Shown here piece after piece: positions 1 to 64,000 of a stretch of DNA of 64,000 nt. This DNA comes from Eubacteriales bacterium. GTDB taxonomy: Bacteria > Bacillota > Clostridia > Oscillospirales > CAG-272. Where the stretch lies: NCBI GenBank assembly GCA_045645205.1, contig JAZRIJ010000043.1, positions 11,341 through 75,340 on the forward strand, in the 5' to 3' direction. Each line of letters begins with the position of its first letter. Position 1 is the first letter of the stretch. Made by a program: the position numbers and the translations under genes. The notes under the pieces were generated by a model that saw only the letters and a program-made list of their open reading frames with translations, ran no database searches and was not told where the DNA came from.

Positions 1-891
1 TTTTTCACAACCCCTTATTTCAAGGTTAAACTGTTTGGAAACCTCGGCAAATTTGGGCAAAAACTCACCTGCAACAGCCGAATGTACAAGCAATGTTTCA
101 ATTGCGTTGCAAACCGAAGGTCTTTGGTTCTTGGCATTAGACGCAACCCTTACCGCCATATCAATATCCGCCGCCTTATCAACATACAAATGGCAATTAC
201 CCGCGCCGGTTTCGATAACAGGCATTGCGGCATTTTCAACAACATTCTTTATAAGACCTTTGCCGCCGCGTGGAATAAGCACGTCTATATATTCTCTCAT
301 GCTCATAAGTACCGATGCACTCTCGCGTGATGTATTGTCAACAAGTGCCAGGGCATCAGGACATATACCCTCTTTTTCCAATGCCTCTTTCATTATGGAA
401 ACAAAAACTCTGTTTGTATTTATAGCCTCTTTGCCACCGCGAAGAACAACAGCGTTACCCGTTTTTATGCAAAGTGCTGCCGCATCTACCGTAACATTGG
501 GACGTGCTTCAAATATAATAGCCACAACCCCCAAGGGTACTCTTACCCTTTTTATTTCAATACCGTTAGGTCTTGTCCATACATCTCCGCAACCAAGAAC
601 ATCTTTCAGTCCAACCAATTCAAGCAACGCATCACTGATTCCCTTTATTCTGCTTTCATTCAAGGTAAGCCTGTCCACCATTGTGGGTATAACACCGTTT
701 TTTTCGGCAGAGGCAACATCAATAGCATTAGCCGCGAGAATAGTCTCTTTTTGTTCAATAAGCTCTTCTGCAATACGTATCAACACATTATTTCTCTGGG
801 GAAGCGTGCTGTCGGCAATAGACCTTTCAGCCCTCTTAACAGACTTACAAAGCTGTTCTATATATTTATATATCTCTTTTGTAAACTCCAT
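1..891 (-). CDS. proA: gamma-glutamyl phosphate reductase (3' end outside window)
   Basis: My minus-strand translation from ATG 889-891 (RBS GAGAGGAGA) reads MEFTKEIYKYIEQL...PLGVVAIIFEARPNVTVDAAALCIKTGNAVVLRGGKEA...ETGAGNCHLYVD, a ProA-type signature. It lies directly downstream of proB. It is absent from the ORF track because it runs off the window edge. Confidence 0.9.
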   Translation of the reverse strand, partial: MEFTKEIYKYIEQLCKSVKRAERSIADSTLPQRNNVLIRIAEELIEQKETILAANAIDVASAEKNGVIPTMVDRLTLNESRIKGISDALLELVGLKDVLGCGDVWTRPNGIEIKRVRVPLGVVAIIFEARPNVTVDAAALCIKTGNAVVLRGGKEAINTNRVFVSIMKEALEKEGICPDALALVDNTSRESASVLMSMREYIDVLIPRGGKGLIKNVVENAAMPVIETGAGNCHLYVDKAADIDMAVRVASNAKNQRPSVCNAIETLLVHSAVAGEFLPKFAEVSKQFNLEIRGCEK

Positions 892-926
892 AATATCTCC
901 TCTCTTTCCCGAGGTTTCAAATATTT

Positions 927-1721
927 TTATTTTGTAAAGGGTTCAAAATATGAGCCGTGCTGAACACCTTCGTTGAGCATATCATAAAGGATAGAAAAAT
1001 CCTCGCCACTCACTATGAGCATAGGAATACCGTTTCCGCATGCGATCTCGGCAGCGTGAAGCTTTGATGTCATACCGCCCGTACCGCGAGCCGAGCCTGC
1101 TCCGTCAGCGCATTTATAAAGAGCTTCGTCCACCTTAGGTATACGCTTAAGAATTTTTGCATTTGGGTTTGTTCTGGGATCGCTGTCATAGAACCCGTCT
1201 GTATCGCTCATGTTGATAAGCAGGTCTGCATCAGCAATAACAGATACGTATGCCGACAATGTATCATTGTCGCCAAACTTTATTTCATCAAAAGCAACGG
1301 TATCATTCTCATTTACTATCGGAATACATCCCATATTAAGTAGTGTGGCAAATGTATTTTCGGCATTTGTTCTGCCTGTTTCGTTATTTACTATATCCCG
1401 GGTAAGCAATATCTGCGCAACCGTATGACCATAATCCCCAAAAAATCTTTCGTATATCATCATAAGCACGCCCTGTCCGACAGCCGCCAAAGCCTGCTTT
1501 TCTTCAACAGAAGAAGGTCGGCATTCAAGATTAAGCTTACCAATTCCCGCGCTTACAGCGCCCGATGATACCAAAACCACCTCTCTGCCGGTGTTTTTCA
1601 AATCACTGAGTACTCGGCACATTTTTTCAATACGCTGTAGATTAAGCTTACCGTTTTCGTATGTAAGTGTAGATGAACCCACTTTTACCACTATTCTTTT
1701 CGCATTTTTTACTCTTTCCAT
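927..1721 (-). CDS. proB: glutamate 5-kinase
   Basis: RIVVKVGSSTLT...VLVSSGAVSAG...IPIVNENDTV is an amino-acid kinase fold typical of ProB. It is adjacent to proA. Confidence 0.95.
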   Translation of the reverse strand: MERVKNAKRIVVKVGSSTLTYENGKLNLQRIEKMCRVLSDLKNTGREVVLVSSGAVSAGIGKLNLECRPSSVEEKQALAAVGQGVLMMIYERFFGDYGHTVAQILLTRDIVNNETGRTNAENTFATLLNMGCIPIVNENDTVAFDEIKFGDNDTLSAYVSVIADADLLINMSDTDGFYDSDPRTNPNAKILKRIPKVDEALYKCADGAGSARGTGGMTSKLHAAEIACGNGIPMLIVSGEDFSILYDMLNEGVQHGSYFEPFTK

Positions 1722-1870
1722 AACAAGTCTTTTCTTTCTGTGTAAATTTTTTTCAAAAACCCTTTTAATCTGTTAAAAAATATATTATAATGATATTATA
1801 TTATAATCCTTATTTTTTTTCAAGTGGGTTTGCATTATTTATTATATTAAAAAGCAGGAGAATACAGAAA

Positions 1871-2119
1871 ATGAAAGAAAAAATTACTTTGGTTGTATCG
1901 GGCGTAAAAATAACTGTCGTTACGGAAAATGACCCCGAATATGTTAGAAGCCTTGGCAGACTTCTCGAAAAAAGGGTAAGCGACCTTGTTATCTCGTCTA
2001 CAAGCTGTCAGAAAAACGAAGCTCTTTTGCTCTGCGCACTTGACTATCTTGATGAAAGAAACAAGCTTGCAAAAGAAAACGAAGAATTAAAAGCAGAACT
2101 TGCAAAGCTTAAAAAATAA
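1871..2119 (+). CDS. zapA: cell division protein ZapA
   Basis: 82 aa from the ATG at 1871 (RBS GCAGGAG). The small size, C-terminal coiled coil (KENEELKAELAKLKK) and ZapA-like core support the call. The longer ORF start at 1790 has no RBS. Confidence 0.75.
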   Translation: MKEKITLVVSGVKITVVTENDPEYVRSLGRLLEKRVSDLVISSTSCQKNEALLLCALDYLDERNKLAKENEELKAELAKLKK

Positions 2120-2124
2120 AGGAA

Positions 2125-2391
2125 TTGGATATTATGATAAAATTTATAAAATACACGGGATTTCCCGTTTTGTGCGGTATAGTTTTAGGGATGATGGTTG
2201 CGACCTTTACAAAAAATATAAGCTCGTTATCCTGGCTGTCATTTGGACTTTCTTTCGGTATGACAAGCCCACTTGTTCTTGATTTAAATCTTATAAAGCT
2301 TACCTTTGGTCTGTCTGTTGATTTAAACGTAGCAACCATTGTCTGCATTACCCTTTCTCTGATTACGGCAAAATACATATACAGACGCTAA
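2125..2391 (+). CDS. small membrane protein, DUF4321-like
   Basis: 88 aa with two hydrophobic segments, in the conserved position just upstream of maf-mreB in Clostridia. The true start may be ATG 2134. Confidence 0.6.
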   Translation: MDIMIKFIKYTGFPVLCGIVLGMMVATFTKNISSLSWLSFGLSFGMTSPLVLDLNLIKLTFGLSVDLNVATIVCITLSLITAKYIYRR

Positions 2392-2407
2392 AGAAGGTAT
2401 TTATAGT

Positions 2408-2992
2408 ATGAAAATAGTACTGGCTTCAAAATCTCCGAGAAGGCGTAAAATGTTGAAAGAGCTTGGGATAAAATATAATCTTTGGAACGGCGAGGCTGAC
2501 GAAAGTGTCAACAGAGTATACAAACCTCATAACCTTGTAAAGCTTTTGGCAAAAAGAAAAGCATCCGCTTGCTTTGATGATATAAAAGACAAAAATTCAC
2601 TTATAATTTCGGCTGATACCGTTGTTTCTTTAGACGGTATGATACTCGGCAAGCCGCAAGATGATGACGATGCTCGAAAAATGCTCCGCAGAATGAGCGG
2701 AAGTACCCACTTTGTATATTCCGGTGTTGCGGCAGTTTATAACGGAAAAACTGTTTGTGCATACGAAAAGACAAAAATTAAATTCCGTGAAATATCAGAC
2801 CGCGAAATTGAAAGATACATTGCTACTGGCGAACACAGAGACAAAGCCGGCTCATACGGAATTCAAGAAAAAGGCGGTTATTTCGTAGAAAGCGTTAACG
2901 GAGATATAAACAATGTTGTCGGTCTTCCCGTACTCAAACTTCGCAATATGATATTTTGTGAATTTGGTATAGATATTTTTAATTTGGATTAA
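2408..2992 (+). CDS. maf: Maf-family nucleoside triphosphate pyrophosphatase (septum formation protein)
   Basis: The N-terminus IVLASKSPRRRKML, plus DKAGSYGIQE and NVVGLP, are Maf motifs. Confidence 0.92.
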   Translation: MKIVLASKSPRRRKMLKELGIKYNLWNGEADESVNRVYKPHNLVKLLAKRKASACFDDIKDKNSLIISADTVVSLDGMILGKPQDDDDARKMLRRMSGSTHFVYSGVAAVYNGKTVCAYEKTKIKFREISDREIERYIATGEHRDKAGSYGIQEKGGYFVESVNGDINNVVGLPVLKLRNMIFCEFGIDIFNLD

Positions 2993-3016
2993 AAGAACAC
3001 AGATAGTAGAAAAGAG

Positions 3017-4027
3017 GTGCTGATTGTGGCAAAAATAATCGGAGTTGACCTTGGCACATCAAATACTTACATATACAGAAAAGGCAGAGGAATAGTTGTA
3101 AGAGAGCCCTCAGTAATAGCCATAGATGAAGAAAAAAGCAAGGTTACCGCATTAGGTGAAAGCGCTTATGAAATGCAAGGCAAAGAACCTGCGGGAATAA
3201 AAGCTGTAAGACCCATAAAAGACGGTGTTATTTCCGAATTTGACATAACCGTAGCTATGCTACACGGATTTTTTGTTAAGGCAGCAGGCAAAGGCAGTCT
3301 GAACAGACCGAATGTTGTCCTTGCCGTATCAAACAGCATAACCGAGGTTGAAAGAAGAGCGCTCGAAGAGGCGGCGGCTGAAGCAGGCGCTCGGAGTGTC
3401 GCGATTATCCCCTCCACATTTGCCGCGGCATTAGGCGCGGGACTTCCTATTGAAGAACCGAGAGGAAACATGATAGTTAACATAGGCGGCGGTACAACGG
3501 ATGTTGCTGTTATGAGTTTGGGCGGCATTATTCAAAGCGACTCAGTGAGGGTAGGCGGAGACAAAATAGACGAAGCTATAGCCTCCTATCTAAAAAGAAA
3601 GTACAACCTTATAATAAGCATAACTGACGCTGGAGAACTGAAAAAAAATCTTGGTACTCTTGCGTACGAACCCAAAGAAAAGACGACAGAGGTATACGGA
3701 CGTGATGCCGTAAGCGGACTGCCATTAAGCATAAAAATAAAAAACACCGAGCTTAAAGAACCGATTGAGGAACAATTATCACACATAACCGACTGTATCA
3801 AGACCACACTTGAAAAACTGCACCCTGAACTTTCGGCGGATATTCACGATTACGGAATGACACTTTCGGGTGGCGGTGCTTTGCTCGACGGAATAGATGA
3901 TTATTTCTCAAAGCTTCTGGGCTTTGAGGTAAAGATAGCAGAAAAACCGCTCGATTGCTGTGTTGAAGGCATACAAAAGGTTATTGAACTGTTTCCTGAC
4001 GCGATAAGCTTTAATGCAAGACAATAA
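3017..4027 (+). CDS. mreB: rod shape-determining protein MreB
   Basis: IGVDLGTSNT, NIGGGTTDVAV and LSGGGALL are actin-like ATPase motifs. The likely true start is GTG 3026, downstream of the AAGAGGTG RBS. Confidence 0.95.
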   Translation: MLIVAKIIGVDLGTSNTYIYRKGRGIVVREPSVIAIDEEKSKVTALGESAYEMQGKEPAGIKAVRPIKDGVISEFDITVAMLHGFFVKAAGKGSLNRPNVVLAVSNSITEVERRALEEAAAEAGARSVAIIPSTFAAALGAGLPIEEPRGNMIVNIGGGTTDVAVMSLGGIIQSDSVRVGGDKIDEAIASYLKRKYNLIISITDAGELKKNLGTLAYEPKEKTTEVYGRDAVSGLPLSIKIKNTELKEPIEEQLSHITDCIKTTLEKLHPELSADIHDYGMTLSGGGALLDGIDDYFSKLLGFEVKIAEKPLDCCVEGIQKVIELFPDAISFNARQ

Positions 4028-4042
4028 CAGGAGAATAATACA

Positions 4043-4882
4043 TTGAAAAATCTGTTTCAAAACAAATTTATGATAGTGCTTATAGTAATTTCTGTGTTGC
4101 TCGTAGGCACGACATCGTTCATCTCAGCTTTAGGCTATACCTCCTATGTCAGAAATGCCATAGGTATTGTTTTAACGCCCGTTCAGCAGGGAGCAAACTT
4201 TATTTTTGACAGCATTGAAAATATTTTTTCTTCAAAAGAAGACTACAAGAAGCTGAAAAAAGAAAATGAAGAATTAAAAAAGCAACTTGCCGATAACAAA
4301 GCTTGTCTTTCCGAGGCAGAGCTTGCAATTGCACAATACAAAGAGCTGAAAAATTACCTCGGCATTAAGGAAGAACATACCAACATTACTTTTGAAAACG
4401 CAGTCGTAACAGGCAGACAGTCAGGCACACACACAACGATATATACCGTAAACAAGGGTACCTATCACGGCATTAACCCCGGTATGCCTGTTATAGACAA
4501 TTACGGTGTTGTTGGCTGTGTCAGCGAGGCAGGACTTACATGGTGCAAGGTTACATCGGTTATTGAACCTGATATCTCATTAGGTATAATTGTTGAACGA
4601 ACAGGAGACAGCGGTATTTGTAACGGAAGCTTTACGGCAGCAAAGAACGGACTTTGTGTTGTGTCATACCTTCCTGCAGATACTGACATTAAAGAAGGTG
4701 ACATAATAATTACATCAGATGAAAGCTCTGTGTACCCAAAGGGACTTCTTGTAGGAACGATAAAATCAATTGAACCTGATCCCGTTTCAAGAGAAATAAA
4801 AGCATACGTTGAACCGGCGTCAAATCTTACGGAAGTAGAAAAGGTAATGATAATTACCGGATTTGAAAGCGTTTATGAATAA
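4043..4882 (+). CDS. mreC: rod shape-determining protein MreC
   Basis: N-terminal TM segment, a coiled coil (KKENEELKKQLADN) and a C-terminal beta domain with GDIIITS...YPKGLLVGTI. It follows mreB. Confidence 0.9.
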   Translation: MKNLFQNKFMIVLIVISVLLVGTTSFISALGYTSYVRNAIGIVLTPVQQGANFIFDSIENIFSSKEDYKKLKKENEELKKQLADNKACLSEAELAIAQYKELKNYLGIKEEHTNITFENAVVTGRQSGTHTTIYTVNKGTYHGINPGMPVIDNYGVVGCVSEAGLTWCKVTSVIEPDISLGIIVERTGDSGICNGSFTAAKNGLCVVSYLPADTDIKEGDIIITSDESSVYPKGLLVGTIKSIEPDPVSREIKAYVEPASNLTEVEKVMIITGFESVYE

Positions 4883-5420
4883 GAATTTCAGTTTAGATTA
4901 TTTATTGGATATACTTATTTACGGTCTGCTTGCCATACTACTTGCGGTATTGCAAACGACCCTTTTGCCGCGCTTTCAGATATATAACGCTCTGCCCGAT
5001 ATAATAATAGGCGCTGTCTGCTGTATCGGGGTATACAGAAGAGAGAACATTTCGGCGCTTTTCGGTTTATTTGCCGGACTATGTGTTGAAGCTTTGGGCA
5101 GCACGGGTCTTTCTTTACTTCCTCTGTTTTATACCTTTGCAGGCTATGTCTGCGGAAGAGTGGGAACAAACGCAAGAGAAAAAGCTCACTTTGCCGCATT
5201 TCTCATATCCCTGCCTTTGCTATGCCTTTCAAGAACAGTTCTTTCATTCTTTAATCATTTTATAAATTACTTTGGAAATTTAGATTTTAAACAACTTTTT
5301 CTCTTTACCATTTTACCCGAATATATATATACTCTCGTTATGTGTTTTCCCGTTTTTTTGTTGGTAAAGCTATTTGAGATCCCATTAAATGCCACAAGGA
5401 AGAGAGGAGGATTGTATTGA
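4875..5420 (+). CDS. mreD: rod shape-determining protein MreD
   Basis: Polytopic membrane protein. Its ATG at 4875 overlaps the mreC stop (ATGAATAA) and it sits in the canonical mreBCD position. Confidence 0.8.
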   Translation: MNKNFSLDYLLDILIYGLLAILLAVLQTTLLPRFQIYNALPDIIIGAVCCIGVYRRENISALFGLFAGLCVEALGSTGLSLLPLFYTFAGYVCGRVGTNAREKAHFAAFLISLPLLCLSRTVLSFFNHFINYFGNLDFKQLFLFTILPEYIYTLVMCFPVFLLVKLFEIPLNATRKRGGLY

Positions 5421-7513
5421 AAAAACAAGGAAGATACAATTTCAGATACATTTTACTGACCGCTCTTTTTATTCTTGTATTTGTTGCGTTTTTTGCAAAG
5501 ATAATATACATGCAGTACACAGCACCCGAAAAAACAACCGATTCCGAGCTGTCGGTCAGAACGCTGAACGTTAAGGCACTAAGGGGCGAAATATACGACC
5601 GCAACGGAATTAAGCTTGTATCAAACAACTATACATACGACGTTCACCTCGATGCAGGCAGTTTGCCAAAAAGCAATTTTGGTATAAACAACACGCTTAT
5701 TACTCTTATTAATATTTTAGACGAAGACATAGACACTCCTTTTTTCCCTATTCAAAACGAACTTGAAAATGCGGAATACAAAGCTTTTGAAACTGATAGT
5801 TCAGAATATAAGAGCTTTATGAAAATGCTGGACAGATTCAATCTTTCAAGAGACACCTCATGCCAAGACTTAATTGCTTTTCTATGCAACAGATACGGAC
5901 TAATCGGCAGAGATAATAAATATACAGTTGATGAAAAATATATTATTTCGGTAACAGCATTGCGTTATGAAGCCGAAAGACAAAATTTCAGTACTCTTAA
6001 TCCCTTTACAGTTGCCACAAATATAACTTTGAAAAAGCTAACCGCAGTGGAGGAAGCCTATCTTGACGGTGTCGAGATAGAAAAGAACGCAGATCGGATT
6101 TACAACTATCCGGGTTATGCCAGCCATATACTTGGCAGAACAGGTAAAATACAGTCAGAGGATTTAGAGTACTATACTGAAAAAGGATACTCCATGGACG
6201 CAATTGTCGGTATTGACGGAGTTGAGAAATCATTTGAGGAATACTTGAGGGGGATTGACGGCACACTTGTTATTGTAGAAGACAAAAACGGAAATATAGT
6301 TGACGAATACTACAAGACCGAGCCTGTTCCCGGCAAAGACATATATCTTACACTCGATATAAATTTACAGATAACAGCTGAAGACTCCCTTGCATATAAT
6401 ATTGAATATATAAAAACTAAGGCTGACAAGGAAATTGCCGAAGAAACAGCAAAATATACCGATAATAACGGTAATCTTCTTCCCAATGCCGATATACCGC
6501 AATATATAGGCGAAGACGTTACATCAGGAGCGGCTACTTTAGTTAACCCAAACAACGGTGAAATATACGCCCTGGCTTCCTATCCAACCTTTGATCTTTC
6601 TACATTTTTGCAGGATTATAACAGTTTACTCAAAGCAGAAAACACTCCCCTTTTCAACAGAGCTCTGCTTGGCACCTACGAGCCTGGTTCTACATTTAAA
6701 ATAAGCGTAGCGGCAGCTGCTCTTGAACACGGTATCATAAACAGAAATACAACTATTTTTGACAGCGGAGTATATAAATATTACAAAGACTTTCAGCCTG
6801 AATGTTGGATATATACATCTTACGGCTACGGGCACGGCAATATGAACGTTATATCAGCCATTCAACATTCCTGCAACTACTTCTTTTATGATATAGGAAA
6901 ACAATTAACCATTAATACTCTTAATTCATATTGCAAAACCTTAGGACTTGGTCAACATACGGGAATTGAACTTCCCGAAGCAAACGGAATTTTGGCAGGT
7001 CCCGAATACAGCGCATCTATCAATAAGCAATGGGTTCCCGGCGATACAGTACAGGCATCAATCGGACAATCGGACAATACATTTACTCCACTACAAATAT
7101 CCATGTATCTTTCAACCATCGTCAACGGTGGAACAAGATATAAGGCGCATTTGCTCCATTCTGTCCGTGAATACGGCACAAATAAGATAATATATGAGGA
7201 ATTGCCATCGGCTTTAAACACTGTTCAGTTATCAGCCGAGAATCTTGAAATTTTAAAAACAGGTATGAAAAACGTTATGGAAAACGGTACTGCCGCCCCT
7301 GTTTTTTCAGATTATCCCATTGAAATGGGTGGTAAAACCGGTACTGCGCAGGTTGGAAAAAACAAGAGTAACAATGGTATTTTTATGGCATTTGCTCCTT
7401 ATGATGTTCCCGAGATCGTTGCATCCTGCATTATTGAGCAGGCAGGAGGCAGTAATGACGTCGGATTGACTGTAAGGCGAATGTTTAACAAATATTTTAA
7501 TATTGTTGAATAA
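5417..7513 (+). CDS. mrdA: penicillin-binding protein 2 (elongation transpeptidase)
   Basis: TTG start after a GGAGGA RBS. It has an N-terminal TM segment, RGEIYDRNG, the STFK active-site motif, and KTGTAQ. Confidence 0.9.
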   Translation: MKKQGRYNFRYILLTALFILVFVAFFAKIIYMQYTAPEKTTDSELSVRTLNVKALRGEIYDRNGIKLVSNNYTYDVHLDAGSLPKSNFGINNTLITLINILDEDIDTPFFPIQNELENAEYKAFETDSSEYKSFMKMLDRFNLSRDTSCQDLIAFLCNRYGLIGRDNKYTVDEKYIISVTALRYEAERQNFSTLNPFTVATNITLKKLTAVEEAYLDGVEIEKNADRIYNYPGYASHILGRTGKIQSEDLEYYTEKGYSMDAIVGIDGVEKSFEEYLRGIDGTLVIVEDKNGNIVDEYYKTEPVPGKDIYLTLDINLQITAEDSLAYNIEYIKTKADKEIAEETAKYTDNNGNLLPNADIPQYIGEDVTSGAATLVNPNNGEIYALASYPTFDLSTFLQDYNSLLKAENTPLFNRALLGTYEPGSTFKISVAAAALEHGIINRNTTIFDSGVYKYYKDFQPECWIYTSYGYGHGNMNVISAIQHSCNYFFYDIGKQLTINTLNSYCKTLGLGQHTGIELPEANGILAGPEYSASINKQWVPGDTVQASIGQSDNTFTPLQISMYLSTIVNGGTRYKAHLLHSVREYGTNKIIYEELPSALNTVQLSAENLEILKTGMKNVMENGTAAPVFSDYPIEMGGKTGTAQVGKNKSNNGIFMAFAPYDVPEIVASCIIEQAGGSNDVGLTVRRMFNKYFNIVE

Positions 7514-7540
7514 ATATTATTTTTACGGAGTTTTAGTAAA

Positions 7541-8743
7541 ATGAAAAAAATTATACTTTTAATGATTGTATGTACAGTTGCAATTATTTCACTGTCATGT
7601 AAATCAAAAACACCCGATACAAATGGATTTGAGTGTGAATTTGACAATGAAACCATGACTGCCTCTGTTATGGGATATACCGGAAACGAAGACGTTATAA
7701 CCATTCCTAAGCTTATCGGGGACTACACTGTAACTTCAATCGGCAGGAATGCATTTAAAGAAATGTATGATGTTTCTAAAATATTAATCCCAGAAACAGT
7801 TACATCAATAGAAGCCTCGGCATTTGAGCTATGCGTAAGTCTTGAAGAAATTATCCTTCCCTCTTCTTTGCAAAAACTTGGAAATACAGCCTTTGCAAGC
7901 TGTCGCAGCTTGAAAAAAATAACAATTCCTGCAAATGTATCATCTATTGGTCTTTGCGTATTTACGGGATGTACATCTCTTGAAACCATAAAGGTTGATG
8001 AAAACAATATAAGCTATTCTTCGGACAAATACGGCGTACTGCTTGACAAAAATCAAACAACAGTTATTCAATTCCCTTTAGGCAGTCAGCACTTAAACTA
8101 TGAAATGCCCGAAACAGTTACAAAAATTTTAAGTTATGCATTTGAAAAAACGCAGTATCTTGAAGCGGTAACATTTTCTCCCAAGCTAAAAATTATTGAA
8201 AGCTACGCTTTTCAGGCATCAAGTATTAGAGAAGCAATTTTTTTCGACGGACTTGAAGAAATCGGTTCATTTTGCTTTAATGAATCAAAGTTAATTACCC
8301 TTGAACTTGGAAACACGGTAAAAAAGCTGGGCGACTCCGCTTTTAGTTGGTGCGTATCTCTCGGTAATGTTACTATCCCGGCCCCCCTTGAAAGTATCGG
8401 CACATCAGCATTCTATATGTGTACTTCTGTATCAGAATATAAAGTTGACAAAGATAACAAAGCTTTTTTGAGTGATGAAAACGGTGTGCTTTTTGATAAG
8501 AGTATGACCTATCTTATGTATTATCCTATAGCAAGCACAGCAACGGAATATACTATTCCCTATGGAGTGGAAACTATCTCCGCACGAGCATTCTCTCCTT
8601 CGCTCAATCTGAAAATAGTTACAGTGCCTGATTCTGTCGAAACAATAAGCGAACAGGCATTTGCGTATTGTACAAACCTTAATAATATTGTCTATGAAGG
8701 AAGTCAGCCGAAAAATATAGCTGAAAACGCATTCGAAAAATAA
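7541..8743 (+). CDS. BspA-type leucine-rich-repeat surface lipoprotein
   Basis: Signal peptide ending ISLSC. About 23-aa repeats of the form IP..V..IG..AF..C..L..I recur throughout the protein (LRR_5 style). Confidence 0.8.
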   Translation: MKKIILLMIVCTVAIISLSCKSKTPDTNGFECEFDNETMTASVMGYTGNEDVITIPKLIGDYTVTSIGRNAFKEMYDVSKILIPETVTSIEASAFELCVSLEEIILPSSLQKLGNTAFASCRSLKKITIPANVSSIGLCVFTGCTSLETIKVDENNISYSSDKYGVLLDKNQTTVIQFPLGSQHLNYEMPETVTKILSYAFEKTQYLEAVTFSPKLKIIESYAFQASSIREAIFFDGLEEIGSFCFNESKLITLELGNTVKKLGDSAFSWCVSLGNVTIPAPLESIGTSAFYMCTSVSEYKVDKDNKAFLSDENGVLFDKSMTYLMYYPIASTATEYTIPYGVETISARAFSPSLNLKIVTVPDSVETISEQAFAYCTNLNNIVYEGSQPKNIAENAFEK

Positions 8744-8798
8744 ACTGTATTGTTTTGACCAAACTTTTTAGAGAGCATGACAGGTATTTTTTCTTATA

Positions 8799-8832
8799 CA
8801 AAAAAGGAGGCAAATGCCTCCTTTAAATTTTT
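8799..8832. terminator. bidirectional intrinsic terminator between the convergent LRR gene and pgsA
   Basis: Stem AAAGGAGGC / GCCTCCTTT (8803..8824), flanked by an A-run and a T-run. Confidence 0.7.
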
Positions 8833-8841
8833 AATATATGC

Positions 8842-9435
8842 TTACTTTTCGGGATCAAGCAAGGGCCAGTATGCCTTGAGATAGTCAAGTCCCGACCATA
8901 TCGTCATAAACACCATAAAAGCCAATGATACATAGCTCAAAACATGATATTGATTTATAAATGTATTTGCAAAAAATGCAGGTTCAAGAATCATTACAAG
9001 TATAGCAACTATCTGAGATACGGTCTTAATCTTTCCAAGATAAGCCGCCGCAATAACTACCGACGCGCCGTTTGATGCAATCATACGCAAAGAGGTTACT
9101 GCAAGCTCACGCAAGATAACCGTAAAAGTTGCCCATGCAAAAATCATAAAGAACAGTTTATCTTCTGTCAACGTTGTCAATATGGCTATATATCCGCCAA
9201 TCGTCATAAGTTTGTCTGCAACAGGGTCAAGAAATTTACCAAAATCCGTTATAAGATTATGCTTTCTTGCTATTTTTCCATCAAGCATATCGGTCAAAGC
9301 GGTAAGTCCGAATATTGCCGCCGCCGCTATTCTTGACCAAAACTGTCCAAATACGGGAAACATAATTATGAACATAAAAAACGGAATCATTATCATTCTT
9401 AAAACCGTCAATTTGTTCGGAAGATTCATTTTCAT
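8842..9435 (-). CDS. pgsA: CDP-diacylglycerol--glycerol-3-phosphate 3-phosphatidyltransferase
   Basis: NKLTVLRM, DMLDGKIAR and DPVADKL form the CDP-alcohol phosphatidyltransferase motif. Confidence 0.92.
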   Translation of the reverse strand: MKMNLPNKLTVLRMIMIPFFMFIIMFPVFGQFWSRIAAAAIFGLTALTDMLDGKIARKHNLITDFGKFLDPVADKLMTIGGYIAILTTLTEDKLFFMIFAWATFTVILRELAVTSLRMIASNGASVVIAAAYLGKIKTVSQIVAILVMILEPAFFANTFINQYHVLSYVSLAFMVFMTIWSGLDYLKAYWPLLDPEK

Positions 9436-10763
9436 TATTTCGTTTCTCCTATCAAATCATAATCGAGCACTTCTGTTATTTTGACATTATATATCTTACC
9501 CTCAGGAAGTCTCTTTCCGCAGGTAAAGTAAACTTTTCCGTCAATTTCGGGTGCATCGGCAGTGCTTCTGCCAAAATGCGCCCCCGATACTGAATCGTAA
9601 CCCTCACAAAGCACTTTTATCACCTTGCCAACCTTTGCCTCATTATATGCGGCATTGATATCATACTGCATATCCATTATAATATCGCATCTGTCTTGTT
9701 TTGTTTGCTCGTCTACTTGATCATCAAATTCATAGGCAGGTGTTCCCTCTTCTCTGGAGTATGTAAACGCACCGAGACGTTCAAATCTTGTTTCCTTCAG
9801 ATATTCGCATAGCTCTGTGAAATCCTCCTCAGTCTCTCCGGGAAAGCCTGTTATAACAGTTGTACGCAATGTTATATCGGGGATTGCCTTACGAAGTCTT
9901 TCAACAGCGCTCTTTATAACAGCCTGTCCGCCGTGGCGGTTCATTCGTTTAAGTACATTTTCTGAAATATGCTGAATAGGCATATCAATATACTTTACCA
10001 CACGGTCATTTGTTTTTATTTCCTCGATAAGCTCATCAGTTATCTTGTCGGGATAACAGTACAAAAGTCTTATCCAATGAATATTTGTTTCATCGGTTAT
10101 TCTGCGTATAAGCTCTGCCAATTTATATTCGCCATAAAGGTCAACGCCGTATCTTGTTGTATCCTGTGCAACAAGGGTCAGCTCAAGTACACCCAAAGAC
10201 TCAAGATTTTTTGCCTCTTTAACAATATCCTCCATAGTTCTGCTTCTGAACTTACCTCTAATTGCTGGAATAGCGCAGTATGCGCACTTATTGTCGCACC
10301 CCTCTGCAATTTTTAGATATGCCATATATTCAGGCGTGGTAACAAGTCTGTCACCGCTGAAATCATAGTTGTCTATATCTCCAAACTTTTTAAAAAATTT
10401 CTTCTTTTCAACGCTTTTTACTGCCTCAGCAATATCATGTATAGCCGCAACACCTATGACCGCATCACATTCGGGCAATTCCTTTACAAGCTCATCACGA
10501 TATCTTTCGGAGAGACAGCCTGTAACAATAATTCCCTTGCATTTTGCATTTGTCTTAAGCCATGCTGCGTCAAGAATGGTGTCTATAGACTCCTGCTTTG
10601 CACCTTCGGTAAAAGCGCAGGTATTTATTATAATTATATCCGCTTCTGTCTCCTCGGGAGTGATCTCATACCCTGCCGTGTAAAGCTCATTCAGCATTAT
10701 TTCGGTATCGATCTGGTTTTTTGGACAGCCAAGAGATATAAATCCCACTTTAGTCTTCTTCAT
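9435..10763 (-). CDS. rimO: ribosomal protein S12 methylthiotransferase RimO
   Basis: VGFISLGCPKNQIDTE (UPF0004 domain), the radical-SAM motif CDNKCAYCAIP, and a C-terminal TRAM domain. The start is taken at MKKTKV. Confidence 0.9.
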   Translation of the reverse strand: MKKTKVGFISLGCPKNQIDTEIMLNELYTAGYEITPEETEADIIIINTCAFTEGAKQESIDTILDAAWLKTNAKCKGIIVTGCLSERYRDELVKELPECDAVIGVAAIHDIAEAVKSVEKKKFFKKFGDIDNYDFSGDRLVTTPEYMAYLKIAEGCDNKCAYCAIPAIRGKFRSRTMEDIVKEAKNLESLGVLELTLVAQDTTRYGVDLYGEYKLAELIRRITDETNIHWIRLLYCYPDKITDELIEEIKTNDRVVKYIDMPIQHISENVLKRMNRHGGQAVIKSAVERLRKAIPDITLRTTVITGFPGETEEDFTELCEYLKETRFERLGAFTYSREEGTPAYEFDDQVDEQTKQDRCDIIMDMQYDINAAYNEAKVGKVIKVLCEGYDSVSGAHFGRSTADAPEIDGKVYFTCGKRLPEGKIYNVKITEVLDYDLIGETK

Positions 10764-11268
10764 TTTCTTCAAGCAACCTCGTGTATGCATATTTTATTTC
10801 CGCATAGCCATAGCCATAGCGCGCTAATGCCGCCGTAACCGACCTTGCGGTTTTACTGTCAAGTATTTTTTCCGCCAGCCTTTTCTTTCGAACCAGCTTC
10901 AGACAATTTTCTTTAAAATCCACCTCGGAAACACATTCATCAAACTGCTCACCGATAAGGCTTTTATCAAAGCCTTTTTTTTGCAGTTCAAGTTTTATCC
11001 TGCTCCGACCGTACAGCTTTTTGTCTGCTAAGTATTCTGACACCGAATGCATAAGCCGCGCATCATTTATAAGTCCGGCTTCCTTTAGTTTTTCGACAGC
11101 ACGGTCAATTGCCACTTCGTCAAAGCCTTTTCTTTCAAGCTTGTTACGGAGATTTTTCTCTGTATTATCGGCAAAAACCAAAATGTTTGTCGCCGCCGCC
11201 ATTACCTCTTTTACAGACTCATCACGCGGCTTGGGTTCGTCTTTGTCAATATCATCTATTCTTTTCAT
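10750..11268 (-). CDS. recX: recombination regulator RecX
   Basis: 172 aa, helical-repeat protein immediately downstream of recA, with RecX-like repeats (LERKGFDEVAIDRAVEKL, LQKKGFDKSLI). Confidence 0.85.
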   Translation of the reverse strand: MKRIDDIDKDEPKPRDESVKEVMAAATNILVFADNTEKNLRNKLERKGFDEVAIDRAVEKLKEAGLINDARLMHSVSEYLADKKLYGRSRIKLELQKKGFDKSLIGEQFDECVSEVDFKENCLKLVRKKRLAEKILDSKTARSVTAALARYGYGYAEIKYAYTRLLEENEED

Positions 11269-11275
11269 AACTCAA

Positions 11276-12379
11276 TTATTCGTTTTCAAGGTCGGCAACC
11301 GACACATCAAAATCCTCGTCAAGATCAATGCTGTCATTCTGCACTTCACCATTCTTAAATCTTTCAACAATTCTGTCTTCAACCAACTTGAACAATTCAG
11401 CGTTATCCTCAAGCGCCTGACGCGCATTGTCTCTTCCCTGCGCAAGACGATTTCCGTCAATATAAAACCACGCGCCGCTCTTTTCTATTATACCCATCTC
11501 AACGCCTACTTCAACAAGCTCGCTCGACTTAGAAATCCCCTTGCCGTAAAGAATATCAAATTCAGCAACTTTAAATGGTGGAGCAACCTTGTTCTTTACT
11601 ATCTTACACTTAACTCTGTTACCATAAGACTCCGTACCATTTTTAAGAGTTTCAACACGTCTAATGTCAATTCTTACCGATGCATAATATTTAAGAGCAG
11701 TACCGCCCGATGTAACCTCGGGATTACCGTACATAACGCCTATCTTCATACGAAGTTGGTTGATAAAAATAACAACGCAGTTTGATTTTGCAATAGAGCC
11801 TGAAAGCTTACGCAATGCCTGCGACATTAGTCTTGCCTGTCCGGCAACCTGCGCATCGCCTATATCTCCGTCAATCTCCTGCTGTGTAACAAGCGCCGCC
11901 ACAGAGTCAACTACAACTACATCAACAGCTCCCGAGCGTACCAACGCATCAAGAATGCCAAGAGCCGCTTCACCGCTTTCGGGCTGTGATACCAATAGCT
12001 CGTCTACATCAACGCCGATAGCAGCAGCATATTGGGGATCAAGAGCATTTTCAACATCAATATATGCCGCAGTTCCCCCTGTTTTCTGAACCTCGGAAAC
12101 AACATGAAGTGCAAGGGTAGTTTTACCCGAAGCCTCAGGACCGTAAATTTCTATTATTCTTCCTCTCGGAACGCCGCCGACACCTAATGCTAAATCAAGA
12201 GACAACGAGCCTGTGGAAACAGCTGTAACATTCATATTTGTGTTTTCACCGAGTCTCATAATAGAGCCTGCGCCGTGATCCTTTGTTATCTGTGAAAGTG
12301 CCGTTTGGAGTGCCTTTTTCTTTGCTTCTTTATCTTGGATCTGTACAACCGATTCGGTCTTTTTTGCTTTCTGTGCCAT
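11276..12379 (-). CDS. recA: recombinase RecA
   Basis: [20 protein letters not shown] (Walker A), [10 protein letters not shown] and [17 protein letters not shown]. Confidence 0.98.
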
Positions 12380-12442
12380 AACTTTTCAAAATCCTTTCAA
12401 GCTATATCTGCTATCTGTATTTCTGACATACTTATACATATT

Positions 12443-12471
12443 ATTTTATCAAATTTTCACCGTTTTGTCAA
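12443..12471 (-). promoter_or_regulatory. candidate sigma-A promoter of recA (TTGACA-17-TAAAAT)
   Basis: On the minus strand, TTGACA lies at 12471..12466 and TAAAAT at 12448..12443, with a 17-nt spacer. Confidence 0.5.
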
Positions 12472-12597
12472 TTACACTTGGCTATCTATTATAGTTTATT
12501 TACAAAATATTATATACTTTTTGCAATTACTGTGTTATAATAACAAATGGTAAAAATTTTTTCTCCCCACACAAAAAAACTTGAGAGGTTATATAAA

Positions 12598-13629
12598 ATG
12601 GCAGAAAAGAATTGCCGTCTCGGTACTGTCGGCGGTCAGGCAGTTATAGAAGGCGTTATGATGAAAAACAAAAATAACTTTGCGCTTGCGGTACGTATGC
12701 CCGAGGGTAATATAAGAGTTACAAAAGACGAATGCAAAAGCATTAAGGACAAGCACAAATTTTTAGGTTGGCCGATAATAAGAGGGGTTGTAAACATGAT
12801 AGAATCCCTTGTTCTTTCCATGAAAACGCTTACAATATCGGCTGATGCTTTTGGTATTGAAGAGGAAGAAACAAAGTTTGAAATTTGGTTAAAAGAAAAA
12901 TTTGGCAAGAGCCTCCTTGACGTTGTAATGGTTATTGCTATGATACTCGGCATCGGTTTGGGGGTAGGACTGTTCTTCTTTTTGCCTCTATTTATTTCAT
13001 CTTCCCTTTTTGATAAATCGGGCGAAGAAACAAAATGGTATGCTACGCTTGTTGAAGGCGGTATAAAAATTGGCATCTTTGTGCTTTATATATGGCTCGT
13101 GTCTTTGATGAAAGACATTAAACGTGTATTTGAATATCACGGAGCGGAGCATAAAACTATTTTCTGTTACGAAGCAGGCGAGGATTTAACTCCCGAAAAC
13201 GTTAAGAAATACAAAAGATTTCATCCAAGATGCGGAACAAGTTTCATTTTTGTTATTCTTCTTTTAAGCATTCTTGTTTCATCTGTTGTTTACTCCATAC
13301 CGATAATGAAATCAAATGTCATTCTCAAATTTGCTTCTAAGCTTTTGACACTGCCGCTTACTATCGGTATCGGTTATGAATTTATAAAATTTGCAGGTAA
13401 GCACGATAATGCATTTACAAAAATAATATCCGCCCCTGGACTTTGGATGCAGCATCTTACAACAAGAGAACCCGACGATACTCAGATTGAGGTTGCAATA
13501 GTTTCTCTAAAGTGCGCACTTCCTGAGGAGTTTCCCGAAGCTGAAGCCTTATACAAGCCGGAAGTATACAAAAAAAACGAAACAGAGAAAAACAAAACAA
13601 ATATTACCTCGGAAGAACCGCAAGAATGA
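12598..13629 (+). CDS. DUF1385 (YqhQ-like) membrane protein
   Basis: GGQAVIEGVMM, EYHGAEHK and HPRCGTSF are motifs of the DUF1385 family usually found next to prmC. The start is taken at MAEKN (RBS GAGAGG). Confidence 0.8.
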   Translation: MAEKNCRLGTVGGQAVIEGVMMKNKNNFALAVRMPEGNIRVTKDECKSIKDKHKFLGWPIIRGVVNMIESLVLSMKTLTISADAFGIEEEETKFEIWLKEKFGKSLLDVVMVIAMILGIGLGVGLFFFLPLFISSSLFDKSGEETKWYATLVEGGIKIGIFVLYIWLVSLMKDIKRVFEYHGAEHKTIFCYEAGEDLTPENVKKYKRFHPRCGTSFIFVILLLSILVSSVVYSIPIMKSNVILKFASKLLTLPLTIGIGYEFIKFAGKHDNAFTKIISAPGLWMQHLTTREPDDTQIEVAIVSLKCALPEEFPEAEALYKPEVYKKNETEKNKTNITSEEPQE

Positions 13630-14357
13630 ACGATATTGATATTTTAAAATTATTCTACACAAACCAAGAGTTTGAAGATGCAATAAAACAATATAAGCAA
13701 GGCAGACCTGCGGCTTATATTATCGGTGAATGGGAGTTTTTCGGGGACAGATATTTTGTAAACGAAAATTGTCTTATTCCCCGATGCGACACCGAAAGAG
13801 TAGTCGAAAAGGTGCTTGAACACCTCAATGACGGCGATAAGTTCGCCGACCTTTGCACAGGTTCGGGATGTATTGCAATATCCACCTTAAAAAGAAAGAA
13901 GAACTCTTACGGTGTTGCCGTTGATATATCTAAGAAGGCGATTGAGCTTGCAAAAAGAAATGCTGAACTTAACAGTGTTGAAAACAGGCTTGAATTTATA
14001 TGCGCCGATATTTTTACTTGTCCGTTAGGCAATAAAAAATATGACGTGATAGTATCAAATCCACCCTATATTCCCACCAATGCACTTGATACTCTCGATG
14101 AATATGTAAAAAAAGAGCCGCAGATCGCTCTTGACGGCGGAAATGACGGCATGGATTTTTATAATTTTTTGGCTTCCACATGCAAAAACAATCTGACTGA
14201 TAAAGGTAAGCTTATATTTGAAATCGGCTATGATCAGGAAGAAAAAATAAAACTGACAGCCGAAAAAAACGGTTTTAACTGCAAGGTTACAAAAGATTAT
14301 TCGGGCAATCCAAGAGTCGCAGTACTCCAAAAAATAAAATCTTCGGAGGAAACATGA
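13626..14357 (+). CDS. prmC: peptide chain release factor N5-glutamine methyltransferase (short form)
   Basis: LIPRCDTE, the SAM-binding DLCTGSGCIAI, and the catalytic VSNPPYI motif. An ATGA overlap links it to the upstream gene. Confidence 0.85.
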   Translation: MNDIDILKLFYTNQEFEDAIKQYKQGRPAAYIIGEWEFFGDRYFVNENCLIPRCDTERVVEKVLEHLNDGDKFADLCTGSGCIAISTLKRKKNSYGVAVDISKKAIELAKRNAELNSVENRLEFICADIFTCPLGNKKYDVIVSNPPYIPTNALDTLDEYVKKEPQIALDGGNDGMDFYNFLASTCKNNLTDKGKLIFEIGYDQEEKIKLTAEKNGFNCKVTKDYSGNPRVAVLQKIKSSEET

Positions 14358-15355
14358 AGAAGACGTTTAAAATATTAAACCTAATACTTTCTTTGATTAT
14401 TACCATTTCAGCGTTTACAGGCTGTTCGGGCAGGAAAGAGGGTTATCCGCCCGTATGGACACCGGACAAGCGTGTTGTTATGACCGTAGGAGTCTACAAT
14501 GTAACCTACGACTTTTACAGATACCTTTTTTTAAACACAAAAGACTTCTTTGACAACGGCGACGAAAGCTTCTGGCAAAAGGAAGAAAACAATGTAGATT
14601 TGGTAAAAGACTATGTTTTTGATTCCATAAAAGACACCTACGGAATGTTTACCCTTGCCGATAAATACGATATTACTCTTTCCGATGACGATAAAGCTAA
14701 TATCGAAAGCTATATAGAAAGCAGTAAAGAGGGTATGACTGACGAAGAGTTTGAAAAATCTCTCGAAGAAGCATATATGACAAAAGAGCTTTATAAGTTT
14801 GTGCTTGAAGTACAACAGCTTGAATATCTGGTATATGAGCATATTATAAACGAGAGTTCAGGAATTTTAAAGTTTGACGACACCTCACTTATGAAAGCCA
14901 TTGACGAAGACTTTGTTAGAGCAACACATATTCTCTTAACTTTTAAAAATGAAGAGGAAAGTAATACAAAGCTCGAAACTGCAAATCAAATCCTAAAAAA
15001 ACTGAAAAACGGCGAAGACTTTGAAACTTTAAAAGAACAATACAGCGAAGACACCGATTTAAAAAATAATACAGACGGTTATTACTTCACTCACGGTGAA
15101 TTTGAAAATGAATTTGAATATGCCGCTTTTGAGCTTAAAGAGGGCGAAATAAGCGAGGTAGTTACGACCGAAGTAGGATACCATATAATAAAAAGACTTC
15201 CCATTGAAAAAGAGTATGTGAACAAGAACATAGAAGCGCTCCGCGCACAGTATAAGACCGCGTTATATTATGAGTTAATAGAAGAAGCATACAAAAATTT
15301 CACCCCCGAGTACAAAGATGAATACAAAAACATTCAACTTGACTCTTTTAATTAA
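14354..15355 (+). CDS. parvulin-type peptidylprolyl isomerase lipoprotein (PrsA-like)
   Basis: Lipobox FTGC. The C-terminal rotamase region reads ATHILL...NGEDFETLKEQYSED...VGYHIIKR. Confidence 0.75.
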   Translation: MKKTFKILNLILSLIITISAFTGCSGRKEGYPPVWTPDKRVVMTVGVYNVTYDFYRYLFLNTKDFFDNGDESFWQKEENNVDLVKDYVFDSIKDTYGMFTLADKYDITLSDDDKANIESYIESSKEGMTDEEFEKSLEEAYMTKELYKFVLEVQQLEYLVYEHIINESSGILKFDDTSLMKAIDEDFVRATHILLTFKNEEESNTKLETANQILKKLKNGEDFETLKEQYSEDTDLKNNTDGYYFTHGEFENEFEYAAFELKEGEISEVVTTEVGYHIIKRLPIEKEYVNKNIEALRAQYKTALYYELIEEAYKNFTPEYKDEYKNIQLDSFN

Positions 15356-15363
15356 GAAGCATT

Positions 15364-16281
15364 ATGAGCGAACTTATAAAAGGTATTATAATAAAAGGAC
15401 TCGGCGGTCTCTATGACATTAAAACCGAAGATGGCAATATTATAAGCTGCAAGGCAAAAGGCGCTTTCCGCCATGAAGGAATTACCCCCTATGCCGGCGA
15501 CAGCGTTATATTAAAGCAGTCTGACAAAGGGACTGTAATCGAAGAGATAACCGACAGAAAAAACTATCTCATTCGCCCTCCCGTTGCCAATATCGACATA
15601 CTTTTTACAGTTATTTCTGCAGCCAAGCCGTCGCCTATGCTTCCCATTACAGACAAGCTTATTTCTATCGCGGAATACAATAAAATAGAACCTGTTATAA
15701 TCGTGAGTAAAAGCGACCTTGACGAAAACGAAGCGGAAAAGATTGCCGATATATATATAAAGTCCGGCTTTACGGTATTTGTTTCAAGTATTGACAGCAA
15801 CAAAGATGAGCTTGTTTTATTTGTTAAACAAAAGGCAAACGGAAAAATATCGGCATTTGCAGGTGCGTCGGGAGTTGGCAAATCTACGGTAATGAATGCT
15901 CTCTTTCCAAAGCTTACGCTTGAGACGGGAGATGTAAGCCGAAAGACCGAAAGGGGTAAGCATACCACAAGACACGTTGAGCTGTTTGAACTTGATTATC
16001 TTACAGACGACAGCGCAATGACGGGATATATTGCAGATACCCCCGGCTTTAGTCTTATTGATTTTACAAGATTTGATTTCTACAAAAAAGATGACCTTGT
16101 ATATACCTTTAGAGAATTTGAAGATTATCTCGGAACATGCAAATATACAAAGTGCTCACATACTACCGAGGACGGATGCAAGATAATTGAAGCAGTCAAC
16201 AACGGTATTATTCCTAAAGAACGCCACCTGAGCTACATAGATATTTACAACACACTGAAAAACAAGCACGAATGGGACTGA
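15364..16281 (+). CDS. rsgA: ribosome small subunit-dependent GTPase A
   Basis: Circularly permuted GTPase: SKSDL precedes GASGVGKST. The C-terminal zinc knuckle reads CKYTKCSHTTEDGC. Confidence 0.92.
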   Translation: MSELIKGIIIKGLGGLYDIKTEDGNIISCKAKGAFRHEGITPYAGDSVILKQSDKGTVIEEITDRKNYLIRPPVANIDILFTVISAAKPSPMLPITDKLISIAEYNKIEPVIIVSKSDLDENEAEKIADIYIKSGFTVFVSSIDSNKDELVLFVKQKANGKISAFAGASGVGKSTVMNALFPKLTLETGDVSRKTERGKHTTRHVELFELDYLTDDSAMTGYIADTPGFSLIDFTRFDFYKKDDLVYTFREFEDYLGTCKYTKCSHTTEDGCKIIEAVNNGIIPKERHLSYIDIYNTLKNKHEWD

Positions 16282-16282
16282 A

Positions 16283-16343
16283 GTGCTGTAAAAAAATTCT
16301 AATTACAGTTCGCCAAACTGTAATTAGAATTTTTTTACAGCAC
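16283..16343. terminator. long perfect hairpin (26-bp arms), likely a bidirectional terminator
   Basis: GTGCTGTAAAAAAATTCTAATTACAG / loop ttcgccaaa / CTGTAATTAGAATTTTTTTACAGCAC. It starts 2 nt after the rsgA stop, between convergent genes. Confidence 0.7.
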
Positions 16344-16398
16344 CTTTTTCTATTAATATTATATCATAGTTCTAATAACTTGAATTTAAAACTGACTG

Positions 16399-16800
16399 TC
16401 AATGCTCCGCATCCATATCCATATCTTCGCTTTCATCCGACTCCATAAATTCACGGAGACCGACGCGGCGCTCATTTCTTTCTCTCTCCACTTCATCGGA
16501 CAAAAGATTTTTCACATCTCTTGAATTTTTTATATGCAGGATGTCAAATTCAGGAGTAGATTTGTCAGCAGAACAACAATGTATGGTTCCAAGCCCGAAC
16601 AGCCTTTCCCAAAGAGAACGCTTCAATGTTACGTCCATTATGCGATAAAGGCGAATCTCTTCCTCCTGAAGATTAAAAACACCCTTTCTTATAAGCAGCT
16701 TATCACTCGTCAAAATATACTTTGTGAAAGTCCAGGGCAATCCGAAAACAATTCTCTTTCGGTCGCTCCATGTGTATTCGGTAATATCCTTCTTTGCCAT
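16399..16800 (-). CDS. bacterial PH-domain (bPH_2/DUF304-like) protein, soluble, with acidic tail
   Basis: YILTSDKLLIRKGVFNLQEEEIRLYRIMDVTLKRSLWERLFGLGTI is the YdbS/YdbT-type PH signature. The start is taken at MAKKD after the AAGAGGAGA RBS. Confidence 0.65.
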   Translation of the reverse strand: MAKKDITEYTWSDRKRIVFGLPWTFTKYILTSDKLLIRKGVFNLQEEEIRLYRIMDVTLKRSLWERLFGLGTIHCCSADKSTPEFDILHIKNSRDVKNLLSDEVERERNERRVGLREFMESDESEDMDMDAEH

Positions 16801-16818
16801 ACAAATCATCTCCTCTTT

Positions 16819-17409
16819 TTATTTTTTCTTATTATAGTTCTTTTTTGTCTTTTTCTTTTTTACGGAAAAACCGAAATTGCCGATTTTTTTGCCGAGTTCA
16901 AAGTACTCACCGTGCGCAAATGCCGCGATCCTTGCCTTTTCAAGATGAAGCTTACCGTCATCGCCAAGCAAACTTTCGTCAACATTTATAGCCGTTATAT
17001 CGGCGATAAACATATGGTGCGACCCCAGTTCAACAATATCCGTAACCCTACATTCAAGGTTCATTGGACATTCTTCAATTAAAGGACAAGCGACTGTCGA
17101 AGCCTCGGCTTTTGTAAATCTACACTTTTCAAACTTATCAACCTTTGCTCCCGTGTATATTCCGCAATAATCGGCTTCTTTAACGAGGGAGGCAGGAGTA
17201 AGATTTATTACAAACTCTCTTGTGTTTTTTATTATCTCAAAAGAATGTCTCTGCGGTCTCACCGATATATATGTTTTCGGCGGATTTGAATTCAATATTC
17301 CCGTCCACGCAATAGTGATAATGTTGGAGTTTTCCATATCACCGCAGGACACCATAATAGGCGGAACGGGAGACAACAGCGTACCGCCCTTCCAAACTAC
17401 TTTACTCAC
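16819..17409 (-). CDS. flavin reductase family protein
   Basis: PVPPIMVSCGD...NIITIAWTG...PPKTYISVRPQRHS...EFVINL is a flavin_reduct domain pattern. Confidence 0.85.
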   Translation of the reverse strand: MSKVVWKGGTLLSPVPPIMVSCGDMENSNIITIAWTGILNSNPPKTYISVRPQRHSFEIIKNTREFVINLTPASLVKEADYCGIYTGAKVDKFEKCRFTKAEASTVACPLIEECPMNLECRVTDIVELGSHHMFIADITAINVDESLLGDDGKLHLEKARIAAFAHGEYFELGKKIGNFGFSVKKKKTKKNYNKKK

Positions 17410-17412
17410 TTC

Positions 17413-18507
17413 TCATTTACCCTTTTTTGTCTCAATTGCAAGCTCTACCAGCTTATCAACTATACCGCCGTATGTGTAACCGCTTTCAATTGCCATTTTG
17501 GGATAAAGGCTTATGGAAGTAAAACCGGGAAGCGTATTTATCTCATTGAATATTATCTTTTCATCATCTCCGCATACAAAAAAGTCAACTCTTGAAAGCC
17601 CCTTGCAGTCGAGATATTCAAAAATCCCCTCGGCTGTACGCTTAAGATTTATCCAAGTTGATTTTTTTATTTTAGCGGGTATCTGATATGTAGAAGTACC
17701 GTTGTTGTACTTGTCGTCATAGTCATAGAAGTCTGCATCAGAAATAATTTCACCGCAGGTCAAAGCAACGGCCTTTTCGTTGCCGAGAACGGCTACCTCG
17801 ATCTCTCTGCCGATAATTGCTTCTTCAATAAGTATCTTGCTGTCAAATTGTACAGCCTTTTCAAGTGCATTTTTCAGTTCGTCTGCATTTCTTGCCTTTG
17901 AAACACCCACAGATGAACCGGAGTTTGCAGGCTTTACAAACACAGGATATCCAAGCGAAGCCTCTACATCCACTTTTATGTTTTCAATCCCCTTCTCAAC
18001 GTCGCTCTTTGTAACATATACACAAGCAGCAACAGGAATACCGTAATTGTTCAAAAGCATTTTTGTAAACGCCTTATCCATACAAACAGCCGAAGATGCG
18101 CATCCGGAACCCACATAAGGTACGCCGCACATATCAAGCATTCCCTGCAGCCTTCCGTCCTCCGAGTATGCGCCGTGCATAATGGGAAATACAACGTCAA
18201 TTGCAACACGTTCTACACTGCCGTCATTTCCTATAGCATATACAGCATAATCTCCGTAGCTTGTGGACATCAAAGCTTTTTTCAAATTTGCTTTATCGTC
18301 CTTCCATGTATTGTCCTTTATCTTTTCGTCTTCGCCTTCGTATATGTACATCTGTCCGTCTCGTGTGATGCCCACCCTGACGATATCATATTTACTTCTG
18401 TCAACGTTTTCAAGTACCGAATATGAGGACTTGAGTGAAACCTCGTATTCAGTTGAATTTCCGCCAAACATTATGCACAAAGCAGTTTTATTTCCCATTA
18501 TAACCAT
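17413..18507 (-). CDS. ddl: D-alanine--D-alanine ligase
   Basis: FGGNSTEYEVSL, HGAYSEDGRLQGMLD, FVKPANSGSSVG and NEINTLPGFTSIS. Confidence 0.95.
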   Translation of the reverse strand: MVIMGNKTALCIMFGGNSTEYEVSLKSSYSVLENVDRSKYDIVRVGITRDGQMYIYEGEDEKIKDNTWKDDKANLKKALMSTSYGDYAVYAIGNDGSVERVAIDVVFPIMHGAYSEDGRLQGMLDMCGVPYVGSGCASSAVCMDKAFTKMLLNNYGIPVAACVYVTKSDVEKGIENIKVDVEASLGYPVFVKPANSGSSVGVSKARNADELKNALEKAVQFDSKILIEEAIIGREIEVAVLGNEKAVALTCGEIISDADFYDYDDKYNNGTSTYQIPAKIKKSTWINLKRTAEGIFEYLDCKGLSRVDFFVCGDDEKIIFNEINTLPGFTSISLYPKMAIESGYTYGGIVDKLVELAIETKKGK

Positions 18508-18562
18508 CTCCGTAAAATCTTCTCATACTATTATGATATTCTATCATAAGCACATCGGTTTG

Positions 18563-18606
18563 TCAATAAAAACACAAGAGGGAGCTTTTTTAAAAAGTTC
18601 CCTCTT
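18563..18606 (-). terminator. intrinsic terminator after clpC
   Basis: Stem AAGAGGGA / TCCCTCTT (18576..18606), followed on the minus strand by GTGTTTTTA. Confidence 0.65.
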
Positions 18607-18621
18607 AACACTCATATTTTT

Positions 18622-21090
18622 TTACTTCTCGTAGACTATCTCACCGTCTACTGCCTTTACAGTAACAGCATCACCTGATTTGAACTTACCTTCAAGCATC
18701 TCTGTCGAAAAACTGTCTTCGATAAGCCTTTGGATAGTACGGCGTAACGGTCTTGCGCCAAATGACGGGTCAAAGCCTTCTTTTGACACAAGCTTTGTTA
18801 CACTTTCGTCAAAGCTTATCTTAACTCCCAATGCTTCGATCCGTCTGCCCACCTCGGCAAGCATTATATTCGATATTCTTTCGATATCTGGCTGTGTCAG
18901 CTTATTAAAAATAATTATCTCGTCGATACGGTTAATAAACTCGGGTCTGAAAGTCTCCTTCAGGTGAGACATAAGCACACTCTTTATATCTGCTTTTTCC
19001 TTCTCCGTATTACCCACGGAAGCAAATCCCATGCTTCTCTTTGTTTCAAGAGCCGAGGCGCCTACGTTTGATGTCATTATAATAACGGTATTCTTAAAGT
19101 CGACACGTCTGCCCTGAGAATCGGTCAACATACCGTCTTCAAGCACCTGTAGCAGCATATTGAACACATCGGGATGCGCCTTCTCGATCTCATCAAAAAG
19201 AACAACAGAATAAGGCTTACGTCTTATTTTTTCGGTAAGCTGTCCACCCTCGTCATAACCCACATATCCGGGAGGTGAGCCTATAAGCTTCGATACACTG
19301 TGCTTTTCCATATATTCCGACATATCAATTCTGATCATTGCATTTTCATCGCCGAACAATATGTCAGCCAAAGCCTTTGTAAGCTCTGTTTTTCCTACAC
19401 CGGTAGGTCCGAGGAACAAGAAGCTTCCCATAGGTCTTTTGGGGTCTTTCAGTCCCATTCTGCCCCTCTTTATAGCTCTTGCAACAGCACCAACTGCATC
19501 ATCCTGACCGATTATTCTGTCTTTTAGAATAGTGTCAAGGTGGAGAAGCTTTTCGCTCTCCTCTTCTGCAAGCTTTTTAACGGGAATACCTGTCCAAAGA
19601 GTTACGATATCGGCAATATCCTCTTTTGTTACCGAAAGTGTTTCACCGCCCGATTTTTCAGTCCAGTTCTTTTTTGCTTCCTCATACTTTTCACGGACTT
19701 CTTTTTCTTTGTCACGGATAACAGCCGCCTTTTCAAAGTCCTGCGCCTTAATAGCCTCTTCTTTCTCGGAGGATATTTTTTTCAATTCCTCCTCAAAATC
19801 CTTTACGCTATCCGGTTTTGTAAAGTTATTTATTCTTATTTTAGATGCCGCCTCGTCTATAAGGTCGATAGCCTTATCGGGTAGGTATCTGTCATTTATA
19901 TATCTTGTGGAAAGGTTGACCGCCTCTTCAATAGATTCATCGGTTATCTTCACCTTGTGATGAGATTCATATTTATCACGAAGACCTTTAAGAATAAGCA
20001 CCGCTTCTTCTTTTGTAGGCTCTCCTACCATAACTGACTGAAAACGTCTTTCAAGAGCAGAATCCTTTTCAATATGCTTTCTGTATTCCTCTATGGTTGT
20101 GGCACCAATAACCTGCATCTCGCCTCTTGCAAGAGCGGGTTTCAGTATGTTTGCCGCATCAACAGCACCCTCGGCAGCACCTGCGCCAATTATTGTGTGT
20201 ATCTCGTCAATAAAAAGAATTATATTGGGATTCTTCGCAACCTCCGCCATAACATTTTTTAGTCTCTCTTCAAACTCACCGCGATATTTTGCGCCTGCGA
20301 TCATACCCGATATATCAAGGGTTACAAGAAGCTTTCCTGCCAAGGTTTCTGGAACATTACCTTCAACAATTTTTTGCGCCAATCCTTCGGCTACAGCAGT
20401 CTTACCGACTCCGGGTTCACCGATAAGGCATGGATTATTTTTTGTTCTTCTTGAAAGTATCTGAATAACTCTCTGTGTCTCGGTATCTCTGCCTATAATA
20501 GGGTCAAGTTTGCCCTCTCTTGCCATTGCGGTAAGGTCTCTTCCGTATTGCTTAAGAGTAGGAGCATCTTTAAGCTGTGTTTTTGTGCCGCTCTTTCTTG
20601 CATCGCCTGCACCCCTTGAAACAGATTGCTGAATATCGTCAAAACTACCGTCATCAACGCCCTTTATATAATTTACAAGGTCGTTTGCAAGTTCGTTTAT
20701 GTTAACGCCCTTTGATGACAATATCCTTACGGCAACGCAGTCAGATTCTGCAATAAGCCCAAGCAAAAGATGTTCTGTTCCTATATAATTCTGTCCCAGT
20801 CTCATTGCCTGGTACGCCGAAGTCTCAATTATCTTCTTTGTTCGGGGGGTCATATCAGCAGCGCTTACATTGCTCTTTTTTCCCTCGCCCGATATTTCCC
20901 TGACGGTATCCTTAATACCGTTAAAGTCTGCCCCGCGTGCCGAAAGAAGTTTTGACGCAACACCATCTGTTTCCGACATAAGCCCAAGCAATATGTGTTC
21001 GCTTCCTATATATGTGTGTCCGAATTCTTTTGAAAATTCAAGCGCCGAGTTAAGCGCATTTTGAGCTGATTGTGTAAATCTGCTGTTCAT
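18622..21090 (-). CDS. clpC: ATP-dependent Clp protease ATP-binding subunit ClpC
   Basis: Clp_N repeats, two AAA+ modules (GEPGVGKTA, GPTGVGKTE), and a UVR linker (QDFEKAAVIRDKE). Confidence 0.96.
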   Translation of the reverse strand: MNSRFTQSAQNALNSALEFSKEFGHTYIGSEHILLGLMSETDGVASKLLSARGADFNGIKDTVREISGEGKKSNVSAADMTPRTKKIIETSAYQAMRLGQNYIGTEHLLLGLIAESDCVAVRILSSKGVNINELANDLVNYIKGVDDGSFDDIQQSVSRGAGDARKSGTKTQLKDAPTLKQYGRDLTAMAREGKLDPIIGRDTETQRVIQILSRRTKNNPCLIGEPGVGKTAVAEGLAQKIVEGNVPETLAGKLLVTLDISGMIAGAKYRGEFEERLKNVMAEVAKNPNIILFIDEIHTIIGAGAAEGAVDAANILKPALARGEMQVIGATTIEEYRKHIEKDSALERRFQSVMVGEPTKEEAVLILKGLRDKYESHHKVKITDESIEEAVNLSTRYINDRYLPDKAIDLIDEAASKIRINNFTKPDSVKDFEEELKKISSEKEEAIKAQDFEKAAVIRDKEKEVREKYEEAKKNWTEKSGGETLSVTKEDIADIVTLWTGIPVKKLAEEESEKLLHLDTILKDRIIGQDDAVGAVARAIKRGRMGLKDPKRPMGSFLFLGPTGVGKTELTKALADILFGDENAMIRIDMSEYMEKHSVSKLIGSPPGYVGYDEGGQLTEKIRRKPYSVVLFDEIEKAHPDVFNMLLQVLEDGMLTDSQGRRVDFKNTVIIMTSNVGASALETKRSMGFASVGNTEKEKADIKSVLMSHLKETFRPEFINRIDEIIIFNKLTQPDIERISNIMLAEVGRRIEALGVKISFDESVTKLVSKEGFDPSFGARPLRRTIQRLIEDSFSTEMLEGKFKSGDAVTVKAVDGEIVYEK

Positions 21091-21124
21091 TAATAATCAC
21101 CCTTTCATACTGCGCGGCTTGTTA

Positions 21125-22129
21125 TCAGCCTATAGCTTCTCTGATAACCGATGCGCGCAAAACATCTCTTTCAAAATCACTTATAGTCTTTCCACCATTA
21201 TTGGAAATTAGATTTGCAGGCAAAACACCTATCATTATTTCTCCCAACTTCTCATAGGTCAAACCGTCAATAAGACCTAATGCTATACCTAATCTCACGT
21301 CAGAATAAAGCTTCATAAACTCCTTCGAACTGACAATTCTTGCATATTTCAGAATACCGTAGGATCTGCCCACTCTGTCGGCAATCACAGAATATCTGTC
21401 GCTTTTCAGCATTTCTCTTGCCTTTCTCTCTTTTTCGCAGATCTGCTTTACTATTTCGTTAAGCTTCTTTAATGTGTCTTCTTCTGTAATCCCCATAGTT
21501 ATACGGTTTGAAATTTGATATAAACAACCGTCAGGCTCTGAACCCTCGCCGTACATGCCTCGAATTATTAGTCCTAATTTTGATAACTGTACCGACATAT
21601 TTTCCATTGATCTTGTCATGGTGAGCGCAGGCAAAAACATCATAACCGACGCTCTCATGCCAAGGCCTAAATTTGTGGGACAGTGGGTAAGATAGCCCCA
21701 GCTTTCATCAAACGCTATATTAATATTATCGTCCAACATATCATCATAAATACAGGCACTTTTGTAAGCCTCATCAAGCGCCAATCCCGGCATTATGCAC
21801 TGAAGTCTGATATGATCCTCTTCACAGACCATTACCGACACATCATCGTTATCATTTATTAAAAGAGCGTGAGGATTTTTCTTTTTTGCAAAATTTGGAC
21901 TGATATAATGCTTTTCAACCAACGCCCCCGTCTCTACATGAGACAGTTCTTTAAAATCAACCTTTGTAAATTTATTCCCCAAGGCATTTGTAACCTTTTC
22001 AATTATTTCATTACAAGATGTCTCATCAAGCTTTGAATCAAAGGGATAATCGGCTATATTTCTTGCAAATCTTATTCTGGAGCTTACAACAACATCATTT
22101 TCTTTTCCGCTTTTGTTATACCATGCCAT
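21125..22129 (-). CDS. mcsB: protein arginine kinase McsB
   Basis: Phosphagen-kinase-like core with HCPTNLGLGMRASV and EEDHIRLQ. It sits in the ctsR operon position. Confidence 0.93.
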   Translation of the reverse strand: MAWYNKSGKENDVVVSSRIRFARNIADYPFDSKLDETSCNEIIEKVTNALGNKFTKVDFKELSHVETGALVEKHYISPNFAKKKNPHALLINDNDDVSVMVCEEDHIRLQCIMPGLALDEAYKSACIYDDMLDDNINIAFDESWGYLTHCPTNLGLGMRASVMMFLPALTMTRSMENMSVQLSKLGLIIRGMYGEGSEPDGCLYQISNRITMGITEEDTLKKLNEIVKQICEKERKAREMLKSDRYSVIADRVGRSYGILKYARIVSSKEFMKLYSDVRLGIALGLIDGLTYEKLGEIMIGVLPANLISNNGGKTISDFERDVLRASVIREAIG

Positions 22130-22143
22130 AAAATCAGTCCTCC

Positions 22144-22683
22144 TTAATTGTCGCTTTCAAGTTCACGAATCTTATCACGAAGCACTGCTGCTTTTTCAAA
22201 TTCCTGAGATTTTATAGCTGCTTTCATCTCGTTTTTAAGCGACTTTATCTTGTCCTGTTTTGTCTCTTTTTCCTTGTACTTCTTAGGTCTCTTACCCATA
22301 TATTTCGCCTTGCCGTGTATGCTCTCAACGCTTCGCTTAAGCTCATCTGCAAAAATCTCATAGCATTTTGCGCAACCAACCTTACCCGTTTTTATAAGAT
22401 CATCAAAAGAAGACGAACAGAGCGTACATCTCTTCTTTTCGGCAATCTGCGCTTTTTGGGTATCATAAGGCAGACCAAACAGATCTGACAATCCAAATAA
22501 CCCGTCCGTACCGAAGCCGAAATCAATTTCATCAAACAGCGACGGAATTTTTATATTTAATTTGCCCTGGTTCTTCAACTCCTCGGCACATTTGGCGCAT
22601 AACGCATATTCCTGCGTCTGTCCGTTTACAGTCTGCTTATAATATATCTCCGCGTTATTCTTTCCGCATTTTTTACAAATCAT
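22144..22683 (-). CDS. mcsA: McsA (UvrB/UvrC-motif protein, activator of McsB)
   Basis: Two Cys4 zinc-finger pairs (CKKCG...CAKC; CTLC...CAKC) and a C-terminal UVR motif (QEFEKAAVLRDKIRELE). Confidence 0.9.
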   Translation of the reverse strand: MICKKCGKNNAEIYYKQTVNGQTQEYALCAKCAEELKNQGKLNIKIPSLFDEIDFGFGTDGLFGLSDLFGLPYDTQKAQIAEKKRCTLCSSSFDDLIKTGKVGCAKCYEIFADELKRSVESIHGKAKYMGKRPKKYKEKETKQDKIKSLKNEMKAAIKSQEFEKAAVLRDKIRELESDN

Positions 22684-22770
22684 AATACTTTCCCCCTATT
22701 CCGTTAACGCTTTTAAAAGTTTTCAAATATTTAAACATAAATTATAATTTGATCACGCTTATTGTTTATT

Positions 22771-23223
22771 CTACTTCATAAGCCGCAAAATTATTTGTCG
22801 GAGTATGTCTGCACGTACTGCATTTCTTGCAATCGAAGACAGCTTACCCAAAGCAGTGTTTGACACCGCGCTGCACAGTAACATATATTCCCTTTCAGAA
22901 ATAACCTCTTGATCAAGTAAATTACCAAGAAATGCAACAGCCTCTTTTTCATCTATTGAATCGCCTATCGCATATAGAAAATGCATTAAATATTCATCTT
23001 TGCCCATTTGCTTGCGAATTATACGAATATATCCGCCTCCGCCCCGTCTGCTTTCAATTATATACCCTCTTTCTGGAGTAAATCGAGAGGTTATAACATA
23101 GTTTATCTGGCTCGGAACACAGCCAAGCTGACCCGCAAGGTCATTTCGCTTTATTTCTGCCGCGCCCTCACCTTCGTTTATCATCTCTTCTATCAATTTC
23201 GCAATAGCATCAGATATAAGCAT
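22771..23223 (-). CDS. ctsR: class III stress gene repressor CtsR
   Basis: ISDAIAKLIEEMI...VPSQINYVITSRFTPERGYIIESRRGGGGYIRI is the CtsR signature. The start is taken at MLISD (RBS AAGAGG); the upstream extension lies inside the promoter and operator. Confidence 0.92.
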   Translation of the reverse strand: MLISDAIAKLIEEMINEGEGAAEIKRNDLAGQLGCVPSQINYVITSRFTPERGYIIESRRGGGGYIRIIRKQMGKDEYLMHFLYAIGDSIDEKEAVAFLGNLLDQEVISEREYMLLCSAVSNTALGKLSSIARNAVRADILRQIILRLMK

Positions 23224-23239
23224 TTTACACACCTCTTTG

Positions 23240-23310
23240 TTGACTTTGACTTTCTTTGACTTTTTCTTTGTGTTTGTATTATAACACAATGGTCAAAGAA
23301 AGTCAAGGTC
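23240..23310 (-). promoter_or_regulatory. ctsR-operon promoter (TTGACT-17-TATAAT) with two CtsR operator repeats
   Basis: Minus strand reads GACCTTGACTTTCTTTGACC-attgtgt-TATAAT-...-AGTCAAAGAAAGTCAAAGTCAA. The GTCAAA heptad direct repeats match the CtsR consensus (A/G)GTCAAANAN(A/G)GTCAAA. One box covers the -35 (23291..23310) and one lies downstream of the -10 (23240..23261). Confidence 0.85.
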
Positions 23311-23338
23311 TATTTTATTTTTTTAGAAAAATTTAGAT

Positions 23339-23376
23339 AAAAAAATCTCCTCTTGGAGTCCAAAAGGAGATTTTTT
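23339..23376 (-). terminator. intrinsic terminator after icd
   Basis: AAAAAATCTCCTCTTGG-agt-CCAAAAGGAGATTTTTT. The A/T runs on both sides make it bidirectional. Confidence 0.75.
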
Positions 23377-23388
23377 GTTGCTTTATTT

Positions 23389-24603
23389 TTATGCCATTAG
23401 CTTATCGAGATTTTCTTTAATAGCAAGGATAAAGTCCTTTGTGTTCAGCGCTGTTGCGTTGCCAACTTCCCATAAACCAACAAGGTCTTTTGTCATCTTG
23501 CCCTGTTTCAATGTTGTTATGCAAGCTTCTTCGAGCTTCTTTGCAAATGCGCAAAGCTCAGAAATATTGTCAAGCTCGCCTCTCTTGTTGAGAGCACCTG
23601 TCCATGCGTAAATTGTTGCCATGGGGTTGGTAGATGTTTCTTCGCCCTTGAGGTGCTTGTAGTAATGGCGTGTAACAGTACCGTGAGCTGCTTCGTACTC
23701 ATAGTTCCCATCGGGAGATACGAGAACCGAAGTCATCATAGCCAAAGAACCAAATGCTGTGGATACCATGTCGCTCATTACGTCGCCGTCGTAGTTCTTA
23801 CAAGCCCAAATGAAGCCGCCTTCAGAACGGATAACACGTGCAACAGCATCGTCAATAAGTGTATAGAAGTATTCAATGCCTGCTGCATCAAATTTTTCTT
23901 TGTATTCAGCATCAAAAATTTCTTGATAAATATCCTTGAATGTATGGTCATACTTCTTGGAAATTGTATCCTTTGTGGAGAACCAAAGAGGCTGCTTTGT
24001 ATCAAGAGCATACTGGAAACAAGCGCGAGCAAAGGATGCGATAGAAGTATCCTTGTTGTATGAACCCTGAAGAACTCCGGGACACTCGAAATCGTAAATT
24101 GTTTCCTTGAAGGTTTCCTTGCCTTCCTTGTTTGTAAATACAAGTTCAGCCTTACCTTCTTCGGAAACTCTGTATTCTGTTGCCTTATAAATATCACCGT
24201 AAGCATGACGAGCAATAGTGATGGGCTTCTTCCATGTTCTTACAACGGGCTTGATCTCGTCAATAAGAATAGGGGCTCTGAATACTGTACCGTCGAGCAT
24301 TGCACGGATAGTACCGTTGGGGCTCTTCCACATCTGGTGGAGGTTGTATTCGCTCATTCTCTGCTGGTTAGGAGTAATTGTTGCGCACTTAACACCAACG
24401 CCATACTTCTTGATAGCGTTTGCAGAATCCTTTGTTACCTGGTCGTCTGTCTTATCTCTTTCGGGAAGACCGAGGTCATAGTATTCTGTCTTGAGGTCAA
24501 CATAGGGGTTAAGAAGTTCATCTTTGATCATTTGCCAGATAATTCTGGTCATTTCGTCTCCGTCCATCTCTACGAGGGGAGTAGTCATTCTAATCTTTGC
24601 CAT
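23389..24603 (-). CDS. icd: NADP-dependent isocitrate dehydrogenase, eukaryote-like homodimeric type
   Basis: [29 protein letters not shown] and [12 protein letters not shown] match IDH1-type enzymes. The start is taken at MAKIRM after the AAGGAGA RBS. Confidence 0.95.
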
Positions 24604-24858
24604 GGTATTTTTCTCCTTAAAAATATCATTATTATTTTTTGTTATTGGAAATTCAATGGGATCCTTCGACTGCGAGGGCACTGCCCTCTCCGCTCAGGAT
24701 GACCATTTAAGGAACGGTTGTGCACAAACATCATACTGTAGGCTAACACAGTTCGCTGCATACAGCACAACTGTATCTCTTATCTTTTATCTATTCAATA
24801 TTATCTAAAATGACAGACTTCAAGTGATACCGCCGACGGCGGTATTACTTATCTTACT

Positions 24859-27093
24859 TTATTTTGCAAGACCTGCTGCATAGTAGTTCATCAAGCAGCC
24901 TTCGGTGATGATGAGCTTTTCGTCTGCTGTAAGCCCCTTGCAGTAGAGTGTAATATCCTTAACACCGTCAGCAGTAATAACCTTTGCAGGAATTTCTTCC
25001 TTGCCGGAAAGGATAGCTTCTCTTACACCGGGAACATACAGATAGTCATTTTCAGTGTAGTTAAATTCAACATCCTTTTCAATTGTGAAAGGAACAATCC
25101 CCCAGTTAATGCAGTTTGAACGGTAACACTTTGTAGCATATTCGTAGCAAACATTTGCAAATCCCCCGAGAACCTTCTGGCAGGAATCCGCCTGCTCACG
25201 AGCAGAACCGTCGCCGGGTCTCTTTGCGAATACACAGGAACCGATGGTAGTCTTCTTAATGTCGCCGCCAACCTTTGCCAAAACTTCAACTATCTCAGCA
25301 GGAGCGTTGCCTTCTTGACGTGCAACTTCGAGAGCATTTACAGCTTTTGATCTTTCAACATATTCGGGAACACGTCTGGAAAGAGCAAACTCGGAAAGCT
25401 TCAGGGGGTTGGAACGGTAGGAAGATGTTTCACCCGAGGGGATAAGCTCGTCAGTTGTTGTTACGTCATCATGGATAACTGCGCAAAACTTAACAAGCAT
25501 ATCATCATCAAGTCTGTACATCTTGGGCCAGTCCTTGATGTTGGGACCGAAGCGGAGCTCGTATCCGGGTTCTGGATTACCAAAGCCGTTGTAAACTCTC
25601 TTTTCATAAATTGTGGGATCAAACTTATACTCATGCTCAGGTACTGTATATTCAATATCTGTAGCGGCTGTAAGAACACCGTGATTTGCTGCTGTAGCGG
25701 CAATAGAACGGGCATCCATAAGAGCAACTGCGGAAATTTGTCCCTGTCCGGGTTTTGAACCTTCGCGGTTTGCAAAGTTTCTTGTAGCATGGCGGATAGA
25801 GAAGCCATTGTGCGCAGGTGTATCACCGGCGCCAAAGCAAGGCCCGCAAAATGCAGGCTTAATTACTGCTCCGGCAGACATAAGTTTTTCACTTGTGCCA
25901 TCTCTTGTAATAGCCATATTAATAGGAGCAGATGAAGGATATACGGAAAGGTCAAAGTATGTGTTACCGATAGACTGGTTTTCGAGAATAGCTGCAGCCT
26001 CAACGAGGTTTTCGTACATACCGCCCGAGCAACCAACGATAACACCCTGATCGGCAACTACCTTGCCGTCAACAATGTTTCTGCAAAGATCCATTGTAAC
26101 TTGCTTACCAAGACTCTTCTGACACTCTGCTTCTGTTTCCTTGAAAATCTTTTCAGCGTTAGCCTGAAGCTCGTGGATTGTAAATGCCTTGGAAGGATGG
26201 AAAGGAAGCGCAATCATACTTTCCATCTTGGAAAGGTCAATCTTTACAATAGAATCATAGTATGCGCCCTCTTCCACTTTCATTTCAGCATAAGCTTCTG
26301 GACGTCTTACATTTTCATAGAATTCCTTAACAACCCCGTCTGTTTCCCAGATAGATGTGAGACAGCTTGTTTCTGTTGTCATAACATCAACACCGATACG
26401 AAAGTCCATAGAAAGATCTGCAACACCGGGACCTGCAAATTCAAGAACCTTATTCTTAACATCAGCATTAGGAAAAGTTTCAGCAACAAGCGCGATAGCT
26501 ACGTCATGAGGACCGATACCGTGAGGAAGCTTACCGTCAATCCATACGAGTACTACTTCGGGTGCTGGTACGTCATATGTGTTTTCAAGAAGCTGCTTAA
26601 CCAATTCGCCGCCGCCTTCACCGACACCGAGTGTACCATAACAGCCGTAACGTGTATGAGAGTCAGAACCGAGAATCATGCCGCCGCACTTTGCAAGCAT
26701 CTCACGCGCATACTGGTGAATAACCGCCTGATTTGCAGGAACATAGATACCACCATATTTGCGAGCTGCAGAAAGGCCGAATGCATGATCATCTTCATTT
26801 ATAGTACCGCCCACAGCACAAAGCGAGTTGTGGCAGTTTGTCATAGCATAAGGAATGGGGAACTTTTTCAATCCGCTTGCTCTTGCTGTCTGTATAATGC
26901 CTACATAAGTAATATCATGAGAAATCAAGGCATCAAACTTAATTCGCATCTTTTTTGGATCTGTTGATTTGTCATGCGCTCTGAGAATTTTGTATGCCAT
27001 CGTCTTATCACGAGCGGCATCAATGTTTACAGGTGTAGTAAATTCGGGTTTACCGTTTATAATCGTTATACCTTTTTTAATCATTTCTACCAT
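24859..27093 (-). CDS. acn: aconitate hydratase
   Basis: 744 aa with aconitase catalytic motifs: GSDSHT, a Cys ligand region (GCSGG, CGPCFG), and a swivel domain (TTDELIPSG). The AAGGAGAA RBS precedes the start. Confidence 0.9.
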   Translation of the reverse strand: MVEMIKKGITIINGKPEFTTPVNIDAARDKTMAYKILRAHDKSTDPKKMRIKFDALISHDITYVGIIQTARASGLKKFPIPYAMTNCHNSLCAVGGTINEDDHAFGLSAARKYGGIYVPANQAVIHQYAREMLAKCGGMILGSDSHTRYGCYGTLGVGEGGGELVKQLLENTYDVPAPEVVLVWIDGKLPHGIGPHDVAIALVAETFPNADVKNKVLEFAGPGVADLSMDFRIGVDVMTTETSCLTSIWETDGVVKEFYENVRRPEAYAEMKVEEGAYYDSIVKIDLSKMESMIALPFHPSKAFTIHELQANAEKIFKETEAECQKSLGKQVTMDLCRNIVDGKVVADQGVIVGCSGGMYENLVEAAAILENQSIGNTYFDLSVYPSSAPINMAITRDGTSEKLMSAGAVIKPAFCGPCFGAGDTPAHNGFSIRHATRNFANREGSKPGQGQISAVALMDARSIAATAANHGVLTAATDIEYTVPEHEYKFDPTIYEKRVYNGFGNPEPGYELRFGPNIKDWPKMYRLDDDMLVKFCAVIHDDVTTTDELIPSGETSSYRSNPLKLSEFALSRRVPEYVERSKAVNALEVARQEGNAPAEIVEVLAKVGGDIKKTTIGSCVFAKRPGDGSAREQADSCQKVLGGFANVCYEYATKCYRSNCINWGIVPFTIEKDVEFNYTENDYLYVPGVREAILSGKEEIPAKVITADGVKDITLYCKGLTADEKLIITEGCLMNYYAAGLAK

Positions 27094-27115
27094 AAGAAAT
27101 TCTCCTTAATGTTAT

Positions 27116-27955
27116 TTAAATTTTTTCAAGATTATAAATAAACCATGTTATTGCCAAAAGGTCTGCGCACCCTCCCGGACTTAAGTTCTTTTGTATAAGC
27201 TCTCTGTCAAACTCTTTTATTTCGTCAAAGTCCGCATCATACAGGCTTTCCGCCCTTTTTTTGACATAATCCGCTATATCCTTTCCGCCCCTGCTTATAA
27301 CATTCGTGTCTTCAACAACACTCATCATATATATAAGGGTACGAACCAAGGATTCGTTTTCAGTCATTCCATTACAAAAACATTTCTTCATAAAGGGATA
27401 TGAATATTTTTTAATCGTCGCAAAGCCCGATTCAGCCTCCCCACGAATACCCTTTATACCGTATTTTCTATAAAGCTTTTCGCCGTTTGTCATAAGGCTC
27501 TCGTCTTTTTCTATAGAGTAATCGCTTTGGCATACACCCTTTGAGATTAGCGAAACAGTATAACAGATATTTTCAACATCAATACTTTTATTCAAGGCAA
27601 GAATTCTGCCTACCGCTATGCAAATAAGTCCTGCAGAAAAAATCATGCCCTTGTGGGTATTGATCCCTCCTGTTGCATCGAACATTGCTTTTTCAGCTTC
27701 CATTCCTATATTTCTCGCCTCGGGAAAGATTTTATTCTCGCCAAAAGCGGCTGTCTCATAACCGTATATTACAAAGCGATAAAAATAAGGTTTTAAGGCT
27801 TGGGCGCTTTTTTTAAATGTATTTATATCCATATCACTGTGTGCACCGCTGTTTTCGCTGTCAACAAGTCCCGGTTTCGGTGTTGCCGAAACCTCGTCAA
27901 TGAGCGCTTTTTCCGCCAAAGCGCTTATTTGCTCAAATACTTTATATTTATTCAT
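27116..27955 (-). CDS. citG: triphosphoribosyl-dephospho-CoA synthase
   Basis: ALIDEVSATPKPGLVD...GAHSDMD is the CitG/MdcB signature. It lies in the cit cluster. Confidence 0.9.
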   Translation of the reverse strand: MNKYKVFEQISALAEKALIDEVSATPKPGLVDSENSGAHSDMDINTFKKSAQALKPYFYRFVIYGYETAAFGENKIFPEARNIGMEAEKAMFDATGGINTHKGMIFSAGLICIAVGRILALNKSIDVENICYTVSLISKGVCQSDYSIEKDESLMTNGEKLYRKYGIKGIRGEAESGFATIKKYSYPFMKKCFCNGMTENESLVRTLIYMMSVVEDTNVISRGGKDIADYVKKRAESLYDADFDEIKEFDRELIQKNLSPGGCADLLAITWFIYNLEKI

Positions 27956-27970
27956 TTATTATATTCTCGC

Positions 27971-28504
27971 TTACTTTTTTGCCGTTTTTGAAATTTTATA
28001 CTCATCCAATAATACCCTTTTAATTTCTTTTAAAAGCTCGTCAACCGAATGTTTTCTCGATCTTGCGCAAGCGTGAGCAGGCTCTCCGCATATAAGACAT
28101 TTTCTTCCCACAAGTCCCAGCATAGTGCGCGATATAGGTTTCTTACAGATATCTATAACGTCAAAATCAAACAGCCTGTTGAATCTGCATTCATCCTCTA
28201 TTGAAACTGTAAGCTTTTTTAGCTCGCGCGCATCAAGATCAACACAGTAAAATGCTTCAAGTCCGGTATTCTTTTGACGTTCATTTTTAAATATAATATT
28301 ATATCCGCCAAGGGCAGCTTCTAAAGCAGCCTTGCCCTTGGAGAATATTTTTTCACTCATTTCATTTCGCTTGACAGATCCCGGCATTACTACTGTAAAC
28401 GAAATAAGCGGACACTTATATTTATCTATAAGATATGACTGATAGAAAGCACGGTCTTCTTTGCTTTCAAGCATATCTTCAAGAGTAACCGATACGTATT
28501 CCAT
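27971..28504 (-). CDS. citX: citrate lyase holo-[acyl-carrier protein] synthase
   Basis: 177 aa with an N-terminal LEDMLESKEDRAFYQ pattern typical of CitX. It sits between citF and citG. Confidence 0.85.
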   Translation of the reverse strand: MEYVSVTLEDMLESKEDRAFYQSYLIDKYKCPLISFTVVMPGSVKRNEMSEKIFSKGKAALEAALGGYNIIFKNERQKNTGLEAFYCVDLDARELKKLTVSIEDECRFNRLFDFDVIDICKKPISRTMLGLVGRKCLICGEPAHACARSRKHSVDELLKEIKRVLLDEYKISKTAKK

Positions 28505-30051
28505 TAGTCTAAAATATTCCTAATAACATCAATAACCGAGCCGTCTCTGTATGTTACAACAGCTACTATCTTGTCACCAAATGGAAGCTCATCTGGAACG
28601 CCTGAAAGCTTTTCAGCTTTCTGCTGAAGCTCACTGATAGTTGTTATGGGAAGACCTGCTTCGCGGAGTCTGCTTTCAATTTCGGGACGCGCAGGGTTAA
28701 CTGCAATGCCATGGTCTGTTACAAGTACGTCAACATCCCCCCCCGGTGTAACTACTGTATTTACCTTTTTCATAACAGTGGGAAGTCTGCCTCTCATAAG
28801 AGGCGCTGTTATAATTGTAAGAGCCGCCCCTGCTGCCGTATCGGGATGTCCTCCTATAGCGCCTCTAATAATTCCGTCAGTCCCAAGAAGAACGTTTACA
28901 TTGAAGTCAATGTCAATTTCAAGAGCAGAAAGAATTACCACGTCAAGCTGATTCTGAGCCGAACCCTTATCATAAGGAGAAGCATAGGAAACAGCGTCTA
29001 TCTGATGGTGAAACTCATTGTTTTTAACACTTTCAGCCGCAACAGAGTCAAATGTCTGTACGTCAAGTATCTTCTTGACAAGACCTTCTTCATGCATACT
29101 TGTTATCTGTGCTGTAATACCGCCGAGAGCAAAGCTGCACTTGATATCCTTTTCAATCATCTTGTCTCGAAGAAATCTTGTTACCGCCAAAGATGCTCCC
29201 CCCGAACCCGTCTGCATTGAGAAACCGTCATAGAAATACCCCGATGCTTCGATAACATCAGCAGCTGTCTGCGCAATAAGAAGGTCATGAGGGTTCTTTG
29301 TAAATCTTGTTGCGCCTGAGGAGATTTTCGCAGGATCACCTACCGATTCAACTTCTACTATATAATCAACCTGCCTTGCAGGAATAGCGCAGGGAACGTT
29401 AGGGAATGCAACAATGTTGTTTGTAAGGATGATTACCTTATCTGCATATTCCGCGTCAACTCTTGCATAACCGAGAGAGCCGCATGCGCCTGTCTCTTCC
29501 CCGCCCGCTGTGTAACCGTTAGCATTACCGTATGGATCGCAGGAGGATGCACCGAGGAACGCAACGTCAATATGAAGTTCACCCTCCGCAATAGCCGCAG
29601 CGCGTCCGCCGTGTGAACGGAAGATAACAGGATCATCCATAATACCGTGAGAAATAGCGTTTGCAAGTTTACCACGCAGACCGCTGGTCTCAATGTGTGT
29701 TACTACTCCGTTTTTAATATGCTCTATCATAGGCTCATGAACATTTGTAAGACTGGACGCCGCAACACTCATATTCTTATAACCCATATCAGCAAGCTTT
29801 CCGAGAACGTAGTTCACAACATGCTCTCCGTCACGGAAATGGTGGTGAAAGGATATAGTCATACCGTCCTTAAGTCCGACTGCCGTAACAGCCTCTTCAA
29901 AGGAAGTTATCTTATTGTTATTTTTGGAGCGTTCCGCAAAGGTTTCCGTACTTCTGAGAAGAAGCTTTTCGTTTTCGCCGGGAACATATGGCTTGAGTCC
30001 TGTTTTTTCAAACAATGATTTAGGAATTTCACGTTTTACTGCATTTATCAT
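28504..30051 (-). CDS. citF: citrate lyase alpha subunit (citrate CoA-transferase)
   Basis: About 515 aa with ISFHHHFRDGE, ETSGLRG and MQTGSGGASLAV. The start is taken at MINAVK after a GAGGTG RBS. Confidence 0.93.
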   Translation of the reverse strand: MINAVKREIPKSLFEKTGLKPYVPGENEKLLLRSTETFAERSKNNNKITSFEEAVTAVGLKDGMTISFHHHFRDGEHVVNYVLGKLADMGYKNMSVAASSLTNVHEPMIEHIKNGVVTHIETSGLRGKLANAISHGIMDDPVIFRSHGGRAAAIAEGELHIDVAFLGASSCDPYGNANGYTAGGEETGACGSLGYARVDAEYADKVIILTNNIVAFPNVPCAIPARQVDYIVEVESVGDPAKISSGATRFTKNPHDLLIAQTAADVIEASGYFYDGFSMQTGSGGASLAVTRFLRDKMIEKDIKCSFALGGITAQITSMHEEGLVKKILDVQTFDSVAAESVKNNEFHHQIDAVSYASPYDKGSAQNQLDVVILSALEIDIDFNVNVLLGTDGIIRGAIGGHPDTAAGAALTIITAPLMRGRLPTVMKKVNTVVTPGGDVDVLVTDHGIAVNPARPEIESRLREAGLPITTISELQQKAEKLSGVPDELPFGDKIVAVVTYRDGSVIDVIRNILD

Positions 30052-30055
30052 AACA

Positions 30056-30949
30056 TTACACCTCATCGCTGATTATCTTCATAGCGCGCGCAAGAGTAAT
30101 AACACGTTGAGCACGCATATAGATAGGCTTGTCAATCATTTTGCCGTCAAGAGATACAACCCCTGAACCCTTTTTAGCAGCATCGTCTGCCGCCTCGATT
30201 ATTCGGAGTGCTTTTTCAATATCCTTGTCTGTGGGACGAAATACACTGTTTATAGGAGCGATCTGTCTGGGGTTGATAATAGACTTACCGTCAAAACCCA
30301 ATTGTTTAATGAGCTTTGTCTGTTCAATAAGACCTTCAGTATCATTAACGTTGGAATATACTGTATCAAGAGCATCAATGCCTGCCGCGCGCGCAGCAAC
30401 AACAATTGCCGATCTTGCATAGAACAGCTCTGTTCCTTCGGCTGAACGTGTTGTTTTAAGATTTGCGCAATAGTCCTCAGCTCCGAGAGCAATACCGATT
30501 ATACGGGGAGATGCTGTAGCGATAGCATAGGCATTTGTAATACCAAGCGCACTCTCAACAGCGGTAAGTATCTTTGTTTTGCCAACGGGAACACCCGCAG
30601 CCTTTTCAGCCTCTTCAATGCACTTTTCGGTGTCAATAACATCCTGAGCCGTTTCGGTCTTGGGCATTCTGATAACAGGACAACCTGCCGCAACCATAGC
30701 AAAGATATCATCACGTCCGTAAGAAGTTGAAAGAGGGTTAACACGGACAACTATCTCAACCTCTCCGTAGTCAATGGTTTTCAAAGCATTGTAAACCAAT
30801 ATTCTTGCCGCATCTTTTTCAGTAAGAGTAACCGAATCCTCAAGGTCAAACATAACAGCATCCGAGCCGTAGATGTGTGCGTCTGCAATCATACCTGGAT
30901 TGTTACCGGGTACAAAAAGCATCGTTCTGCGTAATCTCTCTCCGTTCAT
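30056..30949 (-). CDS. citE: citrate lyase beta subunit (citryl-CoA lyase)
   Basis: RRTMLFVPGNNP, DAVMFDLEDSV and IRMPKTE are HpcH/CitE motifs. The ATG at 30949 follows a GGGAGGAA RBS. Confidence 0.93.
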   Translation of the reverse strand: MNGERLRRTMLFVPGNNPGMIADAHIYGSDAVMFDLEDSVTLTEKDAARILVYNALKTIDYGEVEIVVRVNPLSTSYGRDDIFAMVAAGCPVIRMPKTETAQDVIDTEKCIEEAEKAAGVPVGKTKILTAVESALGITNAYAIATASPRIIGIALGAEDYCANLKTTRSAEGTELFYARSAIVVAARAAGIDALDTVYSNVNDTEGLIEQTKLIKQLGFDGKSIINPRQIAPINSVFRPTDKDIEKALRIIEAADDAAKKGSGVVSLDGKMIDKPIYMRAQRVITLARAMKIISDEV

Positions 30950-30963
30950 TTGATATTCCTCCC

Positions 30964-31245
30964 TTACCACTCAAATTTGCCGCCGCTTGCGCGCAACGCG
31001 GCTGTTGTAACTCTTGCGCGGATAGTGCAGTCAAGAGAGCCCTTATCGGTTGCAATAATATTAACATTTTCAAGCCCGCACCTTTCGGCTGTTTCAATAA
31101 TAACCCGTTTAATTTGTCTGCCGAATAGGCTTGCAACGGTGCTTTCAAGCTCGACATTTATACCCTGCTTTTCACTGGGTTTGATTTCGATCATGATATC
31201 TCCCGACTCAAGAGTTCCGGCAATACCGTTTTTTTCAAGTTTCAT
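30964..31245 (-). CDS. citD: citrate lyase acyl carrier protein (gamma subunit)
   Basis: 93 aa. AGTLESGDIMIEI contains the prosthetic-group serine motif of CitD. It is the first gene of the cluster. Confidence 0.92.
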   Translation of the reverse strand: MKLEKNGIAGTLESGDIMIEIKPSEKQGINVELESTVASLFGRQIKRVIIETAERCGLENVNIIATDKGSLDCTIRARVTTAALRASGGKFEW

Positions 31246-31440
31246 AATATCACCTTTTATGTAAATTTATTTGTTTTTATTCTTTTCTATTTAAGATTTT
31301 ACTATTTTTTTCTCTATATTACCAGCACATATTTTATTGAAATCTCTTAAGCCTTTTATGTGATATACCGAACAAAAACATAAAGCAAAACATTGATTTA
31401 AAGTTTTTATAAAATTGACAAAAAACAGTACGTATTTAGC

Positions 31441-31469
31441 TTGACACAGACCGAGAAATGTGGTAAAAT
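31441..31469 (+). promoter_or_regulatory. candidate promoter of tRNA-Leu (TTGACA-17-TAAAAT with TG extension)
   Basis: TTGACA lies at 31441..31446, followed by a 17-nt spacer ending in TGG, then TAAAAT. Confidence 0.6.
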
Positions 31470-31532
31470 AATAAAGTTAGTATCAATAGATGAACCTTTT
31501 CACTCTTCACTATTACTTCTAACTTATGTTAT

Positions 31533-31617
31533 GCACCTGTGGCGGAACTGGCAGACGCGCCAGACTTAGGATCTGGTGTCCAAAGACGTGCAGGTTCGAT
31601 TCCTGTCAGGTGCACCA
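31533..31617 (+). tRNA. tRNA-Leu (anticodon UAG), CCA encoded
   Basis: Acceptor stem GCACCTG/CAGGTGC, anticodon loop CT-TAG-GA, long variable arm (class II), a T-arm with GGTTCGATTCC, and a 3' ACCA. Confidence 0.93.
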
Positions 31618-31621
31618 CCGG

Positions 31622-31665
31622 CAGTACTGACAGCAAAATTGGTTGTCAGTACTGTTGTTTTTTTA
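31622..31665 (+). terminator. intrinsic terminator after tRNA-Leu
   Basis: Stem CAGTACTGACA / TGTCAGTACTG, followed by TTGTTTTTTTT. Confidence 0.85.
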
Positions 31666-31706
31666 TGTAATTAAAAAAACAACAGTAAAAAGAAAGGTAA
31701 TTAGTT

Positions 31707-32825
31707 ATGTTTGAAAAAATAAAAGGCTTTTGTGATTCATTTTTGGAGCAGGGGCTTCCAGGATTTGACATTGTAATATACAAAGACGGAAAATGTGTAT
31801 TGCGTTATACAAACGGATACAGCGATCTTGAAAATAAAATAAAGATGAACGGCAAGGAAAGATTTAATATTTATTCCTGCTCAAAAATAATAACCTGTAC
31901 CGCCGCATTACAGCTTTGGGAAAAGGGTTTGTTTTCACTTGAAGATAGGCTGTCTGACTATATGCCTGAATTCAAGGAAATGATGGTCAAAAGAGATGAA
32001 AGTGTGAAAAAAGCCGAAAATCCTATATTGATAAAGCATTTATTCGGAATGACAGGCGGTTTTTCTTACAACACCTGTTCTCCCGAGCTTTTAAAATGCA
32101 TCGAAGAAACAAACGGAAAATGTCCTACAAGAGAGACAATGAAATATTTGGCAAAGGAACCCTTGATTTTTGAACCGGGAGAAATGTGGCAGTACAGTCT
32201 TTGCCACGACGTATTGGCGGCACTGGTTGAAGTTATTTCCGGTGAGAAGTTTGAAGATTATGTAAAAAATAATATTTTTGACGTTCTGGGAATGAATAAT
32301 ACAACATTTATGCTCCCCGAGGATGAGCTTGAAACAATATCACAACAGTATAGCTTTGCAAACGGCAAAGCGGTAAACGTAGGTAAAAAAATCGTTTCGT
32401 ATAAGCTTGGCAGCGAATATGCCTCTGGCGGCGCAGGCTGTATATCCACCGTTGACGATTACATAAAATTTTTGGAAGCACTCAGGACACATGTTTTACT
32501 TAAACCCGAAACCGTTGATTTGATGACTACCGACAACGGCAAATGGACAAGCAATACCCATGGCTTCGGGTTGGGTGTAAGATGCCCTAAGGGCGTTGAA
32601 AAATATACTGATTTCGGCTGGGGCGGCGCGGCTTGCTCGTATTTGGCAATCGACAGAGAAAACGCCATTTCTCTGTTCTTCGGCGCACATCTGCTTTCCT
32701 CGCCTGTACAGGGCGTGCGCTCAACGCTCTATAGATTTGCAAGAGCCGAGCTGATCGACAATTCGGATTTTGAAGATATCCAAAAAATACTCAAGGATTT
32801 GCATAACTACAATTTAACTTATTGA
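31707..32825 (+). CDS. serine hydrolase, beta-lactamase (class C/PBP4-like) family
   Basis: S-x-x-K active-site motif in NIYSCSKIIT. The overall length of about 370 aa is typical of beta-lactamase-related esterases. Confidence 0.8.
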   Translation: MFEKIKGFCDSFLEQGLPGFDIVIYKDGKCVLRYTNGYSDLENKIKMNGKERFNIYSCSKIITCTAALQLWEKGLFSLEDRLSDYMPEFKEMMVKRDESVKKAENPILIKHLFGMTGGFSYNTCSPELLKCIEETNGKCPTRETMKYLAKEPLIFEPGEMWQYSLCHDVLAALVEVISGEKFEDYVKNNIFDVLGMNNTTFMLPEDELETISQQYSFANGKAVNVGKKIVSYKLGSEYASGGAGCISTVDDYIKFLEALRTHVLLKPETVDLMTTDNGKWTSNTHGFGLGVRCPKGVEKYTDFGWGGAACSYLAIDRENAISLFFGAHLLSSPVQGVRSTLYRFARAELIDNSDFEDIQKILKDLHNYNLTY

Positions 32826-32893
32826 CAAAAGGGAGCTTGTTGTTACTTTATTTATATTAATAAAAAAACAGATAATGTATAAACCAAAGTAAT

Positions 32894-32928
32894 GTGCACC
32901 CCAAAAGTTAGACACTTTTGGGGTGCAC
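32894..32928. terminator. 15-bp-stem hairpin between convergent genes (terminator-like, no clean U-tract)
   Basis: GTGCACCCCAAAAGT-tagac-ACTTTTGGGGTGCAC. Confidence 0.5.
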
Positions 32929-32961
32929 ATCAGTATATTATCCGTTTTACTTATTTAATTA

Positions 32962-34659
32962 TCAGTCAATAGACATATCGAGCTTAAATCTCATTATTTT
33001 TCTCAAGGTATTCTTGGGAAACTCTTCGGTACGGACTTTCAAAATACCGATTTTTTTATAGGGAACGGTCTTTTTATTGTATTCATCGATAAAGGGCTTC
33101 AGATAGCCTTCAATATCGTCAATGCTGTTCTTTTCAAGATAGTCTTTATCGGGATATACCTCGGCTACGATAGCGTTATATGTTATACCGCGCTTGCTCT
33201 GACCCTCGTAAACGATAATATCAAGAATACCCGGTGTTGCCGCAAGCTCGTTTTCGATCTCCTCAGGATATACATTTTTGCCGTTTGAAAGAATAATAAG
33301 GTTCTTCTTTCTGCCTGTGATATAAAGCTCGCCGTGCTTGCCTATCTTGCCGTAGTCGCCCGTTCTGAAATAACCCTCCTTAAATGCCTCGGCTGTCGCC
33401 TCGTCATCCTTGTAGTATCCAAGCATAACATTTGAACCCTTGAACAGTATTTCGCCCTCGCCGTCCTCGTTTGGCTCGTCGATCTTTACAAAAGCATCGT
33501 CAATAACATTACCGACACTGCCGAGAATATTGTTTTTGCTTCTATTTACCGAAATAAGGGGCGCGCACTCGGTTATGCCGTAACCGTTAAGCACGGAAAT
33601 GCCTATACCGTCGAAGAAATCAAGTATCTCACGGCTGAGCGGAGCGCCGCCGCAAACAATGGTTTTTACGTTTCCGCCGAAGGCTGCGTGAATAGCGCCA
33701 AACACATTCTTGCGGATATCAACACCGACTTTACGGAGAGATTCGCTTACCTTTAATGTATTGAAAACAAGGTCATACTTTCCCTGATCCTTAAGATTTG
33801 CAAGTATCTTTCGGTAAAATGTCTCAAGATAAAGGGGTACAAGTATAAGGTGCTCCGGTTTTTGCTCTGCAAGCTCTTTTGTTATATAGCGTATGCCCGA
33901 AGAAACATACACCTCCGAGCCTATCATTGTGTGCCCGATAAGCATAATGGTAGAACCGTATGTATGATGCGGCGGCAAAACGCCGATTGTCTTATCTCCG
34001 TAATCAAGATAGTGAACGGCGTTGTACATATCGGAAAGTATTGCATTCTGATTGAGCATTACGCCCTTCCCCTTGCCTGTTGTGCCCGATGTAAACACAA
34101 GAAGCGCCATGTTTAAAGGATTAATAGGTGTATTATAGTAAAATGCGGGAGCTTCTTCAAACTTTGCTTTGCCCGATTCCATAAGGGATGTAAGAGTTCT
34201 TGTCTGCTTTTTTGCAAGAAGATATACTGGTTCGGCAGAAAGTTTCGTCTGTTCTGCGATATAATTTATCTTGTCTTCGATATCTTCATCTCCGAAGAGG
34301 AAATCCGCATTTGCCTTTTTTACGGTATCTGCAAGGTCTTCAGCCAACCAATCGCGGTCAAGAGGCACAAGAACTCCGCCGATGGACAATACAGCAAAAT
34401 ATGTAAGCGCCCATTCATACGAGAACTTGCCTATCAATGCGCAATGCCTGCCCGCGCAACCCATATCAAGAAGCTCCAACGCAAGCGCGCGTACATCTTC
34501 ACCCAACTGTGTAAATGTAACCTTTTTTACTTCCTTGTCGTGTGGAGATACACGGTATGAATAAGCAACCCTCTCGGCATGATGCTCAGAAGCCCATTCT
34601 ATAAGATCACGTACACTCGTAAATGTATGATGCGGTTTAATAGCGTGTTTTTTGTTCAT
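32962..34659 (-). CDS. long-chain-fatty-acid--CoA ligase (AMP-binding family)
   Basis: LVFTSGTTGKGKGV (AMP-binding P-loop), GYGITE, TGDYG and GRKKNLIILSNGKNVYPEEIE. The start is taken at MNKKHA; the ORF-track extension to 34740 overlaps the promoter and operator. Confidence 0.9.
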   Translation of the reverse strand: MNKKHAIKPHHTFTSVRDLIEWASEHHAERVAYSYRVSPHDKEVKKVTFTQLGEDVRALALELLDMGCAGRHCALIGKFSYEWALTYFAVLSIGGVLVPLDRDWLAEDLADTVKKANADFLFGDEDIEDKINYIAEQTKLSAEPVYLLAKKQTRTLTSLMESGKAKFEEAPAFYYNTPINPLNMALLVFTSGTTGKGKGVMLNQNAILSDMYNAVHYLDYGDKTIGVLPPHHTYGSTIMLIGHTMIGSEVYVSSGIRYITKELAEQKPEHLILVPLYLETFYRKILANLKDQGKYDLVFNTLKVSESLRKVGVDIRKNVFGAIHAAFGGNVKTIVCGGAPLSREILDFFDGIGISVLNGYGITECAPLISVNRSKNNILGSVGNVIDDAFVKIDEPNEDGEGEILFKGSNVMLGYYKDDEATAEAFKEGYFRTGDYGKIGKHGELYITGRKKNLIILSNGKNVYPEEIENELAATPGILDIIVYEGQSKRGITYNAIVAEVYPDKDYLEKNSIDDIEGYLKPFIDEYNKKTVPYKKIGILKVRTEEFPKNTLRKIMRFKLDMSID

Positions 34660-34705
34660 ATTATTTGTTCCTTTTTTAGTATTTTTATTGTTATAACATA
34701 TATAA

Positions 34706-34768
34706 CTTGTTGACAAATCAACAAGCGAATTATACCACAAGGTTGTTGATAAGTCAACAACCTTGTGG
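34706..34768 (-). promoter_or_regulatory. promoter TTGACT-17-TATAAT flanked by and overlapping two TTGTTGA-N4-TCAACAA palindromes (candidate repressor operators)
   Basis: On the minus strand the -35 is at 34757..34752 and the -10 at 34734..34729. Palindrome 1 (34735..34768, 15-bp arms) covers the -35 and spacer. Palindrome 2 (34706..34725, 8-bp arms) covers the predicted +1. Confidence 0.65.
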
Positions 34769-34811
34769 CAAAAAAGTCTGCCTAAAAAATTTTAACTAAT
34801 TTTTTAGGCAG
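34769..34811 (-). terminator. intrinsic terminator after metH
   Basis: Stem CTGCCTAAAAAAT / ATTTTTTAGGCAG, followed on the minus strand by ACTTTTTTG. Confidence 0.8.
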
Positions 34812-34820
34812 ATACATTTT

Positions 34821-37229
34821 TTAAAAAGATATATTTTTTGTAATAATTTCTGCATATCGGACTGTTTCCATAGCATCCTTTGCATATTTGTCAGCGCCTA
34901 TACTGTCTGCATATTCTTGGGTGAGAACAGCTCCTCCCACAATGGTTTTACACCATGGAGCTTTTTCTTTCAGTTGCTTTATAGTCTCTTCCATAGCGGG
35001 AACAGTTGTTGTCATAAGAGCAGACAGTCCTGCTATCGGGGCATGAAGCTCAACAACCTTTTCAACCACCGTCTCGGGAGGAATATCTTTTCCGAGGTCA
35101 ACAACGTTAAAGCCATAATTTTCAAGCAAAAGCTTTACAATATTTTTACCAATGTCGTGAATATCTCCTTGAACAGTAGCGATAACAAAAACCCCTTTAT
35201 TATCCGCTTTTTCACCGTCTGACATAAATGCTTTTATGGTCTCAAATGCACTTTTTGCCGCCTCCGCGCTCATTAATAGCTGTGGCAAATAAACTGTCTT
35301 GTTTTCAAAGCCTTGTCCTACTGTATTAAGCGCAGAAATTATTTCATTGTTAACTATATCAAGCGGAGGAACGCTCGAAAGAAGCAATTTTGTAATCTCT
35401 CCTGCCTTTTCTTTAAATCCTTTTATTACAGCTCTTTGAAGCTCCGAGGCATTTTCCTCGGTAGTTTTCTGCGTTGGGTTTATCGTTGTGTTTTCCAAAG
35501 GAGCAAAGCTGTCTGCAATTTCTATATATTCCTCGCAGTTCTCATCAAAGCCTTTCAACGCTCTGTATGCATAATATGTCTTCATCATATCAGCCGAATA
35601 CGGATTCATAATTGCGGCAGACAAACCGTTTTCAAGAGCCAATGCAAAAAATATACCGTTTACGGCATCCCTGTTCGGTAATCCAAAGGAAACATTGGAA
35701 ACTCCTAAAGATGTGTGGCATCCAAGCTCTTGTGTTATATAGTTAAGAGCTTTCAATGTAGCAAATGCCGACTTATTATCTGCGCTTATTGTCATTGCAA
35801 GGGTATCGAAAATTATATCTTTTTTGTCAATGCCGTATTCTGCCGCAACCTTTAAAATCTTTTTAGCCACCTTTACTCTTCCCTCGGCTGTTTCGGGAAT
35901 ACCGTCTTCATCAAGAGTCAAAGCAACAACCAAACCTCCGTACTTCTTAACAAGAGGGAAAACAGAATTCATAGAATCTAATTTGCCGTTTACCGAGTTT
36001 ATCATTGCTTTCCCATTGTAACGGCGGAGAGCCGACTCCATAGCACCAACATTGGCGGTATCTATCTGCAACGGCAGATCTATCACTGCCTGTAGCTCAC
36101 AAACAGCGTTTTTTAACATCGTTACTTCATCAATATTGGGCAGTCCAACATTTACATCAAGAATATGTACGCCCTTTTCCTGCTGATTTACGCCCTCGGA
36201 AAGAATATAACCCATATCATTTTCAAGCAAAGCCTGTTTAAAACGCTTCTTTCCTGTGGGATTAATACGCTCACCTATAAGAATAGGTTGATCATCAAAT
36301 TTTACAACGTGATTATATGAAGAAACCACTGTTATATTTTTCTGCTCAATGGGTAACGGAGCAAGAGAATATGTTTTTTCATTTAGAGCTTTTATGTATT
36401 CGGGCGTTGTACCACAACAACCGCCGATAACACGCACGCCTTTTTTTACAAGGTCTGCGACCTCATTCGAAAACTCATCTGCCGTTACATCAAAAACTGT
36501 CTTTCCGTCTAAAGCCTTAGGCAACCCCGCATTTGGTTTTAGTATAACGGGAACGGAAGCATTCTCCAGTAGTTCTTCTGCAACACTTCGAAGCTGTTTC
36601 GGCCCGAGAGAGCAGTTTGCGCCCAGAGCATCGACACCCATTCCTTCAAGCATTGCAACCATCGCGGCAGGTGTCGCTCCCGTCATAAGTTTGCCGTCCT
36701 CGCCGTAAGCATTTGAAACCAATACGGGCAAATTACTGTTTTCTTTAGCCGCAAGAAGCGCCGCCTTCGTTTCATAACTGTCGTTCATTGTTTCGATTAT
36801 GATAAGGTCAACGCCGCATTTAACACCTATACTTATTGTCTTGGCAAATACGCCTACGGCATCTTCAAAATCGAGATCGCCTAGCGGTTTCAGTAGCTTG
36901 CCCAAAGGGCCTATATCAAGAGCAACATACTTTTGCTTTACGGAAGCGCTTTGCTCGGCGGCTGTCTTTGCATTACTGACTGCCGCATTAATTATATTTT
37001 CAAGCTCACTGTCAGAAAACTTAAGCGAGTTTGCGCCGAAAGTATTTGTACAAACAACATTGCTTCCCGCATCATAATAACTCTTATGTATATTTATTAT
37101 AACATCAGAATTAGTAATATTCCACCTTTCAGGTTGCTCTCCGGGCAGAAGTCCCTTTTCCTGAAGCAGAGTTCCCATTCCGCCGTCAAGATAAACTATG
37201 TTATTTTTTAAAAATTCGGAAAATGTCAT
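34821..37229 (-). CDS. metH: methionine synthase core (Hcy-binding + pterin-binding + B12-binding), lacking the activation domain
   Basis: GGMGT, GGCCGTTP (Zn/Hcy site), the pterin-binding region, and the cobalamin motif GDIHDIGKN. At 802 aa it ends after the B12 domain. Confidence 0.92.
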   Translation of the reverse strand: MTFSEFLKNNIVYLDGGMGTLLQEKGLLPGEQPERWNITNSDVIINIHKSYYDAGSNVVCTNTFGANSLKFSDSELENIINAAVSNAKTAAEQSASVKQKYVALDIGPLGKLLKPLGDLDFEDAVGVFAKTISIGVKCGVDLIIIETMNDSYETKAALLAAKENSNLPVLVSNAYGEDGKLMTGATPAAMVAMLEGMGVDALGANCSLGPKQLRSVAEELLENASVPVILKPNAGLPKALDGKTVFDVTADEFSNEVADLVKKGVRVIGGCCGTTPEYIKALNEKTYSLAPLPIEQKNITVVSSYNHVVKFDDQPILIGERINPTGKKRFKQALLENDMGYILSEGVNQQEKGVHILDVNVGLPNIDEVTMLKNAVCELQAVIDLPLQIDTANVGAMESALRRYNGKAMINSVNGKLDSMNSVFPLVKKYGGLVVALTLDEDGIPETAEGRVKVAKKILKVAAEYGIDKKDIIFDTLAMTISADNKSAFATLKALNYITQELGCHTSLGVSNVSFGLPNRDAVNGIFFALALENGLSAAIMNPYSADMMKTYYAYRALKGFDENCEEYIEIADSFAPLENTTINPTQKTTEENASELQRAVIKGFKEKAGEITKLLLSSVPPLDIVNNEIISALNTVGQGFENKTVYLPQLLMSAEAAKSAFETIKAFMSDGEKADNKGVFVIATVQGDIHDIGKNIVKLLLENYGFNVVDLGKDIPPETVVEKVVELHAPIAGLSALMTTTVPAMEETIKQLKEKAPWCKTIVGGAVLTQEYADSIGADKYAKDAMETVRYAEIITKNISF

Positions 37230-37891
37230 ATCGAACCTCTGAAATTGCAGTCTTTTTTATCGCAAACACTGCATTTATTTATTGTTTGTTTTTTAATACT
37301 GTTGCACATACCGGCAAATGCCGTAACAGATTTTGAGGGAGACATAAGCAGACTGTCATTGAGAGAAAGTCCTATACGCTTCGGGCAATCAAGCACGGCG
37401 AATATGTCTTTTTGCGTTTCAAGTGATAAATCGGCATACCCCGGACTGAAACGCGGTTTTAGATTAACCCTGTATTCTTTTTCAATATCATTACAAAAAA
37501 CGTCGCAAAGAGCTTCAATACGTTCAGCTCCTATCGCCTGAAACATCAAAGCCTTTGAGGGAGATATACGCCCGTACCTTGCAATCAGCCTGTCAAGCTC
37601 AATTCCCACTGTCGCCGCAAACAAAACAGCTTTGCTACAATCACTGAGATTAACAGCAAGACTTTTTGACTGCATCCTAAAAAGTCCGAAATTGCAAAAA
37701 GAATCGGTTATATTTACATCAAGTACAGTATAGCATACCTTATATGTAAGACGGTTGCTTACCTCTTTAATACATAAATCCAAAAGCTCCTCCACTTCGG
37801 TATCGGATTGCTTACAGCCTGCATAACGCATTATCTCTTTTTTGCAAAATTTAGGCTGTTCATAGCTTTTGGTTAAAACGACATTGCTCAT
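37226..37891 (-). CDS. methionine synthase activation (AdoMet-binding) domain protein
   Basis: 221 aa, with 4-nt overlaps to both metF and metH. RFSPGYADLSL resembles the Met_synt_B12 activation domain pattern, and there is a C-terminal CxxC. Confidence 0.75.
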   Translation of the reverse strand: MSNVVLTKSYEQPKFCKKEIMRYAGCKQSDTEVEELLDLCIKEVSNRLTYKVCYTVLDVNITDSFCNFGLFRMQSKSLAVNLSDCSKAVLFAATVGIELDRLIARYGRISPSKALMFQAIGAERIEALCDVFCNDIEKEYRVNLKPRFSPGYADLSLETQKDIFAVLDCPKRIGLSLNDSLLMSPSKSVTAFAGMCNSIKKQTINKCSVCDKKDCNFRGSI

Positions 37892-38766
37892 TTGCCTAAA
37901 ATATCAGACAGATTGCTCTGAATCTTCTGCGCAACATCAGGCTTGTTCATTGAGTAAACGTGCACGTTGGTAATACCGTTTGCATAAAGATCAATTATCT
38001 GGTCTGTTGCATAAGCTATACCCGCCTGCTTCATAGCCGCAGGATCACAGCCAAACTTGTCCACTATACTTTTGAATCGTTGCGGCATAAAAGACCCTGA
38101 CAGCTTGATCGCTCTCTCAACCTGATTTGCATTGGTGATAGGCATAATACCCGGAATTATCGGAACGGTTATTCCTGCCTCACGGATTTTATATAAGAAA
38201 TTATAAAGAAGATTGTTATCAAAAAACATCTGCGTGGTTAGAAAATCACAGCCTGCATCAACTTTTTCTTTCAGATATTTAATATCATCCTTTTGATTCG
38301 CACTTTCGGTATGTATCTCGGGATAGCATGCGCCTCCGATACAAAAGTTTTGGTCGGCACTCTTCAATTCATATATAAGGTCGATTGCATACTTGTAATC
38401 CCATCCGCTTCTGTCAGCATTTTCAAGTCCTGCGGGAATATCGCCGCGAAGAGCCATTACATTTGTAATGCCTGCCTCTTTGATTTCTTTTATTTTCTGC
38501 TTAACAGTTTCTTTGGTTGAAGAAACGCATGTCAAGTGCGCCAATGTAGGCACACCGTAAAGCTCCTTAATATTTTTTGCAATATCAAGTGTAAACTTGC
38601 TTGTTCCGCCTCCCGCGCCATATGTAACGCTCATAAAAGAGGGGCGGAGCTTTGCAATTTCCTCGGTTGCAATCTTCACGCTTTCAAAGCTTGTCTCGGT
38701 TTTGGGCGGAAAAACCTCAAAAGAAAGACACGGTGTATTTTGTGTAAGCAGATCTATAATTTTCAT
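37888..38766 (-). CDS. metF: methylenetetrahydrofolate reductase
   Basis: LSFEVFPPKT, SVTYGAGG, HLTC and ALRGD motifs. The start is taken at MKIIDLL, because the -10 element at 38804..38809 puts the TSS downstream of the longer ORF start. Confidence 0.92.
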   Translation of the reverse strand: MKIIDLLTQNTPCLSFEVFPPKTETSFESVKIATEEIAKLRPSFMSVTYGAGGGTSKFTLDIAKNIKELYGVPTLAHLTCVSSTKETVKQKIKEIKEAGITNVMALRGDIPAGLENADRSGWDYKYAIDLIYELKSADQNFCIGGACYPEIHTESANQKDDIKYLKEKVDAGCDFLTTQMFFDNNLLYNFLYKIREAGITVPIIPGIMPITNANQVERAIKLSGSFMPQRFKSIVDKFGCDPAAMKQAGIAYATDQIIDLYANGITNVHVYSMNKPDVAQKIQSNLSDILGK

Positions 38767-38803
38767 ATACAATTCTCCCACTGTGGAAATAATCAATATT
38801 GTA

Positions 38804-38833
38804 ATTATACACCCATACCCAAAACCATGTCAA
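38804..38833 (-). promoter_or_regulatory. candidate promoter of metF-metH operon (TTGACA-18-TGTATAAT)
   Basis: On the minus strand TTGACA is at 38833..38828 and the extended -10 TGTATAAT ends at 38804. The leader to the ATG is only about 30 nt. Confidence 0.6.
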
Positions 38834-39912
38834 GTTTTTTTTATGCTTCCCGCGCCGTCCCCCTCCAAAAACACAGTTTTTGCGACGATAACCAATACAG
38901 GAAATGATATCATACCGAGAAATCCGCACAGTTCAAGTCCTATATACATAGAAAACAAAGTCATCAATGGATGAAGACCTATGCTTTTTCCGATAATCTT
39001 GGGTTCAAGTATCTCTCTTACAATGCTGACCACCGCAAATATTATAAGAAGACCAAAGCCTTGGTAATATGAACCGGATATTATCTTTACAGCCGCCCAT
39101 GGAATAAGAACCGTACCGACACCGATAACAGGCAAAATATCCACCAAAGCGGTTATTAAAGCAATTGTAAATGCGTACTCGGTCTTTAATATAAGAAAAC
39201 CCGCGTATAACTGTAAAAAGGTTATACCAACGGTCAAAAGATAACCTTTTACAACCTTAATACCTGCTTTCTTCAGCCTTACTCTTGTGTTTGAAATATG
39301 CAACCTTGTCTTTTGGGGAAACATACCGAAAATATACCTGTTTATTTCCTCATAATCAGCGCAAAAGTAATATGACGCCATAATAAGAACAAGGGAAACA
39401 AACAAAAGATTTGGTAACAAAGTTATTATCTTTGTAAGCATTTCCGGAACGTTTGCTGTAAAACCTGTTAAAATATTTCGCGCCAACTGACCGAAGCTGG
39501 CAAGCATCTCTTCTTCGCTTCCAAAAGTTTTCAAAAACGGAATTTTATCAATTACATTATTCACAAGTTTAAGAATATCGGCAATCCACACATCTGCATT
39601 TTTGTTTAAAAGTCCTACGATACCGCGAAACTCATATATAAGCTTATCTAACATAAAAAACAAAATCGCACCGATTATAACTATTAACAGTAAAACAAGT
39701 ATAACACTCAAAATTTTTTTGGGTATTCCTGTCCTGCAGTGAAGAGTTTCGGCAACGGGACGTATTATCAAAGCCACTAACCATGATACTATAAACGGAA
39801 GTAACAGCTTCAGAAGATATTTAAAAAACACAAATACAAGCAGTGCGCCCAGTACAATGTAAAACGACATAACAAGTATTCGCTTATATCCCTCTTTAGG
39901 TAAAAAATCCAT
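38830..39912 (-). CDS. AI-2E family transporter / YtvI-like integral membrane protein
   Basis: 360 aa with about 8 TM segments. The layout and the C-terminal GLELCGFLGMI motif region are typical of the PerM/YtvI family. Confidence 0.75.
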   Translation of the reverse strand: MDFLPKEGYKRILVMSFYIVLGALLVFVFFKYLLKLLLPFIVSWLVALIIRPVAETLHCRTGIPKKILSVILVLLLIVIIGAILFFMLDKLIYEFRGIVGLLNKNADVWIADILKLVNNVIDKIPFLKTFGSEEEMLASFGQLARNILTGFTANVPEMLTKIITLLPNLLFVSLVLIMASYYFCADYEEINRYIFGMFPQKTRLHISNTRVRLKKAGIKVVKGYLLTVGITFLQLYAGFLILKTEYAFTIALITALVDILPVIGVGTVLIPWAAVKIISGSYYQGFGLLIIFAVVSIVREILEPKIIGKSIGLHPLMTLFSMYIGLELCGFLGMISFPVLVIVAKTVFLEGDGAGSIKKT

Positions 39913-39977
39913 AATAGATACTCCCCCTTTTTATACTATTATTATATAAAAAAGAAATGCTTTCCATTCGGGCAGAA

Positions 39978-40008
39978 AGAAAAAACACCGCAGATTATCT
40001 CTGCAGTG
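39978..40008 (-). terminator. intrinsic terminator after the ApbE cluster
   Basis: Stem CACTGCAG / CTGCGGTG (one G-U pair), followed on the minus strand by TTTTTTCT. Confidence 0.65.
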
Positions 40009-40063
40009 CTTTATCGGTAATTATAATATTTATTAGAGTTAAGCAAAGATAATCTGTAAAAGA

Positions 40064-41026
40064 CTATTTAGTCTTTGCTGTATATATTTCTTTCATTGCA
40101 TCATTCATAAAAATTCCGTCTTCGGTAACGATCAGATATTTCACCTCTCTGCTGCCGGCATATTCCTCTTCTACCTCATCTGCTCCCATAACGAAAAACG
40201 CCGTTGAAAGCGCGTCGCTTTCTGCTCCGGTATTGGCTACGACAATAACGCTGTGAACGCCGTTGTCAACGGGAAGTCCCGTTTTTGTATCGATTATATG
40301 ATTGTATTTTTTTCCGTCAATTTCGTAAAACCGCTCATAGTCGCCCGATACCGAAAGATAACCGTCATTAAGGCTTACATATCCCATCACCCTGTCCGTG
40401 TCAGCAGGATCTTTTATTGCAATTTTCCACGGCTCTCCATCGGGACTTTCACCGAAAACACCAATACTGCTTGAAAAAGATACCATTCCCGAGGTTACTC
40501 CTTCATTTTTTAAAAGCGCTACAGCCTTGTCGCAGGCATATCCCTTTGCAATACCGCCGAATTCAAGAAGAGCATTTTCATTATTTTTTTCAAGAAAATT
40601 ACCGTTAAAAACCGCATTTGTCTGTATGCTGTCAAGTGCTTTTTTTATTTCGGCATCGGAAGGATGCCTTGTACTTTTTTCCCAAAGAGCCGTCAATCCT
40701 CCTGCAAAAACGGAGAACGCTCCGTCGGTATTCTCTGTTATTACCTCGGCTGTTGTTATTATATTCTTTATATCATCGGAAACCTCTATGCCGTTTTCTG
40801 ATGCATTATATTTTGCCGTCTGTCCGTTTTCGCTGTGTCTTGAAAGAGTTGTATTAAGGGATGTAAGAAGCTCGCGGCATTTTTTTATTGAGTCAAAATT
40901 GTCGGTATCAGCATTAATTGTCGCAAGGGTATCCATACAAAAAAAGTTTTCTTCAACATATTCCCCCTTACAGGCGGTAAGCGATATACAAACAATAAAA
41001 CACACAAAAAATAATATCCTTTTCAT
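40064..41026 (-). CDS. apbE: FAD:protein FMN transferase (ApbE) lipoprotein
   Basis: Lipobox LTAC. FGGIAKGYA, SGDYERF...YNHIIDTKTG and SDALSTA are ApbE motifs. Confidence 0.9.
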   Translation of the reverse strand: MKRILFFVCFIVCISLTACKGEYVEENFFCMDTLATINADTDNFDSIKKCRELLTSLNTTLSRHSENGQTAKYNASENGIEVSDDIKNIITTAEVITENTDGAFSVFAGGLTALWEKSTRHPSDAEIKKALDSIQTNAVFNGNFLEKNNENALLEFGGIAKGYACDKAVALLKNEGVTSGMVSFSSSIGVFGESPDGEPWKIAIKDPADTDRVMGYVSLNDGYLSVSGDYERFYEIDGKKYNHIIDTKTGLPVDNGVHSVIVVANTGAESDALSTAFFVMGADEVEEEYAGSREVKYLIVTEDGIFMNDAMKEIYTAKTK

Positions 41027-41535
41027 AACCTTTTCTCCGCAAATCTACCGAAAACTAAAGCCAATGCTCCTGTTATTATTCCCGTTATAACCGACACGGG
41101 CAGCAACCATTCAAGATACCAAAATATAGCAGTATCCCCGAAAAAAACGGATGCTACGCATATCTGCCCTATGTTGTGCAATGACGCGCAGGCAACCGAT
41201 ATACCGATAAAGCTTACTCTATCCTTTATAACATATTTTGAAAGTATTAAGAAAACAAACGAAAGTAAACCGCCTCCGAGGGAAAACAAAAACGAGGTAG
41301 GCGTACCGAACAAGAGTGCGGTCAATACGCTTTTTGCAAGCATTATCATGAATGCATCAAGCGTTCCGAGATAGTATATTGAAAGCATAACGCAAATATT
41401 TGCAAGCCCTAACTTAAAGCCCGGAATGGGTATGACAAACTGCAAAGGAATAAGCGTCTCGGCGTAAGAAAAGATCAATGCCGCTGCCGCAAAAAGACCG
41501 CCGAAAGCTGCCCTTTTAGCCGACAATGTAGTCAT
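41023..41535 (-). CDS. Gx transporter family membrane protein (Hpre_diP_synt_I-like)
   Basis: 170 aa with 5 TM segments. ATGA overlap with apbE. This is the usual partner of NusG_II proteins. Confidence 0.7.
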   Translation of the reverse strand: MTTLSAKRAAFGGLFAAAALIFSYAETLIPLQFVIPIPGFKLGLANICVMLSIYYLGTLDAFMIMLAKSVLTALLFGTPTSFLFSLGGGLLSFVFLILSKYVIKDRVSFIGISVACASLHNIGQICVASVFFGDTAIFWYLEWLLPVSVITGIITGALALVFGRFAEKRL

Positions 41536-41884
41536 AATCAGCCTCCCCCTCTCCTGTTATTTTCACGAAAAGCCTTGCGGGAATGCAGGCAATAGATTCT
41601 CCGGTATCTGATATTTTTCCCATATGAACACAGCTCTGCTCAGGGCAATTTGAGTCTGTAACAACGACTTCGCCGTTTTCAATAACAACGCACAGCTTGA
41701 CACCGCCGTTTTCTATATTAACGGTTCTGTTTTCATCAAGAAGGTATTCTGTTTCTTTGCCGTCGATCGAGACCACGACCCGCTCCCCCGACTCAAAACC
41801 AAAAAGGCGGAAGCAAAAAACCCCCGCCGTTATAAGCAATATTACGGATATAATAACGATATCGCCTAACTTGACCTTTTTCAT
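41516..41884 (-). CDS. NusG domain II-containing (DUF1312) membrane-anchored protein
   Basis: N-terminal TM segment, then the pattern SNCPEQSCVHMG...IACIPARL. The start is taken at MKKVKLG after an AAAGGTG RBS. Confidence 0.75.
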   Translation of the reverse strand: MKKVKLGDIVIISVILLITAGVFCFRLFGFESGERVVVSIDGKETEYLLDENRTVNIENGGVKLCVVIENGEVVVTDSNCPEQSCVHMGKISDTGESIACIPARLFVKITGEGEADYDYIVG

Positions 41885-42022
41885 GTAACACCTTTTTGTG
41901 AAATCTTTATCTTCAACGAAAATTATACACTTTTTTATCATAAGTGTCAACATGATTTTCGGTTAATATGTTTAATAAAAACTATGTGTTTTTCACTTAA
42001 ACAAAAATTGTGGCTGCCCACT

Positions 42023-42334
42023 TCATTTCTTAATAAGATCTTTTACCAATGATGCAATAGTATCAAGCTGAGTATCATTCAGCTTCTTCATATCATCGAC
42101 AATAGCGGTTAGTTTAGAAGGATTTGCAGAGCTAATATCAAAAAACTCTGCAGGCGACACCCCTAAGTACTGACATATATAGAAAATCCCAGCCAATGAA
42201 GGCATAGATTTTCCAGTTTCAATATTATTAATATATCCTGCGTTCTGCCCAATAGACAAACTCATTTCACGGGCAGATACTCTTTTTTGTACTCGAAGCT
42301 TTGCAAGCCTCAATGCAAAATCCTTTTCATCCAT
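42023..42334 (-). CDS. XRE-family helix-turn-helix transcriptional regulator
   Basis: LRLAKLRVQKRVSAREMSLSIGQNAGYINNIETGKSMPSL is a classic HTH_3 (Cro/cI) motif. Confidence 0.9.
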   Translation of the reverse strand: MDEKDFALRLAKLRVQKRVSAREMSLSIGQNAGYINNIETGKSMPSLAGIFYICQYLGVSPAEFFDISSANPSKLTAIVDDMKKLNDTQLDTIASLVKDLIKK

Positions 42335-42405
42335 TTAAACACCACCTTTATTATATTATATCCCATACAAATAGCAGAAATATGTGTTTAAAGGCTTTAA
42401 TGCTA

Positions 42406-42471
42406 TTGATTTATTGGTTTGTAGATGATATAATACTAGAAATAACGGATACTAACCAATTCAATTGGTTA
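42406..42471 (+). promoter_or_regulatory. promoter TTGATT-17-TATAAT plus a perfect 19-bp palindrome TAACCAATT-c-AATTGGTTA (candidate XRE operator)
   Basis: The -35 is at 42406..42411, the -10 at 42429..42434, and the palindrome at 42453..42471, about 19 nt downstream of the -10. Confidence 0.6.
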
Positions 42472-42566
42472 ATAAAATTTGGCGGTACGTATCAAACAAT
42501 TTAGTACACTAAAAAACTAAAGAAAGAATCTATTAAAATCAATAAATAAAAAAGGATATAAAACAA

Positions 42567-43211
42567 ATGAAACGTGAATATTTATATGAACCATATCCAC
42601 TAAATTTTTTAAAGACAATAGCTATCAATTGGAATTTTGATGTTCCCACAGAAATTACTAACGATATTGCCGCAGGAGTGCAATACGTAATATCAACCTT
42701 GTCTGATAAAGGTCAGAAAGTTATTTATTATCGGTATCAAGAACGAAAAACTTATGAAGAAATTGCTGAAATTATGTCTTTATCAATAGAACGAATACGC
42801 CAGATTGAATATAACGCTTTGCATAAACTTCAAAAACCATACCGCTGGAATATAATGCAGTATGGTGTTATTGGATATACCCAAAAAATGTCAGACCTTT
42901 CCTATGAAAGAGGTTATAATGAAGGCTATACAGTCGGATATCATTCAGGCGTTCATAATGCGGGAGACGGTGTTGAAAAAAATCTTTTACTTCTTGATTG
43001 TTTAAAACAGCCAATTGAACAATTAAATTTATCAGTACGTTCGTTTAACTGTCTGAAACGGTCTGGGTATAACACAGTTGGAGAAGTATCACGTCTTGAT
43101 AATGAAAGTATTCAACAGATTAAAAGCCTTAAAAAAAACAATAAAAATGAGATTGCCAATGTTTTGGAAAATTTGGGTATAAACCATACTGCATGGTCAA
43201 TTTATTTATAG
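42567..43211 (+). CDS. fusion protein: sigma-70 region-4-like HTH + RNA polymerase alpha-subunit C-terminal-domain-like module
   Basis: The segment SLSIERIRQIEYNALHKLQKP is region 4.2-like. A Gly/Tyr linker follows. LNLSVRSFNCLKRSGYNTVGEV...IKSLKKNNKNEIANVLENLGI is alpha-CTD helix-hairpin-helix-like. Confidence 0.8.
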   Translation: MKREYLYEPYPLNFLKTIAINWNFDVPTEITNDIAAGVQYVISTLSDKGQKVIYYRYQERKTYEEIAEIMSLSIERIRQIEYNALHKLQKPYRWNIMQYGVIGYTQKMSDLSYERGYNEGYTVGYHSGVHNAGDGVEKNLLLLDCLKQPIEQLNLSVRSFNCLKRSGYNTVGEVSRLDNESIQQIKSLKKNNKNEIANVLENLGINHTAWSIYL

Positions 43212-43272
43212 TAAAGCATTAACTACAACTTCATACATACCCCCCTTTTTCATGTTATTTTTGCAAAAGCTC

Positions 43273-43301
43273 TTGACTTTTAATAAGGTTGGTGATAAAA
43301 T
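43273..43301 (+). promoter_or_regulatory. candidate promoter of TetR-ABC operon (TTGACT-17-TAAAAT, TG-extended)
   Basis: TTGACT lies at 43273..43278, followed by a 17-nt spacer ending GGTGA, then TAAAAT at 43296..43301. Confidence 0.5.
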
Positions 43302-43344
43302 AACAATCGATATATAACAACAACTATATTAAGAGGGGGACATT

Positions 43345-43905
43345 ATGCCGCCTAAAGTAAAAATAACAAAAGAAGATATTATAAACGCCGCCGTTGACAT
43401 TGTACGTAATAACGGAGCGCAGGCAATTAATGCAAGAACGGTTGCCTCAATATTGAACTGTTCTACACAGCCTGTATTCTCTAATTTTGCAACAATGGAT
43501 GAACTACGCATTGCCGTTGTAGAAAAATCAGATTTATTGTGCGAAGAATATATGCAACGTGAAGTAGAAAGCGGAAACTTCCCCACTTACAAGGCAAACG
43601 GTATGGCGTATATTCGATTTGCCAAAGAGGAGAAAGAGCTGTTTAAGCTTTTATATATGCGCAACAGAATGGGAGAAGCAATTCCCGAAGAATCGGAGCA
43701 TATCAACAAAATGGAATCTATTGTGCATAATAACACCGGACTTGTCGGCGCAGATGCAAGGCTGTTCCATCTTGAGATGTGGGCGTATGTTCACGGAATT
43801 GCTACAATGTTTGCAACAGGATTTCTTGATCTTGATTGGGAGCTTGTCAGCAAAATGCTTACAGACGCCTATCAAGGACTGAGAAAGCAGTACGGAATGG
43901 AGTAA
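43345..43905 (+). CDS. TetR/AcrR family transcriptional regulator
   Basis: N-terminal HTH (IINAAVDIVRNNGAQAINARTVASILNCSTQPVFSNF) with an all-helical C-terminal domain. Confidence 0.88.
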   Translation: MPPKVKITKEDIINAAVDIVRNNGAQAINARTVASILNCSTQPVFSNFATMDELRIAVVEKSDLLCEEYMQREVESGNFPTYKANGMAYIRFAKEEKELFKLLYMRNRMGEAIPEESEHINKMESIVHNNTGLVGADARLFHLEMWAYVHGIATMFATGFLDLDWELVSKMLTDAYQGLRKQYGME

Positions 43906-43911
43906 TTAGAA

Positions 43912-44640
43912 ATGGATGCTATCAAAATAGAAGGATTAACTAAAAAATATAATGATGTGGTTGCAGTTGACAATCTCTTTCTTTCTATTTACAAGGGAGA
44001 GTTATTTTCTCTGCTCGGTGTAAACGGAGCCGGCAAAACCACAACAATCAAAATGCTTTCCTGTCTTACGCAGCCAACAAGCGGAGATGCTTTTTTAAAC
44101 GGAAAAAGTATTTGCAAAGATACTTCCGCTGTAAAAAAACTGATTGCAGTATCACCGCAGGAAACTGCTGTTGCCCGCGGTCTTTCGGTAAGAGAAAATC
44201 TTGAACTAATGTGTGGAGTTCACGGATTTCCTACCGAAAAACGCGAGAAAAAAATAGATGAGCTTACCAAGCTTCTCGGATTAAATGAAATCAGCAACAA
44301 GAAGGCGGCAAAGCTTTCAGGCGGTTGGCAGCGCAGACTGAGTATTGCAATGGCGCTTATCAGTGAGCCGGAAATTTTGTTCCTTGACGAACCCACACTT
44401 GGACTTGATGTAATCGCACGTAGTGATCTGTGGGATATTATTCGTTCCTTAAAGGGTAAAGTAACAATTATTCTTACAACTCACTATATGGAAGAAGCCG
44501 AGGCGCTTTCTGACCGTATTGCAATTATGAAAGACGGCAAACTTCTGATTTGTGATACTGCCGATAAGATTAAGGAAACAGCGCAGACTGATAATTTTGA
44601 ACAAGCCTTTGTTCGTATTGTTAGGGGGATGAAGAAATGA
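43912..44640 (+). CDS. ABC transporter ATP-binding protein
   Basis: Walker A GVNGAGKTT, signature LSGGWQRRL, and Walker B ILFLDEPT. Confidence 0.93.
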   Translation: MDAIKIEGLTKKYNDVVAVDNLFLSIYKGELFSLLGVNGAGKTTTIKMLSCLTQPTSGDAFLNGKSICKDTSAVKKLIAVSPQETAVARGLSVRENLELMCGVHGFPTEKREKKIDELTKLLGLNEISNKKAAKLSGGWQRRLSIAMALISEPEILFLDEPTLGLDVIARSDLWDIIRSLKGKVTIILTTHYMEEAEALSDRIAIMKDGKLLICDTADKIKETAQTDNFEQAFVRIVRGMKK

Positions 44641-45368
44641 GAATGTGGACATTTGCAAACAGAAACACAAAAGAAATTTTGCGAGACCCTCTCAATTTGG
44701 CTTTTGGATTGGGCTTTCCACTTGTACTGATTTTTTTACTAACCGCAATACAGGCAAATGCTCCTGTAAGTCTTTTTGAGATACAACATTTAACACCCGG
44801 TATTACAATATTCGGTCTTTCCTTTATAACGCTGTTTTCATCAACAATAATAGCAAAAGACAGAGGCAGCTCCCTTCTCCAAAGGCTATATACCACACCG
44901 ATGACTTCCATTGATTTTATTCTCGGATATACATTACCCATTATCCCTATTGCGATTGCTCAATGTATAGTTTGCTATATTGCAGCCATCGTTCTCGGAC
45001 TTGAAGTTACGGTAAATATTTTATATGCCGTTGTATTTATTATTCCGGTATCTATACTTTTTATTGCCCTCGGACTTCTTTGCGGAAGTGTGTTTACCGA
45101 TAAGCAAGTCGGCGGTATATGCGGCGCATTGCTTACAAACCTATCCGCTTGGTTATCGGGAATATGGTTTGACCTTGAGCTTGTCGGCGGAATTTTTCAA
45201 AAGATTGCAAATTTGTTGCCCTTTGTTCACGCCGTAGAGTTAGAACGCGCCGTACTCTCAGGAAATTTTGCTGATGTTTTTCCTCATATATGGTGGGTAC
45301 TTGCATATGATGCCGTTGTGCTCACAGCAGCAGTATTATTGTTTCTGCGTCAAATGAATAAACAATAA
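44637..45368 (+). CDS. ABC-2 type transporter permease
   Basis: 243 aa with 6 TM segments. An ATGA overlap links it to the ATPase gene. Confidence 0.85.
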   Translation: MRMWTFANRNTKEILRDPLNLAFGLGFPLVLIFLLTAIQANAPVSLFEIQHLTPGITIFGLSFITLFSSTIIAKDRGSSLLQRLYTTPMTSIDFILGYTLPIIPIAIAQCIVCYIAAIVLGLEVTVNILYAVVFIIPVSILFIALGLLCGSVFTDKQVGGICGALLTNLSAWLSGIWFDLELVGGIFQKIANLLPFVHAVELERAVLSGNFADVFPHIWWVLAYDAVVLTAAVLLFLRQMNKQ

Positions 45369-45378
45369 ATAAAATCTC

Positions 45379-46743
45379 CTATTCACTTGCTTTTATGGCG
45401 TTGTAAATCTGAGACAATGTGTTCCACGTTGTTGAAGTTACAACGCCTGTTTCTTTTATGCCAAACAATCTTTGAAAGGCTTTTACTGCATCTTCTGTTT
45501 GATCATCAAACTCGCCATTGACAGTTAAATTTGGTAATTCCGGATATATTTCCGCCACTTTATTTAAATAACTCTGCAAATATCGCACCTCAGTCCCCAC
45601 ACTACCCAATACAAGTATATTACCTTGATATGGAACGGCTGTCTCAGAAAATGCGCTCGGCGGAAGACTTGAATAAAGTCCGTCATATACATCGAGCAAC
45701 ACATTCCATACCTCTTGGGTTACCACACCGTCAGGTTCAAAACCAAATATACGCTGAAATGCCGTAACAGATTGATAAGTTTTTTCTCCAAAAACACCTA
45801 TTATATCCAACGGCGGAACACGGCCGTCAAAGGTTGAGACAAACAACAGATAATATTGTAAAAGCTTTACTAAATTTCCAACACTTCCGTACCGTAATTC
45901 CGAGCGTAATTCTGCAGGAATATCCTCAAGCTGCTGTCCCTGATATACAAGATAATTCAGACGGTATAGGCTGTCAAGCACATATAACAGCTTATAATAT
46001 GTATCCTTTTCTACTCTGCCCGTTACATTTAAATCAAATATCCGTTGAAACTCCCTTACTGCGTCTGATGTCTCTCCTCCGTATATACCGTTTGTATTTT
46101 CTATGTATGGAATAGTAGTATAGTTTGCGGATATTCTGTTCAATGCAATTTGAAGACTGCTTATATCCGCCCCGGACTGCCCCTGAAACATAGGGTAATC
46201 AAAAAAAATGCCGTTTTGCAGTCCGCTGACCGTTGCATTTCTTATAATTATAATGTCTCTGCCGTAATAATATCTAAGTATTTCCTCATAGCCACTCCCG
46301 TTTTCAGCCATTTCAATACTGCCCTCTACCGACAGTCCGCGGCAACGTATTCCTTCATAGCAGATCTCGGCATTTATGGGATCAACATCATATTCTCTTG
46401 ATATATACTCATTAAAAATATTGTCAACAATTTCGTTTATATTGCCGTAAACGCCTGCCGAATATACATAATCCAAGTCAAGCACAGGGTCATTGGTTAT
46501 ATCAAAGCCATACCCTTGTTTCCTGTACGACCTGTCAATTATTCTGTATAACGCGCGGCTTATTTGAGCGTATATTACAGCATACAACGCTTGTTCCGGT
46601 ATGTTTGGGTCAATGGTGGTGGATGCGACACTTTTTATATAATCAGGAAAAGAAACCGTTACATTTTCTGCTTCTTCATCAGGTGCGCCGAGATGTACGG
46701 TTATGTACGCCGGTATATCCGGCAAAGCATATTCATTTGTCAT
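45379..46743 (-). CDS. SleC-like cortex/peptidoglycan lytic enzyme body with three PG_binding_1 repeats
   Basis: IPAYITVHLGAPDE...FPDYIKSVAS...RKQGYGFDITN...YEEILRYYYG parallels the mature region of clostridial SleC as I recall it. Three repeats follow of the G..V..LQ..LN...P....DG.FG..T..AV..FQ..FGL..TG.V type. Confidence 0.7.
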   Translation of the reverse strand: MTNEYALPDIPAYITVHLGAPDEEAENVTVSFPDYIKSVASTTIDPNIPEQALYAVIYAQISRALYRIIDRSYRKQGYGFDITNDPVLDLDYVYSAGVYGNINEIVDNIFNEYISREYDVDPINAEICYEGIRCRGLSVEGSIEMAENGSGYEEILRYYYGRDIIIIRNATVSGLQNGIFFDYPMFQGQSGADISSLQIALNRISANYTTIPYIENTNGIYGGETSDAVREFQRIFDLNVTGRVEKDTYYKLLYVLDSLYRLNYLVYQGQQLEDIPAELRSELRYGSVGNLVKLLQYYLLFVSTFDGRVPPLDIIGVFGEKTYQSVTAFQRIFGFEPDGVVTQEVWNVLLDVYDGLYSSLPPSAFSETAVPYQGNILVLGSVGTEVRYLQSYLNKVAEIYPELPNLTVNGEFDDQTEDAVKAFQRLFGIKETGVVTSTTWNTLSQIYNAIKASE

Positions 46744-47045
46744 ATTTCTGCCTCCACAGGATAATTATATAACGGAAACATACCCACGTTCTGAATAGTT
46801 GTTATATTCTGCATTATGGGTATATCTCCATATTCGCTTTCAATAAATCCGTCAGCATAAACGTTAATCATATAATCATTTGCCGTTTGTAATGTAATAG
46901 TCTCTGTTTTTCCGTCAAGTCCTGTTATATATTCTCCTAAGGTTTCGTTTCCCCTTTTTAAAACAATTCTTGCGTTAACAACGGGAGATGCTCCATTTGC
47001 ATACCTCACGTTAACTATAAGGTATCCGATAGCGTTTGTATCCAT
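46740..47045 (-). CDS. small carboxypeptidase-regulatory-like beta-sandwich protein, resembles the SleC N-terminal pre/pro region
   Basis: GYLIVNVRYANGASPVVNARIVLKRGNETLGEYITGLDGKTETITL...INVYADGF is CarboxypepD_reg-like. The ATG at 47045 follows a GGAGGA RBS, and its stop overlaps the next start (ATGA). Confidence 0.6.
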   Translation of the reverse strand: MDTNAIGYLIVNVRYANGASPVVNARIVLKRGNETLGEYITGLDGKTETITLQTANDYMINVYADGFIESEYGDIPIMQNITTIQNVGMFPLYNYPVEAEI

Positions 47046-47106
47046 ATAATCCTCCAATATGCTGTTTATATATTATATGAAACCAAACACACTTTTGATT
47101 ATTGCA

Positions 47107-47137
47107 TAAAAAAACACCGCAGAAACAACTGCGATGT
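47107..47137 (-). terminator. intrinsic terminator after ftsZ
   Basis: Stem ACATCGCAG / CTGCGGTGT (one G-U pair), followed on the minus strand by TTTTTTT. Confidence 0.75.
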
Positions 47138-47158
47138 TTTCAAAAAATACATATTAAA

Positions 47159-48322
47159 TTAGTTATTCTTTTTGAGAAGTGAAAGAATATCGTCAAAGTC
47201 GCTATCGGATATACCGTTGCCTACCTCGTCAGACTCGTTGCTGTTATCAGCATATTCATTTCTGAAAAGTCCGCTGTTGTCATCAAAATCATCAACGGGA
47301 GCTGCAGCTTTAACTTCATCAGCCTGCTTTGCAACTGTATATGCTTCCTGTGAAGCGCCCTTCTTTGCAGACTCAAAGCCTGTTGCAATAACAGTAACCT
47401 TCATCTCATCTTCAAGATTCTTATCAAATGTAGCCCCCCAGATAACCTGTGCATCGGGATGAGCTTCATTCTTGATCATGCTTGATGCAATGTCAACCTC
47501 TTCGAGAGCAATGTCAGGAGATGCTGTAATATTAACAAGTATACCTCTTGCGCCCTTGATAGATGTTTCAAGCAAGGGGCTGGAGATTGCAAGCTTAGCA
47601 GCCTGTTCTGCCTTGTCCTTACCTGTAGCCTGACCGACACCCATATGAGCGTTGCCTGCGTTAGACATAATAGCTGTAACGTCTGCAAAGTCAAGGTTAA
47701 TAACACCTGTTACATTGATAAGCTCGGAAATGCTCTGTACACCCTGTCTCAAAACGTCGTCTGCAATAATAAATGCATTGAGAAGAGTAAGTCTTGTTTC
47801 GGAAACCTGCTTAAGACGCTCGTTGGGAATGATTACAAGAGAGTCAACGCACTCGCCGAGCTTCTTTATACCCTCTTCAGCAAGCTCCATTCTCTTCTTA
47901 CCTTCAAAAAGAAAGGGTTTCGTAACGATACCAACTGTAAGTATTCCCATATCCTTTGCAATCTTTGCAACTACGGGAGCAGCTCCTGTTCCTGTTCCGC
48001 CGCCCATACCTGTTGTGATAAACACCATATCTGTTCCGCGGAGAATATTTGAAATTTCTTCAGCGCTTTCTTCGGCAGCGCGGTGTCCAATCTCGGGGTT
48101 AGCGCCCGCTCCTCTGCCTCTTGTCAGCTTTTCGCCGATAACGATTTTATGTGTTGCGCCCGATGTCTCAAGCACCTGTTTATCTGTATTTACTGCAATA
48201 AATTCAACGCCTCTTACACCTGCTTCGATCATGCGGTTTACAGCATTTGTACCGCCTCCGCCGACACCTACAACTTTAATATTAACTCCGCTGCTGTTTG
48301 CTTCTTCAAACTCAAATGCCAT
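47159..48322 (-). CDS. ftsZ: cell division protein FtsZ
   Basis: [13 protein letters not shown] and [13 protein letters not shown] are tubulin signature motifs. The C-terminal peptide reads DDILSLLKK. Confidence 0.98.
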
Positions 48323-48498
48323 TTTTGCTTCCTCCTATATATTATAAATCCTGTATATTTTACATAGTTTATTTTTTAACCCCAAAAAATTGCCTATATA
48401 TAAATAATGATAATACTTTTCCGCTTAATTAGCAAGAACTTTTTAAATTATTCACGATATATTTACATTTAACAAATTATTTTATACTAAAACAGAAA

Positions 48499-49323
48499 TT
48501 AACTGTCCAAAATTACCGATCCGACAGTTATATCGTGAGCATCCACCTCTCCCGACTGTTCAGGTGAAAATGTATCTATCATCAGTCCCGCAAACGTCAG
48601 TTTCATGTCGGTCTCGGTACTGTCTCCAAGATATATTCTGAATCTGTCTTGATAGTTTACGTAAATATTATATCTTTTTGAGAGATCTATCACAGTCAAC
48701 TGTTCCGCCATATAATGATCATTCAAGCTGTCAATAAAGTTTTGTATATAATCAAACACAAACTCTTTTTCAAATGAAAGATGCTCACCCACTATAGCCG
48801 AGCTTATCTCGGTCATAAGTATCAAAATTAATGGAGTTTCCTCAGTATCGGGTAAATTTTCTGTTCTCTCAAGAACACGAAGGGTATCGGAAAGCACAAA
48901 ATACTCTCCGCATATCTCGGTATAGTACTTAGGTTGCTCCTCAGACACCTTAAAAGTAAGAGTTGACGGAAGTGTTCGTCTGATTACTACATCATTGATA
49001 TAGGGATATTCTGTGGTTATAAAGCTTCTTGCCGACTTCTTATTAATAGCATAAAGATTCTGCCCCACCGATATACCGCTTACCTCAATTATCTGTTCCG
49101 CTGTATATCTGTTGTTCCCTTTGACCTCTATGGTCTCAATTTTCAGAAACAGCGCCATACATATCACTACGAAAATAAAACACAGTAAAATCGAGAGCAA
49201 TATATAATTTATACGGCGGAATACCTTTTTATGCTTCTTTTTAGCCATCAACCGCTCAAAAGTATCACGGTTTACAAGCTCGGCATTAGATATATCCGGA
49301 TCATTATATAAATCTCTGTCCAT
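48499..49323 (-). CDS. ftsQ: cell division protein FtsQ/DivIB
   Basis: Single TM segment and a POTRA-like IEVKGNNRYTAEQI motif, in the dcw position between murG and ftsZ. The start is taken at the ATG after AAAGGAA. Confidence 0.8.
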   Translation of the reverse strand: MDRDLYNDPDISNAELVNRDTFERLMAKKKHKKVFRRINYILLSILLCFIFVVICMALFLKIETIEVKGNNRYTAEQIIEVSGISVGQNLYAINKKSARSFITTEYPYINDVVIRRTLPSTLTFKVSEEQPKYYTEICGEYFVLSDTLRVLERTENLPDTEETPLILILMTEISSAIVGEHLSFEKEFVFDYIQNFIDSLNDHYMAEQLTVIDLSKRYNIYVNYQDRFRIYLGDSTETDMKLTFAGLMIDTFSPEQSGEVDAHDITVGSVILDS

Positions 49324-49336
49324 ATCTTGTTCCTTT

Positions 49337-50443
49337 TTAATTTTTCTTTTCCACAAGCGCCTTTACGCCTTCGTAAATAAGCTTGTTTGTATTTTCAACG
49401 GCAAAGCCGCTTATATTCTTTTTCATTTCCCGAAGCCGCATATCGTCATAGATCAATGACTGCACTGCATTTACCATTACGCCATCGGCAAGGTCCTTCT
49501 CTTCGAAAACTACAGCAGCATTTTTCTTTTCAAGCTCAACTGCATTTTTGTATTGGTGATTGTCTGTAACATTTGGAGAAGGAATAAGTATACACGGTTT
49601 TTTCATCATTGCAAGCTCTGACAGAGTCATTGCCCCCGCTCTTGAAATAACAAGGTCTGCCGCCGCCATTTTTTTCGGCATATCGTATATATATTCCACA
49701 AGCTGCAAGTTTTTATAATCTTCAAGACCGTATTGCTTGAATGTAGCCAAGGCTGATTCTTTTTCAATTGCGCCGGATGCATGAATATGCAATATCTCGG
49801 GATGCTTGGAGGAGAAATCCCTCATGAGCTTAAGCATCTCGCCGTTTACCCTCATAGCGCCAAGGCTTCCGCCGTATGACAGTATAAGCTTCTTGTATCC
49901 GCGCTTTGTTTCAAAAACATCCTCGTTGTTCAAATCAAAACCGCTAATAAGTGGATTTCCCACCCTAACCGCCTTTTCGGGATATTTCAGCCTTTCTATT
50001 GTCGCCTCAAAATTAGTATACACTATATCCACATATTTTTCAAGCATCCTTACAGCAACACCGGGAAGTGCGTTTGACTCGTGCAAAACAGTGGGTATAC
50101 CAAGATCTGCCGCCGCCTTGACAACAGGCCAGCAAACATATCCTCCCGTTCCTATAACAACATCAGGGTTAAATTTCTTTACTAATCTTTTGGCCTTAAA
50201 AACAGAGATTACGGCTAAATATGCAGTCTTTATATTTGAAAGAGAAAGACTGCGCTTCAGTCCCTGTATCTCTATATGATATACCTCATATCCAAACTTT
50301 GGAACAAGCTTATTTTCAATGCCCCTCCCCGTTCCAACGAACGCTATTACACTGTCTTTTTCATTTTCTCGAATAGTATTAGCAATGGCTATAGCAGGAT
50401 TAACATGACCGCCCGTTCCGCCGCCCGTCATAAGTACTCTCAC
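49337..50443 (-). CDS. murG: UDP-N-acetylglucosamine--N-acetylmuramyl-(pentapeptide) pyrophosphoryl-undecaprenol GlcNAc transferase
   Basis: MTGGGTGGHVNPAIA, GGSLGA and SRAGAMTLSE. Confidence 0.95.
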   Translation of the reverse strand: MRVLMTGGGTGGHVNPAIAIANTIRENEKDSVIAFVGTGRGIENKLVPKFGYEVYHIEIQGLKRSLSLSNIKTAYLAVISVFKAKRLVKKFNPDVVIGTGGYVCWPVVKAAADLGIPTVLHESNALPGVAVRMLEKYVDIVYTNFEATIERLKYPEKAVRVGNPLISGFDLNNEDVFETKRGYKKLILSYGGSLGAMRVNGEMLKLMRDFSSKHPEILHIHASGAIEKESALATFKQYGLEDYKNLQLVEYIYDMPKKMAAADLVISRAGAMTLSELAMMKKPCILIPSPNVTDNHQYKNAVELEKKNAAVVFEEKDLADGVMVNAVQSLIYDDMRLREMKKNISGFAVENTNKLIYEGVKALVEKKN

Positions 50444-50485
50444 AAGAATGCCTCCTTTGGCATAAAAAAGTTATGTCGAAAAAAA

Positions 50486-51733
50486 TTATTTTTTCTGATA
50501 TGAATATCTGGAAATAGAAAGCACAACGCCCATTTCAAGCAACAGCATTACAAGAGAAGAACCTCCGTAGCTGAAAAAAGGAAGCGAAATACCTGTATTT
50601 GGAATGGTATTTGTTACAACGCACATATTGAGAACTGCCTGAATACCAACCTTTGATATTATACCTACAACAACAAGCTTTGAAAATGTATCAGGAGCGT
50701 TCTGCGCTATAATAATGCCCCTCCATATAAATGCAATAAACAGGCTTATGGTTGCAACTGCTCCTACAAAACCTAATTCTTCGCAGATAATTGCAAATAT
50801 AAAGTCGTTCTGCGGCTGAGATACAAACATATGCTTCTGCAGACTCTGACCGAGACCTACGCCGAAAAATCCGCCTGACCCCACCGCATTAAGTCCCTGT
50901 ATAGTCTGCCATGTTTCAGACTGACTTGAATAGTTTTCGGGATGAAGCCAAATATCAATTCTTCCCCTTGCATAAGGAACAAGCATAATAATGCCCAACA
51001 AAGCCGTACCGAATATACCTGCTGCACCAAACAGCCACCTAAGCTGACCGCCTGCAGAAAATATAACGCAAGTACCGATAAGGAATAAAATTATTACACC
51101 CGAAAAGTGCTTTTCAAGAGCAACAAGCACACATATAAACAATACTATCAAGTAAGGAAGACCAAGCCTTCTTGCAACAGGCTCAAGCTTAAATGTTTTT
51201 CTCGAAAGGTATTCCTCATTGTCCGAAAAATATTTGGCAAGCATTATAACTATACCGAATTTCATCAGCTCCGATGGCTGAATACCAATAGAAGTACCGG
51301 GGATTAACAGCCAACGCTGCGCTTCACCCTCCGATTGACCTACTATAAGAACCGCGGCAAGCAATGCAACTATTGTCCAAAATGCCGCTGACGTAAATTT
51401 TTTTATAATTCTGTAATCAATAAAATATGCAACAAAAAGCATACCGCCGACACCCAAGGCAGAAAAGAATATCTGTCTTTCGATAAAGTAATAACTGTTA
51501 CCTCTTGATGCCAAAGCATAAGCGTAGCTTGCGCTGAATACCATGACAGAACCAAAACAGATAAGAACAATTACAAGAATAAGAAAGGTTCTGTCCATAT
51601 CTCCCTTGATTCGCACTATATCATTGTCTTTGACTATGTCTCTTTTTATAACGGGCGCAGAACGCTTTACCATGTTGGTTTCGCGTTTTCTCACGCCTGT
51701 ATTTTTTTTGTTTTGCTGAACATTTTTGTTCAT
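50486..51733 (-). CDS. ftsW: FtsW/SpoVE-family SEDS peptidoglycan glycosyltransferase
   Basis: A 10-TM SEDS protein with QPSELMK, PQNDFIFA, and the motif LPFFSYGGSS. Confidence 0.9.
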   Translation of the reverse strand: MNKNVQQNKKNTGVRKRETNMVKRSAPVIKRDIVKDNDIVRIKGDMDRTFLILVIVLICFGSVMVFSASYAYALASRGNSYYFIERQIFFSALGVGGMLFVAYFIDYRIIKKFTSAAFWTIVALLAAVLIVGQSEGEAQRWLLIPGTSIGIQPSELMKFGIVIMLAKYFSDNEEYLSRKTFKLEPVARRLGLPYLIVLFICVLVALEKHFSGVIILFLIGTCVIFSAGGQLRWLFGAAGIFGTALLGIIMLVPYARGRIDIWLHPENYSSQSETWQTIQGLNAVGSGGFFGVGLGQSLQKHMFVSQPQNDFIFAIICEELGFVGAVATISLFIAFIWRGIIIAQNAPDTFSKLVVVGIISKVGIQAVLNMCVVTNTIPNTGISLPFFSYGGSSLVMLLLEMGVVLSISRYSYQKK

Positions 51734-51734
51734 A

Positions 51735-52718
51735 TTACATCATACCCCAATATGCAATTACACAGAAAATAAGAGTTACAAGGCTGAAAACACCCACTAT
51801 TTTCAATTCGCTCCAACCGCTCTTTTCAAAATGATGATGAATGGGACTCATTTTAAAAATTCTCTTTCCTGTAAGCTTAAATGATGCGACCTGAAGCATA
51901 ACCGACAAAGTTTCTGCTATATACACTATCCCCGCAAGAACTATAATAAGAGGCTGATCTGCAAGAAATGCAAGTCCGACGACTGTGCCGCCGAGGAAAA
52001 GCGAACCTGTATCTCCCATAAACACTCTTGCCGGATAAAAATTGTAGACCAAAAATCCTACACAGCACCCTGCTGTAATACCGGACATAATAACCGTGTC
52101 GCCGATACCGAAAGCAAATGCCGAAACAGCAAAAAATGCTCCGACTACAGCCGTTATACTTGCCGCAAGACCATCGATACCGTCCGTAAGGTTAACACTG
52201 TTTACAATACCCGTAATAAGAACAAGCGCAAACAGATAATAAAAAACACCCAAATCCCATTGAACATTAAAAAACGGAAATTTCAGAACCGTTGTAAGTC
52301 CACCCTTCCATACCATAAAGAAAAGGTACAAAGAAGCAGCAATAAGCTGAAGCAGATATTTGTTACCCGCAGTCAGCCCTTCGTTTTGTTTCTTAAAAAA
52401 CTTTGCATAGTCATCAATAAAGCCTATTCCGCCGCAAAGAAGCGCAAAACCAAAAGTAATGCACACACGCCATATATTTATATCATCCGTTTTTAGTGCC
52501 GCAAACACCGTTACCGCTATAAAAACTATAACAGCCGCTATAATAAAACCAAGACCGCCCATTGTAGGTGTTCCCTCTTTTGATTTATGCCAACGGGGAC
52601 CTATCTCAAGTATCTTCTGTTCCATCTTAACACTTTTAAGTATAGGAATAAGAATACGCTCTGCTAAAACTGTCAGTGCCAATGATGCAACAAATGCAAT
52701 GAAAAAATACAAATACAT
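51735..52718 (-). CDS. mraY: phospho-N-acetylmuramoyl-pentapeptide-transferase
   Basis: KEGTPTMGG, NLTDGIDGLA, MGDTGSL and HHHFE. Confidence 0.96.
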   Translation of the reverse strand: MYLYFFIAFVASLALTVLAERILIPILKSVKMEQKILEIGPRWHKSKEGTPTMGGLGFIIAAVIVFIAVTVFAALKTDDINIWRVCITFGFALLCGGIGFIDDYAKFFKKQNEGLTAGNKYLLQLIAASLYLFFMVWKGGLTTVLKFPFFNVQWDLGVFYYLFALVLITGIVNSVNLTDGIDGLAASITAVVGAFFAVSAFAFGIGDTVIMSGITAGCCVGFLVYNFYPARVFMGDTGSLFLGGTVVGLAFLADQPLIIVLAGIVYIAETLSVMLQVASFKLTGKRIFKMSPIHHHFEKSGWSELKIVGVFSLVTLIFCVIAYWGMM

Positions 52719-52736
52719 CTTCTTTCCTCCTATACT

Positions 52737-54119
52737 TTATATAAGATGTTGTATAACCTTCTCAAGTGTAACAGCGCGGCTTGCTTTAAATAATACGATA
52801 TCTCCGGGCTGAAGCTCTTTTTCCAATATATCAGCCAAACCTCGAGGGTCATCTATTTTATTGTACGCCACGATAGCCGATTCGTCAAGTCCGTCTTCAA
52901 GTCCGCCGACTGCTATTTCAAGAGCGCTTTCTCCGTATGTATAAAGTCTATCTATACCAAGCATAGCCGCATATCTGCCTACCGACTTATGCAGTTCATC
53001 GGAACATTCGCCAAGCTCACGCATCTCGCCGAGGACCGCAACCGTTCTTCTGTTCTTGCCAAGCTCAGCAAGAACCGCTAAAGAGGCTTTCATTGATTCG
53101 GGACTTGCATTGTAGCAGTCCTCAATAACGGTATAACCCTTGTTTTCGTAAATTTTCTGACGCATACCCGAAGGTCTGTAATTCATAAGACCATTTCTTA
53201 TTTCGCCTTCATTAAGTCCTGCGATCTTGCCTACAGCAAATGCTGCCAAAGCATTATATACATTGTGATTTCCGATTGTCGGAAGCTCAATGTTTATTAT
53301 TTCACGACCCATATAAACCATATCAAATACGGTTTTATTATCTATGTTTCTTATGTTCTTTCCAAATACATCAGTATCACTATTAACTATACCAAAGCTG
53401 ATAGATTTTGGAAAGCTTTCTCTCTTTTCCCAAAGCAACGGTTCATCTCCGTTATAAATCAGAGTCCCGTCATGCTTAACCCCTTCAAGTATTTCAAGCT
53501 TTGCTCGGCATATATTCTCTCTGCTTCCCAAAGCCTCAAGGTGAGCTGTTCCTATATTTGTTATAACAGCGACATCGGGATGGGCAATGTTTGTAAGCTG
53601 AGATATTTCCCCCAAAGCGCTCATGCCCATTTCGGCAACTACCGCTTTATGTATACTGCTAAGCGCCGCAAGTGTCAAGCTTATGCCGTAAACGGTATTA
53701 AAATTTCCTCCGCTTTTGTGAGTTGGATATTTTTCGGCAAGAACATAAGAAATAAATTCCTTTGTCGTGGTTTTTCCAACACTTCCCGTGACGCCTACTG
53801 TAAAGGGGGCTATCCTTTCTCGGCATGCAGAGCCAATGTCTGATATTGCCTTGATTGTATCTTCAACTAAAATAAAGTTTCCCGAAACATTTTCCGGAAT
53901 CCTCTCGCACAAAACACATACAGCGCCGTTTCTGATTGCGCTTTCAATATATTTATGGCCGTCTGTGTTTTCACCCTTGACAGCAACAAAAAGCGTGTTG
54001 TCTCCCATTTCGCGCGAATCTATGGATATACTTTTTATTTTAATACAAGATTCTGTTTTTCCACTACAAAGGTCTGCCAATATTTTGCTGTCATATTTTT
54101 CAGATAACTCAATAATCAT
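52737..54119 (-). CDS. murF: UDP-N-acetylmuramoyl-tripeptide--D-alanyl-D-alanine ligase
   Basis: GVTGSVGKTTTKE, the Mur ligase middle and C-terminal domains, and DCYNASP. Confidence 0.93.
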   Translation of the reverse strand: MIIELSEKYDSKILADLCSGKTESCIKIKSISIDSREMGDNTLFVAVKGENTDGHKYIESAIRNGAVCVLCERIPENVSGNFILVEDTIKAISDIGSACRERIAPFTVGVTGSVGKTTTKEFISYVLAEKYPTHKSGGNFNTVYGISLTLAALSSIHKAVVAEMGMSALGEISQLTNIAHPDVAVITNIGTAHLEALGSRENICRAKLEILEGVKHDGTLIYNGDEPLLWEKRESFPKSISFGIVNSDTDVFGKNIRNIDNKTVFDMVYMGREIINIELPTIGNHNVYNALAAFAVGKIAGLNEGEIRNGLMNYRPSGMRQKIYENKGYTVIEDCYNASPESMKASLAVLAELGKNRRTVAVLGEMRELGECSDELHKSVGRYAAMLGIDRLYTYGESALEIAVGGLEDGLDESAIVAYNKIDDPRGLADILEKELQPGDIVLFKASRAVTLEKVIQHLI

Positions 54120-55567
54120 TTCCCCTTAAACCTCTCACAAACCGCCTCTACGACTATATCCTTTTCACTAAAATATCTTTTCCCCAAGCTGTCTATTTCA
54201 TAATTCTCATGCCCCTTGCCAGCAAGAAGAATTATGCTGTTTTCTTTGGCATTCATAATTGAGTACCGAATAGCCTCTTTTCTGTCTTCTATTACAACAT
54301 GCGGTCTTTCCTTGTCTATCCCCTTCATTATCTCACCAATTATGTCGGATACACTTTCGGAACGGCTGTTATCAGACGTTACGATAACAAAGTCTGCAAG
54401 TCTGGAGGCTATTTGTCCCATAACCTTACGTTTTGACCTGTCCCTGTCTCCTCCGCAACCAAACAAAACAGTTATTTTCTGTTCATCAGTCTTAAAATCA
54501 CGTATACATTCCAAAACCTTCTGCAAAGCATCGGGGGAATGGGCATAATCAATATAAATGGTAAAGGGAGTCTCCCCCACATCTATCTTTTCAAGTCTGC
54601 CGTCAACGTTTTTTACATCGCTTATCCCTCGAGCTATAATGTCTGGCGATATGCCGTCTGAATATGCAAGAGCCGCTGCCGCCATGGTATTATAAACATT
54701 AAAATTACCGCAAAGGAATGACCTTATTTTTATTATATCTTTTTTTGTGATAAGCTCATATTCAAAGCCGGCTGTACCAAAGGATATAAAATTTTGAATA
54801 TAAAACAATGCGTTGGAATTAGAAAATGAATAAGAATACTTCTTTCCGCCCGAAAGACTCGCAACAGTCTCACCGTACATATCATCAATATTGTACAGCA
54901 TACATTTTGAATTTGCCGAAAGCTTTGCCTTCGCCATAGCGTATTCATGCATATTATTATGAAAATCAAGATGCTCCGGAGTAAGATTGGTAAAGAGAGC
55001 CAAATCAAATTCAACCCCATACAGCTTGTCGAGATACAATGCGTGAGAAGATGCCTCCATAACCACGGTATCCTTGCCGCAATCAAAGGCTGTTTTTAGC
55101 TCTTTAAACATATCCTCAGGGTCGGGAGTAGTCAACCCCCCTCCGAGAGTTCCCAGAGTTACAACATTTTTTCCTGCTTTTTGGTATATTTCAGATATTA
55201 TCCTACAAGTGGAAGTCTTTCCGTTTGTGCCTGTTACTGCAATCATTTTCATTTGTTTTTCGGGATTTCCATATGATCTTGCGCACATAAGCGCAAGCGT
55301 TTCCCGCGTGTTTTTCACAATAATGTAAGGCAATCCCGAGCGAGTAATTTCTTCAGTTATCTCCTCCGCCACGAGTATTACCGCCCCCTTGGTCTTTGCT
55401 TGGCAGGCAAAACTGTGTCCATTGGATCTCAACCCTTTTATGCAAACAAAAATATATCCTTCCCTGACTTCTTCAGACCTTGACGTAACGCCTGTTATTT
55501 CACAGTCAAAACGTGTTACGTTGGTCAACAGAACTTCTATATCATCAAGATAATTGTAAAGCCTCAT
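54116..55567 (-). CDS. murE: UDP-N-acetylmuramoyl-L-alanyl-D-glutamate--2,6-diaminopimelate (or L-lysine) ligase
   Basis: AVTGTNGKTST, DYAHSPDAL and GCGGDRD. The specificity motif reads DNSR, not the canonical DNPR. Confidence 0.9.
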   Translation of the reverse strand: MRLYNYLDDIEVLLTNVTRFDCEITGVTSRSEEVREGYIFVCIKGLRSNGHSFACQAKTKGAVILVAEEITEEITRSGLPYIIVKNTRETLALMCARSYGNPEKQMKMIAVTGTNGKTSTCRIISEIYQKAGKNVVTLGTLGGGLTTPDPEDMFKELKTAFDCGKDTVVMEASSHALYLDKLYGVEFDLALFTNLTPEHLDFHNNMHEYAMAKAKLSANSKCMLYNIDDMYGETVASLSGGKKYSYSFSNSNALFYIQNFISFGTAGFEYELITKKDIIKIRSFLCGNFNVYNTMAAAALAYSDGISPDIIARGISDVKNVDGRLEKIDVGETPFTIYIDYAHSPDALQKVLECIRDFKTDEQKITVLFGCGGDRDRSKRKVMGQIASRLADFVIVTSDNSRSESVSDIIGEIMKGIDKERPHVVIEDRKEAIRYSIMNAKENSIILLAGKGHENYEIDSLGKRYFSEKDIVVEAVCERFKGK

Positions 55568-55635
55568 ACAAAAGCCTCCGAGTAGTTGTTTTATATTTCA
55601 ACATCCGAAAACTTTTGTACTTAGTAATAACTTCT

Positions 55636-57885
55636 TTAATCCGTGCCGTCAGTATGTCTGTACTGAATGGTAATAACAGTTCCCTTTGGTACTAACTCAC
55701 CCGCGGCAGGAGATTGACTAACAACCTTAGCGCCCACACCCTCATCATAGTTCATAGCACCTTCAATTTGTATGTTAAATCCTATGTTTGTAAGTGTTTT
55801 ATTTGCAACAGATGCTGTCTTTCCTATAACATCGGGAACAGTAATATGCTCACCTGACTCGGGAGTTGCATCACCCAAGTAAAAAATAATTCTCCCATCG
55901 CTCACAAGCACCGAACTGTATCGCTCCGGAACCTGTGCAACAACCGTGTTGCCTTCTCCTACAAAATCATAGTCAAGTCCTAAGTTTCTACAGTTCATTA
56001 TAGCGCTTTCAACGGTATACCCCGTAAAATCCCAAACCTTTACATGAGCGCGAGATTGTTCCTCTTCGTTGTATGAGCTTTCTACTCCCAAATATGGAAG
56101 AGCTTCTTCAAGAAGATTCGAAATATAGGGAGCAGCAACCATACTTCCGTATATAACTCCGCCGAGAGGTTCGTCAACAAGGATAAGAACAGCTATCTGC
56201 GGATCATCGGCAGGCGCATAAGCAACGCACGAGCCTACATATAAATATGATTCGCCAGCTTCATTCAAAATATCTCTTTTCTGTGATGTTCCCGTCTTAG
56301 CGGCAACCTTGTACCCTAAAACATAGGCATTTTTTGCTCCTCCGTTACCCGATACACCTTCTTCAAGTATGGTAGAAAGATTTTTTGATGTGCTTTCACT
56401 TATTATCTGCCGTTTTACATTTGTCTCAAATGATTCTACAATATTTCCTTCTGAATCAACTATTTTATCAAGAACATGGGGAGTAACAAGCTTACCGCCG
56501 TTTGCAACAGCTGATATTGCAGTTATCTGCTGTATAGGCGAGGTCTTAAAGGTCTGACCAAAAGAATATACAGAAAGTTCAACAAGATTTAAACCGTTTC
56601 TGCCGACATAAAGACCGCTTGCCTCTCCGCGAAGGTCAATCCCTGTCTTGCTTGTATAACCGTATGCGGTAAAATAATCATAAAACAACTCCGAGCCGAT
56701 CCTCTGACCTACATTAACAAGAGTAGGGTTGCACGATTGCTGGAGCATTTCGGCAAATACATGTGTTCCGTGTCCCGTTCGCTTATGACAGTGAATTGGT
56801 TGGGAATAACCCGGTACTCTTATTGAACCGCCGCAAGAGAAAGTCTCCCCCGGATCAATAAGATTTTCTTCAAGCGCCATTGACGCTGTAATAACTTTGA
56901 ATGTAGAACCTGGTTCATAAAGCCATGAGACCGATTTATTGTTCCAGGATGAGAACAACAGTTCGTTAAATTTCTCCGAATATTCATCGCTGTCGGGAGA
57001 AAGTCCTAAACCATCAAGCTTACCCTGTAAAACATCGCCAAGCTTACCCGGAGAATTGAGGTCATAGGTAGGATACTGCGCCATAGCCAGTATACCTCCG
57101 GTATTAACATCCATTACAATTCCCGTAGTACCTCCGCCTGATTGAGAATCCTCGTATGTAAGCTTAAGCTGTTTTTCAAGCAACTGCTGTATTCTCATAT
57201 CTATAGTGGTAACTACATCATATCCGTTTTCGGCATTTATATAGCTTTCATATTTGAATGGCATATCCATACCGAGTCCGTTCTTGGCTGTTATATATCT
57301 GCCGGGAGTTCCCGTAAGATATTTGTCATACTGCAATTCAACTCCGTAGCTACCTCCGTCAGTACCCATAAAACCGATAACATTTGCCGCTAAAGAGTCA
57401 TAGGGATAATATCTTTTTGTCGTAGCCTCAAGATGTATCTGACCGGAGAGATCGTTTTCTTCAATAAATGCCAAAACCTTGTCAGCATCCGCCTTTTCTA
57501 CGTTTTTCTTTATCGTTTCGTCAGCTCTGTTTTCTCGTAAAGCTCGATTGTAAATCGTTTCATAGTCAACACCCAAAATCTCAGAAAGATTACGGCAGAT
57601 AAATACCGCCTGATCCTTGCTCTCTATATCTACCGGAGAAATAAACACACGCCACACGGATATATTGGTTGCAAGAACAACACTGTTTTTGTCAAGTATT
57701 TCTCCGCGTTCGGCTGATACAGTGCTGGAACGCTGAACCTGATCGGAGACACTTTGCTGATATTCCTTGTGGTGAATCACCTGCAACATAAACAGCCTGC
57801 CTACCACAACCGACCAAAGAATAATAAAAAACAGTAAAAGCACAGTACTGCGTCTTTTTATATATTTAGTTATATTAGTATACAT
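55636..57885 (-). CDS. division/sporulation class B penicillin-binding protein (FtsI/SpoVD-like) with two PASTA domains
   Basis: RGEILDKN, STFK, SCN and KTGTSQ, with two C-terminal PASTA repeats. The ATG at 57885 follows a GGAGA RBS. Confidence 0.9.
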   Translation of the reverse strand: MYTNITKYIKRRSTVLLLFFIILWSVVVGRLFMLQVIHHKEYQQSVSDQVQRSSTVSAERGEILDKNSVVLATNISVWRVFISPVDIESKDQAVFICRNLSEILGVDYETIYNRALRENRADETIKKNVEKADADKVLAFIEENDLSGQIHLEATTKRYYPYDSLAANVIGFMGTDGGSYGVELQYDKYLTGTPGRYITAKNGLGMDMPFKYESYINAENGYDVVTTIDMRIQQLLEKQLKLTYEDSQSGGGTTGIVMDVNTGGILAMAQYPTYDLNSPGKLGDVLQGKLDGLGLSPDSDEYSEKFNELLFSSWNNKSVSWLYEPGSTFKVITASMALEENLIDPGETFSCGGSIRVPGYSQPIHCHKRTGHGTHVFAEMLQQSCNPTLVNVGQRIGSELFYDYFTAYGYTSKTGIDLRGEASGLYVGRNGLNLVELSVYSFGQTFKTSPIQQITAISAVANGGKLVTPHVLDKIVDSEGNIVESFETNVKRQIISESTSKNLSTILEEGVSGNGGAKNAYVLGYKVAAKTGTSQKRDILNEAGESYLYVGSCVAYAPADDPQIAVLILVDEPLGGVIYGSMVAAPYISNLLEEALPYLGVESSYNEEEQSRAHVKVWDFTGYTVESAIMNCRNLGLDYDFVGEGNTVVAQVPERYSSVLVSDGRIIFYLGDATPESGEHITVPDVIGKTASVANKTLTNIGFNIQIEGAMNYDEGVGAKVVSQSPAAGELVPKGTVITIQYRHTDGTD

Positions 57886-58022
57886 TTTTCTCCAACTCAC
57901 CTCAGTGGGTACAATTTCTTTTGCTTCTACTTAACCAAAAGAGAGTAAAGAGTATATTCACAATACACCACTCTACCCTCATTTACGCTAAAAACGCTTT
58001 ACATTATAAATTTTATTCAGCT

Positions 58023-58616
58023 TCAGTTTATATATTCCATCAATTCTCTAAAATTTTCTCCAATGGAACTCATAACCGTGTTCATTAAACTGTCTTCTGT
58101 GGTTTCCGGCTCAACAACCTCGATTTTGTCCTCGTTGCCGATGACAACATATTGTTTCTTAACGTCATCGGCTTTTACCATTCCAAGTTCATTCACAGCA
58201 GCATTCTCAATGACTCTCAGGTCATTTTTCAATTCGACATCCAATCTTAACTCTTCTTCTTGCTTTTTGAGTCCGGACAATTCACTCTGAAGCGCCGAGA
58301 TATCCTGGGTAAACTCATTGATCTGAGCCATGGTAAGCATCATGAACATGAACAGGACAGTGCAGATTACTGACACAAACACTACAGAGGTTGGAAAAGG
58401 AACTGTTTTCTTTGCTTTAATTGTCCGAACCTTTGGCAACTCTTTTACAGCAGCAACGACTTTTACATTATCTGATTCAAGCGCGTGGGATTTAACCGCC
58501 GCGCGTGTTTTACCATTTACTTTTGCGGATTTTTTACTCTTTTCGGCAGTATTCACATCTCTGCGGATATTTTTCGCCTTTTTTTTCTTTTCTTCATACG
58601 ACTTCTCGTACGTCAT
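58023..58616 (-). CDS. ftsL: FtsL-like cell division protein with long Lys-rich cytoplasmic tail
   Basis: Single TM segment followed by a coiled coil (LQSELSGLKKQEEELRLDVE). It occupies the canonical slot between rsmH and the PBP gene. Confidence 0.7.
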   Translation of the reverse strand: MTYEKSYEEKKKKAKNIRRDVNTAEKSKKSAKVNGKTRAAVKSHALESDNVKVVAAVKELPKVRTIKAKKTVPFPTSVVFVSVICTVLFMFMMLTMAQINEFTQDISALQSELSGLKKQEEELRLDVELKNDLRVIENAAVNELGMVKADDVKKQYVVIGNEDKIEVVEPETTEDSLMNTVMSSIGENFRELMEYIN

Positions 58617-58692
58617 TTTCCGCTTCCCCCAAATCTATTCCTATTGTTATTCCCCAAAATGTTCAGCTTCCCAAGGCTGAAACATTTTATTT

Positions 58693-59634
58693 TTAAATTT
58701 TTTCCGCTACCCGAAGCTTTGCACTTCTTGACCTCGGATTTTCTTCAAGCTCTCTTTCTGAAGGAAGTATAGGCTTCCTCGAAATAAGCTTCAGCACAGG
58801 CCTCTTGCCGCACATACACACCGGAAAGTCCGGAGGACATGTACACCCCTTTACAAGAGCCGTCACTGTTTTTTTAACTATTCTGTCTTCAAGCGAATGG
58901 AATGAAATAACTGCCAATCTTCCGCCGACTTTTAGCCTTTCGGCTGCAGAAATTATTGCAGGTTCAATAGCATCAAGCTCACCGTTTACCTCAATCCTTA
59001 TTGCCTGAAATGTCCTCTTCGCAGGATGAGGACCATCCATCCTCGCCTTTTGAGGTATAGCGGATTTTATTATATTGGACAATTCCGCCGTCGTCTCAAT
59101 CGGTTTGTTTCGCCTTGCTTCTTCAATAAAAGCGGCTATACGGGGAGCATATCTTTCCTCGCCGTAATCGTATATTATCTGCTTTAATCTGTCCTTTGAG
59201 TAGGTATTGACTACATCATAAGCAGTCAAAGTATCGGTTTTATTCATTCTCATATCGAGGTATCCGTCATTGTTATAAGAAAAACCTCTTTCGGCGGTAT
59301 CAAGCTGATATGACGATACACCGAGGTCGGCAATAACGCCATCAATAGCATTAATTCCAAGTCTGTCAAGCACACTGCCGATATTCCTAAAATTATCTTT
59401 GACAAAAATAACTCTGTCAGAAAACTGCGAAAGCCTCATTCTTGCGGCTTCAAGAGCATCATCATCCCTGTCAATACATATATGCTTTCCGCCTGTAGTA
59501 AGCTTTTTTGCTATTTCGTATGAATGACCGCCGCCACCTGTAGTTAGATCGACATATATTCCGTTTGGTTTTATATCAAGCCCGTCTATACACTCGTTAA
59601 GCAAAACGGAATAGTGAGAAAACACAATACTCAT
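58693..59634 (-). CDS. rsmH: 16S rRNA (cytosine1402-N4)-methyltransferase
   Basis: [28 protein letters not shown] and [11 protein letters not shown]. Confidence 0.96.
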
Positions 59635-60065
59635 CAGAATCCAAGAGACATAAGTGTTTCTGCAAGCTCTTCAGAGTTCATGTCATTCTCTTCGATCCAC
59701 TTATCTTCATCCCAAATTTCAACATGGTTGCCCACACCGATTACATATACGTTCTTATCAAGACCGGCATACACCTTGTGCCCCTGTGAAATAAGTACTC
59801 TGCCCTGACTGTCTATCTTCGTTTTAACAGCCGAAGCCATCAGCGTTCTCTTTACACGCCTTGCCTTCATTTCTGGAAGTGAGTTGAGTTTTTCTGTAAA
59901 TGCATCCCAAGCATCTTTGGGATAAACGGCTATGCAGGTATCAACGCCTTTGACAACAAAAACCTCGTCGCCTAATTCTTCTCTCATATTAGCTGGAAGA
60001 AACATTCTGTTCTTCGGGTCAATGGAATGTTTGTATTCGCCCGTGAACATGCATTCGCCTATCAT
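59634..60065 (-). CDS. mraZ: division/cell wall cluster transcriptional repressor MraZ
   Basis: [19 protein letters not shown] plus a second DSQGRVLI repeat (SpoVT/AbrB-like pair). The family N-terminus suggests the true start may be ATG 60050. Confidence 0.93.
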
Positions 60066-60200
60066 TTACCTCACCCCCTAAACCAAAAACTTTTCATTTT
60101 AATATATACATATAAGGCAATAAACATTAAAAAGGGTATAAAAATCTTATGCCCAAAAAGTGATTTTCAACCGATTTACGCCAATCAGCTCTCATTCCGG

Positions 60201-60280
60201 TTTACTTCCACACCACTTTACTGACATTTTACTTCACTTTACACCACCAATATTGTACATCATCTGCTCAATTTTTTCAA
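60201..60280 (-). promoter_or_regulatory. Pmra candidate (TTGAAA-17-TACAAT) followed by an array of about 10-11-nt direct repeats (candidate MraZ boxes)
   Basis: After the -10 (60257..60252), the minus strand reads GGTGGTGT-AAAGTGA-AGTAAAATGT-CAGTAAAGTGG-TGTGGAAGTAAA. The repeats GTGnnGTAAA / AAAGTG(A/G) recur at helical spacing. Confidence 0.6.
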
Positions 60281-60426
60281 TAGTTTTTTTATATTTTTTA
60301 GAACTTTATCATTTTAACAACTATCGACCCCCGCATTTTGTATATCTTGCACAAACGTTTCTTCATTTTGCCAAAAACAAAACCTAAAAAACGTATTATT
60401 TTTTCGGTTTTACCCAATTTTTTACA

Positions 60427-60468
60427 TAAAAAAAGACATTCCATGCTCCATATTGGAACAAAGAATGT
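60427..60468 (-). terminator. intrinsic terminator after coaD
   Basis: Outer stem ACATTC / GAATGT with inner pairing, followed on the minus strand by CTTTTTTT. Confidence 0.65.
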
Positions 60469-60499
60469 TAGTTTTTTATTAACTTTCAGGGAGACAGCT

Positions 60500-60976
60500 T
60501 TACATCTTTTCTTTTATAAAAGCCTCCACACCTTTAGGTACGTATGGCGTTACATCTCTGCCATATTTGATCATATCACGGACAAAGGTTGAGCTTATAT
60601 GCTTAAATTCAGGAAATGACGGAACAAATAATGTATCATATCCGCCAATGCTTCTGTTTATGGCAAAAAGGTCATATTCGTATTCAAAATCTATAGTATC
60701 ACGCACACCTTTTACTATAAAATCAATGTTGCTCTCCTTTGCATAGTCAACAACAAGGGTATCGGTTATATCCGTATAAACGTTGTCTAAATCATTTACT
60801 GCAATTTTAAGCATTTCAAGGCAGTCTTCCCCCGTAAAAATACCCTTTCCCTTTTTTTCGGTATTCTGAAATACAACAACATACACTTCATCAAAAATTT
60901 CTGAACAACGCTTTATAATATCATAATGCCCTATGGTTATAGGGTCAAAGCTTCCCGGTATCAGTACTCTTTTCAT
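60500..60976 (-). CDS. coaD: pantetheine-phosphate adenylyltransferase
   Basis: IPGSFDPITIGHYDII (the nucleotidyltransferase HxGH motif) and ISSTFVR. An ATGA overlap links it to rsmD. Confidence 0.95.
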   Translation of the reverse strand: MKRVLIPGSFDPITIGHYDIIKRCSEIFDEVYVVVFQNTEKKGKGIFTGEDCLEMLKIAVNDLDNVYTDITDTLVVDYAKESNIDFIVKGVRDTIDFEYEYDLFAINRSIGGYDTLFVPSFPEFKHISSTFVRDMIKYGRDVTPYVPKGVEAFIKEKM

Positions 60977-61527
60977 AAACTTTCCCCTCTCTTGCAAAGT
61001 ACGGTTATAAACACTCTTCCGTATTTATTATGCTTTACAGTATCTAATCCCTCGCAGGTATATTCTATATCGTCCTCGCTTTCGCAAATAATCTTTGCAT
61101 TTGTATTCAGCATATCAAATTTAACAAGGCTGTCAAGTATCTCGGGTATTATTTTCATAGAATACGGCGGGTCAAGAAATATTACATCAAATTTCTCTCG
61201 TGTTTTTGAGCCGCGGAGAAAATCCTTATAGTCAACATTGATTATTTTACACTTGTCAATAAGCTTTGTCTTTTTTGCATTTCTCTTGACTATCTCCATT
61301 GCCTCAAGATTTTTTTCAACAAAAGTACAGCAAAGAGCGCCTCGGCTCAACGCCTCAAGTCCCATCTGTCCGCTTCCCGCAAACAAATCCAGAATACGCC
61401 TGTTTTCCACTTCAAACTGAAGCATACTGAAAACAGATTCTTTTACCCGCTCTGCTGTAGGTCGGGTATCAAGTCCGTCAAGGGTCTCAAGCCTTGTTCC
61501 CTTGGCAAGTCCCGTAATAATTCTCAT
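60973..61527 (-). CDS. rsmD: 16S rRNA (guanine966-N2)-methyltransferase
   Basis: MRIITG..KG..L....G..TRPT..RVKE..F, DLFAGSGQMGLEALSRG, and FLDPPY. Confidence 0.93.
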   Translation of the reverse strand: MRIITGLAKGTRLETLDGLDTRPTAERVKESVFSMLQFEVENRRILDLFAGSGQMGLEALSRGALCCTFVEKNLEAMEIVKRNAKKTKLIDKCKIINVDYKDFLRGSKTREKFDVIFLDPPYSMKIIPEILDSLVKFDMLNTNAKIICESEDDIEYTCEGLDTVKHNKYGRVFITVLCKRGESL

Positions 61528-61536
61528 ATTATTTTT

Positions 61537-63378
61537 TCACTCTCCCTTTTCATCCGAAAAGTACTTAAACACACTTTCGGCATTTTTTACAGAAATACCT
61601 TTAACAGCCTTTATCTCATCTAAAGAAGCTTTTTTTAAGTTGGAAAGGCTCTTAAAATGAGCCAACAACTTTTTAGCCTTTTCGCTTCCTATTCCGTCTA
61701 TTTCTTCAAGCACCGATTTTCTCATTAATTTTTCTTTCGATGCCCTCATTTTTGATATTGTAAAACGGTGTACCTCTTCCTGAATCTTGTAGACAAGCAT
61801 ATACACCTGCTTTTCTTTTGCAATACTTATCTCTTCTGCCTCGGTGCAAAGAGTTCTCGTTTTATGGTAATCGTCCTTTGCCATACCGAATACCGGAATA
61901 TCGATATGCATTTTCCGCAAGACCCCTTTTATAACCGAAACGTGTCCCTTGCCGCCGTCAAGCAATATAAGGTCCGGCAGCCTTGAAAAGCCCTCATCGC
62001 CCAGCTTTGCGCGCTCAAACCTTCTTGTTACCGCCTCCGCCATAGACGCATAATCGTCCTGCTTATCGGTAATATTCTTTATTTTAAACAATCGGTATTC
62101 GCTTTTTTTCAGCCTACCGTTTTCGGCAACCACCATCCCCGCCGTTATATTCTCTTTGCAGTAATTTGAAATATCAAAGCTTTCAATCCTCTCCGGAACT
62201 ACCTCAAGCCGCAACATCTGCGCCAGCTTAATAAGAACAGTTTCATCAGCCCCTCTTCCTTCCTTATACTGATAGGCATGACGTGCCGCATTTTCGTATA
62301 CCATGTCGCAAAGCTTTTTATTTTCGCCCCGTTCAGGCGTTCTGACAACCACCTTATGCTCAGCTATTATCCGCAACGCTTCCTCTAAAGCCTCTTTTTC
62401 TTCATCTAAATCAAAGCTAAGCAAAATCTCTTTTGGGACGTCTCCCCTCTTCGAATAAAAATCATACAAAAAGGTTTGAAGATCGGTCTTGTTTAATAGC
62501 TCATCAGGAGTAAAAAAATAGTTTTCACTGTTAATTATTCTTCCCTCTCTCACAAAAAATACTGCTATACATGAAACCGCATCATCAGTATATAGCGCAA
62601 ATATATCGTGCTCTGAATCGGGAGACCCCACGATTTTATGCCTATGCCAAACCTTTGCCAAAGCCTCTATCCTGTCTCTGTAAACAGCCGCCGCCTCAAA
62701 CATAAGCTCGTCGGAAAAATACTCCATTTTTTCAGTAAGCTTTTTCCTTACCTCCGAAAAACTGCCGCGCAAAAACATTATTATCTGTCTGTAAATATCT
62801 TTATAGTCTTCGCTTGTAACATTGCCCGCACAAGGCCCCACGCAATCGCCTATATGACAGTAAAGGCATGGTCTTTCTTTACCTATATCCTTCGGAAAAT
62901 GTCTGTTGCACGAATGAACCTTAAAACACTTTTGAACTGTTTTCAACACACCATAAGCTGCCGATATGGTTGAATAAGGTCCAAAATATTTTGCTCCGTC
63001 GCTCTTTCTAGCATATACTACCTCAGCCTTCGGATACTCATCATTCAATTGTATTCTTATATACGGAGCATTTTTGCCGTCTTTAAGTTTTATGTTATAT
63101 TTAGGCGAATACTGTTTAATAAGCTGACTTTCAAGGGCAAGTGCCTCATTTTCGGTATCAGTCAAAATATAATCGAAGTCATACACCTTCGACACCATAA
63201 TTACAGTCTTGGTATCATGCTTACTGTTTTTTCTGAAATATTGTGATACCCTGTTTTTTAGAGATCTCGACTTTCCTACATATATAACCTTACGTTTTTC
63301 ATCACGCATTATATAAACGCCGGGAGATAACGGCAAATTTAACGCTTTTTCAAGCAAATATTGTATATTCTGTGCCAT
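61537..63378 (-). CDS. uvrC: excinuclease ABC subunit C
   Basis: GIY-YIG domain (PGVYIMRD...VIYVGKS), a UVR motif, an endonuclease domain and a C-terminal (HhH)2 (IDGIGSEKAKKLL). Confidence 0.96.
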   Translation of the reverse strand: MAQNIQYLLEKALNLPLSPGVYIMRDEKRKVIYVGKSRSLKNRVSQYFRKNSKHDTKTVIMVSKVYDFDYILTDTENEALALESQLIKQYSPKYNIKLKDGKNAPYIRIQLNDEYPKAEVVYARKSDGAKYFGPYSTISAAYGVLKTVQKCFKVHSCNRHFPKDIGKERPCLYCHIGDCVGPCAGNVTSEDYKDIYRQIIMFLRGSFSEVRKKLTEKMEYFSDELMFEAAAVYRDRIEALAKVWHRHKIVGSPDSEHDIFALYTDDAVSCIAVFFVREGRIINSENYFFTPDELLNKTDLQTFLYDFYSKRGDVPKEILLSFDLDEEKEALEEALRIIAEHKVVVRTPERGENKKLCDMVYENAARHAYQYKEGRGADETVLIKLAQMLRLEVVPERIESFDISNYCKENITAGMVVAENGRLKKSEYRLFKIKNITDKQDDYASMAEAVTRRFERAKLGDEGFSRLPDLILLDGGKGHVSVIKGVLRKMHIDIPVFGMAKDDYHKTRTLCTEAEEISIAKEKQVYMLVYKIQEEVHRFTISKMRASKEKLMRKSVLEEIDGIGSEKAKKLLAHFKSLSNLKKASLDEIKAVKGISVKNAESVFKYFSDEKGE

Positions 63379-63437
63379 TTTAAAAAAACCTCTTAAATAT
63401 TATCGCTTACTAAAAAACAACGCTGCCGTTACGGTAC

Positions 63438-63474
63438 AAAAAAGACGGACAAAGCCACAAATGTCAATGTCCGT
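63438..63474 (-). terminator. intrinsic terminator after the HPr gene
   Basis: Stem ACGGACA / TGTCCGT, followed on the minus strand by CTTTTTTG. Confidence 0.7.
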
Positions 63475-63504
63475 TTTTCATCAAATAAAAATATTAAGGG
63501 CTAA

Positions 63505-63768
63505 TCATTCTCCGAAACCGGTGTTAACAAGCTCAATCAAGCCGTCAACAGCTTCGTTTTCATCGGGACCGTCTGCCATAACTGTAATTGTCATCCCCTT
63601 AACAATACCGAGTGAAAGCACACCGAGAAGACTTTTTGCATTAACACGGCGTTCTTCCTTTTCAACCCAGATAGAACATTTAAACGAGTTAGCTTTTTGA
63701 ATAAAAAATGTAGCAGGACGTGCGTGCAAACCTATGTTGTTGCTTATCAAAACCTCACGTGAAATCAT
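63505..63768 (-). CDS. ptsH: phosphocarrier protein HPr
   Basis: GLHARPA carries the His15 site and NAKSLLGVLSLG the Ser46 region. 87 aa from MISREV. Confidence 0.93.
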   Translation of the reverse strand: MISREVLISNNIGLHARPATFFIQKANSFKCSIWVEKEERRVNAKSLLGVLSLGIVKGMTITVMADGPDENEAVDGLIELVNTGFGE

Positions 63769-63834
63769 TATCTTATTCGCTCCTATCAATAAAAATAAAC
63801 TGTAAAAACATTATTACCAATTATATCTACGGAT

Positions 63835-63863
63835 ATTATAATACAATTAATAAATAAAATCAA
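63835..63863 (-). promoter_or_regulatory. candidate promoter of the HPr gene (TTGATT-17-TATAAT)
   Basis: On the minus strand TTGATT is at 63863..63858 and TATAAT at 63840..63835. Confidence 0.5.
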
Positions 63864-63892
63864 GTATTTTTGTTATATTTATTCAACAACAC

Positions 63893-64000
63893 CTATTCAG
63901 ACTGTTTTTTAACATCAAAAATTAGTCCTTTTCCCGAAAACTTTGGTGTAAAAATGTCAATATACATTCCTGCCGCAGTATAATCTGTTCCGTTTGCAAG
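63893..64000 (-). CDS. 3' end of an unidentified gene entering from beyond the window
   Basis: The open minus-strand frame from the window edge reads ...LANGTDYTAAGMYIDIFTPKFSGKGLIFDVKKQSE*. It is too short to identify. Confidence 0.3.
   Translation of the reverse strand, partial: LANGTDYTAAGMYIDIFTPKFSGKGLIFDVKKQSE

Follow-up and report, generated by a model that had tools for sequence, protein, structure and literature searches.

A sigma-70 region 4–RNA polymerase alpha-CTD fusion gene in a Clostridia contig is, by sequence comparison, a divergent member of a large family of phages and other mobile elements

Two modules of RNA polymerase (RNAP), sigma region 4 and the C-terminal domain of the alpha subunit (alpha-CTD), read the -35/UP region and receive most activator contacts. 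What, then, is the role of a protein that holds both modules in one chain and is encoded beside a divergent repressor gene? Such a gene lies in the 64,000-nucleotide stretch of Clostridia DNA analyzed here (the window). The original prediction had described its product as an orphan protein that might act as an activator or as a decoy, and had placed it in a genetic switch together with an XRE-family regulator.

Two RNA polymerase modules in a single chain

The fusion gene (42567..43211, forward strand) is an open reading frame (ORF) of 214 aa. As predicted, both modules scored above their Pfam cutoffs in the same chain: Sigma70_r4 (PF04545) matched residues 42-90 with 53.5 bits (cutoff, 24.1), and RNA_pol_A_CTD (PF03118) matched residues 144-201 with 56.1 bits (cutoff, 23.8). 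The absence of sigma region 2 and of the alpha N-terminal domain was borne out as well, with no Pfam match to Sigma70_r2 or to RNA_pol_L / RNA_pol_A_bac; the true RpoA proteins among the matches of our protein search do have PF01000 and PF01193. NCBIfam matches reached no part of the rpoA and rpoD models other than their C-terminal ends, and residues 30-99 were the sole part of the protein aligning to RpoD models, at their C-terminal end. Since it lacks sigma regions 1-3, the protein can neither melt promoters nor serve as a sigma factor, and since it lacks the alpha N-terminal domain, it is no core RNAP subunit.

The chain begins with an N-terminal cap (residues 1-29; 42567..42653, forward strand), which contains the motif [YWF]-P-x-N-L, here YPLNF at residues 10-14, and has an AF2 pLDDT of 85-94. 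The sigma-70 region 4 module follows (residues 30-99, with a Pfam core at 42-90; 42654..42863, forward strand), as assigned by Pfam, NCBIfam and PDB SigA region-4 matches. The linker (residues 100-143; 42864..42995, forward strand) is a helix with a glycine/tyrosine ladder, G-Y-x-x-G-Y-x-x-G, and then a disordered stretch; AF2 places the helix at residues 101-122, and pLDDT is below 50 at residues 133-143. The structural comparison was in agreement with the Pfam assignment of the alpha-CTD module (residues 144-206; 42996..43184, forward strand), since the predicted domain superposed in Foldseek on solved alpha-CTD chains from 3n97 (3n97_B), 1z3e (1z3e_B) and 1lb2 with an rmsd of 1.2-1.4 Å. The tail HTAWSIYL and the stop codon close the gene (43185..43211, forward strand), and in alignment A1 this tail was seen, outside the window copy, only in the closest relatives, P0002-P0005. 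The AF2 model as a whole had a mean pLDDT of 83.7 and a pTM of 0.55, a value at which the inter-domain geometry is undefined.

A search of the leader of the fusion gene against Rfam gave no RNA element at E<=1. Membership of the protein in a defence system was considered and dropped, since PADLOC gave only weak domain-level matches, to PglW (17.7 bits) and MzaA (14.7 bits).

The sigma4–alphaCTD family

The description of the protein as an orphan did not hold. In a library of 1.84 billion proteins, the fusion layout recurs in about 2,300 clusters formed at 50% identity (2,313 representatives at E<=1e-30, a score that needs both modules or repeated alpha-CTDs). This layout consists of a YPxNL cap, a SigA-like region 4, a coiled-coil-like heptad linker and an RpoA-like alpha-CTD, and the window protein matched the family profile with 239 bits over profile positions 11-224. 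These sequence comparisons place the fusion gene, as a divergent member, in a large and so far uncharacterised family of phages and other mobile elements. Its carriers are mainly uncultured phages. Full-length members are encoded on viral contigs, many of them inside or just past replication modules. One relative (L010) adjoins an integrase and another (L001) a HipBST module and an IS200-like transposase, while other relatives lie inside phages. Among cultured phage records, queries with the window protein and with the family consensus found none with both modules in one place; among plasmid records, the window protein found none with both modules. A full-text literature search that included Aravind-lab surveys yielded no paper or curated family for this architecture.

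The modules of the family are close copies of those of the host. The consensus region 4 differs at 2 of 32 positions from SigA of B. subtilis and S. aureus, and median identity is 72% to SigA region 4.2 and 54% to the B. subtilis alpha-CTD. Conservation across 124 members was high at the residues by which sigma contacts DNA (E585, 91%; R586, 100%; R588, 98%; Q589, 98%) and at those by which alpha does so (R265, 100%; N268, 98%; C269, 95%; G296, 99%; S299, 86%), the K298 position being K in 74% and R in a further 16%. Moreover, the family keeps the acidic 261-determinant positions and the equivalent of sigma R603 (76%), which fits a kept sigma4-alphaCTD contact. Hydrophobic peaks of the linker fall at profile columns 114/117/121/124/128/131/135/138, a 3-4-3-4 heptad present in most members. 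These nearly intact host-like surfaces would suit mimicry directed at RNAP or at regulators as well as DNA binding, which weighs against the explanation that we favor below.

The cap motif is strongly conserved too, its P in 97% and its N in 98% of the 124 members. By eye, the N-terminal YPxNL(A)xAIFG motif resembled the beta flap tip; the idea of a flap-tip mimic was dropped, since a cap profile built from 74 sequences had no match at E<=10 to an RpoB chain of the PDB, nor to any solved structure or RNAP partner. The explanation that we favor below assigns no function to this strongly conserved cap.

Additional domains occur in many relatives. An N-terminal XRE domain is fused to about a quarter of the sampled single-unit members, and HTH_3 was found in the same chain in 30 of the 44 N-terminally extended members, a link between the module and the targeting of specific DNA sequences. 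In multi-unit relatives, the alpha-CTDs form arrays of up to ~9; P0121 combines three Spo0A_C domains with a sigma-4 module and 4-5 alpha-CTDs, and a few others are fused to ResIII, Helicase_C or SNF2 domains.

These arrays, among which P0121 resembles a sponge or scaffold, raise the question of whether the family addresses RNAP itself rather than specific DNA sites. The sigma-4 module would in that case dock on the beta flap and displace or substitute SigA region 4, comparable to T4 gp33 or to appropriation of the AsiA/MotA type, or else the modules would be decoys that titrate binders of sigma-4 or the alpha-CTD, for example activators of the Spo0A type, factors of the Spx type, or rival-phage effectors with anti-sigma or ADP-ribosylating activity. 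The likeness to host SigA region 4 and RpoA CTD extends over whole surfaces, beyond the DNA contacts, and flap-binding phage proteins consisting of sigma-4 only are already known (PMC7824862); the window copy, too, has kept the alpha-CTD fold without its DNA contacts (see below). However, it is the DNA-contact residues that are most strictly conserved in the family, and a free sigma-4 module would have to compete with the tethered SigA region 4. The cap, moreover, has no detectable relation to the flap tip or to a solved RNAP partner, and the defence-system matches are weak. We regard action through RNAP or its regulators as somewhat unlikely.

The gene neighborhoods suggest yet another role. 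Genes for helicase, methylase, SSB, DnaB and DnaD were found within 4 genes of sampled family genes; no terminase family was among the top-listed families in this range, and in phages the genes for terminase, portal and head proteins follow 5-15 genes downstream of the family gene. In L007 and L018, the family gene overlaps a gene for an SNF2-type helicase of ~475 aa at the start of the latter, and an N6_N4 methylase gene comes next. This setting, together with the fusions to ResIII, Helicase_C and SNF2 domains, would suit an accessory DNA-binding subunit of phage replication, recombination or modification machinery (for example, one targeting the adjacent SNF2 helicase and methylase) better than a transcription factor. 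We consider such a subunit quite improbable, given that helicase and methylase neighbors occur in a minority of loci only, that such a helicase neighbor is missing at the loci of the window gene, P0002 and P0003, and that the kept -35-reading residues of SigA point to promoter-type DNA.

The window copy and its XRE neighborhood

Few members of the family are as divergent as the window copy. It is 50% identical to SigA region 4.2, the third lowest value of 124, and ranks tenth lowest of 124 in the identity of its alpha-CTD to that of the host. Its sigma-4 module keeps the equivalents of E585, R586, R588 and Q589, with Ile at the R584 position. In the alpha-CTD, R265, N268 and C269 are kept (R158, N161 and C162) and G296, K298 and S299 have become K189, N191 and N192; 3 of the 6 DNA-contact residues are gone, and the full "265 determinant" (R265, N268, C269, G296, K298, S299) is no longer present. 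Loss of the hairpin glycine (G296) is seen in the window copy alone among the 124 members. One acidic residue remains of the three at the 261-determinant positions (E151, Q152, N154), and the Gly/Tyr ladder of the linker stands where most members have the heptad. Canonical UP/-35 binding is doubtful for this copy because the equivalents of G296, K298, S299 and R584 and all but one of the acidic 261-determinant residues are lost, and the simple reading of its C-terminal domain as an UP-element module is weakened by the loss of half of the alpha-CTD DNA contacts.

Such divergence could indicate a decaying remnant that was cargo of a mobile element now broken and that plays no part in this host. 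The unique loss of the glycine and the low identities to host modules would agree with decay, as would the finding of the window protein on a single contig in a collection of 15 billion proteins and its location, described below, in a small islet beside an independently mobile cassette. However, the ORF is intact, is preceded by a good RBS and is served by a strong promoter with an extended -10, and AF2 modeled the protein with confidence (mean pLDDT, 83.7). Moreover, the closest relative, P0002 (51% identity), is intact, is present on several contigs and shares the altered hairpin and the C-terminal tail, which suggests a maintained subclade and not random decay. We consider decay unlikely.

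GC content is 0.29-0.33 over 42000-43500 versus ~0.40 in the flanks, in line with the AT-richness that the original prediction had judged by eye; the gene is AT-rich and horizontally acquired. Together with the XRE module, it forms a 1.3-kb low-GC islet amid chromosomal genes, with no other phage genes. The surrounding ORF map shows genes of metabolism, a TetR-ABC cassette and, a few kilobases from the locus, ftsZ, whose large neighboring ORFs look like a cell-division cluster. The neighboring TetR-ABC trio is a discrete, independently mobile cassette found in 80 unrelated contexts. None of these 80 contexts, retrieved by a TetR orthologue search for an empty site, held the XRE or the fusion gene, and no islet-free locus was obtained.

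The divergent XRE gene was confirmed by Pfam matches to HTH_3 and HTH_19 (42023..42334, reverse strand; 103 aa). Its close homologues form >1,900 clusters at 75-82% identity, nearly all of those among the matches listed being 103 aa long, and a further homologue, with 38% identity, is encoded in L010 at a distance of two genes upstream of P0003, the related fusion gene of that locus. The predicted promoter of the fusion gene (42406..42434, forward strand) is present as described, with TTGATT at 42406-42411, a 17-nt spacer and TATAAT at 42429-42434; it scored 10/12 in a promoter scan and has in addition an extended -10 TG (TGaTATAAT). Within the 232-bp divergent intergenic region we also found the perfect 19-bp palindrome TAACCAATTCAATTGGTTA (42453..42471), a putative XRE operator with the halves TAACCAATT-C-AATTGGTTA at ~+11 to +29 relative to the predicted transcription start. 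Such perfect palindromes are not rare in the window (3 observed versus a mean of 1.5 in shuffles). A third putative operator half-site, ATTGGTT (AACCAAT), lies in the promoter spacer (42413..42419) and has a conserved counterpart at the same place in L173 and L174. Thus, 3 of the 13 copies of AACCAAT in the window fall within 58 bp; 2 of these clustered half-sites are conserved in homologous loci, and the XRE homologue of L010 has analogous TACCGAT-N3-ATCGGTA repeats upstream. Promoter, clustered half-sites and homology to the XRE module are all consistent with the predicted layout of a repressor-controlled switch.

The idea of the XRE protein as a dedicated partner fared less well. In blastn comparisons with L173-L183, the block at 42025..42460 was ~72% identical in nucleotides to a widespread module of XRE gene plus divergent promoter, with an equivalent promoter kept in these loci. 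The homology stops at ~42460, inside the palindrome, whose left half belongs to the conserved module and whose right half lies past the breakpoint. In L173-L183, the divergent gene is a ~160-aa ORF unrelated to the fusion gene and without a Pfam match of any kind, sigma-type included; a resemblance to SLOG/DUF1273-like proteins was a guess that Pfam did not support. Judged by this homology, the XRE gene with its promoter/operator is a very common module that normally drives the ~160-aa gene, the fusion gene is swapped-in cargo, and its pairing with XRE is secondary.

Tn916-type elements carry a regulatory pair, orf9 (XRE) and orf7 (sigma-like), and the original prediction had drawn an analogy to it. 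A conjugative-transposon switch of this type would account for a divergent XRE gene beside a gene containing sigma region 4, and XRE homologues elsewhere often adjoin serine-recombinase fragments. It is nevertheless disfavored and very improbable, since the ORF map of the surroundings has a chromosomal look and shows by inspection no xis, int, tra or recombinase gene, and since the usual XRE partner lacks any Pfam match.

Proposed action and comparison with known systems

Our best explanation, to which we give slightly less than an even chance, is that the protein is a stand-alone, dimeric DNA-binding transcription factor made of captured promoter-recognition modules and repressed by XRE, a function that we infer from sequence. 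The helical linker would dimerise the protein, the sigma-4 helix-turn-helix would read -35-like hexamers, and the alpha-CTD would contact the A/T-rich minor groove next to these, or form the native sigma4-alphaCTD contact, or both. By this combined binding, the protein would sit on sigmaA-type promoters in their upstream half, and host RNAP would there be either excluded or held via the natural sigma4/alpha-CTD interface. The window gene is cargo behind a promoter and operator borrowed from the common XRE module, and XRE would most likely repress it by binding AACCAAT/ATTGGTT both within the promoter spacer and at ~+11 to +29. The alpha-CTD module of the window copy, which has lost the DNA contacts of its second hairpin, is now probably a protein-contact surface, or else is decaying. 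In favor of this explanation stand the two Pfam matches in one chain, the size of the family, its conserved DNA-contact residues, its closeness to host SigA and RpoA, the heptad linker, the fused XRE domains, the phage setting and the layout of a switch. Against it, canonical UP/-35 binding is doubtful for the window copy, the inter-domain geometry of the AF2 model is undefined, and a search of 24 family-bearing phage loci for enriched pairs of TTGACA, inverted or direct, gave nothing but noise with the 3-nt periodicity of codons. Both roles named in the original prediction, activator and decoy, are possible.

A broader proposal, possible though doubtful, is that transcription-takeover proteins of an unrecognised class exist in uncultured phages of Clostridia from gut and rumen. 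These would be coiled-coil dimers of captured SigA region 4 and RpoA alpha-CTD, sometimes joined to XRE, Spo0A_C or tandem alpha-CTDs, that impersonate the promoter-upstream half of RNAP and thereby mask or pre-load sigmaA promoters or soak up regulators and rival-phage effectors, with the window gene as a domesticated, XRE-gated copy. A widespread phage family that fuses and apparently dimerises near-exact copies of these modules would represent a new route by which mobile elements compete with or steer host transcription. The window locus, for its part, illustrates how a gene may be slotted behind a ready-made repressor/operator module.

With respect to region 4 of SigA/RpoD, the likeness of the family is one of sequence homology, with the -35-contact residues conserved; the family differs in a 4.1-4.2 loop that is 4 residues shorter, in the YPxNL cap ahead of the module, in the fused alpha-CTD and in the absence of regions 1-3. 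The window module is similarly like the alpha-CTD of RpoA in Pfam family, in its (HhH)2 fold and in R265/N268/C269, and differs from RpoA in having no alpha N-terminal domain and in its second hairpin (K, N, N).

Tn916 orf9/orf7 shares with the fusion locus a divergent XRE gene beside a gene for a sigma-like helix-turn-helix, but no transposon genes are apparent around this locus and the usual XRE partner is without a Pfam match. Genes of RinA/ArpU/LtrC-type late activators lie directly upstream of terS. Late activators of this kind in Gram-positive phages (PMC3753634) resemble the family as phage-encoded transcription regulators located past the replication module, but lack an alpha-CTD. The region-4 part of the window protein gave a weak match (E=8e-7) to PHROG 36, annotated "transcriptional regulator," and in two sampled phages a separate PHROG-36 regulator lies nearer the terminase.

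Phages also encode "minimal" sigma-4-only proteins, a single helix-turn-helix homologous to sigma region 4 that acts with host RNAP and in some cases binds the flap (PMC7824862). These proteins and T4 gp33 differ from the sigma4–alphaCTD family in that they have no alpha-CTD and no dimerising linker. T4 gp33 binds the flap and is not known to bind DNA; in contrast, the DNA-contact residues are the best conserved in the family. Finally, T4 AsiA/MotA, lambda CI and class I/II activators may share with the fusion protein an action at the -35/UP region via sigma-4 and alpha-CTD surfaces. There is no homology between them, and whereas these factors bind the modules of the host, the fusion protein is itself a copy of those modules.

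A sigma-70 region 4 and an alpha-CTD in one chain

The ORF at 42567..43211 (+) encodes a protein of 214 aa and diverges from an XRE ORF. The original prediction had read it as a fusion of a sigma-70 region 4 with an RNA polymerase (RNAP) alpha-CTD, and both modules were recovered well above their Pfam cutoffs: Sigma70_r4 at residues 42-90 (53.5 bits, gathering cutoff 24.1) and RNA_pol_A_CTD at residues 144-201 (56.1 bits, cutoff 23.8). As also predicted, sigma region 2 and the alpha N-terminal domain were absent from the Pfam matches, and NCBIfam matched only the C-terminal ends of its rpoA and rpoD models. Structural modelling, proposed at the same time, was performed with AlphaFold2 using 28 homologues as input (mean pLDDT 83.7). 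We observed a confident fold over the N-terminal 100 residues, a helix at 101-122 and disorder at 133-143. The C-terminal domain is also folded and superposed at 1.2-1.4 A on the alpha-CTD chains 3n97_B, 1z3e_B and 1lb2.

The protein had been called an orphan, a label that did not survive database searches for its architecture. Among 5.8 billion proteins searched by word index, 28 had both Pfam domains, including the window protein, to which its closest relative P0002 is 51% identical, P0003-P0005 39% and the remainder 26-35%. With a profile built from these 28, 2,313 proteins at E<=1e-30 were retrieved from 1.84 billion cluster representatives (50% identity). Since a lone region 4 or a lone alpha-CTD cannot reach this score, the 2,313 have both modules or repeated alpha-CTDs. 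Inspection of gene neighbours, likewise proposed with the prediction, revealed phage and mobile contexts. The fusion gene is a member of an already known kind, the phage and mobile-element regulators built on a sigma-like helix-turn-helix, and the large family around it appears never to have been studied.

Close inspection covered 172 proteins (the best 150 profile matches and the remaining two-domain proteins of the word-indexed search). Single-unit members accounted for 124 of them (199-413 aa); 44 of the 124 carry an N-terminal extension, which in 30 cases is an HTH_3 (XRE-type) domain. The remaining 48 of the 172 are multi-unit proteins, among them duplicated sigma4-alphaCTD units and arrays with as many as ~9 alpha-CTDs in tandem. 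The 1,003-aa P0121, for example, combines three Spo0A_C domains with a region 4 and 4-5 alpha-CTDs, and a few multi-unit relatives (P0121-P0261 range) are fused to HARE-HTH, ResIII/Helicase_C or SNF2 domains.

Conserved anatomy and possible mode of action

Alignment of the 124 single-unit members revealed an N-terminal cap, [Y/W/F]-P-x-N-L (Y 79%, W 12%, F 7%; P 97%, N 98%, L 87%), which had no detectable relative among solved structures and is followed by an amphipathic helix. In region 4, the consensus hardly differs from Firmicutes SigA (4g6d, 7ckq), apart from four missing loop residues; median identity is 72% to SigA 4.2 and, for the alpha-CTD, 54% to the B. subtilis RpoA CTD. The residues through which both modules contact DNA in E. 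coli were conserved (E. coli numbering) at R584 (67%), E585 (91%), R586 (100%), R588 (98%) and Q589 (98%) in region 4, and at R265 (100%), N268 (98%), C269 (95%), G296 (99%), K298 (74%, plus R in 16%) and S299 (86%) in the alpha-CTD. The acidic alpha-CTD positions 258/259/261 are mostly retained; in E. coli, the 261 determinant touches sigma R603, which is conserved in 76% of members. Moreover, linker hydrophobics alternate in a 3-4-3-4 pattern over ~25 residues, a coiled-coil signature which suggests that family members may form dimers.

These comparisons show that the family conserves its putative DNA-contact residues, is frequently fused to XRE domains and is associated with mobile elements. 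Our leading reading, held tentatively, is that members are dimeric DNA-binding factors whose captured RNAP modules would recognise -35-like hexamers together with the minor groove beside them, and would control access of the sigmaA holoenzyme to promoters by occlusion or by native sigma4/alpha-CTD contact. When phage DNA carrying family genes was screened for an excess of TTGACA pairs, no informative signal emerged. Mimicry directed at RNAP or its regulators, by flap docking or decoy action, is a somewhat unlikely alternative; it is favoured by the similarity to host modules over the whole surface and by multi-unit relatives that resemble sponges.

The window copy is an outlier of its family. 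Its identity to SigA 4.2 (50%) is the third lowest of the 124, and that of its alpha-CTD to the B. subtilis RpoA CTD (44%) the tenth lowest. Ile occupies the R584 position, SLKKNN replaces NLGRKS in the second helix-hairpin-helix, and the 261-determinant positions are E, Q and N. Of all 124 members, this copy alone is missing the hairpin glycine; K298 and S299 are absent from it too. We consider it rather improbable that the window copy is a decaying remnant in its genome. Two of its traits are shared with P0002-P0005, a subclade found in small mobile contexts: the linker forms a Gly/Tyr ladder (GYNEGYTVGYHSG) in place of the heptad, and the tail ends in W..YL. P0002 lies beside a tripartite HipB (HTH_3)/Couple_hipA/HipA_C operon of the HipB-HipS-HipT-like kind (L001 215..3415), at which three TATACCCGATAGGGTATA-type operators were seen; its immediate upstream neighbour is a ribbon-helix-helix gene (57 aa), and an IS200-like Y1 transposase lies on its downstream side. 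Upstream of P0003 are an integrase, two XRE genes and an uncharacterised ORF of 216 aa.

The locus is of mosaic origin

The regulatory layout described in the original prediction was found in the sequence. The divergent XRE ORF (42023..42334, -; 103 aa) matches HTH_3 and HTH_19. The fusion-gene promoter (+) consists of TTGATT at 42406-42411, a 17-nt spacer and TGaTATAAT, with a TG ahead of the -10 hexamer at 42429-42434, as seen by promoter scan. A perfect palindrome, a candidate operator, follows at 42453..42471, and the segment is AT-rich (GC 0.29-0.33 vs about 0.40 in the flanks). Shuffled windows contain ~1.5 perfect palindromes of such size, so the argument for an operator comes from where it lies, from clustering and from conservation; 3 of the window's 13 copies of the half-site AACCAAT fall inside 58 bp here. 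The only other perfect palindromes in the window with arms >=9 bp are at 8803..8824 (AAAGGAGGCAAATGCCTCCTTT) and 24827..24845 (ATACCGCCGACGGCGGTAT). The XRE would repress the fusion gene by binding the promoter spacer and ~+11 to +29. An XRE protein 38% identical to it, at the P0003 locus, has TACCGAT-N3-ATCGGTA repeats upstream.

The dedicated partnership implied for the two genes was not borne out. The XRE has >1,900 clusters of close homologues (75-82% identity; 103 aa in nearly all listed); in every context examined, the divergent partner is an unrelated ORF of ~160 aa without a Pfam match (for example, locus L173: XRE 5001-5312, partner 4372-4857, sequence MEPFIITLFGHRDL...). Serine-recombinase fragments, MazE/toxin (toxin-antitoxin) pairs or SNF2-methylase giants often adjoin this pair (L173-L183), which has the appearance of a mobile-element regulatory module that has yet to be studied. 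By blastn, window 42025..42460 is ~72% identical to these loci; the aligned block comprises the XRE gene and 126 bp of intergenic DNA, in which two AACCAAT/ATTGGTT half-sites and the divergent promoter with its extended -10 are located, and homology stops mid-palindrome. We infer that the fusion gene (42461-43240) was probably substituted for the usual cargo of the XRE-controlled promoter. That the pair forms a Tn916-type switch is highly improbable.

Immediately to the right, a separate ~2.1-kb cassette (43242-45375) encodes a TetR regulator (43345-43905), an ABC ATPase (43912-44640) and an ABC permease (44637-45368). It recurs, similar enough for blastn to detect (71-88% amino-acid identity), in at least 80 other species-level genomes, labelled Acutalibacteraceae, Oscillospiraceae, Faecousia, Lachnospiraceae, Selenomonadaceae and others, with sharp boundaries and unrelated flanks, and appears to be horizontally mobile. 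Farther out, the surroundings look chromosomal, with metabolic genes on one side and, on the other, ftsZ and a series of large ORFs that resemble a cell-division cluster. The longest ORF of the NusG_II-domain gene (41516..41953) contains a perfect consensus promoter, TTGACA-17-TATAAT (41922..41950, -), so translation probably begins farther downstream, with the ATG near 41887 (MKKVKLGD...).

Phage setting of the family and nearest described proteins

A scan of IMG/VR yielded 360 relatives, with full-length members in about thirty of the best 80 loci. Neighbours in those viral loci and in metagenomic contigs encode an SNF2-type helicase, a DNA methylase, SSB, DnaB and DnaD. In several phages, terminase, portal and head genes follow 5-15 genes downstream of the family gene, and in two of these a separate PHROG-36 regulator is closer to the terminase. 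In some prophages, namely at L007 (940..3932) and L018 (9935..12971), the family gene runs into the beginning of an SNF2-type helicase gene (~475 aa), and an N6_N4 methylase gene (304 aa) comes next, which suggests that the three are co-translated as a unit. This arrangement bears on a further reading, that the protein is an accessory of the neighbouring helicase or methylase, which we regard as quite unlikely.

Both modules were never found in one place in GenBank phage records (INPHARED; window protein and family consensus as queries) or in PLSDB plasmids (window protein as sole query). NCBIfam, PHROGs and PADLOC hold no whole-protein model, and full-text searches and comparative-genomic surveys did not find the sigma4-alphaCTD architecture in the literature. 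The nearest described kind comprises the phage "minimal" sigma-4-only proteins and T4 gp33 (PMC7824862).

Follow-up and report, generated by a model that had tools for sequence, protein, structure and literature searches.

The window, by which we mean the whole stretch of 64,000 nucleotides that was analysed, contains a pair of genes derived from SleC, a lytic enzyme of the spore cortex, in which the N-terminal β-sandwich and the remainder of the protein are encoded separately. This two-gene arrangement is shared by a large family of uncultured Clostridia. In the lineage of the window, the larger protein has lost the predicted catalytic glutamate together with other active-site motifs, and both genes are still strongly conserved. 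We consider it probable that the pair represents a maintained pseudo-enzyme, namely a non-catalytic binder of cortex or peptidoglycan that has a β-sandwich partner and serves the spore in a structural or regulatory capacity.

Gene layout and homology to SleC

Both open reading frames (ORFs), hereafter gene 1 and gene 2, are located on the minus strand, downstream of ftsZ (Table 1). The original prediction had described their coordinates, the ATGA overlap, the GGAGGA ribosome-binding site and a terminator of ftsZ upstream of the pair, and each of these was confirmed in the sequence. The ATG at 47045 is the likely start of gene 1, because the alternative, longer start (TTG 47057) overlaps the Shine-Dalgarno sequence. 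In the window as well as in L013, L015, L016 and L017/L005, an element of the form CATATAAT(A/G) or CATATTATG was found 25-35 nt 5' of the start; two of these, L013 and L015, also have AC-N17 ahead of it. The conserved CATATAAT element agrees as well with the mother-cell factors sigma-E/K as with sigma-A. The source genome is a MAG with 85% completeness in 89 contigs.

Table 1 Features of the locus in window coordinates
Feature	Position	Strand	Description
ftsZ	47159..48322		Upstream of the pair
Terminator-like hairpin and T-run of ftsZ	47104..47137	-	Separates the pair from ftsZ
Promoter -10-like element CATATAATA	47071..47079	-	Conserved; compatible with sigma-E/K (CATAnnnTA); contains sigma-A TATAAT
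GGAGGA Shine-Dalgarno of gene 1	47050..47055	-	Read from the sequence
Gene 1	46740..47045	-	101 aa; ATG 47045, TGA stop 46740..46742; separately encoded homologue of the N-terminal 'pre' β-sandwich in SleC
GGAGG Shine-Dalgarno of gene 2	46751..46755		7 nt before the ATG
ATGA overlap, gene 1 stop/gene 2 start	46740..46743	-	Read directly from the sequence
Gene 2	45379..46743	-	454 aa; SleC-type SpoIID-like fold and three PG_binding_1 repeats
SleC/SpoIID-like domain, residues 8-178	46210..46722	-	Active-site motifs eroded
Thr43 codon	46615..46617	-	Site of the family-invariant Glu (VASSEIY motif), aligned with SpoIID catalytic E101
Residues 138-141, SVEG	46321..46332	-	SQ(W/Y)G in the family and in SpoIID
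PG_binding_1 repeat 1, approx. residues 186-255	45979..46188	-	Pfam
PG_binding_1 repeat 2, approx. residues 283-350	45694..45897	-	Pfam
PG_binding_1 repeat 3, approx. residues 378-446	45406..45612	-	Pfam

The product of gene 2 matched the SleC zymogen of C. difficile (9h68) in both its catalytic and its peptidoglycan (PG)-binding parts (phmmer, E 3e-41), and its structural model aligned with the same entry over 263-268 columns (Foldseek, E 4e-20, rmsd 2.5-2.8 Å). With the canonical SleC encoded elsewhere in the genome it shares 38% identity, from canonical residue 162 onward, in agreement with the proposal that the large ORF starts close to the N-terminus of mature SleC. The expected three PG-binding stretches, against one in canonical SleC, were recovered with Pfam (E 7e-41). 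No signal peptide or membrane anchor was apparent by eye on the product of either gene.

Gene 1 gave no match above threshold in single-sequence searches, and profiles were therefore needed: phmmer against PDB and the search of NCBIfam returned nothing, and the Pfam hit to CarboxypepD_reg (PF13620) scored 17.0 bits, below the gathering cut-off of 32.3. A profile built from 26 stand-alone homologues matched the N-terminus of 9h68 (E 2e-5) and residues 10-114 of the canonical SleC of the genome (hhalign probability 97%, E 1e-10). Run over all six-frame ORFs in the genome (12,526), the same profile matched only canonical SleC and gene 1 itself. The AlphaFold model (pLDDT 92) forms a seven-strand sandwich, for which 9h68 was the best fold match in PDB (TM 0.76-0.77; rmsd 1.8 Å on chain C); transthyretin-like and carboxypeptidase D domains, of similar fold class, were also among the matches. 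The closest relative of gene 1 is the SleC pre-domain and not CarboxypepD_reg, and the proposed derivation of both ORFs from SleC is upheld.

In C. difficile, YabG removes the SleC pre-peptide, i.e. the β-sandwich, during sporulation, with a cut that follows R119 of pre-pro-SleC and lies immediately beyond the sandwich (PMC6464247). Removal of the pre-peptide is followed by Csp cleavage of pro-SleC (PMC3567191, PMC10681294). Gene 1 ends a few residues past the sandwich and, judged by sequence, is the counterpart of the pre-peptide removed by YabG, not of the pro-peptide cleaved by Csp. The original prediction had called the small ORF a SleC pro-domain; the homology to the N-terminal sandwich stands, and the 'pro' identity is to be replaced by 'pre' (residues 10-114). 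For the canonical pro-peptide and linker (residues ~115-160, roughly 45 residues) there was no counterpart in gene 1 or gene 2, so that the Csp-cleaved pro-peptide is, by alignment, missing from the pair.

Distribution of the split form and of germination genes

Of 80 named species, 78 have a separate partner gene upstream, and so do G136 and each of 29 additional genomes that were retrieved (30/30 together). The partner is encoded on the same strand, immediately upstream, and ends in a β-sandwich of the SleC pre type. In a relative with 65% identity the order is ftsZ, a 100-aa ORF and a 459-aa ORF. Altogether, the split multi-repeat family numbers >3000 database proteins from at least 594 species (uncultured Oscillospiraceae/Clostridia). 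Database labels of its members read 'peptidoglycan-binding protein' or 'spore cortex-lytic protein'. In a tree inferred by a quick method, with the root assumed on canonical SleC, the split forms constitute one clade (support 98), which includes the window pair and is nested among fused multi-repeat forms. The split recurs in independent assemblies, hence an assembly error is discounted; rather than a frameshift, it is a conserved arrangement with translational coupling, as had been suspected from the ATGA overlap. A literature search found no publication describing a split SleC layout.

The pair is a paralogue and not the SleC of this organism, because the genome has a canonical fused SleC gene adjoining cspB-like and cspA/C-like genes on another contig (contig 34; the pair is on contig 43). 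Judged by eye from the alignments, Asp, His and Ser appear to be retained in both Csp homologues. The canonical fused SleC and two csp genes were present in 7/7 subclade genomes examined. Across the order, Csp-like proteases were identified in 8 of 151 genomes, in seven of which a csp gene and a SleC-type gene share a contig and are within ~3 kb of each other. No Csp protease was found in the 30 genomes of the order sample with a Glu-retaining split form, and no YabG in any of the 151 genomes; SpoIVA was found in 143 of them. The genome search for csp genes and for the spoIIGA run, which the original prediction had recommended, recovered the cspB-like, cspA/C-like and spoIIGA genes. The same prediction placed the pair at the site after ftsZ that in B. 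subtilis and many clostridia is taken by spoIIGA-sigE-sigG; a replacement of these genes by the pair was rejected, as spoIIGA was found on contig 51.

Active-site erosion, selection and possible roles

The Glu of the VASSEIY motif is the predicted catalytic residue of the SleC family, because of an alignment with SpoIID (a weak one), a Pfam SpoIID match and its absolute invariance. It aligns with the Glu of SpoIID VVASEM/VLAGEM, which in VLAGEM is residue 101 of chain 5txu; the SpoIID E101A variant is stable but inactive (PMC6221140). At this motif the SleC-to-SpoIID alignment is a stretch-level one, with 11.9 bits to 4rwr, and hhalign of the SleC catalytic profile with the SpoIID of the same genome aligned the C-terminal motif alone (79%). 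The Pfam SpoIID model exceeds its cut-off on canonical SleC over the segment with the Glu motif. On gene 2, there was no match to PF08486, and TIGR02669 covered only the C-terminal YY part (residues 136-160), far below cut-off.

As read from profile columns, E43 is kept in 131/131 sequences from outside the subclade, as are W48 and W140, whereas in 7/7 subclade sequences both Trp residues are lost and T or Q replaces the Glu. Position 43 varies within the subclade (T, Q, N, S, A, L, V). Altogether, 93-100% of the subclade have lost the family-invariant residue at 14 positions of the catalytic domain: the Glu, the SQWG motif and 11 more. The ratio of conservation between the catalytic and PG-binding regions drops there from 1.41 to 0.91. 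In the tree, the proteins that lack the Glu group together as one clade (support 99, stem 0.45), and the loss of Glu in association with canonical SleC/Csp is one evolutionary event in one clade, without replication. The large ORF had been termed catalytic in the original prediction; this is probably wrong for the window copy, because the predicted Glu and other active-site motifs are lost from it, with Thr43 and SVEG in place of Glu and SQWG.

The pair is maintained by strong purifying selection, with dN/dS about 0.08. Within the subclade, the values were 0.07-0.09 for gene 2 and 0.05-0.16 for gene 1, at dS 0.6-1.6; the former catalytic domain is still constrained (pN 0.04-0.06 vs pS 0.46-0.59). 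In 27 protein clusters from the subclade, neither frame is interrupted.

Several other readings of the pair were weighed. It is unlikely, in our estimation, that it acts as an active cortex-lytic enzyme whose pro-domain, supplied in trans, inhibits or chaperones it and makes Csp cleavage unneeded. The coupled translation and the universal pairing do suggest that the sandwich acts on or with the enzyme, and the sampled Glu-retaining split-form genomes (30/30) are without Csp, which at the family level agrees with the earlier proposal that a trans-encoded domain removes the need for Csp. Against that proposal for the window pair, however, canonical SleC and Csp are both encoded elsewhere in the genome, gene 2 is devoid of the predicted catalytic Glu and of the SQWG motif, and gene 1 matches the pre-peptide rather than the Csp-cleaved pro-peptide.

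Still less likely is a neo-functionalised hydrolase, in which the catalytic acid has been relocated, e.g. to Asp85, or the substrate or chemistry has changed. Asp85 is present in 93% of the subclade, with Ser elsewhere in the family, and the low pN of the former catalytic domain would suit a retained activity. Fourteen invariant positions were nevertheless lost at once, both SpoIID-type motifs among them, and the variability of position 43 is that expected under relaxed constraint.

A vegetative factor of the cell wall or of division, tied to ftsZ and with no link to spores, appears very unlikely. In the window and in close relatives the pair does follow directly on ftsZ and the dcw cluster, and the -10 element holds a perfect sigma-A TATAAT. 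However, the linkage to ftsZ is restricted to the subclade of the window, and in a relative with 43% identity gene 2 is flanked by MatE and thioredoxin genes; moreover, a terminator stands between ftsZ and the pair, the lack of any signal peptide or membrane anchor visible by eye leaves export from a vegetative cell unexplained, and the relatives of known function (SleC, SpoIID) all act in sporulation or germination. Finally, a sequencing or assembly frameshift, or a decaying pseudogene, which a fragmented and incomplete MAG might have suggested, is effectively ruled out by the layout recurring in 78/80 species, the 29 further genomes and G136, by the intact frames and the low dN/dS, and by the Shine-Dalgarno sequence of gene 2.

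For the maintained pseudo-enzyme, the following course of events may be envisaged. A SleC-type spore-cortex lytic transglycosylase of the multi-PG-repeat lineage would have undergone fission into a coupled two-gene module, in which gene 1 carries just the pre-peptide sandwich and gene 2 starts at the mature N-terminus. In most carriers, sporeformers of the same order that appear to be without Csp and YabG, gene 2 has all active-site motifs, and the pair would be a cortex-lytic enzyme that is 'processed' from the outset and owes its activation to something other than Csp. In the lineage of the window, gene 2 has lost the predicted Glu, the SQWG motif and 11 further positions, with the fold, the repeats and the partner kept under selection, and cortex hydrolysis would be left to the canonical SleC/Csp system. 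The window pair is probably produced jointly in the sporulating mother cell, and the two products may interact physically. In the spore they could, for example, mark or protect the cortex, or dock the canonical Csp/SleC machinery. A wider reading, which we offer tentatively, combines a pseudo-lytic-transglycosylase module that regulates or scaffolds germination with active split relatives that serve as a 'born-mature' cortex-lytic system, independent of Csp and YabG, in hundreds of uncultured gut sporeformers.

Csp activation of SleC after trimming by YabG is the textbook route of cortex hydrolysis in clostridia and was worked out in two pathogens. Our data suggest that a large set of uncultured sporeformers from the gut takes a different route, without Csp and YabG, in which mature SleC and its pre-domain are encoded by separate coupled genes, or are fused and equipped with many PG-binding repeats. 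This raises the question of how an 'already processed' cortex-lytic enzyme stays silent in the dormant spore. The lineage of the window provides a natural experiment, as it has canonical SleC/Csp alongside a split paralogue that lost its catalytic residues and is still strongly conserved, and this combination suggests that a protein with the SleC fold has a function other than catalysis in spores. The subject has a bearing on the germination of commensal spores in the gut, and hence on the transmission of the microbiota and on the culturing of these organisms.

Comparison with known systems

Canonical SleC of C. difficile (9h68) and C. perfringens is homologous to the pair in the sandwich, the SpoIID-like fold and the PG_binding_1 domain. 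The differences are as follows: in canonical SleC the sandwich is part of the same polypeptide, a pro-peptide with a Csp site is present, there is a single PG-binding repeat and the invariant Glu and SQWG are in place, whereas the window pair has the sandwich as a separate gene, three repeats and no such pro-peptide, and its subclade has lost both motifs. The canonical copy of the genome also adjoins csp genes, unlike the pair.

The split multi-repeat SleC-like family shares the two-gene layout and the domain order with the window pair, and gene 2 fits its large protein of ~450-470 aa with a catalytic fold and three PG_binding_1 repeats. Other members, in contrast, keep E43, W48, Q139 and W140, have a better conserved catalytic domain and are often followed by a third, PG-binding-only gene; their genomes have neither Csp nor canonical SleC.

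SpoIID, whose catalytic residue in C. difficile is E101, is a membrane-anchored, zinc-binding lytic transglycosylase of engulfment. It belongs to the same fold family, and active SleC-family members have its VxxSE(M/I) and G(M/L)SQ(Y/W)G...YY motifs in common with it, neither of which is intact in the window protein (Thr43, SVEG).

A functional analogy is offered by SleB-YpeB of Bacillus, in which a cortex-lytic enzyme is reported to have a co-expressed partner needed for its stability and possibly for its inhibition (PMC13393411). The likeness is limited to a bicistronic lytic enzyme and accessory protein, with the enzyme itself reportedly not subject to zymogen cleavage (PMC13393411); the folds are unrelated (Hydrolase_2 in SleB, PepSY domains in YpeB) and the gene order is reversed. 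The CspC and CspA pseudoproteases of C. difficile, although subtilases and thus of another enzyme family, are catalytically dead paralogues kept as germination regulators (PMC7200643, PMC6636752), and as such are a precedent for a pseudo-enzyme regulator in clostridial germination.

Layout of the gene pair and identity of its products

The gene pair lies downstream of ftsZ, beyond a hairpin and T-run that follow that gene. The 101-aa start of gene 1 put forward in the original prediction holds, since the alternative TTG at 47057 in the ORF listing overlaps the Shine-Dalgarno sequence, which makes the ATG the likely start. The gene 1 stop codon overlaps the gene 2 start codon in ATGA, with GGAGG located 7 nt ahead of the gene 2 ATG. 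A conserved element, CATATAAT(A/G), upstream of the pair would, from its sequence, fit mother-cell sigma factors and sigma-A equally. Directly downstream and convergent with the pair are genes for a TetR-like regulator, an ABC ATPase and an ABC-2 permease (43345..45368, plus strand; putative labels, read from translations); a relative (L005, 65% identical) has ctsR-mcsA-mcsB-clpC in their place, so this flank is variable.

Coordinates of the split pair, its surroundings in the window and the canonical system on contig 34 (locus L012) of the same genome (G000)
Feature	Position	Strand	Remarks
ftsZ	window 47159..48322		hairpin/T-run after it
Shine-Dalgarno of gene 1	window 47050..47055		GGAGGA
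Gene 1 (small ORF)	window, likely start ATG 47045, end 46740	-	101 aa
Gene 2 (large ORF)	window 45379..46743	-	454 aa
cspA/C-like gene	contig 34, 4318-6024	-	569 aa
cspB-like gene	contig 34, 6024-7859	-	612 aa; E 9e-108 to solved germination subtilase
Canonical fused SleC	contig 34, 7842-9101	+	420 aa; divergent from csp genes; end-to-end match to 9h68, E 5e-140

The large ORF contains, as anticipated, three PG_binding_1 stretches (Pfam, E 7e-41). A sequence search of the PDB matched its catalytic and PG-binding parts to 9h68, the C. difficile SleC zymogen (E 3e-41), and its AlphaFold model (pLDDT 85) matched the same structure in Foldseek (E 4e-20), with SpoIID lower in the list. The small ORF alone is nearly undetectable (CarboxypepD_reg, 17 bits against a Pfam cut-off of 32), and a single-sequence search of the PDB gave no match for it. 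An exhaustive phmmer search turned up many stand-alone relatives 85-240 aa long, and a profile built from 26 of them (A1) matches the 9h68 N-terminal region along its whole length (E 2e-5) and residues 10-114 of the canonical SleC encoded in the same genome (hhalign 97%, E 1e-10), which bears out the proposed resemblance to the SleC N-terminus. Of the genome's 12,526 six-frame ORFs, A1 finds only the small ORF and the canonical SleC N-terminus (E 3e-12); the sandwich domain is thus SleC-specific here, not generic. Of the PDB structures, 9h68 fits the AlphaFold model of the small ORF (pLDDT 92, seven strands) best (TM 0.76-0.77, rmsd 1.8 Å on chain C).

A canonical SleC in the same genome and loss of the active-site motifs

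The source genome is a MAG of 1.75 Mb, about 85% complete. The presence of a canonical SleC and csp genes on contig 34 makes the split pair a paralogue, not the organism's only SleC. On visual inspection of the alignments, both Csp homologues appear to retain their Asp/His/Ser triad. SpoIVA, a GerA-type receptor, a SleB/CwlJ-type hydrolase, SpoIID and SpoIIGA are encoded as well, and the source organism is a sporeformer. The genome search proposed earlier thus recovered csp, SleB/CwlJ-type and SpoIIGA genes; the notion that the pair stands in place of the spoIIGA region fell, and its slot after ftsZ replaces nothing.

All seven genomes examined from the subclade of close relatives (G000, G044, G151-G155) carry a canonical SleC beside two csp genes, and these SleCs are 86-90% identical to one another. 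CspB-like matches in two of them contain in-frame stops near the N-terminal end of the match (G044:C37:1779-3575, two TGA; G152:C22:38730-40535, two TGA and one TAA); either the match could extend beyond the true gene start or the genes could be broken.

In an alignment of 120 relatives the motif YIKNVASSEIYPTWPE...NRIYTE.YR is invariant, barring the window's 27 nearest clusters (identity of 50% or more), where its Glu is replaced by T, Q, N, S, A, L or V. A profile of active members places the motif on SpoIID VVASEM (4rwr) and VLAGEM (5txu), the Glu of the latter being residue 101. In C. difficile SpoIID, E101 serves as the catalytic glutamate; the E101A form is stable yet lacks activity (PMC6221140). 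By homology and invariance, the motif Glu is predicted to be catalytic in the SleC family. The Pfam SpoIID model scores above cut-off on canonical SleC, over the motif segment, and does not match the window's large ORF.

When columns of the profile are read exactly, E43, W48 and W140 prove conserved in 131/131 non-subclade sequences and replaced in 7/7 from the subclade. In 93-100% of the subclade, fourteen positions of the catalytic domain that never vary elsewhere have been lost, among them the SQWG motif, which reads SVEG in the window protein; Asp85 is a conserved acid specific to the subclade. In active members the mean pairwise identity is 0.73 for the catalytic and 0.52 for the PG-binding region; in the subclade the values are 0.53 and 0.58. 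A quick maximum-likelihood tree groups the Glu-less proteins in a single clade (support 99), which branches within the split clade on a long stem (0.45), and the loss of Glu alongside canonical SleC is one evolutionary event. At unsaturated dS (0.6-1.6), the large gene has a dN/dS of 0.07-0.09 and the small one of 0.05-0.16; judged from their sequences, neither gene is decaying in the subclade.

Distribution and origin of the split

More than 3000 relatives of about 455-470 aa in the database share the architecture of the large ORF, which occurs in the genomes of at least 594 species. Directly upstream, and in the same orientation, 78 of 80 named genomes have a separate ORF ending in A1; the two exceptions are contig-end cuts, and none is fused. 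In line with the original prediction, the split is a real arrangement, conserved and ancient, and not a recent frameshift. Partners measure 72-432 aa, usually with A1 at the C-terminus, preceded by a variable, often low-complexity extension. They often have a long Pro/Glu/Gln-rich extension ahead of the β-sandwich that looks disordered (e.g., P0121 of 374 aa, L001 2884-4008, with others up to 432 aa); it is missing from the window's 101-aa partner. At most loci a third ORF of ~180 aa with PG-binding repeats only follows the large gene. It is found in most Glu-retaining split loci (L018-L092; about 175-200 aa, PG_binding_1 only, e.g., L018 4886-5449), giving a three-gene module, and is absent from the window's subclade.

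Other families of the order have a fused form of 590-936 aa with the sandwich, a 33-46-aa linker, the catalytic fold and many PG-binding repeats (L093-L112, e.g., L096 2107-4914, 936 aa, and L102 2783-5563, 927 aa); P0115 from Clostridium weizhouense (786 aa) is another example. These fused proteins occur mostly in genomes without Csp and are a further undescribed SleC architecture. A quick maximum-likelihood tree was built from 86 catalytic domains, with the csp-linked canonical SleCs as root; in it the nine csp-linked proteins form one clade (support 100). Its sister clade (support 100) has fused multi-repeat forms at the base and all split forms in one nested clade (support 98), which implies a single fission event. 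The SleC-like L106 (G103:C4, 595-aa frame), with Glu kept, no detectable sandwich domain and a very long end branch (1.29), falls beside the Glu-less clade, a placement that is unreliable.

Across 151 genomes from the order (149 high-quality), SpoIVA was found in 143 and a CspB-like protease in eight, seven of which have csp within about 3 kb of a SleC-type gene on the same contig. YabG, described in the literature as a sporulation-signature protease, was found in none of the 151 (PF05582), the eight Csp-bearing genomes with their canonical pre-pro-SleC included. Csp and canonical SleC are both missing from 30 split-type genomes (G136 and 29 others), all of which keep the separate partner gene and the active-site motifs. 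Seen across the family, then, the enzyme can rely on neither Csp nor YabG.

Proposed history and comparison with SleC processing

The most economical reading of the split pair is a history in four steps. An ancestral multi-repeat SleC-like enzyme would have undergone fission at the pre/pro boundary, yielding a 'born-mature' enzyme and a free pre-domain; the split system would then serve as cortex-lytic enzyme in sporeformers without Csp and YabG. The window's lineage has the canonical SleC/Csp system, and there the split paralogue would have lost catalysis, while both it and its partner were retained for a non-catalytic role still dependent on the fold and the three PG-binding repeats. We infer such a role for the pair, in which the small protein may act as chaperone, inhibitor or docking factor. 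A literature search found no description of a split SleC or pseudo-SleC.

In C. perfringens, the N-terminal pre-peptide is taken off during sporulation to give pro-SleC, and the pro-peptide is removed by Csp protease at germination (PMC3567191). In C. difficile, YabG converts 47-kDa pre-pro-SleC to 34-kDa pro-SleC (PMC10681294), cutting after R119, which belongs to the SRQS motif (residues 117-121; PMC6464247). This site is only a few residues beyond the end of the β-sandwich; the small ORF therefore equals the YabG-removed pre-peptide and not the Csp-removed pro-domain for which it had been taken. Neither ORF contains an equivalent of the canonical ~45-residue linker, which carries the Csp site. 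The large ORF can be aligned to canonical SleC from residue 162 on, i.e., from the start of the mature enzyme (Val150 in C. perfringens numbering), in line with the original prediction.
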